Shown here piece by piece: positions 1-64,000 of a stretch of DNA of 64,000 nt. The DNA is taken from positions 186,001 through 250,000 of the forward strand of contig NW_027191411.1 in the NCBI RefSeq assembly GCF_041146345.1. The letters are read 5' to 3'. Each line of letters opens with the position of its first letter. Position 1 is the stretch's first letter. This DNA is from Neodothiora populina. Taxonomy: Eukaryota. The notes below the pieces were generated by a model that was not told where the DNA came from, did not search any database, and saw only the letters and a program-made list of their open reading frames with translations. The position numbers and the translations under genes are program-made.

Positions 1-919
1 TGGTAGTAGTCCAGGCTTGAGTTGCAGCCTTTGCAGCTGCAGGAGGTTTGCCACGCAAGGTGGAAACCATCTTGCTGGAGCTTTGCCTCTCTTTGCCGCC
101 TGATCTCAAGGTTCGTAGCATGCCGCCTCTCTTTTCCGGGCTGGGTGTCCTAGAGCCATTGCGGGGAGACGAAGCATTCCCAAGCGTTGCTGAGGGAGGA
201 GACAGGGTGGAAGAAAATGTTGCAGTGCTTGGCTGGACCGGCGAGCTCTTCTTGCGCGAGTTGTCATTTCCAGAACTAGTCCTAGTGGTATATGATGGCC
301 TCTTGGGTGGACCTCTCGTAGGTAGAGCAGGTGGTCTGACCAGGTCTTTGTAGCCCGTCGGAGGAACGGTTCCACCGCCCAACCAGCCAGAAGGTTGACT
401 TTCCGGAGTACTATCTTGTTGAGACTGGTAACGGCGATTCTGTTGATGCTGTTGGTACGTGTTACCGTTAGCAGTAGAGGTATTCGTCGACGTCGGTCCT
501 TGAGAGTTGAGAGAAGTCTGACTCTCGCTGGCAGCGTCCTTTCGACTTTGTTGCAGAGCTTCTAGAAGATCAACACGCTCTTTGCACTGTAGCTCCATCT
601 GTCTCAGGGAATCCTGCAAGGCGCGTTCTGTTTCTGTCTTGGGTCGCCATGAACTCGGCATGCGATATGCGTTGTGATAATAAATCTGGTCTAGTGCATT
701 GCGCCATGATCGTAGAGCTTCTGCTTCATTGTTCTGTTGGGAAAGGGAGGAAATGACGTTAGTCTGCGTCTATGATTTTGTCACGGCAGGTGCGACTTGA
801 GTGGATCGAGAAGGAAGAGCGAAACATACCTGACTCTCGAAATACACCGCGGTAGAGCAAATGAGATAGCAATCATCATAAGTCTTTTGCATCGACGACG
901 CAGGCTTCCCGCGCATCAT
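1..919 (-). CDS. AAA-family ATPase, Sap1/Yta6 (spastin-like); N-terminal part only, continues beyond the window start
   Basis: Manual splicing: exon 919-830 MMRGKPASSMQKTYDDCYLICSTAVYFESQ, intron 829-734 (GTATGT...CAG), then NNEAEALRSWRNALDQIYYHNAYRMPSSWRPKTETERALQDSLRQMELQCKERVDLLEAL, open to position 1. This N-terminus is recognised from fungal Sap1-like ATPases; the ATPase domain itself is outside the window. Confidence 0.75.
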
Positions 920-2547
920 CGTCCTTATCTCTTTCTAATACTGTTTCTTGTCGATGTAATCCAGACACCGCTTTCTTCTTGCTTATTTGAAGCTACTACT
1001 TAACTTCAAACGACAACGAATGACACACGTGCAAATATATGCATGCTCTTTTTCCAGGACCGGTTTGCGAGTAAAAATTGTGAGGTCCAGTTGAGTCGAT
1101 CTGCTTTCGCGACGATTCAAAGCAAAGGTTCCCAAGGAAATCAAATAATTAATCCTCGTCGCCGATCTGAATATACGTCAACAGCCCAGTAAGCCCCTCG
1201 ATTGTGTCTCAAGGCGACCGACAAGCCGATAGTCGATAATAGTCGATCTGCGGACTCAGTATTACAAGTAGTGGAAGAAGTCGCGGTGGGACCCTATTTG
1301 GCTAATCTCAGATGTGTGGTATGTATTCTGCTCTTGGTGTCAAGATGGGGGGGTGAGAGTGACAAGAGACACAGACACAGACTACAAGCAATCACGGAGA
1401 GGGAATGTGGTAGGGTCTGCTGCAAGTGTTACTGCTGCTGCTACAACTGCTGCTGCTGGGCGCAACGCAGTGGGATGACGTAGTGGTCAGGTTTTCCGTG
1501 TCGCATCTGGAAGCCGTACAGAGCAGAGCAGAGACACTAAAAGAGGTGAATCTACTCCAGGCGTTGCTGGTCGCCGCCTCTAATTAGCCCTATGGTGGGC
1601 TGCTTCTTGGTACGAGCGCCCGCCAGTGGGCGGTGCAGAGGCCAAAAGTTCATATCCATCTGTTCGCCTCAGTCGTCTCTGGCTGCCTGGATTTCGTGAC
1701 TCTGACCTGCCTCATTCCTGTTGCTCTCGGGATGCCTTTTTCGCCTCCCGTCACAACGACAGATACGAGTGATCCCAAAACCTATCATCCTGTAAATCTC
1801 AGACTCAAAAGCTTCTTTTTACCTTTAAGATAACACAGTAATCAAAGAAAGTGTAAGTGTACCTAGGCCAAACGATGAGGCATCCACGACATGACATGAC
1901 ATGACATACCACTCCCTGATGTACCATGTTCTGCCGAGGCAGGGTAGGTCCCGAGCCCACATTTTAACAATACACATCATACACAGCCACATGCTACCAG
2001 TCCGCCTTATTCTGCCCTTCAGTACAAAGTATCTCCACTGCACTATATGTCTTAGCCTCTCGAATCAGCGCCTCACCGACCAACGAACAACATCTATATG
2101 TCCTGGACAGACCCACAAAATGGCACAAACTTCGATCCGACCTATGGCCTTACCTCCTCTCTTCCCGCCACCACTACTCCCGCCAACCGCCACTACTAGC
2201 CCTGGCACTACCCTGATATCTGCTCAGAATGAGATCTTGGTAGGGGGAGAAGATAGACTAGAACTACTCAGGTAGGTAGGAAGTCGAACAGTAATGTGAA
2301 TGTGGATGTGAATGTAGAAGTGTTATTAAGCTAAGATTTGATTCTTCCTTCCCATGCCTTTCCTTGGAGAGAAGTGTAGTAATGAAGAAGGAAAAAGAAT
2401 TGGATTAATCGTCGTACAAAGTATGGTCTTGCCCCCCACTGCGTTCCATTTTATTACTACATCGAGAGCCGTTCACGTGAGAGAGCATCCAGTAAGTCAT
2501 ATCGAAACAAAAAAGGGCGGATCAGTGATTACAATGACGCCCTTTTC

Positions 2548-4310
2548 TCACTTTCTTCTCGTCATGACTTTAGTGATGGCATGTCTGATGACGATGCCGG
2601 CCTTTTCCGTCTCTTTCTTGGACAAGCCGGTCGTGATGCAGACTTTGATGGCCGGAGGGGGTTGCCAGCCCTGCTCGCGAGGCACGGAGCCGAGTGCTGG
2701 GGGCATGCTCTTGAGTCTTGTTACTAGGACTCCGTTTGCGAGGCACTGTGAAGATTCTTGTCAGTTCCATGTTGAGAAGAAGAAGAAGAAGAAGAAGAAG
2801 ACAAAAAAGGGCTGGGCGTACCTCGTCCACAATTTCCATCATGATCGTCTCTTCCTCTGGGATGGTGAGCTTCTTGCTCTCGACAACCTCGTTCTTGAGG
2901 ATTAAAAGCATGACCGGGTTCTCCATTGCGCTCGAGCACACTACCCAGTCACTCCTCGGATCCAGCTGTGCGCGCATCGCCTTGATGTTCTCCCTCAGAT
3001 TCGCAATGATTTCTGGTTGCTCTTGCAACATCCTGACGGTCTCACTCGCCGTGGTCGCGAGCAGAGCAGGCAAGGCGGCCGAGAAAGTGTATGCGTTCGC
3101 ACTCAGACGTTGGTGCTCCACGATTTCGTCCGTACCGGCACAGAAGCCTCCACCCGCACAAAGTGAACCAGCCAGAGAGCCGATGATCATGTCAATCTCT
3201 CTTGCATCAACATTCTGTTGCTCGGTAGCTCCACGACCGGTACGACCCAGAACGCCGTAGGACCACGTTTCGTCGAGGATGACGCGGAACTTGTACTTGT
3301 GCTTGAGCTCGATGAGTTTGGGAAGGTCGACCATGTCGCCGGTGTTCTCGAATAGACCCTCGCTCACAATGAAGCGACGAGTCAAGGGTTTCCTTGCATT
3401 TTCTCTGACCAGAGTCGCCACAACGCGCTCCAGGTCGGCCATGTCGTTATGCTCGTACCATCGCACCGTGCTACGCGAGATCTGCAGACCCTTGCGAACA
3501 GCATAGTTGATGGCCTTGTCGGCGACGATGATGTCACCACGTTTGGCAAAAGCTGGAATGACGGAGGAAATGGTGCTGAAGGACTGAGCGTAGACGATGG
3601 CGGCAGCGACGCCCAGGTGGGAAGCGACATCATGTTCGATCTGCTGGTGCACATCCTGGGTACCGTAGAATCCGGGAGGTCCGCAGGGTCCGACACCGTA
3701 CATGCGGAGTGTCTTGATTGCGCGCTCCTTGATGAAGTCTGAATTGATAAAGTTGTAGTGGTTGAAGGTGGCGAGATTCGTGACGGTGCGGCCGGTGGAG
3801 AGCTTCGACTTTGGTCCAGAAGGGCTGGCGGAGTTACGGTCAGCGCATCAGCAAAACAAACAACACAGTAGCATTGCGCAGCATACCCGATGATTACTGG
3901 TCTCTTCTCGTTCTCTGCCTCTTCGAATGCCGTCACCGGTGCTGCGAGAGGCTCCGGCGTCCAATCTTCGACGAGCTCATCGATTTCCTGAAGCACAAGT
4001 CAACCCCAGAGACGACAACCTATGCAATCTGCATCTCCAAACGCACCTCATCCGTCAATGGCACGTTCTTCTCCTTCTTAGTAGAGTATGTCGGTGATAC
4101 GAGGTAATAGACGGCGAACAGGAACAGGAACAGCTCCATGGCCGAGCGCACAGGGTCATCTTGGTAGCTCGACTGGATGTACCGAGTGACGATCTGAGAG
4201 CCGGGGATCTTCTGAAGGTTGTCGAGGGCATCCTGAAAGAAGACAATTGCCTTGGCGATGGGATCCTGCGGGTTGGCAAAGGTGCCTGCGGTGGAGGAGG
4301 ACGGGTTCAT
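2548..4310 (-). CDS. LCB1: Serine palmitoyltransferase subunit 1
   Basis: Class I/II aminotransferase motifs YGVGPCGPPGFYGTQDVH, ILDETWSYGVLGRTGRG and N-terminal YQDDPVRSAMELFLFLFA. Multiple introns. The spliced C-terminus reads ...AGIVIRHAITKVMTRRK* with the stop at 2550-2548; the ORF-track end at 2570 is out of frame after the last intron. Confidence 0.95.
2774..2801 (+). repeat. (GAA)n microsatellite inside the last LCB1 intron
   Basis: gagaagaagaagaagaagaagaagaaga seen directly. Confidence 0.9.
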
Positions 4311-5150
4311 GATGCTGTGCGGGTCATCTCAAGGCCAACGTTGTTTCTGGCGTTCGTATCGAGTCAATTGGGTCTTTTGATGTTCCTTTCATATATCTCC
4401 GTCTCTTCCTGTGCGCGACAATGTTTACGATGATAGGATGTAAAGGATGTAATAATCATATGAAACATCGCAAGGATCCCAAGGCAGCAGCGCAAGTCCC
4501 CTAATCTCGGATCCGAAGCTCCGGTCGGTAAGCAGACGGACCGAGTGGCCCTGCCAAGTCTTACCCTAACATCCCTCCGAAGTCTCCGGTTGCCCTCTCC
4601 GGCATTGCAAGAAACGAGAAACAGGCCCCTCACGCTAGCGTGTGTTGTCACTGACGCGCGCCACGGCGTCTTGAGCCATAGAGAAAATTGCTAATTACGG
4701 TACAAAGCGAGAATAGTAGAGCAACCACATACTTTATTGCGCCTGTTGCTTGATCCATTGATCAATCTGCCCTTGAACACCTAAAACATACTGCTAATGA
4801 GTATCTCATGTTTGGCGGCACGGCCTCATCATCGACATGCCGCTTTGCGCCAGAGATGACGCGAAGAACACACGACCCGCGACGCGTTCGGAAAAACCAC
4901 TTCATCGCCAGATACCTCCCTGTACTCCAATTGAACTCCGCGCATGAAACATCTTCCTCCGGGTATCGAATTCTTATATACTGTACTTCGTAGCAGCCTC
5001 CATCATGTCCTTGCCGCTCGTATCACGAGCATAGTGCTGGGAAAAGACGTGCACGTTACGCGTAATCTCGCGTCACGCTCGTGAATAGCTAGTGTAACGG
5101 TCATGCATTGCAAAACCCCCGCCGTTCATGAATGAAAAGAATTAAGCAAA

Positions 5151-6372
5151 TCACCTCAGCACACCCCCTAATTCCATGCTGAGGTCGGTTTTGCGAGCAT
5201 TGCTGGTGCGTGTCACCTCCGGGCTGCTGCTCGGTGGTAGCAATGAATCAAAGTTGAGTTTCCTACGTGCCTCGCGAGCGGCGTTGGGCGTCTTTGCCGT
5301 GCCCGGCGTCTTTGGCCATGTCCCCTGCGCTGGACTAGGGGTGACATTGCAAAAGTCGGAGAAATTGAAGTTTTGCGACGGCGTATTGAAGCCAAAGCCG
5401 AAAAGGCCATTCGTGCCCCCGGGGGTTGACATCATCGACGAGGGCAGCGGTGTCGTCTTGGATGGCGGTGTCGAGGGCGGTATGATGCGAGTTTTGGCGG
5501 TCCCTGTGTTGGCCGGCGTGGGCGATGTCGCCAGGTACATGAGCAGATCGGCACCGTCGTCGCCCGTGCGTGGGGTGCGGGACCAGGAGATGTGCGTCGA
5601 CTTGTCGAGGTTGCGACGTGAGCGTGGCGGTGTCTGGGGCGGTGATGAATTGATGTTGGTCGGATGAGGCGGCTGTTGGAAGCTGGCGGCGGTGACATTG
5701 AATGACAGCACGGGAAGATCTGCATCGTCATCCTCAGATTGCTCAGGCGAGAGTGCATCGTCCGGGATGGTGGTGCCCTCGGATATAAATGAGAGCTTAG
5801 ACACATGTGTAGATCTGTTGAAGTGCGAGTGTCTTGTGTGATATACAGGCGACGACTCGGGAAGGCGATGGTTCCTCTTCCATGATTGCACCACAGCGGC
5901 ACTCCGGGTCTTGCGGCCGCCCTGGTTGCTAGATGCGGGAAACCTCGAATAGTCGGCAACTCTGGGTCGCTTGTTGCTGTAGTTGCTGCCTGATCGGGGC
6001 ACTTCGTCCGAGAACATTGGGGCGGTGATTGGCGACGACACAAAACCATTGATTGAGTGGAAGCGACTTGACACACTGGACGAGGCTTCGGACAGGGAGG
6101 AGTCGGCGCTGGAGATTGGACGCTTGCGCTTATTCAATTGCTGGTCGATCTGCGGCTCGATTGTGTCGATGCTGAGGTTCTCCCAGCCGTGCTTGATCTT
6201 GACATTGGCTAGAGCAAGACGGTTCTGAAGCGCTCTGGTCATCTGCAGCGCTCTTGTTAGACAAAGGTCGTCCAGCATAGACTTGAGCAGCATGAATATT
6301 TACCTTGGAGACCTCGATCCGGCGTATCACTTTGCTTGCGACATCGTCACCGGCAGACTCACAATCCATCAT
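5151..6372 (-). CDS. Whi5/Nrm1-like G1/S transcriptional repressor
   Basis: Exon 6372-6304 MMDCESAGDDVASKVIRRIEVSK, intron 6303-6243, then MTRALQNRLALANVKIKHGWENLSIDTIE (Whi5-like/GTB motif). Many S/T-P CDK-type sites and a GADLLMYLATSP motif. Confidence 0.8.
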
Positions 6373-8154
6373 GTTGACCACCGGCTTTCGATTTTTGTTG
6401 TTCACAGTGCAGCTCAGTTCAGCTCAGCTCGACTGGATTGAGCTGGTGGGGACGGTATAGAACGGAAAAGGAAAAGTCCGCGATGATAAAGCTTGGAGAA
6501 GATGGGAAAAAGTCTCTACGTCAATGGTTGATGTTCAGAGTATAAAAGATCAGATGCACAAAGTGGTCGAGTCTATGCAGATGAATGGACAGAACGGCGT
6601 GCCACAAAACCCAAGAGGGAGAGCAGGGCAGGGTACAATAAGGTAAAGGCAGGGAGATGGGGAAAGGACAGGAGGAAGGTTGCCGTTTTCGTAAGGTAAG
6701 GTAAGGTTGCTAGGGCAAACCGTGGATTAGCGCCTGGCAAGTCAATTGTCGATTCTCTCTCTCTCGCTCTCGCTCCCTGCGGAATGGAATGGAGAACGGG
6801 GCTAAAGTGGCTTTTGGTAAAGTGCCTAGGAAAGGTACCTGTAACGGTAAGGTAAGGCACCCAGCCTTTTGTTTAGCGAATTGCAGAATCTCTGGGATTC
6901 AGAGAAACAGTACTCCGTACCTTACGGAAACCAGTGTCGCCCTCACTGACTCCGACGAGCCGATAGACTAAGGTAAGGTATTGCACCAAATGCACCAAAT
7001 CTAGTGCCATCTCACGCTTCACGCTTCAATTGCGGCAACGATTCGTGCAGCCTGTGCCCCTCATACTTTAAACGCATTTGCCTCCCTCGCCCACGGCATC
7101 ACCTTACCGTCTTCTCCGTTTCTTCACCACAAGCACGAGATCCACATCTGTACATCGACCGATTCGGCCAACCCACTGCCGCCGCACTAGATACCTAAAG
7201 CACCACTGGCCATACGAATATTTAGAGTTCCATGATATCATGACTCTCCACGCACCTCGTGCACGGCCTGTCGTGTCTGAGGTCTCTCTTCGCCATGACC
7301 ACCCCAATCTGCAGTCCGCCGTGATTGTAAAGTTTCACATGGCCTTGTGTTGCATGCCTTCAATTTGCACGAGTGAAGGCTCCCTGGGCCACCGGTTGTT
7401 TCGCCGTATGCTGTCAAGCGGGTGCGTACTTGACAGGTAGCAGCAAGATAAAAAGTTCATTGCTATGTCCTTCATTTCACCCGGCCCTTGTTATATCTAC
7501 CTTATGTCTATCGCATCGTCGTAATTACCACTCTCTCCCTGTGCGCTCTGCTTCTCCAGGTTTTCGGAGAATCCACAGCAAGACGTCGGAGGCTTGTCTA
7601 ATAACCAAGTGTGCAACTTGCTGCAATCAAGCTAATCTTGGCCACATTACTCGCATGCCTCGAGCCACCCTTGATGCGCTTCACACCTCTCCCACCATCC
7701 CCCGGGTGAAGCGTAAAACCCATTCGCAATCTGACGCCCTAGTATCGCTTGTCGCTTTCCTTGCTTCGAGTCTGCTCATTCTGTAAACTGTTTCTGTTTC
7801 TCCAACATAAACGCATTCTTGCGTGACCGAGAGACTCTTGGACAATCTACGTCTTTCCCTTAGCTATCGTTGCATATCTAGCTCGCTCTTCCACACGACA
7901 AGATTCAAAAGGTTGCAGATCAAGCCTCCGGCAGCCTGCTTGCGCGGCCGTAGCTAATCTGACCAACCAAAAGATAAAGCTGCTCCTGGCACGCATCAAC
8001 CTCTTGTCACTCTACTTTCTCTCTCATCTCTCTGCCTTTTTCTACAAAGCCCAGCCCGTGTTATTTCGTTTGTCGCTGTCGCTATCTCCTCCGTCGCTCG
8101 CTGTTTGGCACTTGTTTACTTGCAGAAGAGCGTTAGACAGGGCTTATCGCCATT

Positions 8155-10704
8155 ATGCCGTCTTTCCTGAAGGATCTCAATTTTCGCCGCAAATCCACCA
8201 AAGCCAGTTTCAAGACTGGAGACTCGCACTCCAGTAGCGATTCCAACTCGAATAATGAAGGGCCACCACCTGCCCAAAAGCCACTCACTCAGAATGCAAA
8301 CAAGTCTTCGTCCACGCTCGGCTCCATCTTTGCTGGGAGATCACCCCCGCCTCAAGCGCAGTCACCTAACCTGAGCTTGCCTGGTCGTTCACCTTCCAGC
8401 AATAATCTTAGTACTGTTGGGACACATGCATCAAATGGCAGCAGGACGCCCCCGTCTCTTGCTGGTCGTCCAGACATGGCACACCACTCGAGCAGTCGCT
8501 ATAGCATTGCAGTGAGTTGTTCGTCTGAATCAATGCGCATGCTTTCACTAATACCTCAACAGGGTCAATCAGCGAATGGGTCGGTGAAGCCCATGTCGCC
8601 TTTAGCCCCTCGCGTCGTCTCCGTTTCCGACGGCTCATGGGTAGGAGATCCGCAAACTTATGCTGTATGAGAGTGACTGACCCTCAACAGGTCCACCAAA
8701 AAATCCTCTTGATCAATGGCGTGGTAGGTGAGCTCCAGAAGCCGCTGGACGGCGAGCTCACAGTCTGTCACCACCAAGACCACTTCCCTCCTACTGCCTG
8801 GCCTGTATCGGACTCATACTTCAAGGCTCTCATCGTTCTGCAGCCCGGCCCGAACAGATTGCGCCTGGACTTCGTACCGCAGCAGCGTAGACCGTCCAAC
8901 GACAAGGCGCTCGAGGTCTACTCAACCTTCATTAGTATCAACTATCTTCCCATGATATCCGCTCCGCCGCTCCACCTGGCTATCCTGGTCGCAAAGGACT
9001 CACCCCGCACATTCGATGCTGTGCCAGAACGTGTCAAGCTCGAGGGCAATAGCTTGGAGACGGCCATTCGAAAGTTCCGCATGGCAGGTTACCTCTGGCA
9101 GGCATTCACGGGAGAGCAAATGCAGAGAAATGGTATGGGCAGAAGGTGCTTCAGATTTGAGGAAGAGTGGCAGGCAGGTACCCTGCATGGCTCGGATATG
9201 GTCACGAATGTTATGCGCAGCGAGGCCAAAATCCATGTCATAACCGTGGATAAGACAGTACAGGAGATTCAGGATCTTGATCTAGCACAGCAGTATGGTC
9301 CCGCTAAGAGAAAGGGCGATCTCTTTTCCATCGCCATGGACACGTGCAAGGCCTACTTCAATGTCAAGCCAGGCCAGACGCAGCACGTGTCTTGTCTGTA
9401 CCTTGATGCTCATTGGGACAAACACACCGGCACTGTTCGCGCCCACGCAGCTCTTGGTGGTGGAGACAATGAGCTCAAGCTGGCCATCTTTGGCTCTCAC
9501 CTCCTGCAGTCCTATCCTGCACACATCGACGAGGTCGTACCTGCCTTTTCTGACTGCACCAAGACCGACACGAACTATGTCGCAAACGACTGCAACGAGA
9601 GCGGGAGTAGCTGGGAGGCCGCCAACATCGGTATCGGAGCGCACATGCACGAGACGGGACATCTCTTTGGCTGCCCACATCAGGAGTCGGGTGTTATGCT
9701 CCGAGACTACGTCCGTTTGAACAGGACATTCACCGTCAGAGAGCCGTATGCTACCCGGACACAGTCGCGCGGTCTCCACCCAGTTCTCCCACAGGACGAA
9801 TGCTCCTGGCACAGACTCGACATTCTACGCTTCCGTGCACACCCATGTTTCACCCTCCCGAATGATGTCCCTGTGCTTCCCGAAGAGAACATTATGGTTT
9901 GGGCTGTGGACAAGGGCTCTGCTCTGATTACCTCATCGACGGGGATCACATTTGTCGAAATCTACACCGAAGGCGATGAGCTCTGCCGACACTGGATCGA
10001 GTATATTGACAAGGGTGGACCATCTGTGGCGCCTCGACAAATCACATTGACCGAGCAAGATCTACGGGAGAAGGTCGGCGATGCCAACAAGAACAAGAAG
10101 CTACGATTGAAGATCTTCTCGTTGGGTCAAGGCGAGCACGAAATCGAAGACTTTGGTCGACATGTCAGCAAGGGCGCTGCAATCAAGCTTCCGGGTGGAG
10201 GTGCAGGGTTCAGAGGCTCCAAGCTAGGCAGTTCTCAGATGGATGGAACCCAACCACAGGAGCTAATCCTACAGTCAACTGCCGAGAAGCACAAACTGTT
10301 GACCTGTGTCAGGGTATACTCCGGCTTTGCGCTTGACGGCTTGGAGTTTGTCTTTGCAGACGGTGAAACTCGCTTGTTCGGTAAGAAAGGCGGTAAGGAG
10401 GGCGGAGACGCCTTCTACCTTGATGCCAGCCGTAAAGCAGAAGTCATATCCGGATTCGTCATCCGCTCAGGTGCATGGATCGATGGTATCCAAATTGTGA
10501 CAAACACCGGGCGGCGCAGTGAATTCTTTGGTAATAAGCAGGGCGGTAGCCAGTGAGTACCCTCGCGCGCTGTTACGTCACGATTATTCAAAGCTGACTT
10601 GGACCAGGCATACGATATTTCCACCTCGGGGATTCACAATCGCAGGCTTCTACGGCAGCTGCGGTCAGTGGTTAGATGGTTTTGGTCTCATAGTGACGCG
10701 CTAG
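8155..10704 (+). CDS. Putative zinc metallopeptidase with C-terminal jacalin-like lectin domain (YIL108W-like)
   Basis: HMHETGHLFGCPH (HExxH) motif; C-terminal jacalin-like VIRSGAWIDGIQIVTNTGRRS...GFYGSCGQWLDGFG. Four exons, roughly 8155-8511, 8562-8640, 8691-10552 and 10608-10704. Confidence 0.85.
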
Positions 10705-12780
10705 ACGTGTCGAGGCCAAGCTCAGTCGAAAGAGTAAAAACTAATCTTTTCTAATTCATTTCGGGCGGGCCCTACTGCATCCTCGGCCGATATAATAACG
10801 ATAGACCTTATATTTGCAACGGCGCGAGAGAACATCACATCATGGCGCCCTTTCTACTTTACTTTTGGATTACTCTCACAGATCAAGGGAGGATGTTACG
10901 GTCACAACTTGCGTTTGCGCATTTGCACGCGCGACAGAGCGGCTGAGTCTGTCTGCATAATCGTACATCAGAAGCAATGATTGCGATTCATTATTGGTCA
11001 TTGGCATGGAGCGATCATACTCGCGAAGTGGGACTCATCCTACCATCTACTCGAATTGATTTTTTTTTGTTGGAAGGGAACCATAATCAGACAAGGGCGG
11101 ATATGCATATTCCAGTGAAGGCATATCATTGGTCTTGAGCGCGCATAGAACATACATTTTCCTTGCCTATTTATAGCGAACAAATCCTCCACTTGCACTC
11201 AAGTGCGTAAAATTATTATCGTTCATACCAATAGATGTAGAGGTGAAGATGTTGCAATCTATATCTCGTCTCCAAGGAGCCTCAGCGCTCGTCCTGGTCA
11301 AATTATAGCAGATCACTTATTTATGTCCGAGATTGCGGAGATATCACTGTTTTCCCTATAGGTTGTATTGGGCATGTTTTAAAGATGCGCCCTAGTCCAT
11401 CAATTCGGACATGGCTCCGTAGAAGTAGGAGTGATAGGGGCTTCGCTGCGACATACCAAAATTCGGCTCGCGAGGCACGATTTCCCACGACGGCCCTTCA
11501 TCCAGCCCGCAAATGCCGTAAGTGATGCTCCACAGTACCGGACGGTCTTCGAACATGACTAGTAGCTACTCTGCGAATGGAATAAATTAGGTAACATGAG
11601 CAAGCCGGAGACATGTCCTGGAGGCAGTAAGTCCTGGTCATGCGAAGTTGTTACATGGTATTTTCGAGGCAAAGATAGTCTCTACACGCACATAAAGACA
11701 AGGCGGAGCGCTCGATTACGACCTCGCATTGCATCGCCTTTGTATAAAAAGTATAGTGTCGATACCCTTGACCTAATCTAAGAGCTGCACGAAACGAACG
11801 TGTTACCTCTATACGTCATACCTACAAAATGGCTCCACGACACGACGATAAACGATGATCGAAGCTACGGCCAAGGCTATATGCTTGCTTGTATTATTGT
11901 CAATCACCACGATTTACCCATGTAAGCCGCAACACTGTACAAGCATCGGTCAGATAAGTAATAGTGAGTCCTATCAGTGCTATTATGCTTCGCTTCTGGT
12001 GTCGATCTTTGACATTCCTGTCTGCGAACCATGAACGTTTTGTACAAGCAGAAGAAGCATAGGGGAACACACAACGTGCTTCCTTTTAATGTGCCAAGCC
12101 AATGGAGATCCGACGTGAACCTGAGATCCAGATAGCAACAGTCTAAGCCAAGGGGGATGGCCGACATCTGCACTTTTGATATACATCGTAACTGTTCGCT
12201 ATAAAACTTGGCTCACGGACCCCATGAAGACAGTTCACGATCGCGCTACAGAACCATCGGTAGGCAACTGTACGAGAGGGTGAACTTTCGTCATACCCGA
12301 CCACAGGATTTACGTCACTCCACTATAAGCAAATACCTAAGGTAAGGAAATAGCACTGATCGACATTCCCTAATAGGCCATTGCTGATCATAACTAGCAC
12401 CCTGGTTCGCAGGGCTTCAAAACACTGGGTTCGCGTGAGTCTCGTCTTCCCTATAATTATCCATTGGCCTTACAGTCGCAAGCTATCATTGGACAGTCAA
12501 GCTGAAAAAGGCTGGGCCTTTTCCGTGCCCCGTGCCCCAGCCATGGCATCTCGAAGGCACGGTTTCTGTCATTGGGAGGGGGAGGGAAACCTGAACAGCT
12601 TAAAGGAAGATCTTAAAGGTAGGGCCCGAGGGGCGGCGGTGTTAGCACAATCTCTTTTCCTTCTTTTGGCCTCTTCTTCATCTAGTCTACAGTCCGTTGC
12701 CTTTTTCCCTCCTACGCTCTGACTTTTCTCATGCGGTTTCTCAAGGACTATCTTTCTTGCACCTATTTCCCTACCTAAGC

Positions 12781-14016
12781 ATGTCACGTTTCCGACATGA
12801 CCGCAATTCATCGTCGGAACTGTCGGCTCAGACAGAAGGGACCATTACAAGCCAGGATGCGCAGAGCGATCGACCTCACCTGTTGGCGCAATATCGACAA
12901 ATTCGGCCACGTTTGTCATCGGGAGGCAATGAAGTGGATCAACCTGCCAATGTGTCTCTAGTAACATCGCCAGAGCAAGCTTCCAACCCACGGCGCGGCC
13001 GCCTCAGCCCGCTTGTCCGATTTCCAGTTGCTGAGTCAGATCCGAACATTCTCGCGGCTATGACTCCACGACACGGCGGCAAGTCTCACATCTTTGGTCC
13101 ATCTTGGTCAATCAATTCTTTTAGGGCGTCCGAGTCAGACCCAGGCTCATCCGCGACAGCACGGAACTCCCGCGAGGCTTCGCACCGAAGTAGCGTGGAT
13201 GCATCTGCCTCACAGTATTTTCCTTTCCGTTACTCACGTCGACCAACCATTAGCGAGCCGGAATCTTATCATGCGCCGTACTTGCTCGGCTTGCCAATGG
13301 AGACGCGGTATCGCATATATAGGTTGTTGGTCGTGGAGGACAAGACGCAAGAACTCACCTCTAGGAAACAGACTCGGACTTTCAGAGTGCCGGCGGTGTT
13401 GCATGTGAACAAGCAAATTCGTGAAGAAGCGAGTCACGTCTGGTATGGGCTCAATCACTTCTGTCTGACAGTCAAGCACGGAGAAACAGCGCTGGTCCGC
13501 GGATTTCTCAGTGCCATTGCCTCTCTACAATCGCCGCTCATTGGTCGTCTTGACATCAACCTCAGCATATGCTACCAGTGTAACGATCTGGTCGCAGTAG
13601 CCGCTCTGTTGATTGCTTCAAATACCGCTGCACGGCTGAGATGCATGCGAGGTCTATACCATTTTGGACATCCACAGATTCAGTCTTGCAACTTCGACAT
13701 CAAGAAAGCGATTCTGGATCAGCACTTCAGGCCATCTGTAGCAACGGCGTTGTTACAGTTCAGTGATGCGCGTCAAGTCGGCGCAGGGTTTGTGATTGAG
13801 GGTGAGTAAACACGCTTTCTCGTATATCAACATTCGCACTTACACCCGAGTCTTTCTAATTGGCCAGAAACCATCCACGGTCACCCTGCTTCGACCGATC
13901 CATTAATACGGTCGACGAAATCTGTACTGGGTTATACACCTACGTATCGCACCAACCCTGCAATACGCTCACAACTGGAGCAAGCGATGGGTAGTCTAGG
14001 CTTGCTTCTGAGATGA
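12781..14016 (+). CDS. Hypothetical protein with F-box-like/2EXR-like motif
   Basis: ATG at 12781; LLGLPMETRYRIYRLLV...PAVLHVNKQIREEASHVWYGLNHF. Intron 13802-13867 (GTGAGT...CTAAT...CAG) restores the frame to a TGA at 14014-14016. Confidence 0.6.
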
Positions 14017-15082
14017 CAGGCAAGGGAAGAATGATGGCAGAGGCCGTCATACAACCAATCATCCAACCATGATGTGTCTCTCGCACAGTCACCCTGGGTG
14101 ACGACACAATGAGTCTGGCACTGAAGGAAGCTCGAGTAAGTCGAGCCGAGAGAAGACGACTGATGATACTGGATATCACGAATGCGTCATGGTTGACATC
14201 AGAGCGAGGTGACATCTCTCCCTCTACAGGGGGTGGAGTCTATCGTCTCCCTTGCGTGACACGTCACAGTGTCTACATATACATCGGCAATTTTCGAGGA
14301 GAAGAAGCCCCAAGAGAACCAATGTGATACGACGAGCAGACGCATGCATGCACCACAACAAAATGAAAGCGAAGAAGCAAAAGACAGCAACCACCACGAT
14401 ATGAATCTCCATCAACACCCACACCTTATTAGAAGCATTATTAGACCATTTCCCTAAAGACCAAAACATGGATATCAAGTCACGAACCCTCAAAATAATA
14501 ACAACCAGAGAACTATAACAAATTCAACGCAGTTCGTCCCCAACGCAATTATGTCCTTTTGATCTACAACAGAGATCGTCATCAACAATTTGAGCCCCTC
14601 CATGTTTACGAGGTAAGGTAATCAACATGCCTACGCGGTAAAAAGGGTACAGTAGCGGTAGAAAGGTAGAGGCAGAGCCGCATATCGCAAACATCCTGTA
14701 CTACTGTACCATACTGTGCTGTACCATGAATATACCGTACTATTGCACTATAACACGGTACCCTTGCCTCTGCCGTACTCTGCCGTACAACGCCGTACTC
14801 TGCCGTGCACTACCTGAGGATACCTTACCTCCCAAGAAAAAGGTATCTTCAATGACCCTGACTGTACTTATTACCTACTGTTGTTCCAAGTCTTACTATC
14901 ATTCTAGCGTCGAATCACTTCGGAGAGTACTCCGCCTCTAAGCTTTTTTTTGAATATTTTGTCTTTTGTTCTACTGTACAGTAATTGTACTATGCCTACC
15001 TTTGTATGCTAGTTTGAGTTCTATGCATAAGTATAGTATTGTGCGGCTGGTAAGGTGAACAAGGCGTACTGCTCTACTTTAT

Positions 15083-15115
15083 TTTACTTTACTTTACTTT
15101 ACTTTACTTTACTTT
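15083..15115 (+). repeat. (TTTAC)n pentanucleotide microsatellite
   Basis: ttactttactttactttactttactttacttta seen directly. Confidence 0.9.
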
Positions 15116-15121
15116 ATTCTT

Positions 15122-15477
15122 GCACTTCTATACAACGAAATAGTTGTAAATGCGACGTGAGAGAAAATGATCCGACCCCGAAACCAATCGAGCACCAGCT
15201 CTATTTCTCTCTCGGACAGCGCATGACATTCACCGTCCAGCTCGACGGCCGAAGCTGCCGTGGGTCTAAACACCAAAGTCGGCATTTGCGCACCCACGAT
15301 CCGCGGTCGTCAATAAGCTGCCACCAATGACCTAGCAGTCCAGTACCCCAGTCCAGGAATCACATAGTGCCACCGAAGCCGCAGCCTAACGCTTACGCCT
15401 GCAGACCGCTGTTCATGTCCACGGGAGAGCTGGAGACGGATGGTGTCGATGGAATATACGTCGCATGTATAGAGTGC
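15122..15477 (-). ncRNA. Candidate structured non-coding RNA (class unknown)
   Basis: Nested inverted repeats, two C(UUCG)G loops and one GNRA loop on the minus strand; see findings. Confidence 0.45.
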
Positions 15478-16200
15478 TGGAAGTATACCGGACAGACTAG
15501 GCGCCTGGAGCTGCGAGATGAGACTCGGTTTCTTGGGTTTTGCTGCTCGGGCTGACTTACTTACCGACGGAGTGATATGAATCGATGTGATATGAGCGAC
15601 TGGTACGATATGATTGACCGAGACGATATAATACAATACAACTGACCGACTAGTACGGCACAATACGATATGATACGACACGGCACGATACGATGCGGTA
15701 GGGTCGACACGAAAAGTAAAGCTGTTGATTAGACTCCAGGAAGACCAAGAAGAAATTGGTGCGCAAGGAAATGACAAGCGGGCTGGTAGGCTGCTGAAAC
15801 TTGCAATATATGTACTACACGATGTAGGTAAACTCGTGAAGTCTAACCCTATCACTCGCAGCACTGTAGGTCTCCTGAGATTTAGCCTGAAGTGAACGTA
15901 CAGTACCCTGAAGAGAATTGCGTATAGGAATGGAACGGCGGTTTGCTTGTTCCGGCCATCCTAGAAGCGAGACTTCTATTAGAGACGAAAGGAACAAGTC
16001 AAAGCGTTGAGAGATGAGAAAAGGTGAATCAACAGTGGACTAATGGCACAAGACTTAAAATCTTGGAATGAACATCGATAACAGAATCTATACACTTTTT
16101 GATATCTCGGGGTGGGTCATTATATAATATGAAACGAAAAAGAAAAGGAGGCTTGAAGATACACGATCTGCATGTATCTTGTCCATGGATGTTTTATAAA

Positions 16201-17928
16201 TCAAACAGCGGAGACACCCTTCTCTCCAGCATGGTGAGCCTCGGCATCTGAAGAGCTGCCACGCTCCAAGTGCCCAGCGGTGTGAGGATCATACTCAGGA
16301 GTTCCGGGAACCTCGCCGGCGAGCTGCTCTAGCGTCTTGCGCTTGGTCTCGGGGATCAAAAGAGTGGTGAAGATACCGATGAACATGAAGAGAGCAAAGA
16401 TCTCGATGACGTGGTTGAGCCAGGGAGAGGCGTTGGTAGGGGTTGCACCCTTGACGCGAAGAGGACCGATGAGAGCCTGGGCGATGATGGCACCGACCTT
16501 GCCGGATGCAGCAGAGATACCGTGAGAGGTGGAGCGGTAGCGGGTGGGGAAGCATTCACCGGGAACGATGAAAGTGGTTGAGTTCGGGCCGAAGTTGAAG
16601 AAGAATTGAGCAAGAACGTAGATGGCGAGGAGGCCACCTGAGCTGAGCTTGTGATAGGCGAATCCCATGACGCAGAAGAGGATGGTAAGGATGATGAAAC
16701 CCATAAGTTGAATCGGCTTGCGGCCAATAGTGTCGACAGTGGCGACGGTGACCCAGTAACCGGGGATGGCACCAGCACAGACGATAATGATGTTTCCAAT
16801 GGCGTTCTTGTGATAGATCTCGTACATGTTGCTGCCACCACTGTAGCCAATAGCGGTGAGGATGACAGTGTTGTTCAACGAAAGACCGTAGAAAGCGACG
16901 TCGAGGAAGAACCAAGATCCAGCCGTGCCGAGCAGGATCTTGCCGTTCTTCCACTGGGAGTAGTGTCGCCAGAAGTCACCCCAGGAGGCCTTGGGGGTCT
17001 CGAGCTGGGCGGAAGTCTCAGCGACAGCATGAGCATGAACAATCTCGTCGGGGTGGCCAGCGGCCTGTCCGTTGAGGTAGGCCTTGGCGTCAGAGCCGGC
17101 CTTGACAACATCGCGAGAGACGTCAAAAGTGTAACGAGGAGTCTCGGGAATGGTGAGGCGGTAGTAGAGGGCGATGCAGCCAGGAACGGCACCGAAACCA
17201 ATGATGACACGCCACATCTTGTCGACTGCAAGGCCACAGACACCGTCGCAGTGAGCAGCAGAGCTGGCGGTCTGGAGAGACTCCTTGAAGCCGGCGGTGA
17301 CAATGAGAGCGATGATTCCAGCAGCAAATTGACCGATGCCCTGCATGGCGAAGACGGAGCCCATCATGGCACCTCTCCACTTGGTGGTTGCGAACTCAGA
17401 GGTAATGACGGAAGAAAGAGGATAATCACCACCGATACCGATACCCATGAGAACACGCCAGAAAATGATGATACCGACGATGGAAATGGCGTATGAGTCT
17501 GAGGAGAGAGCCTGAGCAAGAGTAGCGAAGATGATGATCATCAACTCGAGACCGTACATCTTCTTGCGACCGACGACATCGGCGAGGTAGCCGAAACCGA
17601 GTTGACCGACAACAGTGCCAGCGGATGTAGAGACCTTGATGGCAGTATCGGCATTCTGAGGGATCTTGCCTGCGTTCTTGCCAGGGAGATCGTGCCAGTA
17701 GACGACACCCAACATGGAGGTCACCAGACCAATAGCGAAGATGTCGTAGGCATCGGTGAAGAAACCGATACCAGCAACGATGATAGCCCGGACATGGTAC
17801 CATCCAAAGGGGGCCTTGTCAATCTCCGCAAGTGCAAGGCGTCTGCGCTCATTGGGGTCCTCGATGTGAGCGAAATCGTTGTGGAAGTTGTGGAAGGCAG
17901 CATTGCCTCCAGCCGTTGTGTTTGCCAT
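16201..17928 (-). CDS. PHO84: High-affinity inorganic phosphate:H+ symporter (MFS)
   Basis: Intronless 575 aa with GIGFFTDAYDIF, GIGIGGDYPLSS, QFFFNFGPNSTTFIVPGECFPTRYRSTSHGISAASGK. Confidence 0.96.
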   Translation of the reverse strand: MANTTAGGNAAFHNFHNDFAHIEDPNERRRLALAEIDKAPFGWYHVRAIIVAGIGFFTDAYDIFAIGLVTSMLGVVYWHDLPGKNAGKIPQNADTAIKVSTSAGTVVGQLGFGYLADVVGRKKMYGLELMIIIFATLAQALSSDSYAISIVGIIIFWRVLMGIGIGGDYPLSSVITSEFATTKWRGAMMGSVFAMQGIGQFAAGIIALIVTAGFKESLQTASSAAHCDGVCGLAVDKMWRVIIGFGAVPGCIALYYRLTIPETPRYTFDVSRDVVKAGSDAKAYLNGQAAGHPDEIVHAHAVAETSAQLETPKASWGDFWRHYSQWKNGKILLGTAGSWFFLDVAFYGLSLNNTVILTAIGYSGGSNMYEIYHKNAIGNIIIVCAGAIPGYWVTVATVDTIGRKPIQLMGFIILTILFCVMGFAYHKLSSGGLLAIYVLAQFFFNFGPNSTTFIVPGECFPTRYRSTSHGISAASGKVGAIIAQALIGPLRVKGATPTNASPWLNHVIEIFALFMFIGIFTTLLIPETKRKTLEQLAGEVPGTPEYDPHTAGHLERGSSSDAEAHHAGEKGVSAV

Positions 17929-18337
17929 TGCTATATGGTCTTGATAGTGTGAATATACAAGTCAAGAAATTTGGCAGGCGGAAGTAAGATTGGTACAAGA
18001 AACTGGGCGTTTCTTGATACACTTGGCGATCAACTTCAGAAAGAGAAAGACTGATGATGATAAGAAGAGGGGGGCAGTCTTACGAGGATATTGGTATCTT
18101 ATAAGACCTGGGTAGGCACTTGGCGCCATGCGTGAGGGTGAGCTTCTTCACACGAGCCAGAGTTGTGGCGTTCTGTAAAGGACGAGCAGCGCTCCAATCA
18201 GAGGTTGATGCAAATGCACGCTGTCCCAGACAAAGTGGTTCGGACAGCCCAGGCCATCTACGCTTTCCAACGCCGTAACTCTAACCGTCTTCACGCGGGT
18301 GATTTAACTTTCTGGCACACCTGATGTGGATTCGAGA

Positions 18338-20287
18338 CACGTTCATCGTGCAAAGAATTGGTTTTATTTCTGGAGAAAAGATAATGACTATCGGCCTACC
18401 AAACCCGAGGTAGCTGCTCGGGACACTCATGACTTACAGAAATTTGACATCAATTCTGGAGCACCGCGCAGATGTGCTTGTTAATTGTGGAATAGGTTCC
18501 ACGCCATGCAGAACGCATATGTCCGGCAATTGAGGCACCATTGGTATGTCCTTTTTGCGAGGATAAGGCGACCGGGCTGCCTGGACGGCCAATGGAAGGC
18601 TCGCACCAGTAACATCGAGCAACTCGTGTCGTGAGCCGAACCGCCTAGCACACAAGAACAACAAGCGTTGAGAAGAGTAGCAAAGGAACGCCTTCGCCTC
18701 GGCAGGAAAGCTCGCGCATAGCTTGTTGAATCCTTGAACACAACGGCTCAGACAGCTTGGCTTCTATTGGCATTGGAGAGTTTCTCGTGAGTTTTCCGTG
18801 GATTGCAGCTTGGAAGCGTGGAGGAGTGTGAAGTGCTTCGAGGTTGGAGTGGCCAATTACAGCGAGGAAGATCAAAACGTGGGTGACCGAAGATTCTTGA
18901 CAGGATCCGTTTTGGGGTTTACCGCAGAACATCTTGGGGGTTGCCCCAGCATATCAAGGCCCGTGCCCCGAGTGTCTTTTGACTCCATCTCGTCTAAGTG
19001 TACCATAAGGTACATCCATATAGACAAAATATATGTTGCATTGTGTCTACATAGGATGACAGGCCATGCGAGTCGGAGGCTGAACCGCATGTCAGACCCT
19101 TGCGTAGATCGCTAGGTCTTCACAAAGCTGATAATGACGGATATAGTGATGAAGTTCTTGCTATTTCCAGCCGTGGAGCGCACTACTTGATGACTTTTGG
19201 GTATAGTGTAACGGAGGAAGCTGATGTACAGAGTACAGCAGTGGAGAACAGCCGTGACACAGACACTTGAGCACAGTGCCCACAAGGATCCATCTTACGG
19301 TAGCTATAACTTCGAATCTCCACATTCGGGCAATAGAACAAGTCATGGGTGGTCTTCACAGACCAATGACCATAGGAGTTGATGTAATGACGAAACACGT
19401 GCTTGCATGTTCACCCGATAGATGTTAAATACCGGAAAGCCCTGGAAGGTATGCGTCCGCGTATACTTGGACTCTAACACATGAGACTTTACCCTTGGTC
19501 TTCGATTACACACTCGGAGTTGCCGTATTAGCCGCTTCGATACTCAAATTGTCAAATTGTTTATGGTAGATGCACGTGGACGACCATGTCTGGGCCATAA
19601 TGAACAGTAGGCGGTGCTTCTCCTCACGGTCTGATTGGAGGGTGTTCGCTGGTTGGATGGAAAATTGTCTGTTGATCACTGACGACACGCGTGGGTATGA
19701 GAGAAGAAGCAAATTCGAGAGCGGGCTAGCTCGAAGAGATGCAGACATTGGAACAACATCTGCCTATGCATTCAGAGATTTACTTTGTAATCTGATCTGC
19801 GACACCGATCTACAGGGTACCAAGGTAAGCAAATAGATTCTAGAACTATTCATGATCTCGAAATCCCAGGCAGGTCGATACACGATACTTTCCAATGCTT
19901 CTCGTGGATACTTGATCAATGTCCATTGGGTGTTGATCGCAGACCTCGCCTCGGAAGATTCTGCCGCCTCCACTGCGTTGTGATCGGTCACAGCGCAACG
20001 GACAGGATGTACCTTATGCTCGGTAGTTCAGATCGTTAGGCCGCATGGCGGAGCTTGGGCCCAGGAAAGTAGCCTCGTGACGGAGACATGGAAGCTGTCC
20101 CGCCTGCCATATGTGAATCTGAATATGAATGCTTTATATCCTCAGGCCATGCGGCTGTGTAATGTGCTTGGATCTCCAACACTCGGCTGGCCTGTATTGC
20201 CTCATGTCCTTGCCGATCAAGAAACCGACTGTCACCGAGGCATGACATTCAGGATAGTCAGAAGGTATCCATGAAGGAAAGAACGTG
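18338..20287. promoter_or_regulatory. Pho4/NUC-1/PalcA-type E-boxes upstream of PHO84
   Basis: CACGTG at 19396-19401 and 19573-19578; CACGTT/AACGTG at 18338-18343, ~18876 and 20282-20287. Confidence 0.55.
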
Positions 20288-20718
20288 AAGTCCACGACTT
20301 TCGAGTCACTTTCCCGCACTTGTATGCTCACAGCATACGATTTGTGATTCTTGATCCTTATTCTCCTTTCCCTCCGCAACATCGGAACACAAGCAAAGGC
20401 CGCATTCCACTCAAGGCCGTGAGAGACACTTTCATGGACAAATTGAGTATTTCCAATGCGCTTGTTCCATCGTGCCAATGTTCCAACAAAATAAACAACA
20501 GTGCAAAGAGGGTATTGGTTGTATCGAAGGCGATTCGACCGGACGAAACACACAAAACACGAAGGGGAGGCAAAGAGATACAAAGTACAACGAATGAAAT
20601 CTTGGGGAGCACATTGCGCATGCGCTCGGATAAATGGCAATTCGCTTGCCAGTGGGCTTCGTGGGAAAAGGGAAGGTAAGTCAGCTTTGACGTCTAGAAA
20701 GCTGAGCCAGCAGCTTTT

Positions 20719-21608
20719 CTAGAAGCAAAAAAATCGTCGAGATGGTCGAAACTTCCGCTTTTTTGGCGAGGGAGAAGTAGTCTGCATGCCCGATGAGGTC
20801 GGTCGCGACATTTTCTCGGTGTATCCAGCTGAAGGCGGCGGGGCTGCTCCTGCTGATGCTGTTTCCGGGCGCGGAGGTTGCAATTGGGGTTGATTCGATA
20901 GGGGTAGTGGGTTAATCAAGGAAGGAAACTTGGGTCGCAGACCTTCAGAGTATTGCTTCCGAGCCTCAACTACTCGCTGGACGAGAACTAGCAAAATAGT
21001 GTCAGCGCAATGCTCCCATCTCCCAGTAGAGTCAGATGTCAGTACTCACCAGAAAATGTCTCTTCAACATTGACCATTTCTCTTGCGCTCGTCTCCATGA
21101 ATCCGCATCCTCTGCTCTTGGCCCACTCGAGGCCTTCCCTTGCGCCAACCTGACGCTGCGCTTGCAAGTCGCATTTGTTCCCCACCACCATGATGGCCGG
21201 CCAGCATTCTCCTCTTTCACGCCTGACCTCGCGCTCCATCTCAATCATTTCGGTGAAGAAGTCCAGGGCCTGCAAGGATTGGGGGCTGGTGATGTCGTAG
21301 ACGAGTAGAAACGCATCCGAGTTGAGATTTTGAGCGCTCCACATGCCGCGATACTCTTCTTGCCCTGCTGTATCCGTAAGGGCGAGCGAATACGTTGTTC
21401 CGTCAATCGTGCGCGTGACTGAGTAAGAGTCTTCGATGGTCGGGTCGTATTCGTGAGTCCATTGTGAGCGAACGATGCGCAGAGTGATGGAAGATTTGCC
21501 TGACAAGATCAAGTCGGTCAGCTCAAGTGTCGACTGCGCAATGTTATTTTATGAATATTTACCGCATCCGCCATCACCGCAGAGAGTGATTGACACTTTG
21601 TCGGCCAT
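20719..21608 (-). CDS. Ras-family small GTPase
   Basis: Spliced MADKVSITLCGDGGCG|KSSITLRIVRSQWTHEYDPTIEDSY, plus DTAGQEEY, GNKCD and ETSA. Introns 21562-21500 and about 21049-20991. Ends KKRKFRPSRRFFCF*. Confidence 0.9.
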
Positions 21609-23415
21609 TATAGCGCCAGTATTATTAGTTTACGAAAAGATGCGCGTGCGGTTGTCAGAAGAAAAAGGGACAATATGAAATTAGAGAGAGCGACAGGAAC
21701 CCGGAACGAAATTCAGTAACCAAAAAAAAAAAAGAAAAGACGTGAAAGAAGGACGACTCTGTGTCAGACCCGGCTGAGATGGCGCAAAGGAGTGTAATGA
21801 TAGGTGAGGTACAGATGCTGTATGTAAGATAGACAGGGTAGTTGGTACAATTTCCCGGAGCTTTGGTTCGGCTGACGGGGATGGCGGGCCTCGATGTAGC
21901 GCAATCACCTCAGATAGATACGCAAAATAGACAAAAAGACGGACGGAACAACAGAAAACGAAATTGGTTTATCTTGTGACAAGTACGAGTGGTACAACTC
22001 GCTCAGAAAAGACTCCAGCCAGCGTCTCCCGAGAATTATAGCAGACCTTGATCAGGACCGTCTGTCCAAGTCACATCATGGCAAATGATCGACGAGCCCT
22101 GCATTGGCCCTGGCGAGGCGTCGAGATCAGCGGAAAATCATTGCATTCTCGTAGACCGATGAACTGCTTTTGACACTTAGATCAGCCAGGTACAGTAGCT
22201 TACACGTTACTGTCCTTGTTTGCGCTCTTTTGTTTGGGGTTATTTATACGCGGATGTCTTGGGCGAGCTTATAAGACTTGATATAACACCCCGATCGACC
22301 TGCCCCTTTGGTGACCGGATTGGTCCTCCCACATGAATTGAACGTTCATTTCCAACGTGGCTGACGATGCATTCATGTAGCTGACAAGCTCAGGCCCTCC
22401 TTTGGCTGTGTTTGATGGTTTCACAGTCTGCATGCTCTGCACAGCCGATCCCCTTTTTACTTTTGCATGATACCAGGCCTGTACTGTACTACTTTGGGAG
22501 AGGCTGACTGTATTTGTGCTTCACCTGGTCCATCATGGCGCTTGGATCAGAGATACGACCTTCCGCTGCTGTGGCAGATGGCGGATTGTTTCCATACGAG
22601 CGTAACCTACTGCAGATTCAAGTGCCGGGCTTTTGGCAGATATTCGCGACTATCGCACTTGCGCCTGGGCAGAGAGCAAGGCATACGACACCTCTACACG
22701 TGAGGTCACCTCTTGGACATGTCAAGATTCACAGTAACGACAGCTTGCGGCAAATTCGAGCCCAGTCTGCATCGGCCACTTCGTGAACGCTACCTGCGTG
22801 TGTGAGACTGGAGACGCAAGCATGGCTGGAGCGTAATAATCACACCGGCCAGTGCTTCTGCGCGTATATTGCTCGACATGCACTCCCCTTCTCCACTCCT
22901 CTGTCGTCCCCCTCGGATACGAGATCGTGCTGCTGGCTCATACTGTACTATGCGTCAATTCGCTTAGATAGCATGGTGCATACAAGTCGTGAGTCGTCTG
23001 CTGGTACCTGCGACTTCGAGATCATCAAACAAAGCGTTTCATTGCAACCTCCTCGGCTTGCACGACTGGGACAAGCACACCCTGTCCGACCACGCATTTG
23101 TGGATAGCCGAGCGTGTTGTATCTGGGGAAAGTACCCCGCGTTCCAGGCTGCGTATTCCGACGTCACTGTTGATGTAAGTTTCCACATCTACCTCTTCCA
23201 TATAGGTACGCAGTGATATTAGTCCGCATTATGACCTAGGTATATACTGTATCTGTACAGATTTCTACTCATCGTTACGATCACATCTGGTTTCGTAGAA
23301 TCGGACTAGATAACCCATTGCGTCGTCTCACAGCAAATCGCAATAGTAAACCAGGACGTTCACATTATATGTTTCAGACATCAAGATCTCCAATACTACA
23401 AATCAATAGTTAGAC

Positions 23416-24300
23416 ATGGCCCCAAAGAAACACGAGGACACACCCCCTTCAGTATCTCTCATAAGCGGTGGCATTGCAGGAGGAGTAGAAGCAGCAGCCA
23501 CATATCCATTCGAGTTTGCAAAAACCCGAGCCCAGCTCATACAAGACTCGACGACGAAAACAAAACCATCTCGGAATCCCTTTCTGGTCGTAGCCCAAAC
23601 CTACAAGCAAGAGGGTCTACGAGCGCTGTACAAGGGATGCTCGGCGCTAGTAATAGGCAGCATAGGCAAAGACGCCGTGCGCTTCCTATCCTTCGACACG
23701 ATCAAGAATCAACTCAAAGACCCAGACACAGGGACCCTGTCCCCGCTTCGGAACATGCTCGCGGGCATGACGGCAGGAGTAGTAGCGAGCATCTTCGCCG
23801 TGACGCCCACAGAGCGCATCAAGACCGCTCTGATAGACGACGCGCGAGGACCTCGCCGCTTCACCAGCACCGCGCACGCAGTGAAATGCATCCTGCGTGA
23901 CGACGGCTTCGTGGGGCTCTACCGTGGCTTCGCAGGCACGACGCTGAAGCAAGCCTCGGCGACGTCGTTCCGCATGGGCTCGTATAACATCATCAAGGAC
24001 TTCGAGAGCGCGCGGAGTGTGCCCCAAGACACGGTCACGAATTTCGTCAATGGCGCGCTGGCGGGCGTCATCACTACTCTTGCCACTCAGCCTTTCGACA
24101 CCATCAAGACGAGGTCGCAGTCCGCGCAGGCTACGACGACTATGCAGGCTGTCGCTAGTATCATGCAGGATGGCGGTGTCAGGGCGTTCTGGAGGGGCAC
24201 GGTCATGAGGCTTGGTCGTACAGTCTTCTCCGGCGGGATCTTATTCACGACGGCTGAGGCTGTGGCAAAGGTTCTGAATCCTGTGGTTGTGGGTTCGTGA
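23416..24300 (+). CDS. Mitochondrial tricarboxylate/citrate carrier (Ctp1-like, SLC25)
   Basis: Three carrier signatures (YPFEFAKTR, TPTERIKT, QPFDTIKTR) plus GKDAVRF; intronless 294 aa. Confidence 0.88.
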   Translation: MAPKKHEDTPPSVSLISGGIAGGVEAAATYPFEFAKTRAQLIQDSTTKTKPSRNPFLVVAQTYKQEGLRALYKGCSALVIGSIGKDAVRFLSFDTIKNQLKDPDTGTLSPLRNMLAGMTAGVVASIFAVTPTERIKTALIDDARGPRRFTSTAHAVKCILRDDGFVGLYRGFAGTTLKQASATSFRMGSYNIIKDFESARSVPQDTVTNFVNGALAGVITTLATQPFDTIKTRSQSAQATTTMQAVASIMQDGGVRAFWRGTVMRLGRTVFSGGILFTTAEAVAKVLNPVVVGS

Positions 24301-24616
24301 GGCATAGAGAAGCTCTTTTTGGGGTGGATGAGCGGCATGCGGTAGTCCCGATGCCTATTGTTGCATACAGTTGCAAGACACTTGCCGTCCGATGCCATAT
24401 ACATAGATGATCAAAATACGTGATGTAAGACTTCCCCGAGTGATATACTCTCGGAAATGTACCAAGGGAAAAAAAAGGCAGAACGGGTATGGAAATTTGT
24501 CCCGTTCTATATCTCGCCAAATCGCAGCAGAACCAGCCATGAAAGAGACTCCAAGTCAACCAGCAGACCAAACAACGCCATAATATGCTGAAGCCTTTCC
24601 CCTAACCCAACACCCC

Positions 24617-25990
24617 TCAATGCACCCGCGGAACAAGATACCGATGGCCCCACTCGCCTTTCCGCGCAGCACGCAGGTCATCCACATTCAAAATGCCAAT
24701 ATTGATCTTCGAGAGTATCTCCCACGTGTAGTCTCTGGTATACGTGGGCCATCGCGGCACGCCCCAGTACCTCGGCAACAAGCCTCGGATCCTGGCGTCG
24801 TGGATCTGTTGCTTCATCGCTTCGATGTGCGCGGGCTTGATCGACCACTGCCCTAGCTGACCCACGACGTTCTTCAGGTCTGTCGATGCGTAGTATGAGT
24901 TGGAGGGGTTGTATTTGTAGCGCAGGATGTCGTTGGAGCTGTTCTCGTCGGGATACAGTGCGTCGTCTGCTTCGTCGTTGAGTTGATCTAGTGGTGCATC
25001 GCAGAATATGTCTCTGTATGTCTCGTTGGCAGTGATCCTGTCATAAGGCACATTACCCGACGCGACGATTGTCAGCGCTCTCTCGACGCGATCGGTCCCG
25101 TTCCAGAATGTCAGCCAGCCAGCTTGCCTCAGGGTCTCGAGGTCGGCGTAGACTTTGTCGTAGGTCTCTGTGGCGTTCGCCTTGAAGTCGATTAGTAGCA
25201 CCAATGTCTGCTCTGGAGATGCACTGAAGACGCCGCGATGACCGTTCGTCTCCACATCCCCGATCGCGGATCTTTGGTTTGCTGTGCGAAGCATCCGCTC
25301 GATAGGGCCCAGATACATGGACGAAAGCGTGGCTTCCTTGCTGAGTGCCCAGGAGCGATGCCCGACATAGAGGTTATCGTCAAACGACCACACGTCTGCC
25401 TCTACGGATATACATCCAGATCCAATGGCAGCATACAAGGGGGTGCGGCGCCAATAGTCGTTATGCGAGTGACATTGGATAGGCAGGACATTGTGCATGA
25501 AGCTCTCGAACCGCTGATCGAATGCTTCTCTATCGTGCTCACTGTCTCTAAGCCCAGGGATTCCTAAGGGGAAAACCTCGTCGAATGGCTCCTGGCGCCC
25601 GCAGGCACGGCCGGACCATATGAACTGGTATAGAACGCTGTGCACTCACATTAAACTTCATGTCACATACATCACGTCAGATCAAGGACAGAGTACATAC
25701 ATGGCGCACAAACAGCCAATAGTGAAACAAGCGATCAAACGAAACAGTCTGAAATACGACCGACTGGCATATCCGAACCGCGTCGACCTCCCGAGACCTC
25801 TGAGACCGACTGCAGAACTGTCATATTCTTTGTCTGCAGACGAGTCCGCCGTTGCATAGTCGCCGTACTCGAACAACCTGAACGGCGACAGCAGTCTTTC
25901 TTTCAGATTGGACCCGCGGTGGTGGTGGTGGTCTGGACTGTTGAAGGAAGGGAGAACGTGGGGTAATAATCCGCGATTGGAATAGCGCAT
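24617..25990 (-). CDS. AIM6-like PLC-like phosphodiesterase-fold protein with N-terminal TM segment
   Basis: PIQCHSHNDYWRRTPLYAAIGSGCISVEADVW and LVLLIDFK. Exon 1 (25990 to ~25700) joins through a GTATGT...CAG intron, giving the hydrophobic stretch LIACFTIGCLCAIVLYQFIW. Confidence 0.8.
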
Positions 25991-26731
25991 GATCGGGAAA
26001 AAAAGACGTCAGCGTACGTAAGGGGAGCGAGCGAGGCTCTCACCGCAAACAGGGTCAACGTAATTATGGAAGGGGTAAAAAGAAAAGGCTATGGTCAGAG
26101 TAAGATATCGTGCAGGTGAAAGAACAAGCAGAGACCCATTGTGAAAACTGCAATCGTGCTGCCCTCTCTCTGTCTCACCGCGAACCCGAACCGCAACCGC
26201 AGCCCGCCAATTCCAAGATCTACATCATCGTCTACGTGCTACTTGTACTTGGATTTTTTTCCAGCCGTCTCAGCGACGTTTCGAGGGTGTGTGAACCGGA
26301 GATGACGACGCCGACCTCTCGTTGGTCGAAGTCATGTACCCGTGTCGGGGTTCCGCGTCACCACCAGAGGCTCATGGCTTTTTCTAGTTCGACACGATTG
26401 CGTGCACAAGCTTTTGCCAAGGAGATTGTCCTGTGCCTGGAACATCCAAACGTGTGGTTTGAGGGTTATATCATTAGCAACTTGGAAACAGGGCCTTGTG
26501 AAACAATTCAGTAAAATGAGTGCTATTGGTGATTGAGAGTATTAAGCATGTTGAAACAAGTCTTTTGTGACTTTGTCGCAACCTCGTTAAGATGCTAAAG
26601 CTACCCAAAATGGGTACGAATACATGATCTAGTTACCCAATTATATATACTTTGTATGTAATCATAGTAATGCGGAGAAGTCTATACGTCCATTAATCCG
26701 ACGAAGCAGTATTGCTCGCAGCAGATCCCAA

Positions 26732-29700
26732 TCATGCAGTGACGGCATCGGCGAATGTCTCCCAGCCGCTTGACTGCCACGGAGCAAGCATGATGGCTCT
26801 TTGCGCATCTTTCACGATACCGGTTCCAGCAAATGCTTCGGCGAGTTCTTTGGCGCCCATTGTGCCGTGAGGAGGTACAGATCGTTGCGCATTCAGCAAC
26901 GCCATCGCTGCTGGGTGATCGCTGTCGACCTGTCCCGCCAACTCTGCCCAGCCGTGGCTCTCATGCGGCGCCAACATGACAGCCGTCTGCGCGACGGCAA
27001 GGCATTCATCTGCAGAGCCTTGAAGTGCTGCTACCGACCCAAGGACTGACTCGATGTTTTCTTTCTCTTGCCTGGTCGTCTTGTCTTCTACCCGCAGGGC
27101 TTCGAGATCATCTTTCATCGCGTCGATGGTGTCCCTGTCATCGTCCATGGCAGCAATGGCGCCTAGGAGGACAATGGAAGGAATGTGGTCAGGATGTGCT
27201 CCCGCGCACTCGAAGAGCTGATCACGAGCTGCGCTCTTCTCTTTCTCACCACCCTTTGCCCAAAGAACCTGCGCGATGAGGCATACAACATCGGGATCGT
27301 TGCTGCTCTCTTCAAGAGCGGCATTGAACATACCAATCGAGCTGTCCCAGTCTTGCAAGTTGAAGGAAGCCAAACCAGCCGTCAGATGTGCAGACAGTCG
27401 AAGCTTGCGCCTTGATTCTGTGTCGAGACCGCATTCGCTTGCATCAGAAGAGAGGTCTAAAGCTGTTCCTGCATTCTCTGCCGCGCTAGAAAAGTCCTTA
27501 GCTGCAAGTTGGTTGCGTGCGAGATCAGCCTTGGCATGTGCAAAGCGGCCTAATGCAGGAAGTGCTTCGGTGGCTTCATATTCTGCTTCAGCTGCAGTGC
27601 ACAGCGAGGTCAGTGTTTCAATCGCAGAAGCGTGATCACCGACCCTCTCGGAGAAGAGAGATGCAAGATGTGCGAATGCGAGATCTGATGGCACAGAAGT
27701 GTGAATTTGCTCCAGGGCGAAGAGAGGTTGGATCAGTGATGTAATCTCATTCGAGGCTGTAGGGTTCTCCAACAGATGATCGAAGAGCGACACAGCATAC
27801 TGACGCTTGATGATGAGCGAGGAGGAGTCGGATATCTCAAAAGCGTGCGTGAAATGTGAAAGTGCCTCCTTGGTGTCGCCCATGAGAAGAGCTATCAACC
27901 CCTCACCTAACCAGGCATGTGCAAATTCTGGGTCTGTAGATTGTGCACGCGCAAACGCCTGATGCGCCAGCTCATAGTCATTGTTCAGAAGATATAACAC
28001 ACCCAGATTCGTCCAGGTACGTGCACTTCGCTCATTCAAGTGTAGAGATCGAACGAAAGAATGTTGAGCAACCTTGGGGTTGAGTTTAGTTGTCACAACT
28101 CCAAGAGCGTTCCAAAATTCCGAATTACCGGCCTCAAGCTCGATAGCACGCTTGAAACATCTGGTAGCAGCTCGGAGATACTTTTTGCTCGATATGGAAT
28201 CGCCACTGCTGTAACCGCGGTACTCAGCCCATCCGAGATTGTACCACGCAACAGCTTGGGCATGAACGTCATGAGCACAGCTGGAGATGGCACGCTTACA
28301 CGCGAGGACAGTCAATCGCAAATATTCTGTGGATGCGACAGAGCTCTCTCCATCTTCACCAATTTCGGCAGGAGCGGCATGCAACGCTTCCTCGCCCACC
28401 CCATCGATATCAGCGAGTACGCTGAACTCATTGGCATCAATGTTCTTTGCCAGAAGTTCACGAGTAGATGTTTCGGGGAAGATGTCTAACTTCTCTTGCA
28501 CCCAGTAGAAGATCGAGCACGCGTCGCCAACAGCCTTCCACAGATTGAAAGCATTTGGTCTGATCTCAGAAATCTTCTGGGCCAGATCGAGCGCTTGTAC
28601 AGCACCCTCTGCAGCTTGTCCGAAGAAGCCGGTCTCGACACAGCGCCATGACCGCTCTACGAATGTCTGCAGAAGAGCTATGAGGACACCAAATTCCTCT
28701 GGTCGATCCTTGAGAACAGCTTGTAGGCCGACGATAGCCTCTTCGTGCTCCCCAAGTTCGCGGTCTACATTCGCAAGCATGTAGCGAGTAAACCAGCTAT
28801 CTCCTGAGACGTCCCATTGTACTCCATCATGTGGCTCTTCGGCATAAGTGAAAGTTCGCCTGGCAGAATTGTATCGTCCCGAGTTGTGGTAACTCTCGCC
28901 AAGTCCAACATACGAGTGGTAGTCGTTTGGACTGATCCTCAATGCTGATAGGAAAGACACGACAGCTTGAGGATACTCTTGTCGATTCATCTGAACCACT
29001 CCAACAGCAGAAAAAGGCCAGCTGATGCCCTTCTTCTTTGATCCTGGCGGAGGTCGGACCTTGCCAGAATCTATGACACGCTGCGCCACGATTTCCACAA
29101 TGTCCCATTCAGCCCGATCTGCAAATGCTCGAGCAAGGCGCTCAGCAGCATCCGTTTCCGAAGACGAGAGCTCGAATGCCTTTTGGAAACATTGTCTTGC
29201 TCGTTTCTTGTCTCTGGCGTAATCTGCATAGTAGAAGCCAAGGCTGGTATATGCCGGCGCGAAACTGACATTGGTCTTGATGGCAGCGAGAAATCGGGCA
29301 TAGGCTCCACTGCGATCCTTGCGAGCGGACTTGGAAGGGTCGAGATCCCACATACACACACCAGTTCGGTACAAGGTCTGAGCCCTGAGTTCTCGAGACT
29401 TGTGATCATCAGGCTTGAGGTCTGGCAAGTACTTCTCCATTTGCTCAAGTGCTGGAGCGAGGTTGCCGCGCAGAGCATCACACCATGCTCCCTCGACTGC
29501 GATGCGCGTATTGCTGGGATCTTGCTCTAGAGCTTGCGTGAGAAAGCCAACTGCTTCATCGTACTCCTCTTGTTCTTCCAAGATAAGACCGAGGCCTATC
29601 AGCGCAGGCGTGGATTTGGAGTTCCTGGCCAGTATATCATTGAAGAGGTCTCTAGCCTCGGGGTGATTCTTGGGCGACTGATGGTGTACCAACGATGTGG

Positions 29701-30980
29701 CCAGGCCACAATTGAGGCCATCTTTGGTGTTCTGCATGTCGAGACCAGACTTTGCCATATCCGTTTGTAGCAGTTTCATTCCAGCGCGCGTCACGTCGAC
29801 CACGCTTTCATATTCTTCGAGATATAGGTAGTAGTCACTGACGAGGCGATGGGCAAGAACAGAAGTGTTTCCATCTTCGAGGCCCTCACCCATCAGTGAT
29901 AGTCTATCTTCCTGAGAAAGTTTGGTTTCTGTTTCCTTGTCATCGTCGTCTTCATTCTTGGGTGGCGGCGGAAATGGCGAGATCTCGCATTCAAGATATG
30001 CTTTGAGTACTTTGCCTAGACTGGTCTCGGGGAAGAACTCCAGATACTCTCGTAGTATGCCAACGTCTAGATCGTGTACTGCGGGGATGTCTCGCCACTC
30101 AATGTCTAATGTCCAAGCCAGGAGGAACGGATGCTTGACAATCACCATGCCACGCGCCGCCTGCAGGACCTGCTCTCTCTTGGCAGCCTTTTCTTCGTCT
30201 GAAAGTACTATCAAGGTATCGAACATGCGCTGAAGCAGTTTCTCCTCAAACTCTCGGCGAGCCTCATCGTCGTTGGTCCAGTCAATCGCATGCTTGTAGA
30301 GCTCCTCGAGATTACTTGCCGTGTAGACTTCCTTCTTGACATCTCTCGTGACTTGGCCAATACGAGCACCTAATCTGGTTCTCCGCTCGCCAATTTGTGA
30401 ATTGATGCGCTGCTTCTCCTCGGTTTCTGTAATCTCAGCCAACCTGGTATAAGTAAGTGAAGGGTGAGGTATCCGACCCTCCAAGAAATCGTAGATGGGA
30501 CTCTGTGGTAATAAGATCTCCAATGAACGCTTGTACTGCGCAACGCTTCCATTGGCTTTTGCGAATTTAGTGAATTTGTCAACTGCAGTCTGACATCTAT
30601 GTTTGTCGTCTGCGTTTGCGTAGATCTCGGCAACTTTCACCGTTGCTTCACGATACTCGTCGATTTTGGAAGGGCCTTGACTCTCGTATAAATCACAGAG
30701 ACCTAGCCATGCTTGTGCATCATCTGGTTTGAGCTTCGTCGCTGAGATGTAGGCTTTTGCCGCCTCGCCAGGCTTGCTTTGCTTCTGACGTGCGCGACCT
30801 AGGAAGAGGTTGCTGCGATAACGTTAGAAACATGTTCGTCTTTTTAGCTCAGAGTTGTACATACGCAAAGTAATTGTTCGAATCCGAGGACAGCACATTT
30901 TCGGCCTGTGTCACGACTTCGTCCCAGTTCTCCGCATCGAGAGCAGCTTTTGCTGCTTTCAGTGCTGCTTTAGTTGACAT
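26732..30980 (-). CDS. SKI3: Superkiller complex TPR protein Ski3
   Basis: Start MSTKAALKAAKAALDAENWDEVV at 30980, one short intron (~30863-30814), then a long TPR-rich ORF with RTRLGARIGQV, YLLNNDYELAHQAFARAQSTDP and AQRAIMLAPW. Confidence 0.92.
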
Positions 30981-31325
30981 GTTTTACTGTTGCGCCACAT
31001 GTACAGTCTTTACATTCATGTATGCAAAAGTACCAAACAAGTCTGCGGCGGAATGGTCACGGTGTGGTGGATTGTATATCAAAAAGACGATATATGGTTT
31101 GCGATTTGTCCACACCAATGACGTCTGATGATGGACTTGTAGAAGCACTGGCGACTGTGCCAAGGCTTTAACCGTCTCATCCCCCATGGATGGCAGTACT
31201 GCAACAAGACTAAACATTAATCCACGTCAATCTGCATACCTTATACTATACTACGACCAGTCTCCAACATCAAAGTGCAACCAGAGAACAAGTGCAAGAC
31301 CATAAAAAGCGTCATACATCCACAA

Positions 31326-32559
31326 ATGGATCTCTCATCAGCCCTATTCTCGCCCTCCAAAGCCCGGCAACAACAAGCACAAGCCAAAGACTGGGTACTA
31401 GTAGACTCATGGCTGTCGCGGAAATACTATCCGAAACCAGTGCCTTCTTTCGAGCGTAACGAGTATACGTTGCAGGCGTTGATGACGCTTGTGGCATTCA
31501 GTGAGCGCGCGGATGACGAGGAGGGACTGTTGCATAACGTGGAGCTGCAGGCGTTTAGGGAGCTTGAAGAAAAGGTGAGAGAAATAGTGTTTTTTGTTGA
31601 TGTGGAATGTTGCCGAGCTGAGAGTCCCCTTTTCTGTTTCTTTTTGTTGTAATTTTGCAGTAATAACAAAATGATATGTTCCTTGAGCTTGGTCGTGTCG
31701 AGGGAGATATATCGCATGATCCGCGTATTTACCATATAAAGAACAAAATACCATTTCTTCATACTTTGCCATTATAACAATCTTCTCAAAAACAAACCAT
31801 TAATCGGCCCTTGAGAGACTGAACGACCCAGCTAACACCTGCCACTCTTTTTGTCAACCTAAAAAGACCCCCGACGAAACCAGCCTCAAAATCTCCGCCA
31901 CACTCGAGTCATCCCTCTCAAAATCCAGCCAAGCAGCTCTACAGACCCTCTCCGAAGTTTCCGTGACGATCGACAGGCCGCACCCAGACCCTCAAAGCCA
32001 AGCTCTACATCTCACGACTCTGACCAGCGATGTGTTCCATCTCTCCCAATCGTTAGCGCAGACAAAACACCTGTTGCAGACTGCTCAGAGAGAGCAAAGA
32101 CGCCTCAAGACTTTACTCGATGATGTGGCTTCTGAGGCATTCGTTCCAGCACCTGATCTTCCAGCGCAGACAGCGACCTTCACGCGCGACACGAAACTGC
32201 TGAGCCTGAAACTCGACGAGTACAATGAACGGCTGGCGCATATCGCGTCCTCTGCTCCACACGGCACCTCCTCCTTTGGCAGTAGTGCCGAAGTGAGCAT
32301 TTCCGAGCTCGAGAACGCGCAGGCGCAGCTGAGGGGCTTGAAGGTAAGAGTGGCGGATGTGGAGGCGAGGATCAAGTGGTTTGAGGATCTGCCTTCTGAT
32401 GTCGGGGCTGCGAGACGGGTATTGGAGGGTTTGAAGGGTGAACTCAAGGAGTTGGTTGCGAAGCGGAATGAAGGGTTTGAGAGACTGCTGATTGAAGCTG
32501 GGAAAGACTCGACAGATGAAAGGGGGAACGGAAGGTCAAGGTTACCTCTTCGAAAGTGA
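31326..32559 (+). CDS. HAUS1/augmin subunit 1-like coiled-coil protein
   Basis: MDLSSALFSPSKARQQQAQAKDWVLVDSWLSRKY...PSFERNEYTLQAL; C-terminal FEDLPSDVGAARRVLEGLKGEL. An intron at 31575 to ~31866 keeps the frame. Confidence 0.7.
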
Positions 32560-32610
32560 GTAACATGGACAAATGGATAGGGTCAGGGGACGTTAGATGA
32601 GTAGTAGAAG

Positions 32611-32730
32611 ATGCTGAAGGGAATTACTACAAGACGCGATGAAGATCTCGAAAGACCACTGATCGATGCCGGTAAAGACTCGTCGGAAGAAAGAGGAAGC
32701 GGGAGGTCAAGACTGCCATTCAGGAGATGA
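32611..32730 (+). other. Diverged tandem copy of the last ~38 codons of the HAUS1-like gene (alternative terminal exon or relic)
   Basis: Translates MLKGITTRRDEDLERPLIDAGKDSSEERGSGRSRLPFRR*, versus the gene end LKELVAKRNEGFERLLIEAGKDSTDERGNGRSRLPLRK*. Confidence 0.8.
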
Positions 32731-33047
32731 TTGAGATAGACTTGCAGACGAATTAGAGTATTAGACGTTATCGAGACATTCATCACAAGACATAATGAAC
32801 GACAGGCACACTTCCCATGGACACCTATAGAAGACTATTCGATAGAAAGAGAGATAGGGAAACAAAAGTTTAGAAGGAGATTAGCTGAGCAGTATATGGC
32901 TGCACTGCAGACAAACATACGCATATCTACACCATTATCAATGGTCCTTGTACAATCGTCTAGAAGAGCAAAAAGGCAAGAAAAAACAAAGACATACGGA
33001 GGAGAGTGCTGGTACAGGTGAAAAAGAAAAGGAGGAAGAAGAAGTGT

Positions 33048-33163
33048 CGACGCGAGCAGGATTTGAACCTGCGCATCCGAAGATAATAGATTATACTAGC
33101 AGTGCCGCTTACGGGAGTGGACAAATTCTAGTCTATCGCCTTAGACCGCTCGGCCATCGCGCC
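33048..33163 (-). tRNA. tRNA-Ser(AGA) with 34-nt intron
   Basis: Minus strand GGCGCGA-TGGCCGAGCGGTCTAAGGCG-ATAGA-CTAGAA-[intron]-A-TCTAT-long variable arm-GCAGG-TTCAAAT-CCTGC-TCGCGTC-G. Mature length 82 nt, G discriminator, downstream T-runs. Confidence 0.93.
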
Positions 33164-33719
33164 TTTCATCATGTGTTGACGCTATCTCATCATCAATATA
33201 AAGTCTTCCTAAAAGCTGGGTGTTGATGCTTGTTGGTCTTCGTGATCAGCTTGGGTGATACGGTAGAGATTGGATCTCCTATACTTTGTCTTTTTGGTCA
33301 TTTGTATTGTGTGAACCTTGCCTATAGTCCCCGGATACATGTTATCATATTGAAAAGACTGGGAACTTCACTTGAGAATACTTGGTAATCAAGTACAGAA
33401 CGTCACAAAAAGGTCGATCGCTTTGAACTCGAAGAGTGTAATGTAAATAACTAATCAATACCTGTTTCCTCTTTTCCGGTTCCGTATTTCTCTTCCTCTT
33501 GCCACGGTGATTGTAAGCCTCATTCGATGTATATGCAGGACCAACTCCAATCCGCAATTCCACCCTCCATACACACGACCGGCCTTCTTCCATACCTCAC
33601 AAACACCACTGCCACGATAAACGCGACAGCGTCTCTTCTTTTCCGTCAAGATGATCATCGCGATCCCGAAGAGCCATGTGTTTTCTCTCTGTTATTCCTT
33701 TTTCATTTCTTTGCATCAT

Positions 33720-36179
33720 TCAATCAACTCCCAAATCAGCCACCATGCCCTGCTCTTCTTGTATCTGGCCCCCGAGGCTATAACTCGCGCGCCACCTCAT
33801 CTTGACTTGACGTCCTGTGCCTCGTTGTACGCCTTGAACGCGAATGTTCTGGGTGATGCCGTCGCGTTGACCTGGTTGCAGATTTCGGCCTGATTGCGGG
33901 TCGAGTTTGAGAGAGTAGCCCTTTTTGTTACTGATTAGTCCATGTGCGCATCTATGAGAATGAAGAGTGTATGGATTGAGCAGGGAAATTACCTTTGTTA
34001 CAGCAAGCTGGAACGTCAAGTCAGTAATGGGCTGCGGTGTGTTGTTGCTGATCCTGCTCTCGATGGAAAGCCAACCATTTGCACTGGCTGATCGCGAAAC
34101 ACTGAACACGGTAGCAATACTCGAGTTTGTGACTTGGATCTCCTTCTTGCTCTCTGGTTGAGGCAAAGACGAAGTAAAAGCCCACTCTTCGTCGCCAAAG
34201 GCCCCGTTACCACCACCATTGCTGATGAGTGAAGTTGGTCTGGGCTGTTGCTGTTGCTGCGTCTGAGGTCGCTGTTGCAAAGCTGGCGACCCTGGAGCCT
34301 TGTAGGCCTGCTGGAACTGAAAGGGAGACCCCGATCTGGAGGTGCTGGTGAGGGCAGCGAAAGGATCAGCCTTGTGCACGGCTTGCTGCGGGGCTTGCTG
34401 CACCGGTGGAGGAGGAGGAGGCTGCTGAGAGAACAGATTCGGCTGAGGCGAGGCAGGGACTGAGGTAGGTTGTGAAATGGTAGCAAAGGCATTGTAGCTA
34501 GGCTGCGGGGTGTGCGACGGGGCATTGAACTGAGAGAGAATGTCGGAATTTGAAGTTCGCGCCTTGTGGCCCTGAGCCGACGGAGTCGACGATGAAGGAC
34601 CGGCGCCAGTCAGATCTGCCAATGCATTGCTGGGTGAGCCGAGAGACAGGGCACCTCCAGAGCCAAAGCCCGTGTCGCCCGGACCAATGGACAAGCCAAG
34701 CAGGTCGTCCTCGAGAGAGTTCCCTTTCGGCGGGGGTGGGGGAGGCTCAGAGGAAGAGGAAGCGGGAGCATCGGCGGCAGGTTCTTGGTCAAGAGCACCA
34801 AAATCAATGAGAGACAGCTCGTTGTTTGCGCCCTTCTTGACACCGGCTCCGCTGATACCAAGCGTTCCCTGCTTGATGTTGTTCGCGCCTTGAATGTCTC
34901 CCTTTTTGATCAACTTGTAACGCTCGATGGTGCGGTGAATGCTGTCGTTGATCTCGAACAGTTTTGCGACTGCTTCGTGGTCCTCGGATTCTTCTTCGCA
35001 CATCCTCTGGATCTTGGGCTGCGCACTGGCAAGCGCGTTGGCCAATTCCTGGGGGCGTGGTGAGTTGTGATTGTGGACAGATGGGCGAAGAAAACAACAA
35101 ACCTCGAATACATCTCCTTCTTTGATCTCATCGCCCGCCTTGTAGCCCTGCAGCATCTCTTCGAGCAGCCTGGCCTTTTGCTGGATCTTGCCCACCTCTT
35201 CGGCAGCCTTTGCGCGGTAGTCGGTCTTGTGTCGGTTGTCGAATCCGGCCATGACCTTCATGAGTTTGTTTGCCTCTTGCAAGTCGTGGGGAGTTCCGCG
35301 TCGAATGAGTTCCTGCAGCTTGGCGGACTGGTGTTGTCTTTCCTCTTCCTCCATCTCCTCGGCGGATCTGAGATTCTGTGTGATTGAGAGAAAGTCAGTC
35401 ATCTGTGTCGCGGGCGGGCCGAGAGCAAAGGGTCGCATACATCGCTAGGATTGAGAACTGCGGCATCCTCTTTCTTGACTTCGGGGAAGACATAGCCCTT
35501 GTAGCTCAACAGTCTGTGCATGTCACGAATGAAGCCCAGATCCTCCTTGTACTTTGACGTCTGGCAGATGGTGGAGCGCCATTCCTCAATCAACTCGAGG
35601 ATCTTGTGTTGCACGCGAGTCGGTCGCATCTGAGGGCGCTCGGGGAAGCGACGGACGAGCTCATTGAGGAACTCCTTTGTGCTGATCTGGAGGTGGAAGG
35701 GGTAGCCGCAGTTCTTGACGCAGATGTCGAGCAGAGACAGGGCGAGGAGAGAGACGTTGGGGTTGCGGTGATTGACGAGTTGCACAATGCAGATGGCCGC
35801 TTCTCGAGGTCTGGACGATGGTGATGGTGGTTCAGTGGCTAGACAGCAAGAGAGAGAAAGCCAGATGCAAAGAGAGAGAAAGCCAGATGCAAAGAGAGAG
35901 AAAGCAAGATGCAAAGAGAGAGACGATGACTTACGCATTGCCCTTTTTCGCATTGATCAAGTCGGCAATCTCGAGACACAGCGCCAGGTTGGGCTCATAG
36001 TTCTGAGGATCGCAAGCATTTTCTTTTGGTACGAGTCAGACATCTGGTTCATCATTTGCGGGTACCAGAAAAGAGAAAGAAAGAAGAGACTGACGGATGT
36101 ATCGCTGCAGCGGGGTCTGAGGTGCCTCACCAGGGGCGAACCTGTCCCTGGCGGCGTAACGAGCCGATGCCGCCTCCAC
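33720..36179 (-). CDS. GGA2: GGA clathrin adaptor (VHS, GAT, GAE domains); apparent GTG start
   Basis: VHS: LQRYIQNACDPQNYEPNLAL...CVKNCGYPFHLQISTKEFLNELVRRFPERP. GAT: AKLQELIRRGTPHDLQEANKLMK. GAE: ITDLTFQLAVTK|GYSLKLDPQSGR...VKMRWRASY. Multiple introns. The symbol names the family; GGA1 versus GGA2 cannot be distinguished. Confidence 0.92.
35849..35922 (+). repeat. ~22-bp tandem repeat (AGAGAGAGAAAGCCAGATGCAA) x~3 inside a GGA intron
   Basis: Seen directly in the second GGA intron. Confidence 0.85.
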
Positions 36180-36916
36180 TTTGACGGCTTTGGTATTCGT
36201 CGAGGTTGTTTTGTTGTTTGGCAAAGTATGCAAGGCAAGACGGAAACGATGTCAGCTGAGGGGTTGTTTACTATCGCGACGAGAGGGCACACGGCGGCGT
36301 GCTGGCCACTCGGCACTGGGGAAGAGAGTGAGGTAGAGTGAGATGTAAGTGTTGACCAAGGTAAGATACAAGGCACGAGCAGTATGGAATAATACGCATG
36401 TATAAGGTAATGGAAGGTACACAAGCTCATGCCATGCCAGTCCAGTCCATGCCGGTTCGATGCCATCATAAGCCAGTGGAACTCAAGGTGACCCACTCGT
36501 ATCTCTACAGTACCGTGTCTCTACAGTACCGTATCTCTCACTCACACGCCAAACTCGGCCCGACCTGATCCGGCCTCAGGCTCGAGAGAGGGGGTAAAGA
36601 TAGACGGCGGCCTCAGGCTCGCATTCCTTGCACCGTACTTGTGCAAAGTACCGGTACTTGTAGGTGATGCTCTTGGCACCCCACTTCTCGGTGACGTCGG
36701 CCCTTGATGAAGAGCTTCCATTGTGAAGGGCAACTGCCCGATACAGAACACAGATCACAGTCATTGATTGTTCGGAAATCCTGAGCTTCCTTTTTTGGCT
36801 CTTGCCGCCACTGTCTGAACAACGACAACACTGACTTGTCCATATTTCCAAGTCATTACCCAGAAACGGACAGAAATCTCTCTCCAAGAAGATTCAGGAG
36901 TTAGCAAAGAAGAAAG

Positions 36917-37666
36917 ATGGTTCGCCACAAGAAAGACCACGCCGGCAAAGGCAAGAAATTCACCACCTCGCGGACCGCACGACCCATGCCACCCGCCAGA
37001 GGCACAGAAGCAGCGACAGAAGACGGCGGCTCTGCTTCAGGCGGCAGCGGCAGCGGCAACCGACGTCCACCCTACAAAGCCGCAGCATGGGATCTGAACC
37101 ACTGCGACGCGAAGCGCTGCTCGGGCAAACGCCTCATGCGCCTGGGTCTGATGCGCGAGTTGCACGTCGGCCAGAAGTTCCAGGGCATCGTCGTTTCTCC
37201 CAATGCCAAAACCATCTGCAATCCTTCCGATCGGGAACTGGTCGAGACGTACGGAGCGGCCGTCGTCGAGGCCTCGTGGAACAGAATCGCCGAGGTTCCC
37301 TTCGGCAAGATCGGAGGTCCCCACCAGCGACTACTGCCCTATCTTATTGCTGCCAACCAGACCAACTACGGCCGACCGTGGAGGCTGAACTGTGTCGAAG
37401 CTCTCGCTGCTTGTTTTTTCATTGTGGGACACAGAGAGTGGGCCGAGGACATTCTTTCGTCCTTTTCCTACGGTCCTTCCTTCATCAACATCAACGAAGC
37501 AGTGCTGAAGCGCTACGCTGCCTCAAAAGACGAACAAGGCATCAAAAAAGCCGAAGAAGACTGGCTGGCCAAGATCGAGGACGAGTACAACGAAGATCGA
37601 GCAGAGAGAGAAGCACACAAGAAGGACGTGTGGACTGGAGGAAACACGAATCGAACACGCAACCTA

Positions 37667-37697
<31 letters not shown>

Positions 37698-38167
37698 CGG
37701 AAGACGGAGAAGGAGGAGAGCAGAGCAAGGACGAGGAAGACTCGGAAGAAGAAGAAGAGGACGAGGAAGACACAAGAGACCCCTACGGCATGCCGCCCTC
37801 AGACTCCGACGACGAAGAAGAAATGGCCGAACTCCGCCGCCGCGTCCTGGCCTCGAAACCTTTCGTCAATCCCACTCCCGCCCCTCAACAACAACCCACC
37901 TCCGACTCCGACTCCGACTCCGAGTCGGGCGCGAGACCGAAAGCCCACCGCATAATCTCACAAAACAATCAAGACTCGGACGCAGAGTCGGGCTCGGATG
38001 TTGACGACAACGACGAAGACGACGACTTTGACAACATCATCAACGCCACTCCGGTCACAGATCGAACGGGGATATTACGCAAAGAAAAGCAGAAGAAACA
38101 AGACGCCGTCAGCGCCAGGTTCTCCAGAGCTGTTGTTGACGCGCCTTCAAAGTGGCCGCCGTCTTGA
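36917..38167 (+). CDS. TSR3: 18S rRNA aminocarboxypropyltransferase Tsr3
   Basis: WDLNHCDAKRCSGKRL, RLLPYLIAANQTNYGRPWRLNCVEALAA, and an acidic tail. Confidence 0.95.
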
Positions 38168-38693
38168 GCGTGTCATCGTCTCTTTCATGCCTACCAAGCT
38201 CTGCCTACCAAGCTCTGGTTGTTTTCGTCTTTCTGATTCATCGTCAGCAGAGCTCAGTGTAGCAAAAGTGCGAATATGAGATGATACCAACCCTCGTAAT
38301 AGCAATGACCATATATCCATCTTATCATCATTTTCTCGCAAACTTCTCTATAATTGCCACCTGAAGCTGTTTTCATCTTGTGTGATACAGGACATTCGAG
38401 ACAGAACCGTGCTGGCTGGAGCTGTTCCCTGTTGATGGGCTTGCTTGCCACGCTGCGACATGTACCTACTACATCTCCGAGCTTATTCCTTGAAGATATC
38501 TGACCGTCGACAAGCCATTGATACGATGTTCTTGATGTAGCAAAGAATTCATGATTGCCACTAGGAAAACGCTATACGACGAGAAATACAATGCCATAGA
38601 AGACGTCCAACCACTCAGTCTCTTGTTCCGCGACCATCATCGTCATCGCTTTCTCCTGCACAACCATGCCCACAACCCGGCGCCATCATCACT

Positions 38694-39113
38694 CTACGAC
38701 GTCTTAGCCTTGACCTCGCCCTCGACCTCCTTGGCCTTTCCCTTGGCCTCACCAGACAACTCAGACGCCTTGCCCTTGGCCTCACCCGCGAGCTCCGATG
38801 CCTTTCCCTGGAGCTCTGAGGCCTTGCCCTTTGCTTCCGAGGCGTTCATGCCCGCGGCGGACTTGGCGGCTTGGGCTGCTTGTTCTGTTGTTTTCACATC
38901 AGCAACTTGTTCCTATTGATAGTCAGAGGGCGAGCAAGACATACCGCCCTTCTCAATGCCCTTGACGGCGGCATCAGAGACGGTCCGATCGACGGTCTTG
39001 GCGGCGTCCTTTGCGGCCTCGACGGGGCTCTTCTGCAGACGCGCGGCGTTGCTGAAGAAGCGAGGTGCTTGAGCGGAGACGCGCACTGAGCGGACGATTT
39101 GTTGGCGGAACAT
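38694..39113 (-). CDS. Small mitochondrial LEA-domain-like protein
   Basis: Arg-rich presequence-like MFRQQIVRSVRVSAQAPRFFS, then KTVDRTVSDAAVKGIEKG|EQAAQ and 11-mer repeats (AKGKASELxGE); one intron. Confidence 0.8.
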
Positions 39114-40536
39114 GATTGCTTTTGTGTAGTGGTTGTTCTTGTTGATGTAGTGAAGCAGGTAAGCTTGAGGTTTCTTGTTTGTTCTTGATAGGTAGATTGG
39201 TATGTAAGTAGGTCAAGGAAGAGAGGAAAAGCAAAAACGGCATTTAAAGAGCTCAGAGGTGCAGAAGTAGTGAGGGGTGGAGCAACTGTCAGGGTTAGAA
39301 GCTGCAGCAAGCAACGAAACATGAACTCATACGAGCATAATGGAGCTTATGACGACGGGACGCTGCCAGACAGACGAATCTAGAAACCCTCGAAAAGACG
39401 GCTTCCTTGCCCTTCCCTTTCCTCGCCTTGCCCTCCCCTTCCCACTCCCTTGCCCTCTCACTGTACGGGTATCCATCCAACATACGTCCATCTTACGCTT
39501 TACGCCCCCATGTAAGTCTGACGTCACAGCATATCCTTTTCCATCTCCGAGCGAGGCGGCTGCGATGCGGCTGCGATGCGGCTGCGCGTATCGACTGGAT
39601 GGAGAAAGGAAGCCTAGCTTCTTTCGTATGTAAATGTGGGGGTGGACTGAACCCCTCGACCAGAGGGCAAGAGCAAGGTTGCTGTCGTCTGCAAACTTGA
39701 GGTACTGTACTGTAAATACTCGAGCTTGGTGGTGACGATGATGGTGAGAAATAAGGTAAGGTAAGGTAATTTACTGAGAATATAGAGCCTACCTTAGGTA
39801 CTCGAGACCCCTTCCCCCCAAGCCGCCTGTCTGGTTCTGTCTCCTTGTAGGCGAAGTACTGCCTCTTTTCCTCACACTCTTCTCACCCCCTCTTTACTCC
39901 CGACGGCATCAGCATACCCACCCGTTAATCATCACGAGCAAAAACCGCAGCAAGAACCGGGGGCGTCCGGCACCAAGCGGCTCGAAAAAGCAGAGCACAG
40001 CGATCGGAAACGCCAGAGATGGGGAAAATGGATGTGGGATGGGCGGCTTCTTCTCCACTATGATGATGATGATTTATGATTTCAACAAAGGTCGTGTTCT
40101 AGTTCGATGGGGGCCTGTCCCTACTTTGCTTTGTGTTGCTGCTTGTGCTGTGATAGTGGAGGTAAGGTAGGTACAAGTATTGGAACTTTCAACGCGTAAA
40201 GATGAACATCTCTCGGACGTCGATTTGACACAATATAGACAGCTTGCTCGTCGATAATGGTGAGCAATGTTGTGTCGCATGGTTTGCATCCTGTCACCCT
40301 GGTGGCGAGGTACAGCAAGGTGATCGTCAGGCTTCGCAAGAATGGATGAAAGAAAATTGGAAGATAACAACTTTTCTCTTTCTCGGGAGATGAACCTATC
40401 TGTCCATCTGCGGAAGATGCTCGAGGAACCAACCATCTCTCCTTGGAAGACTCGTCTAGTATACAGAATATGTTTGTTTTGTATCCGACACTTATTGCTA
40501 CGACATACTATCTTGGAAACCTGCTCGGAACCCCAT

Positions 40537-43500
40537 CTATGCATAATACCACGGTTCGTCAAACACATGGTACCTGTGTCCCCTGACACCCTCTCCACGG
40601 AACAACTTGGGGAATCGCAGGCCCTCGGGGACCTCATCCTCTGAGATATGGTCGTTGCCGCCTTCGGGCGAACCCACGACAAACTTGCCGAGCTACATTC
40701 GTCAATCAGTAAATCGCAGACAAGAAGCCGAACGACAAGACTCACCTGCAACTCCGTGTCCGTGATGCTGTCTCTGCTGACTCTGGCGTATCCACTTCTC
40801 CGTAGTCCCTTGTATAGAATGTATTCGCACCACCTGTCCCAGTTGTCTGCGGGGTCAATGTCGCGCATGCCGCTCCTTTCACTGACATAAGTGTGGTAAT
40901 TGCCTTCGCCAGGCTTGGTGACCAGGTAAGACAACAGAATCGATGGGCGTGGGGAAGAGCCCATGAGATCGGCAAGGTACAGCGATTGCAAGCGTCTGTC
41001 CTCTGGGTCTTCTTCTTGGCCAGAGTGGAAGACGAACACATCCACGAGTTCGCCGTAGGCTTCAATCGTCGCGTGGATGGCAGGTGCCAGCTCGCCCACA
41101 GGTGAAGGGAGCAAATGATGCGTAGAATTGATGATGGGGAACTTGGACAGAAGAGCACAGCCCCAAGTGTGCTTGTTGGGGCCTGGACCGTAGTCCACCC
41201 ACATACCCAGCTCCTCGGCTAGATGTTGCGTAGGATCTCTGTTGCCCATGATGATGCGCTGAGTGTCCGATTCGAGCAGACCGACCACATCAACCTCGAG
41301 CTCACGCAGAAGTTGGGCCATGCGACGCTCAGAGGTGAACAAGGGCTCGTCGAGACCGAAGTGAATTGTCCAGATACCAGCGGTGATGGACTTTTCCGGT
41401 GCATGATAAGGAGTGTAGTCGTAAGATGGGAAGCGGAGATAGGAGACGGAGACCGAAAGGAGCTGGAGTCCAAGGAGAATGTACAAGAAGTAAGAGCGCT
41501 GCTTACGAGCTGCTGGGTTGGAGTTGGGTGACGTCTTAGTCTTGCCATTTGATGCTGAAGCAGTGGCGGAAAAGACACCTGCACCAATTGCAAGCATCAT
41601 CGCCGTCATGACCCAGTCAGTGTGCTCACGCATCAAAGGGCCACCGGGGACAAAGGCATATGCTACGACCCAGACGTGGGCGAGAACCAGCACATTATAG
41701 AAGAAGAAACCAAGGAAAAAGGTGCGGCCTGGTGGGAACCGGACTGCGTTCGAGATGAGAGCAGGAGCGACGGCCATCAAGTAGGCAGCAAGAGTAAGAC
41801 CTCCGTAGAAACCAAACCAACGAGAGAAGCCTGTCAGCACTGCAGCACCAGTGGCACCGATGCCATAGAAAGTCCAGCTACGCGTGAACTTGGGGTAATA
41901 AAGACCAATAAGCAGACCGAGACCCATAGCAAACAGGGTGTAGCTACCGTGAGGAACAGCCATAGGCCCTCTGATGGGGTAGCCCTCCCAGACCCAAGAG
42001 ATCATGGTGCTGGAGTCGGAAAGGAGCGAGTGCATGCCGAACATCAGACCAGAGATTCCGAGAGCAGCAGGGAATGCTGAGCCCGACGGGACCTTGAGCG
42101 AGGAGACACCTCCAGTCACGTCAAGTGGTCTCCTGGTCATACGGAGCATCGCGAGGATAGCAAGAAGAGTGCCGGTCTTGTTCCATCCGCCATTCGCAGC
42201 ATGCACGGCTGGCCACACAGGGTTGTTGGTCTGGAAGGCATATTTCGCTACGCTCGAGGCGAGCAAGCCGAGAGAGAAAGCGGCAATCCGTCCCTCGAGT
42301 TTTGCCGGCTGCGCGCGATCCGCCCACCACGATGCCGACCAGGCCAAGCAACCCGTGGACACAGAAAAGCCCACAGTCGTGAGACGCCACTCAGGGGAGG
42401 CAACCAGGTAGGCCAGGAGACCAGAGATGCTGAGCAGATAGACAACGCGGATGTTTGTAATGACCAGCTTACGAAATGAAGTGATCCCGAGGAGAAATGG
42501 AGAAACGGGTGTCATGACGAATGCTTCGTATCCGGAGATTCCCATGTGCCAGAGAGGGAAGTACCAGATGAGCAATCCGAGGCCGGTCAAGACGGACCAA
42601 AAGATGTATCCAGCATATACCTCAGCAAGAGCATCGAGGAGGGCACCATTTGAGAACCCGGGAGCGAAGACCTGTCCGACTGGCTTGTCCTTCCTGCAAA
42701 TCCACTCAGTTGTATGTCAAGGATGCGTTCAAAGCATGGCGGAACTCACTCGGTCTGACGGATCTTATCGGACACATTCTTGCTGTTTCTGTAAGACGGG
42801 ATGGCGGATCAGACGAGCCTTCACAAAAAGATATCGGATGTGGCTACCCCTACCACGGCCTATTTCGGAAGCCAGTGAACGTACCCTCTACTCGTTCCCT
42901 TGACGTCTTTCACGACGAGTTCCAGACCGTTGAAGTCAAGTGCGGTGACGGCGTCGAATGCCACGTCGAGGAGGACTAGCGACCACTCGAAGAAGGCGTA
43001 GATGGTATAAGCTGGGAGCCTTTGTCAGATGGCGCGCTTTTGTATAGGGCATAATGAATGATGTTTTGGACTCACCACCAGGCACTCTGTGGACCTTGTG
43101 CTGAATGAAGAAATAGACAAGAGGAATCAAAGTAGCAAAGAAAGAGCCGGCAAAGACCTTCCTGTAAAAGATGGCTTTAGGGTTGTTCGGGCTCAGTGCC
43201 AGACATCCAATGGTCCATGGAAGAGTGGCAACGAGATAGGAAATCATGAAGATGTCGTGCCAGTCATGGTCGTCGGTGGAAGTGACATAGGTCCAGCCAC
43301 CACAGGTGAGGGTTCTGAAGACACCTACACCAAAGACAAACTTGGGTAGAGAAGAGTTGGGTCTTGCCGTCAAGATGTACCACAGTATGACGAGGAGGAA
43401 TCGAGGAGCTGCGTATGAGACGATTAGACTCGCCCGTGATGCCATGCGGCGGGGGACTTTTGTAATGGCTGGACGAACCGGAAGTGAGCGCGATGAAGAC

Positions 43501-43911
43501 CTGAAACACAGATCGTTCGGGGTAGCGATCGCCAATGGTGGCAGAGACAGAAGGGAACCATTCAATCGGATAGCCCTATCATATGCAGGTCAGTGGTTGT
43601 GCAAGAACTGGGCAGGTTCGAGTGGTTCCATACAAAGTGTTCATTTTGGACAATCTTTTGGTAATGTAATGCGCTATGGACGAGCTCAGCAACATGCTCT
43701 GATAGTCGAGAGATACAGCGCGCGCATGTTCTCACCATCCTACAACGAATGCGCCTAAGAAAGCAGCGTACGCGAAGGTGGTGTGGATCCAAGAAATATA
43801 TTCGCCAGGAAACTGTGTCATCGTAAGTATATAGCATTCAGCAAGGTAGGTAATACTTGATCGTCAACATACCGAGGCGACCACATCGCCATCCCTGTGC
43901 TTTGGAGCCAT
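40537..43911 (-). CDS. CWH43: Calcofluor white hypersensitive protein (GPI lipid remodelling; Frag1/PGAP2 domain plus C-terminal EEP-like domain)
   Basis: [18 protein letters not shown]...[72 protein letters not shown]; ends [13 protein letters not shown]. Many introns. Confidence 0.95.
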
Positions 43912-44625
43912 GACTCCTGAAAGTGGTAAAACAAAGGAAGGGAAGGGAACAGAAGGAACAAAAGCATGCGATGACGATGATGATGGAGAACGAAGAGGTA
44001 AGAGACAAGGTGAAGCAGGCATAGCTGAGTATCGTAAAGTGAGCACTTTTGTCTCCTGAAACTCACGAGCTGCAGCTGCCACCAAGACTACTCTGCAACA
44101 CTAACCCACTAACAGGCGGCCTCAAGGTTGATCTCGGAGGGTAATTATTAGCACAAGCAAGCCACTATGCAACAACAACACGACACCTCAAACAACCCTC
44201 ACTCACTCGACTTGACTCGGATCCATCCTCGCTCCGTCTCCCGCTCCCCCATCTTGCCAAGTCTCTCCAGATCTGCTGCTTGCTGCTTGCTGTCTCAAAA
44301 GCTCAAGGGTCCAGAAGCAACCCCTGGACTTTCTAGGTGGTACCTTAGTATGAGGATAAATACCTTATATACCTTATCTTGATCTACTTTGACACTCTTC
44401 GAGAGATCAAATACTGATCTACAAGGACCACCATTATGTAGACCAAAACACTACTCTCTGCTACCATAATGATCTTACATATTCAGAAAGGCACTTGCTT
44501 GTCTTCCTTCCCTTCTTCCAACATAGCGGCCGCACCGAGCGACAAGACTCGCTTGTGTATAACAACCAGATAGTCCACAATCATGAAAACGAGCAATGGA
44601 CTCCCTTGTCAAGATGTATTATTGG

Positions 44626-45376
44626 TTAGTAGTCGGCTTTGCCACCACTCCGCCTTGCACTCTTCTTGTCACTGTGCTTTTTCTTGTGCTTCAACCTCTC
44701 CTCATTCTCGGCCTTTTGACTGTTGGCAAGACCCATTAGCTAACAGATTCTGATTAGTGGTACAGTCTATGACATACAGATTCTTCACCCTCTCGAGCTG
44801 GTCCGCGCTCGTTTCGCCGGGGACCACCTCTTGACCGGCTTCGACTATGAGATTATGCAGCTTGACGAAGCAACTGTGCACGTTATCCGTCTGCTTCCGA
44901 CTGTCGTCGGCTTGAATGACCAGTGAGTCTGACTTGGTAGCGCAATATCTCGACTTCATGATAGCAGGTCGAAGGATGGAAGGGAGCTGTGCCAGAAGTG
45001 AAGCCAAAGGAATGCGTAAAGTCGCCTTTGAATTGACTCTACAACCACAAGAATTCAGCAATCTATTTGCAAAAGGACTTCTAAGAAAATGCTATGGCGA
45101 TGAGTGGTTCCTGATACTGCGTCTCACATACTTATTCACGTTCTGGCCTCCAGGACCCGAGGACCTGCTGAAAGATACATCGCATAGACTACGTGGGATA
45201 GTTTCAGCATCAAATCTCGAAAGCCACTTTCTCGCTTCGTCAAGCTCCTCCTCATTGACATCGTTCGTCACTGCAGGCCGTGAAGCATAAGTCCGTGACA
45301 ATAGCAGGAACTGACTCCGTGACCACTGCGTTGTAAGAGGAGGCAAGCTACGTCGCAGCTGCGCGCCTCTGATCAT
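44626..45376 (-). CDS. Mitochondrial peptidyl-tRNA hydrolase/RF-1 domain protein (Pth4/ICT1-like)
   Basis: FSRSSGPGGQNVNK|VNSKATL (GGQ motif), IQADDSRKQTDN, basic tail KHKKKHSDKKSARR; two introns. Confidence 0.88.
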
Positions 45377-46440
45377 CTTCTTCTAGACTTGGCTGTAAAT
45401 TCTGCTTGTGCATATAGAGTGCATGTGTGGAACGAGATGGGGTTCTGGACCAAGTGGCGGCGGAGCGATAAGACCGGAGGCGAACAGAGCACCGGTGCAT
45501 GTAACACTTCTACTCTAACCTTCGCAAGGCCCCAACACGCTCAAATTGACAGCACGACAACATGTACAGTACTCTTGACCGCCGTTGGAGTTTGCGCGAG
45601 AAAAGTGGAGTAGAAGTGTACTTGTACTGGGTGATTAGATACAGTTAGCCTAAAGAGTACGTGCACTTCCAGAAGATCAGGCGTGTGTCTACTATTGTAC
45701 GATCTCCTGCAGGGACTCTTCCAGCGCGTGCATTGGTGCACATACAATATAAAATGGTCCGGGCCAAGGCGGCTGAACTGGGGGGGAAATGCCATTGTAT
45801 TACGGAAAGGATGACGACACGCCAAACCGCCTTCGCGCCATGGCCGTGGACTGTTCACGATTATTCAATTTTTCTCTTAGCAAAGGGCACAAAAAAGGAA
45901 ACAGAGAACGTCCTTTCTCCGCGTATTGCAATTTCGTAATAGACCATCGTCGAACGCGCTTCTGAACTCGTGGCTAGTAACTCGAGCTCTGTGGTTTTAC
46001 AGTTTTCCTTTTGTCGCTCTCGTCATTCTCTGGATTCGTGCTGTAAAGTGTCGACGATCGCTGCTATTGCTGCTGCAACCTACCCATCACCACCAGCACC
46101 ATCTGCCACTACTACTGCTCTTTGTGCAGCTGAACGGGTGTTCTTGTTGTTTGTTTGTTTTGCTAGTTTTTCTTGTTACTTGGGAGCACGATTTGATCAG
46201 AGTGTTGCGAACACACTCATCGTTCCCAGAAAATCAGCAGGCAGAAAGGACGAAGTCTCAAGCAATTGCAGAAGACTAGCTGTATTGCTTTACACTTCCT
46301 TCATATCAACTCAAAAGAGTCCTCCTGCTCGCGTTTTTTTCAAATCTTGTCGCGTCCTCGATCGACCTTCTAACAGCTGCCACTCATCCCATACCTCCCT
46401 AACATGTCTGGCGCATAGAGGGCGCAGTTCATCCGCATAC

Positions 46441-49400
46441 ATGACCTCTCCAAACCCGCCTCCAGAGGATCCAGAATACACCAGCGAACCCGCCGTGTTG
46501 AGCCCCGTGTCTCCCAAGCCCTTGCACTATCCCGTCCCCCAAAACATCCCTATCCTTGAGAAGCAAATCGATCAGGCCTTTAATCAAACCTCTGCACATA
46601 TGGCACAAGCCAGTGTTCTCCAACCGCCACAGCAACTCAGTCAAGCCCCGTCAGTCGTTGACAGCAACCAGCCCCCTAACGTCAGCGAAGGCCATGTTCC
46701 CACACAGCCTATGCACCAAGTGCAGGGTGGTCAAATCCCACAGCATACACAAGTTCAGGAGCAACAAGGCACTTCGCTTGATAACCTAGGTCAAATGAAC
46801 TATGTCCCAAATGAACAAGCTTCACTCCAGGCAAGCACTGAGCCCATCCCTGCCCATATCCAAGCCCAGCCTTTTGATCACGCCCATGCCCAAGCCCATG
46901 TTCAATCCGAGCAAGATGTCCTTGCCGCCCATCATTCTACTACCAATGTAACTGCACAAACTCCCGAATACCAGCAGAGCAGCCCACTGCCAGCTCCAGC
47001 TCAAGCTCCAGCCCTTCCCTCGAGCATAAATCCCGCTCAAGACAATCCCCAAGCCCCTCCCCATGCCCATCTCCAACTGCAAAACGGAACGGTAGAGGCA
47101 GCTGTGCCAGACGTTGTTAATAACAGTCGAATTGTGCAGTCTCAGACCGAACTTCAACAATTCTTCGCATCCTTTTCCCAGCCGATTACCAACGCAGAAG
47201 TCCAGTCAGCAGATGGCGGGTACTCGTCTACCACTGCAGACGCGCAGCCAGCTCCTCCAGGTGCTGCTTCCGAGACAGCGGCGACCGCCACACATGGTCC
47301 CCCGCCTGGTCTTCCTCCTAAGCCACCAGCGCAAGAGCAGCCGTCAATGCATCCTCATTACGACTCTTCCACGGACATACGCGCCTACCACCCTCACAGC
47401 CAGCATGCTCCGGCTGCTGCTGCTGCACAAAACTCTTCCTACAACGCCATATCCCAGGCCCCACTTTATCCCGCAGCACCAGGTCAAGATGCTGTACCGG
47501 GTGTCGACTCGTTGCCACCTCCGCCCGTCGCTTCCTTCCAAAGTCAGCTCAGACAAGAGCATTCGGAAAGTCCGACATCTCGAGCCAAACGACAACGGGA
47601 GTTGGAGAGCCAACGTGAGATCAAGCAAGCGGCGGGAGAAGTGCTGGACGACGCAGACGTGCCGTGGACACCCGATACTCAGCGCAAATACGACGTGTTC
47701 CTTAACGAGGAGCGTAAATATGTCACAGAAGGAAATTGGGAACAGTTCCCGCACGGTTCGAGACTCTTCGTTGGTATGAAGTGGCTCTTTTTCTCTGCTA
47801 TCATGATGTATTGGCGTCGGTCTTGGCCTTCCACTGACATGTGAGCAGGCAACCTGAGTTCGGAGAGGGTCACAAAGAGGGACATCTTTCATGTCTTCCA
47901 TCGTTATGGAGACCTGGCTCAAATCTCCATCAAGCAAGCATATGGATTCGTACAGTATCTCGAGCCTAGCGCTTGTGCGAAGGCTATGCAGGTGGAGCAA
48001 GGCAAAGTCATCCGGGGGAAGAAAATCCGTACGTTTTGATTTTTGTGTCGATAGAGAAACAAGTCAGCTGACATGGGGCCCCAGATCTGGAGGTCAGCAA
48101 ACCACAGAAGAACCGCAACACAGACACTAAAGGCAACCGTCGCTCACGATCACCCGAAAACACCGGAAGAGGGGTCAATGCGAGCGTTGATCGTTATCAG
48201 CCGAGTGGACAAGACAGACGGCGTGAAGATAGAGACAGGAACCGAAGAAGCGGTGGACGCGGAGGAAGAGAGGAGTTCCGTCGAACACCATCGCCTACAT
48301 ATGGCAGACATCGCGGTAGTAGAGACCGCTCACGCGACAGATACGACTCGCGCTACCGGAGCCGTTCTCGATCGCCGTATTCTCGAAATCGTTATCGAAG
48401 TCCTTCTCCGAGAAGGAGCGAGGACGATGATCTGCCGCTACCACGTCGACGTCCTGGAGAGGTGCCTGACGTGCAGATTATAGTCCTCGACACCATCGAC
48501 CGCGAGTTTATTTCGTACATCGAGAGGACATTTGCAGCTCGCGGTATACGCGTAGATGTGCTCTACTTATCGCCTCGCCTGTCTCTCGATGCCGTCATCA
48601 AACGACAAATTATGGAAGGAGTGCAGGCCGTGTCCCAGCTCACGCGGCTGAACCAACAGACAGTCAAGGTCCCATTGCAGCTTTATGACAGGACGAATCC
48701 AGCAAATGTTCGATTCGACGAATATCAAGACCTCGATCTCAATGTGGCAGCCGAGCTTGTCCTAAGGGCCAAATCTCAGGCAGCGGCGGCAATGGTGACT
48801 CAGAATCAGCCACCACCACCTCCGCTACCTTCTCTTTCTGCAGCGCCTCCACCACAATATGGCTATCAAGGTCTCCCTCCGCCTCCACCGCCTCCAGCTG
48901 CTCTACATATGACGATACCACCATCATCACAATCACCCAATCTCAGCAACTTGATAACATCGCTAGATCATTCTGGATTACAGAAGCTGTTGGGGGCGAT
49001 GTCGCAGCAACAACCACATTCGCAACACCTCTCTCCACCGTCTCTACCACCCACAACATCAGCAGGCCAACACACTGCTCTCGCCGCCGCGGCAGCAGCG
49101 GCAGCAGCTGCAACCGGCTTGACACCTGATCTGGCGAAACTGCTGGCTGGGAACAGTGTCGTTGCACCTCCGATTCCGTCACCTCTGGCGCCACCATCCT
49201 TGGCTCAGGGGTTTCCTCCGCCGCCGCACGGCTTCGGACAACAGCAGCAGCAACATGGTGATCCCCTCGCGGCTCTGAGGGCGAATCCTGCGCTTGCCAG
49301 TTTGTTGTCCGGACAGAGCCCGCAGCAGCAGCAGCAGCAGCAGCCACAACAACAGAGCATGCCCTCGTCGCCCATCATGCAGAGATACCAACAGCACCAG

Positions 49401-49547
49401 CAGCCTGGCAATGGCATCGACATCGGCGGCGGTGGCGGTGGCGGTGGTGGTGGTGGTGCCGGTGTCAATGGCGCAGTCGGGGGTGGCGGACACGACATGG
49501 CTGAAATATTAGCGAGGCTAGGGAACTATGGACAACAGCGGAGATGA
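46441..49547 (+). CDS. RRM protein with anticodon-binding-like domain (Nab3/NCOA5-like)
   Basis: RRM SRLFVG|NLSSERVTKRDIFHVFHRYGDLAQISIKQAYGFVQY; RS/RD-rich linker; PDVQIIV...RQIMEGVQAV; P/Q/A/G low-complexity tail. Introns about 47774-47848 and 48029-48085. Confidence 0.85.
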
Positions 49548-51009
49548 GAAGCGCATGAAAGAGAGGAAAGCGACCAAGGTTTTTCATCGGCTTCTGAAAG
49601 TGGAGTAATGGGGGTTCCAAGGGGTTATTGATGATCGGTCTAATGGACTGTTCGGGGGTTTTTCGTGTAGAATGGGACGAAAGTAACCAGAGAATGGCAC
49701 GCGAGAAATGAGACGATGTTTCGCGGATACATCAAATACCATGTCGTCGTAATGGTGGTGGTGGTAGCAGTAATAGTAGCCTCAGCGATAGCAGCCATGA
49801 CAGACCGGGACAAAGAGCCCACAAACTCCACCCTCGTACATGACCCAAGAACAACTAAGACCACCCCCATTCCATTCCGTTCAATCAGCACCTAAGGTAA
49901 TCAAATGACATTCATCTTCTCGATAACTGTCTCGAGCACACCCAACGAGAGACGAAATGGGATGAAAAGCAAGAAAAAGAACACATTCGATTATTTGTAC
50001 ATGTAAAACGAACGCCCTGAATGCATTCCTCCACCCTACCTAATCCATTACCTTTTCTCAGGCCACGAATCCCTTTCGCCATCTATCCACTTTTCGAGCT
50101 TTCCTGTCCTGTCCTGTTCTGCTCTGCTCTGCTCTGCTCTGCTCTGCTTAGCGATGACGAACGAACAAACGACGTAGAAACCACAAGGGCCAGGAACAGA
50201 AAGCGATGAAGTAAGCAAAAAGTGAGCAAAAAGGAACGAGAAACAGTGACACATAATCAGCAGGCCCGGTCCGTGTCAGAACCAGCCAAAATCATCTCGT
50301 TGTTGTCTATCCTACATATTTGTTACACTGTTCCCCTGATGCGTTTACGCCCTTCCAGATTTGAGGAAAGAAAGAGAGAATAGAGAGAGAGAGAGAGAGA
50401 GAGAGAAGAAACAGCGACAACATTTCTTTCCCTTTGGCGGAAAGGGACATCATCAAGGATAAAGACACCCTCTCTCGCGCCGAAGAAAAAGGGAAAAAAA
50501 AAGGTTTATCGCCGACTTCTCACTTCTCTCGTAGACAATAACCAGGTGATCCTCCTGTAAACCAAGTATTTTGAATCAAGGCTCCATCCATTCATCCATC
50601 CATCCATCCATCCAGGTTGATGACCGCTTGCTCAGAAAAAGACGAGAAGTAAAAAAAGATGCGAGAAAACTTTGTTGATTGCTCGCTCGCTCCGGCGTGG
50701 TTTGATATGCCCTCTCAATCCCGCTCCTGCTGAGTCCCAAGGCAGCAGCACAGGCCCTGTCAAGCGTTTTTTTGTGACGGCGTGCGGTCCCATCACTTTT
50801 GTTATTTTTTTCTATCAATCATCTATCCGTTCCGCTGCTGCGCCCAATTGCGAGGATGGGGTTCCTTCCGTCTGCTGTCTTGTTGTAGTAAGACTATTTC
50901 TTCGCTCGGTTCGTGAGTATTGATTGCTTTGCATAGTAGAGGCCTGCCCCAAGCGCGCGTAATAGTCCAAGGACCGTGCGAAGGGGTGCGTGTTGTGTGT
51001 GGATCATGT

Positions 51010-52395
51010 TCATTTGGCCTCTTCGGCGGAGATGAAGTAGGCCTTGGCGACTTCGTAGGCGGACCTGTGGGTCGATTGTCAGTCACAAAACACGCAAAAC
51101 TAGTGGATCAGAAAGACATACCAGCAGATGGCGGTGCTGGGCGCCGCAGTGACGACTCTGGCCTTCATTCCTCTGAAGAATCCCTTGGCTCCGTCTCGTC
51201 TTGCGATGATGGACGCCGCCTCGACGAGACCGCGCGCATTTCTAATCTCGGGGTCTGTCGAGTTTCCGCGGGTCTGCAGGAGAGTCTTGATGACGTCTAG
51301 AGGAGTGGTGGCGGCCGCCGCGAAGCCACCTGCGAGACCACCGGCCGTGCAGTGGGTCAGGGGATCGTAGCCCGAACTTCTGTGCATGAACTTTGTCATG
51401 GACTCGTATGCGGTGAATTGTAGGGCGGTGAAAGGGACGGTCATGGCGAGAGTGGTCGGGTAGGAGACGTAGAAGGCGCGGAGTCCTTCGTTGCGGAAGA
51501 CGGCGCGGGCGCACTGTGAGACGGACGAGTAGATGGAGCCGTGGACTTGCATGCGTTGCTTGATCACTGTATAGCCGTCAGAAGGCGGAAAGCGACCAAG
51601 TAGATCAGACTCTGAGACGCACCATCGAAGGGATTCATGAAAGCATCACTTGCTATCGTTGCGCAGGCGCCGGAAGTTGCTGTAGAAGGAATTAGTCTTC
51701 TTTTCTTCTCTCTTTTTTCTCTGGATAAATCAGTAGCTTCTGTCGCAAATGCCACGTACCTGCTGCGAGTGGGTGGTGTCCCGATGCATTGCCACCCATT
51801 TCTTGCTTGACAACTTCATATGTCGCAAAGTAAATGGCGTGAGCCGGACCTGATGATTTTCTCTGTCAGAGGTTGCGCCCCGTAGAAATGGAATGTGACG
51901 GAAACAAGGGTTCGTGCTAACCTGCGCCGAGGACAACACTTGATAATCCCCTCCATAGTGACATGTATCCTTCCACTCTAGATATCGTCGCAATGGCGTT
52001 TCCGAGACCCGTGTAAATAGCCGCCGGCGTGGGGTTCATGACTTGCATGCGTGTCTAGAGAAGATGAGTAAATACGTCAAGCCCGCTGACATTCAATGGC
52101 GAGAGAGACAAACCTTGAGGAGGTCGATGGGATACATGACCGAGTGTTCCTGACGGAAAATCAGTATACCGATAACGACACGTAACAAAACACCTCCGAC
52201 TCAATTCCAACATACGGCAATGCCTGCAAAGGCTCCGGCGACCATGTTTGCCGCCAGAGAGAAGTTTGGTGGTAGTCCTTCGTAGCTACACAAGGCCATC
52301 AGAATAAAAAATTCCATCACCGATCGACGACGATGTCCCTACTCATATTCGTTTTCTTCGGCGAGGCCGGCGGAGAACCCATCGTGTGCGGCCAT
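51010..52395 (-). CDS. Mitochondrial iron carrier (mitoferrin, Mrs3/Mrs4-like)
   Basis: About 8 exons: MAAHDGFSAGLAEENEYE|YEGLPPNFSLAANMVAGAFAGIA|EHSVMYPIDLLK|TRMQ...GPAHAIYFATYE...DAFMNPFD|VIKQRMQ...AFYVSYPTTLAMTVPF...TPLDVIKTLLQ. Confidence 0.92.
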
Positions 52396-53206
52396 GTGCC
52401 CGCGCTGAGGCGCAATGGTATCCAGTTTGAAAGATGTGTCGTGAGGAAGAGTTGGCCAGGCCTGGGTTCTGCTGCTGGAAAAATGTCCGATGGTGGTCTG
52501 GGAATTTGTATTATGATGCTTCTTCACCTCCACGCTGACAAGACAAAATGTAGAGCCGATCGATGACGATGTTGCCAGCTGAGAAGAAAAAAAAAACACA
52601 GGCACAACAACGCGCTATGGTTCTGCAGTCGAGGGGGCTGTTGTGGGGACTCCAAGATGTGAGTCGACCTTGTCTACAAGAAGCTATCTCTGAAAGAATT
52701 GGGAGTTTTGTCGATCGATCCAGCACATTGAACCGTCCTGTCATTCCATCATGACAAGCGGCGTTTTCCACTTCCGAGGCAGCTGAGAAGCAGCCGCCAG
52801 CAGGGCCAGGTCTCGACCCCATCATACCCTTTTCCCTCTACAGTACACTTTCTGACACGAAGAATCTTATAATTACATTTTACTAGTACAGAGACCAACC
52901 CGAGCTCGGAGCCTTCTCCCACCCCTTGCTCTTGACCAGGGTGCCGTTGATGTTATTGGGACAGTGTATGTCTTCTGACTTGATCCTCTCGGTCACCTAA
53001 CCACTCGGGTCGCGAGAGACCACATGCCACCATGCGGATGCAGTATCATCGTCCATTGCCATGCAGCATGCCTTCGCCGCGGACTTGTCCTTGCTCCGCA
53101 GGTGTGAGTGAGAACGCTCGACTCGGCGGAATTGGCTCGGCCAAGGCGCTCCAAGGTCTTATGTCCGCGTGTCAATCAAATTTTGACACTATATCCCGTA
53201 GCTTGT

Positions 53207-53225
53207 AATCAGATAATCTCTGATT
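53207..53225. promoter_or_regulatory. SreA/SRE-type extended GATA site ATCAGATAA within an inverted repeat, upstream of the mitoferrin gene
   Basis: AATCAGA-TAATC-TCTGATT; ATCAGATAA at 53208-53216. Confidence 0.55.
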
Positions 53226-53347
53226 CTCTAGTTCGGGTTAGTCCGCAACAGGCTTCTCGAAGCGACGCGGAGGTCTTTGCCTGCCCGAAGGTAGCCGCTC
53301 AGCCGCTGTGAGCTCGACGGCAAGTGCCGCTATTGACTAAGCTCAGA

Positions 53348-55064
53348 CTAGCAGTCACAGCGCCCATACCACCGTGGAAAGGCCACAACGTCTCGGATGT
53401 TTGCGACTCCGCTGAGGTAGCAGAGTAGCCTGTCAAATCCCAGTCCGAAACCTCCATGTGGTACGCTGCCGTATTTGCGAAGATCCACATACCAATCCAC
53501 ACTCGAAGAATCCGAGTCTTCCTTGAAGAGGCCTTGAGATTTCATGCGCTCGACAAGCTTTTCGGGACGGTGCTCACGCATAGAGCCGCCGACAAGCTCG
53601 CAGACGTCCGGAAATATCAGATCGAAACACCCCACTGTCTGGCCATCGTCATTTGGCTTCATGTAGAATGGCTTCTGAGCTCGTGGGTAGTCCGTGATGA
53701 ACAATGGTGAGTCGAAATGTTGTGCTAGCCACTTTTCGTGCTCAGCCTGTAGACCATCTTCCCAGGTCGGCTTGAACACAAACAAGCCAGGGTTCGTCGC
53801 AGCGCTGCCTTGCAGAAGCTTGATGCACTCGGTGTAGGTGACTACTGGCCAGTCTGGGTACTTATATGTCGGATCCGAAGGGGCACCACTTTTCTCAATC
53901 TGTAGACAATCCCACCTGTGTTGCAATGCTTGAGGGGTAATCATCTGAATGTCGTCTTCCTCGGTGGGCCCACTAGCACGGTCGATGATCTCGCCGACGA
54001 TTGGATGCGCCCGTACACCAGATGCTACATGGCATATCATACGCTTGATGAGGTCCATGACAACGTTCATATCATCTGTAAAGGCCATTTCCGCCTCGAG
54101 CATATAGAACTCACTGAGGTGTCGTGCGGTGTCACTCTTCTCGGCGCGGAACGTCGGCGACAGAGTCCAGACATGGCCTACAGACTGGGCTAGTGCTTCG
54201 AGATGCAACTGGGAAGACACGGTCAGATACTTGGGTGTACGGAAGAAGTGCTCGACTTGGCCATCGGCAGATTTCTGATGCGAGCCTTGGGCTGCATTGG
54301 ATGACACTGTGAAGACTTCTCCGGCACCCTCACAGTCCGAAGACGTGATGATTGGAGTATGCGTCTGCGTGAATCCTTCCCTGATGAAGAACAGCGTGAG
54401 TTGAGCAATTACTAGAGAACGGAATTGCAACAGGAGAGCCTGGAATGGGAGTCGTGTGCGAAGATGCGGCACCGTCCTAAGAAAATCGGGTGATTGATAT
54501 TTCTTTTGTATTGGATATGTCTGCGCATGCTGTCAGTCACGGTGTATTCGCCAGTGGCAAACCAAAGTCTTGATACCGAAGCGTCATTCTGGCCCAGGAG
54601 CTCTGTACTCGAAACTTGCAATTCGTGTGACTGTCCTTTGCCACCGGATTTCTTCCATTGGCCAATCAGTCGAACGGCGGCGCCATTGGATAATCTGAGG
54701 GACGGCATAAGCAGCTGTCTGTGAGATTTGAAACGCTTCCTTATGAAAATTGCCCTTACATTTCTGCCTGGGCGGGATCCAGCACCGCCTGCATCGGTTT
54801 CGTAGTAGAGCCATCACCAATCGCAGCGAAAGCTATCCGTTTCTGTTTCCGAATGGAACGTACGTAACCCTCGACTTCTATCTCCCCCGATAGGTCCTCT
54901 TCTTCTCGCGAGCTCCGTAACAAATCGACCAATTTTATTTGCTCTGAAGACGAGGCTCCTGCCTGGGTTTGCGAAGCCTGCGCGATCCTCCAGTATGTAC
55001 GATTTAATGATCTCTGAGGCCTACATTGAGGCGCAAGGCCAGATACGCTACGCCATCTTTGCAT
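53348..55064 (-). CDS. SLM5: Mitochondrial asparaginyl-tRNA synthetase
   Basis: YLTVSSQLHLE, PTFRAEKSDTARHLSEFYMLEAE, KPFYM, YGSVPHGGFGLGFDR; presequence-like N-terminus; two introns. Confidence 0.92.
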
Positions 55065-55655
55065 CCTGGATTATTGTCTGATATGATATCGGACTGTCGT
55101 AGATTTGTCTATGATCATGGTAAACACAACCAGAATCGGAAGATGGAACAATCGTGATAGTCACTCCCGGAGGTGAGTGAGTCCGTGCGCCATATTTTAT
55201 GTTCCTACAAAGCAGTATACCTTGTTGGTTTCATACGCCTAAGTGGAAGATATCATGTCTATACAACGTGGATATGTGCAGTCACCGTGCTACATGCAGT
55301 GCAAAGCTAATCTTTATCGTGACTTATTTACAGAATATAGTACAACTACAGTACAGACCATGCTCTACGCATGCATGCAATATCGATCGCAAGTTGAGTA
55401 TTCAACAATCAAATTCATCATCTTTGATCATCGAGAGATGACCTTTTCTTTATGATCAGGCAGAGCATCGACCCTACATCGGCGGTTGCGGTGTCCATCA
55501 TTCTCGAGGGACACGGACGAGGCCCGATGACAGCGTCATCATGGATAATCTCTGCCAGTCGTGAAGCTTCTGAGATGAGTCGAGACCATCAATCCTGTGC
55601 TTGGTACCAATGCGTCTTTCTGCGGCGGGAATCTAGCAAGGACATGTGCCTGCAA

Positions 55656-56094
55656 CTACAGGCCCTTCGCGCCTGGTTGCTGGCTGATATCCTTTGCGCC
55701 CTCGGCTTCCAGTCGCTTCAGTGTTTGATCTCTCTGGTACTCCATGACTCTTCTCTTCTTGAAATATTGCACCTGCGCGGAGGATCAGTGACTGTATTGG
55801 AGGCCGACATAGTCCGTGGGCGCATCAATAACATACCCAACTGCTGGCGCAATTCTTCTCGAATGCTGCGTTCTCTGTGTTACATAATGAGGCGGCCTTG
55901 TCGGATTCCCTGACACTGTCGATGATGTTGTTCTTGTCCAGGCATGCAAAGAAGTTATCCCGGCCTTCCCAGCATTTTGCGCGTTGTGTTCTGTCCGGGG
56001 CGATGAACCCGCCATCGTGAGATGGTTTTGGCGACTCGAGTGTTGCCGGCTTGTCAGCCGATGAGGACGAAGACGATGAGCCGAACCAACCCAT
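55656..56094 (-). CDS. COA6: Cytochrome c oxidase assembly factor 6
   Basis: APDRTQRAKCWEGRDNFFACLD...C...FEKNCASSW|VQYFKKRR (Cx9C...Cx10C pattern); one intron. Confidence 0.9.
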
Positions 56095-56492
56095 TCTGTG
56101 TATCTTCACTGGGTACTGATAAATGTGCGATCTGTGGCGATATAAAGTAAGATGGACAGCAAAGCGGCGAATGCAGTAGTGATTCCTTAGTCGTTCTTGC
56201 CTTCAGGACCGACCAAATAAAGCATTGGAAGACGCATCTACGATTAACACTGCAAGAGCGAAGCATTGACCTTGGAAGGTACGTCAACGGTGACAGGGTC
56301 CAGGGACGGCCCGAGGGCCCCCGACGTATCGTCTCCGTCTCCGAGCTCAAGCATCATGAGGCAGGTACCTTATTATTGTTTTGTCCGCAACCATCACAGT
56401 ACCGAAGCTGCTGCCTCTCCTTTATCCTCCACATTCAATCTGTCTGCGCTACACAAATCCCCGATGTCTCAACACCGATAGCGCGATCAAAT

Positions 56493-57159
56493 ATGCCTCG
56501 TCGTCGACGTCCGGCTCGTCCAGGTGCCCTTGCCGACCTTGCACCAACTCGAATCCTCGCGCAGATTGTCATTCTTCAAGTCCTATACTATGCTGTGGCA
56601 GCTGCTCTCATCCTCTTTACTGCTTTAGTGGCTGGTAGACAAGTCACTCTTGATCTGCTGCTGAGCTGGAAGACAATTCGCGGCGATGTCACTACAGGAT
56701 GGATGCTTGGTCTGTGTTGGATGATGGACAGTCTCATATGGTGCGCTTCCCCTTTACACGGCTCATCTGTAGGATAGCACTGACTTGCGCGATAATAGTG
56801 TCATTTTCTTACTGCTTTTAATTGCGCGATCAAAACTTATACCGGACTTTGCCCTCACTATTCACTTCATAAATCTAATCGTCACCTCCCTATACACAAA
56901 GGCTATTCCTTCGCAGCTGTTTTGGTGGCTCCTCCAGGTCGCTAGTGCTGCTCTAATGATTTTCCTCGGCGTATGGGCCTGTCAGTGGAGAGAGCTGAAG
57001 CCCATCTCCTTTGGAGGCAAGCCCAAGGGACCTGTGACAGCCACTGCTGCTCCGGATGAAGAAGCAGGCTTCGCGCGTGAAGACCACGGCAGCGGAAGAG
57101 ACGGCGCTGGTGCCTACGAGATGGTCGGCATGAGCTCAAGGGATGCGGGGGCTTCGTGA
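56493..57159 (+). CDS. SYS1: Golgi integral membrane protein Sys1
   Basis: PTRILAQIVILQVLYY, IARSKLIPDFALTIH, WACQWRELKPISFG; one intron about 56740-56798. Confidence 0.9.
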
Positions 57160-57315
57160 AGACAGATCAATGTCAAGTCTTTGATTACACGCTATGACTA
57201 CTTGGAGCCTATAAATCTAGCGCGGTCACCACCGGCCACAGACTATTCATGAATCATAAGGTACCGCTCAAAGTCGGTCACCGGCCAGCCGGCCAGCAGG
57301 GGAATGATGTCACCA

Positions 57316-57946
57316 TCAAAAGCATTCGTAGCTTTCGGCCTCCCTGCCGGCTCCGAACCAAGGACTCTCCGGACTCCCAAACCCAACCTTTCCGTCGGTC
57401 CAGTGGAACGTCGCTAATTGATGCGTGTGCGCCTTCCTTTGCCTCGCAAGCCACCCCTCGCTTTTCGTACTGTCGTTCTCGCGGACATGTATGATACATA
57501 TCGCGCGTTTCATGGTGCGAACGTTCGCAGCCTTATCGGACGGATGTACGTATGCACCGACTATCTCGGCTGTGTGTGGCCGCGACGGTAGTACTGGATA
57601 ATCGCCTGCAATGTTCGGATTAGTCCTGACTTGCGATTTCGACTTCCTTTCAAAACTTACGGGCATACACGCGCTGTCCAAGCGGCAACCACACTGTGGT
57701 TACTTCCTCTCCATCCTCGCCAGTAAGATGCACCTCTACGCTTCTCGGCCTCTGCTCGAGATTCACATTCGAGTTGTGACTTTGGCTTGGTCGCTTAGGT
57801 GCAGATACGTGTTTTCGTGAGCTTGTCTCGTGTTCTGCCAGGGGCTTCTGTATGGAGATTTGACCGATGGAGAGTTGGTTGATTGAGAAAAAAGGATGAC
57901 AGTCCGCTAAGCTTGCCAGAAGCAAGAAGAAGCATACACTCTGCAT
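57316..57946 (-). CDS. Hypothetical small secreted protein (191 aa)
   Basis: Signal-peptide-like MQSVCFFLLLASLADC. Exons 57946-57661 and 57605-57316 are joined in frame by a canonical GTAAGT...CTAAT...CAG intron. Confidence 0.65.
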
Positions 57947-59376
57947 GTCGTGGTTCGGCACGTGGCTTATATTTATATGAGGGATTGAGGTCACAAAGGA
58001 TCATGTGTGAATAGGTGACCTTCCAGAGATATTTCTTAGCGGGCCTTGACGAAGACAGCAGTGAGATGATAAGTGTACGATGCTCTAGGAATCATCTGTT
58101 GCGACGAAATTAGCTCGTCTTATAACTTGCAAGTCCTGGTGCTTGCTGTTCCAGTATCAGCATCCTTGAAGCTTCAGAGTCAAGTCATACAACCTCTTCA
58201 TCGACTCACTCAGCCACACTAAACCAAACAGCTCGTACGATCGTCAGATCGCCAGTCTGTGAGGCGGGAGGTAGAGGGCGTTTCAACGTCTCGAGGAACT
58301 CCTAGCTATGCAATTGGACAGGACTTGACATGCGGACTGTACCCCGGCATGTGATTCTTGTAGAAAGCTGAGACGGTAGAAACAACTTTATCGAAAGGCC
58401 TGGTATCACGGCTTCAGTTGCCCTCGGGAGTTTGAGATCGCCAGATCGACAGCACAACCATCCGGGGTGTTTCGTTTGGTGGCTCAGCTGGCCAACCATG
58501 CCGCGAACTTGTTCACTTACTGCTCAGCGAGGTGTAGCTGCCCTACTAGCGCACAGTGGTTCTGTTGACCTGCATGAACACGTCGTGGTGAACTTCCTTG
58601 CGCGAAATATTTGGTGGGGAAGGTCTTACACATGTCTGAAAAATACCTAAGCGAACTCAACTATGGCATGAAATGTCAAATAACTAGTCGACATCATCGC
58701 GAGTATCGATTGTAATGCTGCTAAGGTATGCTTCTTCTGTCCATCTCAGCAGTGTGTGTATTGGTTGTACCACGATGCTCTGAGAATGCTTGAGGGTATG
58801 AATATCCAATGAACATTCGCGGAGCCTACCTAGTCCATACATGTCTTAAACTAGAGATCTCATGCCTCAGCATGGTATCCGACTGCTTGACTCGCTTAGC
58901 TGCAAGAGTATCTGCTAATAACATGCGGCGCAACGTCCTTCGTACGATGTCTCGAAACAGGAGCTATCAAGGCTGGTGTTCTGCCAAGATAGAGACCGTT
59001 TCCCGTCAAGACTTGCTCCATGAGGCTGAACGGTGCTCCAGAGCTTGTAGAGTCCGGAGCAGAGCAAAGCTGAGAGAAACATGGGGTTGGCGACCATCAG
59101 TATTGGTCGGATTTTAGGCTTCTCTTCCGGGGTTTCTTTGTTATAGACTCGCCAACCAATCACAGACTCATTCAGTCCACTCGTTGGTCCATCGCGAACA
59201 CGAGAATACCAACGACCGTGCGTTCTGTATTTTCAAAGTGTTTCACTCTGTCGTATTCATGGGGTGTCGGAGCGTCTATCATTCGACCAAAGCTGCCTGC
59301 AGAAAGTACATGACCAGTGCACGAGGCGCAAAGCTGTCTCAATCGAATTGATTTCGCGGTGCCGTCGGCCGGGATC

Positions 59377-62300
59377 ATGAACGACGAAATGGAAGATGGC
59401 GCATATCCTGATCCTGGCGCACCGACTTTCATCACGCCTTATCCCTCAGGGTATGATACATCCACTGGTCATGTTTTCGGAGCTTCGAACGAAGAACATC
59501 TTTACCCGCCAAGACCACAACCTTTGATACACGAAGGATACGTCCCACGGTCTGGCTACGACTCAGACATCGATGAGGACCCTAGTGATGACTACGCCGC
59601 TATCAAGGCTCAATATGGTCTGAACTTTGTGCTTAATCCACATTCGCAGGCGTCAACTTCACAACATGGCTCCCGTTTTCATGCTGGTGGCGTGGATGAC
59701 CTCAACGAACATGACTTCGACCCTGAGCTCCGACTTACAAGCGTCGAAAGGGAGATCTTGGTCGAGAACCAAGACGTTGACGCCGATGCGGACTCTGATT
59801 TCGAAGCCTCCGATGATGGCCATAGTGACGATGACATGTCCATTACTTCAGATGTTCTCGATGACATTCTGGCAGAACATGACAGCGATCGAGGCAGAGG
59901 TAGGGGCCGTGGTAGAGGCCGTGGTAGAGGCCGCGGTACCAGGGGTCGTAGAGGCTGGAAGTGGGCACTCAGAGGCACCGAGCACGACCCACGACTTGCC
60001 AAGCGTGGTAGAGGTCGTGGTCGTGGAAGAGGCAACGGTGTGCCACGCGGTGAAGGGAGGCGGAAAGCGGAACGTAGAGGTGGCATGAAGACGGCGGAGC
60101 CAACACCGGAGTTCAAAAGACTTCAAGCACTTGCAACGCAACATTTCCTGAACCAGGATCTTGCTGCTGCAGCAGACATCGCTAGGCAAGCTGTCAAAAC
60201 GAATCCTGAGATCTTTGCAGCTCACAGTCTTTTGTCCGAGATCCTTCTCGCGGAGGGCAAACCTCATGACTCCTTGGCAGTTCTGCTCGCTGGTGCTCAC
60301 ACCAAGCGAGACTCAACGCTTTGGTGGCAGGTTGCTGAAAGGACACTTGAGTTGGCTGGGGACAAACGTAGTCAAGATGTCCTTGAGCAGGCGATCTATT
60401 GCCTGTCATGGGCCATCAAACTCGACCCGACTGATTACGACTGTCGAAAGCAGAAGCTCACCCTGCTGCTAGAAGCTGGACACCATGGCAAAGCACGCTC
60501 ACAGTGCAAAATGATGGTGAAGGCGAGGCCGTATGATCTGAATGTCATCAAACAGTACGCCGATTTGTGTGCTCATTCAAACCACGAATTCGAAATCAGG
60601 CGGGCCAAGGAAGCATATGATATTGCCATCGAGTTCTATTCCAAGGGCAAAACTCTTGGCTTAGCCGAAACCCAATGGTCTCATCTGAATGTCTACATTG
60701 ATCTTGTCGAAGATAGCGATGGTGTAGAGGCGGCTCTGAAGCGTCTTAAACAGTTGTCAAGATGGCTCTTGGGCCGGAAAGACGACGCTTGGTGGGACGA
60801 CATAGACGGCGATGATCGCGAATGGGACTCGGAAGATGTGCCTCGCCGTATTCAGCTTCCACAGTTCAAGGACAGCAAGTATCGGAGCAAGCCTGAAATG
60901 TATGGCGAGGGCCTTGCACTTGAACTCCGTATTAAGATGGGCATATATCGAACCAAAATGGGACGTATACATCTTCCCGAGGCCATGCGCCACTTCCAGA
61001 TACTGCTGGAGCTGACGAAGGAGATTGAAGAGTATTACGACCTGTTCAGAGACGCGGGCGAGGCACTGAGAACGCAGACCTACCACAAGGAGTCACTGCA
61101 ATTTCTCGAGCCCATACGATCTGTTCCCGAAGCCTGTGATCATGCTTACTTCATGCACTGTGGCGAGTCCTTCCTAGCAGTCGATCGCAAAGCTGAGGCT
61201 GAAGAGTGCTACAAGTTCATCATGGACAACGATGCCGACGACATCGAGTCGCGTATCGCTTTGGCCAAATTCTACGAAACAGAGCAGAGGGTGTCGGAAG
61301 CAATCCCCATCGTGCATGATATCATGCGCCTTGGTCGAACCGATGCAGTCAGAAGGGCCAACATCAATGTTGACAGACCTCCGCGAAAGGCTACACCGGA
61401 ACATGTTTCTGAGGCGGAGACTTCTGGTGACGATGAAGATGAGGATGAAGGCGAAGACTGTGAGCCTGTGCTTGTGAAGAGGAAAAAGAAAGTAGCGAGG
61501 CAGAAGGCTGAGAAGCCATCGCAGCCCAAAGTCAGTGAAACGCTGTTGACTATCCAGCAGCAAGAGCAACGTATCAAGACGAATCATCTTCTGCTTAGGT
61601 CCTCGAAAGAGGCTGCTGATGACGGCGACGAGGTGGCTTTAGCGGACTGGATGACCGCTGCACAGAACATGTTGGATGATTTCCGTGCTATGAAAGTCTT
61701 CTACCCTGGTCGTGACAAACATGTCAGATTCACCGGCTACAAGAGGAATGCAAAATCTGCCCTACAGAACGAAATGGAAGCAATGAAACGACGGCTTCAA
61801 GATGATGACGCTCAGGACGAAACTCCAACCTTCGATGAGTTGGATGCGATTCCGACGGAATTTCATGATATACACTTTCAGGAATGGCTCGACATCTTCT
61901 GTGGATATGCGTTACAACTAGCCAAAAGGGATGAAATCGTCAAATGTTATGATACACTAGAGGCAGCCCATTACGCCTCGGTCTATTATCATGATCCGTC
62001 TGCCAAACGCCAGATTCATGCTACCCTGCTTGCATGCGCTCTTATCCTTAACGATGAGTACACCCTCTGCAAAGCCGCTCGATGGTACGTCACCGAGTAC
62101 TCGCATACTAGCTCTACCTATCAGCTTTTCGCCGCGGTGAATCGTCTTTTCGCGGGAGGCAGCAACTGGTTCAACAGTGGACCTTACCAGAAATTCATTC
62201 TTCGAGCGGTCAAGGCTCTCGACTACGCTCTTTTGGATCCCGAAGGCCGCGCGCGTTATTCATTTACGGGCACCGAGCGGTCATCATATACGCACGGCGG

Positions 62301-62928
62301 AAAGAAAGACCCTAACCAACACGGCCTCACGGAACTCGATCCAGGTGTATTAGCACTCTACGGCCACATCATGTCCGCGGCACAGTCGTTCACAAGCGCA
62401 TTGAACTACTACTACCGAGTCTTTGTCCTCCGACCGGACGACCCGACCATCAACCTCTGCATGGCCATGTCATACATCCAGATGGGCATGAAGCGCCAAT
62501 CCGAGAACAGGCACTGGCAGATCTACCAAGGGTTGGCGTTCCTGGATCGCTACTCCGAGTTCCGCACGCGCGGAAAGAAAGGAGACGACGATGTCGCAGT
62601 CTACGAACAAGAAGTCCAATACAACCGCGCCCGAGTCTTCCATCTACTAGGCCTGACGCACCTCGCCGTCCCGGCCTACGAAAATTGTCTCGAACTCGCC
62701 GACGCCGTTGCGCGCGACCGCGAACAGAGAAGTGTAGCCATCGCGGACGAAGTCATGGGCGATGACTCCATCTCAGAAAAAGAGAAAGAACGGACCCTTA
62801 CAGACCTCTTGAAAGTCCAACAAGAAGAGTTCACGCAAGAGGCCGCTTTCGCTCTCGTTAGTATTTTCAACCTCGCTGATAACCCTGCTGCGGCGAGGAG
62901 GGTTACAGAGAGGTGGCTTGTTCTTTGA
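59377..62928 (+). CDS. TFC4: TFIIIC subunit Tfc4/Sfc4 (TPR)
   Basis: Intronless; TPRs, LSRWLLGRKDDAWWD, MKRQSENRHWQIYQGLAFL, EVQYNRARVFHLLGLTHLA, ends RWLVL; N-terminal RG repeats. Confidence 0.92.
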   Translation: MNDEMEDGAYPDPGAPTFITPYPSGYDTSTGHVFGASNEEHLYPPRPQPLIHEGYVPRSGYDSDIDEDPSDDYAAIKAQYGLNFVLNPHSQASTSQHGSRFHAGGVDDLNEHDFDPELRLTSVEREILVENQDVDADADSDFEASDDGHSDDDMSITSDVLDDILAEHDSDRGRGRGRGRGRGRGRGTRGRRGWKWALRGTEHDPRLAKRGRGRGRGRGNGVPRGEGRRKAERRGGMKTAEPTPEFKRLQALATQHFLNQDLAAAADIARQAVKTNPEIFAAHSLLSEILLAEGKPHDSLAVLLAGAHTKRDSTLWWQVAERTLELAGDKRSQDVLEQAIYCLSWAIKLDPTDYDCRKQKLTLLLEAGHHGKARSQCKMMVKARPYDLNVIKQYADLCAHSNHEFEIRRAKEAYDIAIEFYSKGKTLGLAETQWSHLNVYIDLVEDSDGVEAALKRLKQLSRWLLGRKDDAWWDDIDGDDREWDSEDVPRRIQLPQFKDSKYRSKPEMYGEGLALELRIKMGIYRTKMGRIHLPEAMRHFQILLELTKEIEEYYDLFRDAGEALRTQTYHKESLQFLEPIRSVPEACDHAYFMHCGESFLAVDRKAEAEECYKFIMDNDADDIESRIALAKFYETEQRVSEAIPIVHDIMRLGRTDAVRRANINVDRPPRKATPEHVSEAETSGDDEDEDEGEDCEPVLVKRKKKVARQKAEKPSQPKVSETLLTIQQQEQRIKTNHLLLRSSKEAADDGDEVALADWMTAAQNMLDDFRAMKVFYPGRDKHVRFTGYKRNAKSALQNEMEAMKRRLQDDDAQDETPTFDELDAIPTEFHDIHFQEWLDIFCGYALQLAKRDEIVKCYDTLEAAHYASVYYHDPSAKRQIHATLLACALILNDEYTLCKAARWYVTEYSHTSSTYQLFAAVNRLFAGGSNWFNSGPYQKFILRAVKALDYALLDPEGRARYSFTGTERSSYTHGGKKDPNQHGLTELDPGVLALYGHIMSAAQSFTSALNYYYRVFVLRPDDPTINLCMAMSYIQMGMKRQSENRHWQIYQGLAFLDRYSEFRTRGKKGDDDVAVYEQEVQYNRARVFHLLGLTHLAVPAYENCLELADAVARDREQRSVAIADEVMGDDSISEKEKERTLTDLLKVQQEEFTQEAAFALVSIFNLADNPAAARRVTERWLVL

Positions 62929-64000
62929 TATGTGCCGTCTGGGAAGATCAGGGTTGTCGGCCGAGTCTCCTTTCTTAGCTCGGTACATGTAACACCATGT
63001 TTTATCTGTCTTGCAGTACAATTAGCGTATATACCCCTCCACAATTCCATTCTTAAACTCCTTCAAAGACGTTGGACATATACTATGACTTTGTTTTTAT
63101 TTTGCATATACCCGACGATTTCGTCCGTGGCCAGACAGGGACGTTGTTTTTGAGCCTGTAACACGTACCTCTTTTGCCTTGGACTTGTCCACTGGTTCTC
63201 TTGGTGTAGTAAGACGATTATTTGTTTGTTTCCTTGTACTCGACTATTTGTCCTCGGCAAGATAAAACGGAGACAAATGATTGGAGATCGTGCTCGAGAT
63301 GACTGACAGATGAAGACAAGGAGTTGGTGGTCGACTGATGGTTATCTAGCCTCTACCTCGATGCGACAAGTCTGAACACAAAGACTGATCAGCTGAATGA
63401 ATGGACACAAGAAAAGCTCGCTTTCTACAGCGCCTGATTGAACGATCAACGAGCGCATCGATGAATCTTCAGTGTACGCAGTCAGTTTATTAGTTCTTGA
63501 CTTTCATTTTTATTGTTGTCGTCATTGTCACTATAAACTCTCCTGCCTCACCGTCCCGTGTCCCAAATCCATACTCCTTTTCCTTCTCTTCTTTCCTTTG
63601 GAAACGAAGTTCCTCAATCGTCAAACAACTCTCTCTGACTCTTTCCACCGATCCAAGTGCGCTTCACCTCAGCAGTAGTAAATAAACGTCGCGTGAAGAA
63701 GTGAGTGAAAGCGAGAAAGCAAGCGACAAGTCAAGTGAGCGCAGGCCAACCCACCTCACCAACCCCCCATAACCCTTCTACCACCAGCAACAACACTCCC
63801 ACCGGGCCCTCTGCTGCCAAACGACAAAACGCCTCGCAACGCCTTCCTCACAGCCCAGCCCCTCGCAAGCCTCTGCAACTCCACTGCATCTCTGTACGCC
63901 TTCTGTCGTCTGCTCTCGAGCACACCCCTCCAACGTCCTTGAAAGACAACGGCCGCGTCCTCGTATTCATTCTTCAGCTTGACAATTGTCGCGCAGTCGT

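What the first reader, a model, noticed from the sequence alone, without database searches (positions are those of the whole stretch)
36095..36260. GGA gene appears to initiate at a non-AUG (GUG) codon
Exon 1 encodes the start of the VHS domain (…QTPLQRYI|QNACDP). Its frame has an in-frame TGA about 25 codons upstream of 36179 and no ATG in between. The codon at 36179-36177 is GTG in near-ideal fungal context GCCGTCAAA-GTG-G, giving (M)EAASARYAARDRF. The next in-frame ATG (RPQM) lies deep inside the VHS domain and would destroy it. Near-cognate initiation is known in filamentous fungi, but as the only start of a core trafficking gene it would tie GGA levels to start-codon stringency (eIF1/eIF5); that link is inference.
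Basis: partly seen in the sequence, partly recalled or inferred. Interest (0 to 1): 0.7.

Follow-up and report, generated by a model that had tools for sequence, protein, structure and literature searches.

The report
Fungal GGA adaptor starts at GUG
This fungus makes its GGA vesicle-sorting protein from a messenger RNA with no usable AUG, so translation almost certainly begins at a GUG codon, at a position where related fungi switch between AUG and weaker start codons.

Summary
Confirmed. The GTG at 36179-36177 sits where most Pezizomycotina GGA orthologues have ATG (68 of 70 readable loci). A spliced cDNA contig runs unbroken from 36349 through the GTG with no differences. That argues against an upstream ATG exon or a sequencing error. 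The first in-frame AUG is codon 119, after five out-of-frame AUGs, and would delete six of eight VHS helices. Codons 2-13 change almost only synonymously. The gene is the only GGA found in the genome. In the Dothideales+Myriangiales clade, position 1 reads Val or Leu in 12 of the 13 rows where it is readable, and no back-up Met exists. The exception, Aureobasidium pullulans, regained ATG by a 2-nt insertion, in poor context. Penicillium, Talaromyces and Trichophyton show Leu plus a Met at codon 8. Initiation itself is inferred, not measured. A dosage or eIF1/eIF5 role is plausible but unshown; no special hairpin or selected AUG trap was found. The scan noted this earlier in Elsinoe ampelina (e1-7555602). 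Seven searches found no paper on it, but one key paper was unavailable.

The parts
36180..36349 (-). 170-nt AUG-free 5' leader, within exon 1; cDNA contig begins at 36349
36252..36254 (-). in-frame TGA closing the GGA frame upstream
36231..36233 (-). upstream in-frame UUG (possible minor start, not conserved at protein level)
36222..36224 (-). upstream in-frame UUG, A at -3, C at +4 (possible minor start)
36198..36200 (-). upstream in-frame ACG, U at -3 (poor context)
36177..36179 (-). GTG, proposed sole functional start codon, context AAA-GTG-G
36095..36179 (-). coding part of exon 1: conserved EAASARYAARDRF head and start of VHS helix 1
36023..36094 (-). intron 1 (72 nt, GT..AG)
35935..36022 (-). 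exon 2 (VHS)
36017..36019 (-). first AUG of the mRNA: out of frame (+1), A at -3, 20-codon ORF
35811..35934 (-). intron 2 (124 nt; holds a 22-nt x 3.5 tandem repeat)
35441..35810 (-). exon 3 (VHS profile positions 41-141)
35627..35629 (-). first in-frame ATG (codon 119), after six of eight VHS helices
35103..35375 (-). exon 4 (N-GAT/GAT, by alignment to orthologues)
33993..35048 (-). exon 5 (GAT, hinge, start of the ear domain, by alignment to orthologues)
33720..33920 (-). coding part of exon 6 (ear domain) with TGA stop

Best explanation
The gene is the genome's single GGA clathrin adaptor (VHS-GAT-hinge-ear, 690 aa). The small ribosomal subunit loads on a 170-nt AUG-free leader, scans, and a fraction initiates at the GUG in an A(-3)/G(+4) context, most likely with initiator Met-tRNA. 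That gives the same MEAASARYAARDRF N-terminus as AUG-starting orthologues. Ribosomes that miss it meet five out-of-frame AUGs before the first in-frame AUG (codon 119), so they yield short peptides rather than GGA. GUG efficiency therefore sets GGA output. Shown: sequence, exon structure, absence of AUG, conservation pattern. Inferred: initiation at this GUG, Met incorporation, low yield. More weakly inferred (about 0.4): the weak start is kept by selection to cap GGA dosage or to couple it to start-codon stringency.
For: cDNA contig with unbroken exon 1 and no differences. Only GGA found in G000; the other two VHS hits read as Vps27- and Hse1-like. 68 of 70 readable metagenome loci have ATG at this codon and 2 have GTG. 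199 of 378 proteins show the motif: Met 178, Val 13, Leu 7, Gln 1 at position 1. All 19 Val/Leu cases with a residue in front imply a purine at -3 (18 A, 1 G). Synonymous-only change in codons 2-13 versus the Aureobasidium loci. Clade of 18 rows (SH-aLRT 95) with one Met, nested among Val. That lineage has a 2-nt insertion and C at -3. Six of eight VHS helices precede codon 119/120. Precedents: DAP5 solely from GUG, and Met-tRNAi used at near-cognate codons (PMC5666671); A. nidulans areB conserved GUG (PMC6494665).
Against: No ribosome profiling or N-terminal peptide. Only one cDNA contig from one sample; contigs drop rare isoforms and cannot fix the true cap site. Near-cognate codons were seen as DNA in only two taxa (window; L042/L043); the rest are Val/Leu in protein models, which do not show the codon. 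Three in-frame near-cognate codons lie upstream. No unusual downstream structure (z -0.06; z 0.47 and 0.57). The out-of-frame AUG at +88/+91 also occurs in ATG-starting relatives, so it is not a GUG-specific adaptation. Many lineages use ATG in good context, so a weak start is not universally required. Near-cognate yield can be low (about 2% for U. maydis pgd1, PMC7214817; under 1% in vivo for a cpc-1 reporter, PMC5487733).
Confidence: 0.9

Rival explanations
1. A hidden splice supplies an AUG: either an upstream ATG exon, or an intron from A|GTAAAC (36271) to the AAG ending at 36178 that would join A to TG and create ATG at the same codon.
For: The G of the GTG is also the G of an AAG, an acceptor type this gene uses at introns 1 and 5; a donor-like GTAAAC lies about 94 nt upstream. 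Public models of relatives often invent such exons.
Against: The cDNA contig crosses 36349-36095 unspliced. No CTRAY branch motif lies between 36250 and the AAG. L042/L043 have ATC-GTG, with no AG, so the trick cannot work there. Any acceptor above 36254 runs into the in-frame TGA. The invented first exons of relatives share no sequence. The divergent neighbour's transcript starts near 36821, leaving about 470 bp.
Confidence: 0.03
2. The main start is one of the upstream in-frame near-cognate codons (UUG 36233, UUG 36224, ACG 36200), and the GTG is read as an internal Val.
For: All three are in frame with no stop before the GTG; UUG 36233 and 36224 have a purine at -3.
Against: Conservation begins exactly after the GTG (12-13 of 13 residues below it, 0-4 of 24 above). 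The position is ATG in 68 of 70 loci. It shows only Val or Leu when not Met, apart from one Gln that is probably a modelling artefact. UUG is weaker than GUG in Neurospora (recalled from Wei et al. 2013, not seen). Minor extended forms remain possible.
Confidence: 0.04
3. The gene makes mainly a VHS-less protein from codon 119, or is decaying.
For: Codon 119 is the first in-frame AUG; gene callers give such truncated models for Elsinoe australis and Aureobasidium (P0003, P0125).
Against: Exons 1-2 are spliced correctly and conserved; codons 2-13 are under purifying selection. Five out-of-frame AUGs precede codon 119, which has C at -3. It is the only GGA found in the genome.
Confidence: 0.02
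4. Rival for the purpose only: GUG is the start, but it is a tolerated, nearly neutral state. GGA is needed in small amounts, the AUG was lost (perhaps while Met8 gave cover), context compensated, and there is no regulation.
For: Whole classes use ATG in good context (Lecanoromycetes models, Capnodiales- and Sordariomycetes-like loci). A. pullulans reverted. No special hairpin and no GUG-specific AUG trap.
Against: Near-cognate states recur in at least three separate parts of the tree (Dothideales+Myriangiales, Saccharata, Eurotiales/Onygenales) and persist across two sister orders although one substitution restores ATG. The one reversion seen has a poor context.
Confidence: 0.4

Closest known systems
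EIF4G2/DAP5/NAT1 (and TEAD1) of mammals: main ORF started solely at a non-AUG codon
   Same: Essential-type main ORF with no functional AUG; GUG start in DAP5 (PMC5666671, passages and section 3).
   Different: Here a trafficking adaptor rather than a translation or transcription regulator; the start toggles between AUG, Val-coding and Leu-coding codons among orthologues; not experimentally shown.
Conserved near-cognate N-terminal extensions of filamentous fungi: N. crassa cpc-1, A. nidulans areB (GUG), U. maydis pgd1
   Same: Near-cognate codon in good context, conserved across fungi, missed by annotation (PMC5487733, PMC6494665, PMC7214817).
   Different: Those add an extension to a working AUG isoform. 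In this genome there is no working AUG isoform. The Penicillium/Talaromyces/Trichophyton state (Leu1 + Met8) would be of this kind, with a 7-residue extension.
Weak AUG / near-cognate interchange in fungal aminoacyl-tRNA synthetases (DualAUG vs DualNCC)
   Same: Repeated substitution between weak AUG and near-cognate codons at one position (PMC7049704, passages).
   Different: There it sets the ratio of mitochondrial and cytosolic isoforms; here no targeting peptide was identified and in this clade there is no second isoform.
GGA family (yeast Gga1/Gga2, M. oryzae MoGga1)
   Same: VHS, N-GAT, GAT and ear domains in orthologues; single copy, as MoGga1 is described as the sole Arf adaptor (PMC6794486, passages).
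   Different: Start codon; no paper found describing a non-AUG start for any GGA.

Membership tests
GGA adaptors | VHS, GAT and gamma-adaptin-ear domains in that order | tested here: met
   Window exon 3 hits Pfam VHS (E 2.6e-35); nearest orthologue P0001 (79% identical over 627 columns) has VHS, GAT and adaptin C-terminal domains over cut-off, N-GAT just under. The window's own GAT and ear were not scanned separately.
GGA adaptors | Arf-GTP-dependent Golgi recruitment, cargo and clathrin binding | not testable with these tools
   Shown for MoGga1 and mammalian GGAs in papers, not for this protein.
Genes started solely at a non-AUG codon (DAP5 type) | No in-frame AUG able to give the functional protein in the mature mRNA | tested here: met
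   cDNA contig and spliced translation: first in-frame Met is codon 119, after six of eight VHS helices.
Genes started solely at a non-AUG codon (DAP5 type) | Near-cognate codon in favourable context at the border of protein conservation | tested here: met
   AAA-GTG-G; conservation border exact.
Genes started solely at a non-AUG codon (DAP5 type) | Near-cognate codon conserved in relatives | tested here: met
   GTG in DNA of L042/L043; Val or Leu in 12 of 13 clade rows where position 1 is readable, the other being Met. Not universal: most other lineages have ATG.
Genes started solely at a non-AUG codon (DAP5 type) | Direct proof of initiation (profiling, N-terminal peptide, codon mutagenesis) | not testable with these tools
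   No such data reachable.
Structure-assisted non-AUG starts (PTEN-beta type) | Stable conserved hairpin starting about 14-18 nt downstream | tested here: not met
   Folding of +13..+72 equals synonymous shuffles (z -0.06) and dinucleotide shuffles (z 0.57); L042 folds worse than shuffles (z 1.48).
Stringency-sensing mRNAs (eIF1/eIF5 type) | Output changes with eIF1/eIF5 levels | not testable with these tools
   Only indirect: this genome's eIF1-like gene (L108) has U at -3 and +4 of its AUG, the poor context described in PMC3326321.

The most novel reading that the evidence does not exclude
GGA's first codon is a conserved translational rheostat of filamentous ascomycetes. Selection keeps initiation weak by interchangeable means: a near-cognate codon in strong context, an AUG in weak context, or a leaky codon 1 with a Met at codon 8. 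In Dothideales and Myriangiales the cell's whole supply of its Golgi-to-endosome adaptor then depends on start-codon stringency, coupling membrane sorting to eIF1/eIF5 status and stress.
Probability: 0.3. Interest if true: 0.8.

Novelty: new member of a known kind. Interest (0 to 1): 0.58.

Why it matters
The fungal non-AUG starts in the papers I read add optional extensions; here the only functional form of a single-copy trafficking adaptor appears to need one. The natural series (AUG strong, AUG weak, GUG, Leu codon, with or without Met8, and a reversion inside Aureobasidium) makes the question 'why keep a weak start?' directly testable in closely related, culturable fungi. Practically, public GGA models for Aureobasidium, Elsinoe, Sphaceloma, Myriangium and Delphinella have invented or missing N-termini, and Eurotiales/Onygenales models may lack seven residues.

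Tried and rejected
Whole-genome relatives: none held. Run listing: no RNA holder listed, but X2 proved to be spliced; X3 and X4 do not cover the start. Genome-wide start-context model from 264 kb of G000: 37 proxy starts showed no -3 enrichment, so its scores were discarded. Downstream hairpin: no excess. Out-of-frame AUG as a selected trap: also present in ATG-starting loci; three loci (L058, L068, L073) could not be spliced and L080 spliced poorly there. Pattern scan of prokaryote genomes: 3 bacterial matches, unrelated, with a stop in frame. Single-sequence fold was low confidence (pLDDT 46); the alignment-based fold was used. Residues 1-20 have pLDDT 48-60, so no structural role for the conserved head is shown. 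Bacterial promoter scan is not applicable. ARAGORN found no tRNA in the window. L026 lacks the start region and looks chimeric; dropped. GTG reassignment to Met was rejected by inspection: an internal GTG codes a Val that aligns to Val (RPTRV). Literature searches found no report of a non-AUG GGA. Wei et al. 2013 (PMC3611022) is not held, and Table 1 of PMC5666671 has no values in the held text. PMC9549241 and PMC8224888 passages added nothing. No supplements were opened.

Full report
Observation. On the minus strand, 36179-36177 is GTG in the context GCCGTCAAA-GTG-G, opening (V)EAASARYAARDRF. The frame is closed upstream by TGA at 36254-36252, and no ATG occurs in any frame between 36398 and 36056.

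Transcript evidence. Four runs were laid on 33600-36900. X1 (DNA, possibly the source of the assembly) shows no substitution. X2, listed as 'DNA?' and from the same sample, holds a 2568-nt contig that skips five GT..AG introns and is therefore cDNA. Its first piece covers 36349-36095 in one block with no differences. It is followed by 27 loose letters that look like a library adapter (my recollection, not checked). So the dominant mRNA has a 170-nt leader without AUG and reads GTG. X3 and X4 do not cover the start. A contig cannot prove the cap site or exclude rare isoforms. A second X2 contig starts near 36821 on the divergent neighbour, leaving about 470 bp between the two. Splicing by these joints gives 690 aa. 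The first in-frame Met is codon 119, after five out-of-frame AUGs, the first at +88 with A at -3 and a 20-codon frame.

What the gene is. Homologues are fungal GGA adaptors. The nearest is Delphinella, 79% identical over 627 columns, within a Dothideales group (order names are from my own knowledge). In orthologues Pfam VHS spans about residues 21-164, followed by GAT and ear domains. An AlphaFold model of the A. pullulans orthologue (76-sequence alignment) puts six VHS helices before residue 120 and two after; residues 1-20 are low confidence. A codon-119 product would thus lack most of the VHS domain, which binds cargo tails in yeast (PMC3571872, abstract). The genome search gave three VHS matches: this gene, and two that read as Vps27-like and Hse1-like (names from recalled motifs).

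DNA of relatives. Of 375 relatives found in metagenomes the best 80 were kept. Codon 1 was readable in 70: 68 ATG and 2 GTG (58 distinct contexts: 57 and 1). Ten had no recognisable motif, mostly with contig ends near the match; only L026 was inspected. Against 9 loci picked by hand, codons 2-13 of the window differ by 5-9 synonymous and 0-1 non-synonymous changes. The 24 codons upstream match 8 relatives at 0-4 residues. The stretch is translated, and conservation begins at the GTG.

Proteins of relatives. Among 378 proteins fetched, 199 show the motif. Position 1 is Met in 178, Val in 13, Leu in 7 and Gln in 1; the Gln is in an Elsinoe ampelina model whose upstream text matches no relative, probably an invented exon. 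Val occurs in Delphinella, several Aureobasidium species and Saccharata; Leu in Sphaceloma, Myriangium, Elsinoe australis, two Penicillium, Talaromyces and Trichophyton. Val and Leu are what GTG, CTG and TTG encode, but the codons themselves were not seen. In all 19 Val/Leu cases with a residue in front, that residue's codon begins with a purine (18 A, 1 G). These are about six lineages, not 19 events. Of 102 new proteins in the Penicillium-seeded search, 96 are annotated from the Met at codon 8, 2 show Leu1-Met8, and 4 show Met1; those four are Pleosporales or Helotiales.

History. A quick IQ-TREE tree was built from 68 rows (the window plus 67 of the 276 proteins then held, chosen by hand, first exon trimmed off; the careful search did not finish). 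Dothideales and Myriangiales form a clade of 18 rows (SH-aLRT 95): Val 9, Leu 3, Gln 1, unreadable 4, Met 1. All readable rows have Tyr at codon 8, so no back-up AUG exists. The sister clade of 13 rows all has Met1. The single Met is A. pullulans, inside Aureobasidium (100), though its branch there is unresolved. Loci L037 and L040 match A. pullulans models. Aligned to L042 and the window, L037 and L039 carry a 2-nt insertion that turns GTG into GT-ATG, leaving C at -3. The simplest reading is a reversion to AUG in a weak context. Saccharata (Val1, Tyr8) sits with relatives annotated from Met8, which suggests an unseen near-cognate codon there too; this is untested. Among 57 loci (duplicates and L003 dropped), -3 is a purine in 26 of 29 without Met8 and 16 of 28 with Met8 (Fisher p 0.007). 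The loci are related, and several pyrimidine cases end in YAG and could be splice acceptors, so this is a hint only.

Mechanism. Scanning ribosomes initiate at the GUG at reduced efficiency, probably with Met-tRNAi, as reported for near-cognate codons generally (PMC5666671, passages). Those that pass are mostly absorbed by out-of-frame AUGs. Output of full-length GGA then equals GUG efficiency. Confidence 0.9 that this is the main start. Why the weak start is kept is open. Overexpressed GAT-containing fragments strip other Arf-dependent coats in HeLa cells (PMC2175099, passages), which makes a dosage cap plausible. eIF1 and eIF5 levels shift non-AUG use (PMC3326321, passages), and this genome's eIF1-like gene has a poor-context AUG. 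Against special design: no excess structure downstream; the +88/+91 AUG is shared with ATG-starting relatives; large groups use ATG in good context; and my genome-wide context model failed.

Rivals. A hidden ATG exon, or an intron creating A|TG at the AAG that includes the G of the GTG, is contradicted by the unspliced contig and by L042/L043, which lack that AG (0.03). Upstream in-frame UUG or ACG codons as the main start (0.04) could give minor extended forms. A VHS-less or decaying gene is unlikely (0.02). For purpose only, neutral tolerance (0.4) is about as likely as selected dosage or regulation.

Known systems and novelty. It works like DAP5/EIF4G2, a main ORF started solely at GUG, and meets the sequence-level tests for that class. 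Experimental proof is missing. Fungal precedents seen are optional extensions: cpc-1 (PMC5487733, passages and Introduction), areB (PMC6494665, passages) and pgd1 (PMC7214817, passages and first part of Results). Interchange of weak AUG and near-cognate codons is described for tRNA synthetases (PMC7049704, passages). MoGga1 deletion lowers conidiation and virulence (PMC6794486, passages), so the family matters in filamentous fungi. Searches found no report of a non-AUG GGA. Wei et al. 2013, which I recall lists conserved near-cognate extensions in Neurospora, was not available, and no supplements were opened. This scan noted the same feature in Elsinoe ampelina (e1-7555602); that is an unchecked note, not independent support.

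Verdict. Real, most likely a sole GUG start, a new member of a known kind. Interest 0.58. If the weak start proves to be a selected rheostat on Golgi sorting (probability 0.3), 0.8.

Noticed in passing
L037:2250-2270, L039, L040: A. pullulans-type loci have ATG at codon 1 through a 2-nt insertion relative to GTG-bearing relatives, with C at -3: an apparent reversion into weak context.
   Followed up: partly
P0209, P0250, P0297, P0362: Penicillium, Talaromyces and Trichophyton models show Leu-EA[AT]SAR in front of the annotated Met8, suggesting an unannotated 7-residue near-cognate-initiated extension across Eurotiales/Onygenales.
   Followed up: partly
L002, L004, L005, L010-L012, L016-L021, L029: Loci with Met8 and Met17 often have a pyrimidine at -3 of the first AUG, several ending in CAG or TAG (weak start, or a leader intron).
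   Followed up: partly
window 36399-36469 (minus strand): ATGs upstream of the cDNA end, three opening an out-of-frame ORF of 157-170 codons that overlaps the GTG; a longer transcript would be repressed.
   Followed up: no
window 36821-38167 (plus strand): Divergent neighbour, TSR3-like by recalled motifs; its transcript contig begins near 36821, so the two genes share about 470 bp.
   Followed up: no
window 33048-33163 (minus strand): By eye an intron-containing tRNA, probably Ser(AGA); ARAGORN reported none.
   Followed up: partly
window 36791: The X1 contig lacks one base here relative to the window, in a homopolymer run of the intergenic region.
   Followed up: no
window 35848-35923 and 36498-36538: 22-nt x 3.5 tandem repeat inside intron 2; 16-nt x 2.6 repeat in the shared promoter region.
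   Followed up: no
L108 (G000:C15): eIF1-like gene with U at -3 and +4 of its AUG, the poor context linked to autoregulation.
   Followed up: partly
L026:500-700: Fungal GGA sequence joined at codon 3 to an unrelated open frame; probably an assembly chimera.
   Followed up: no
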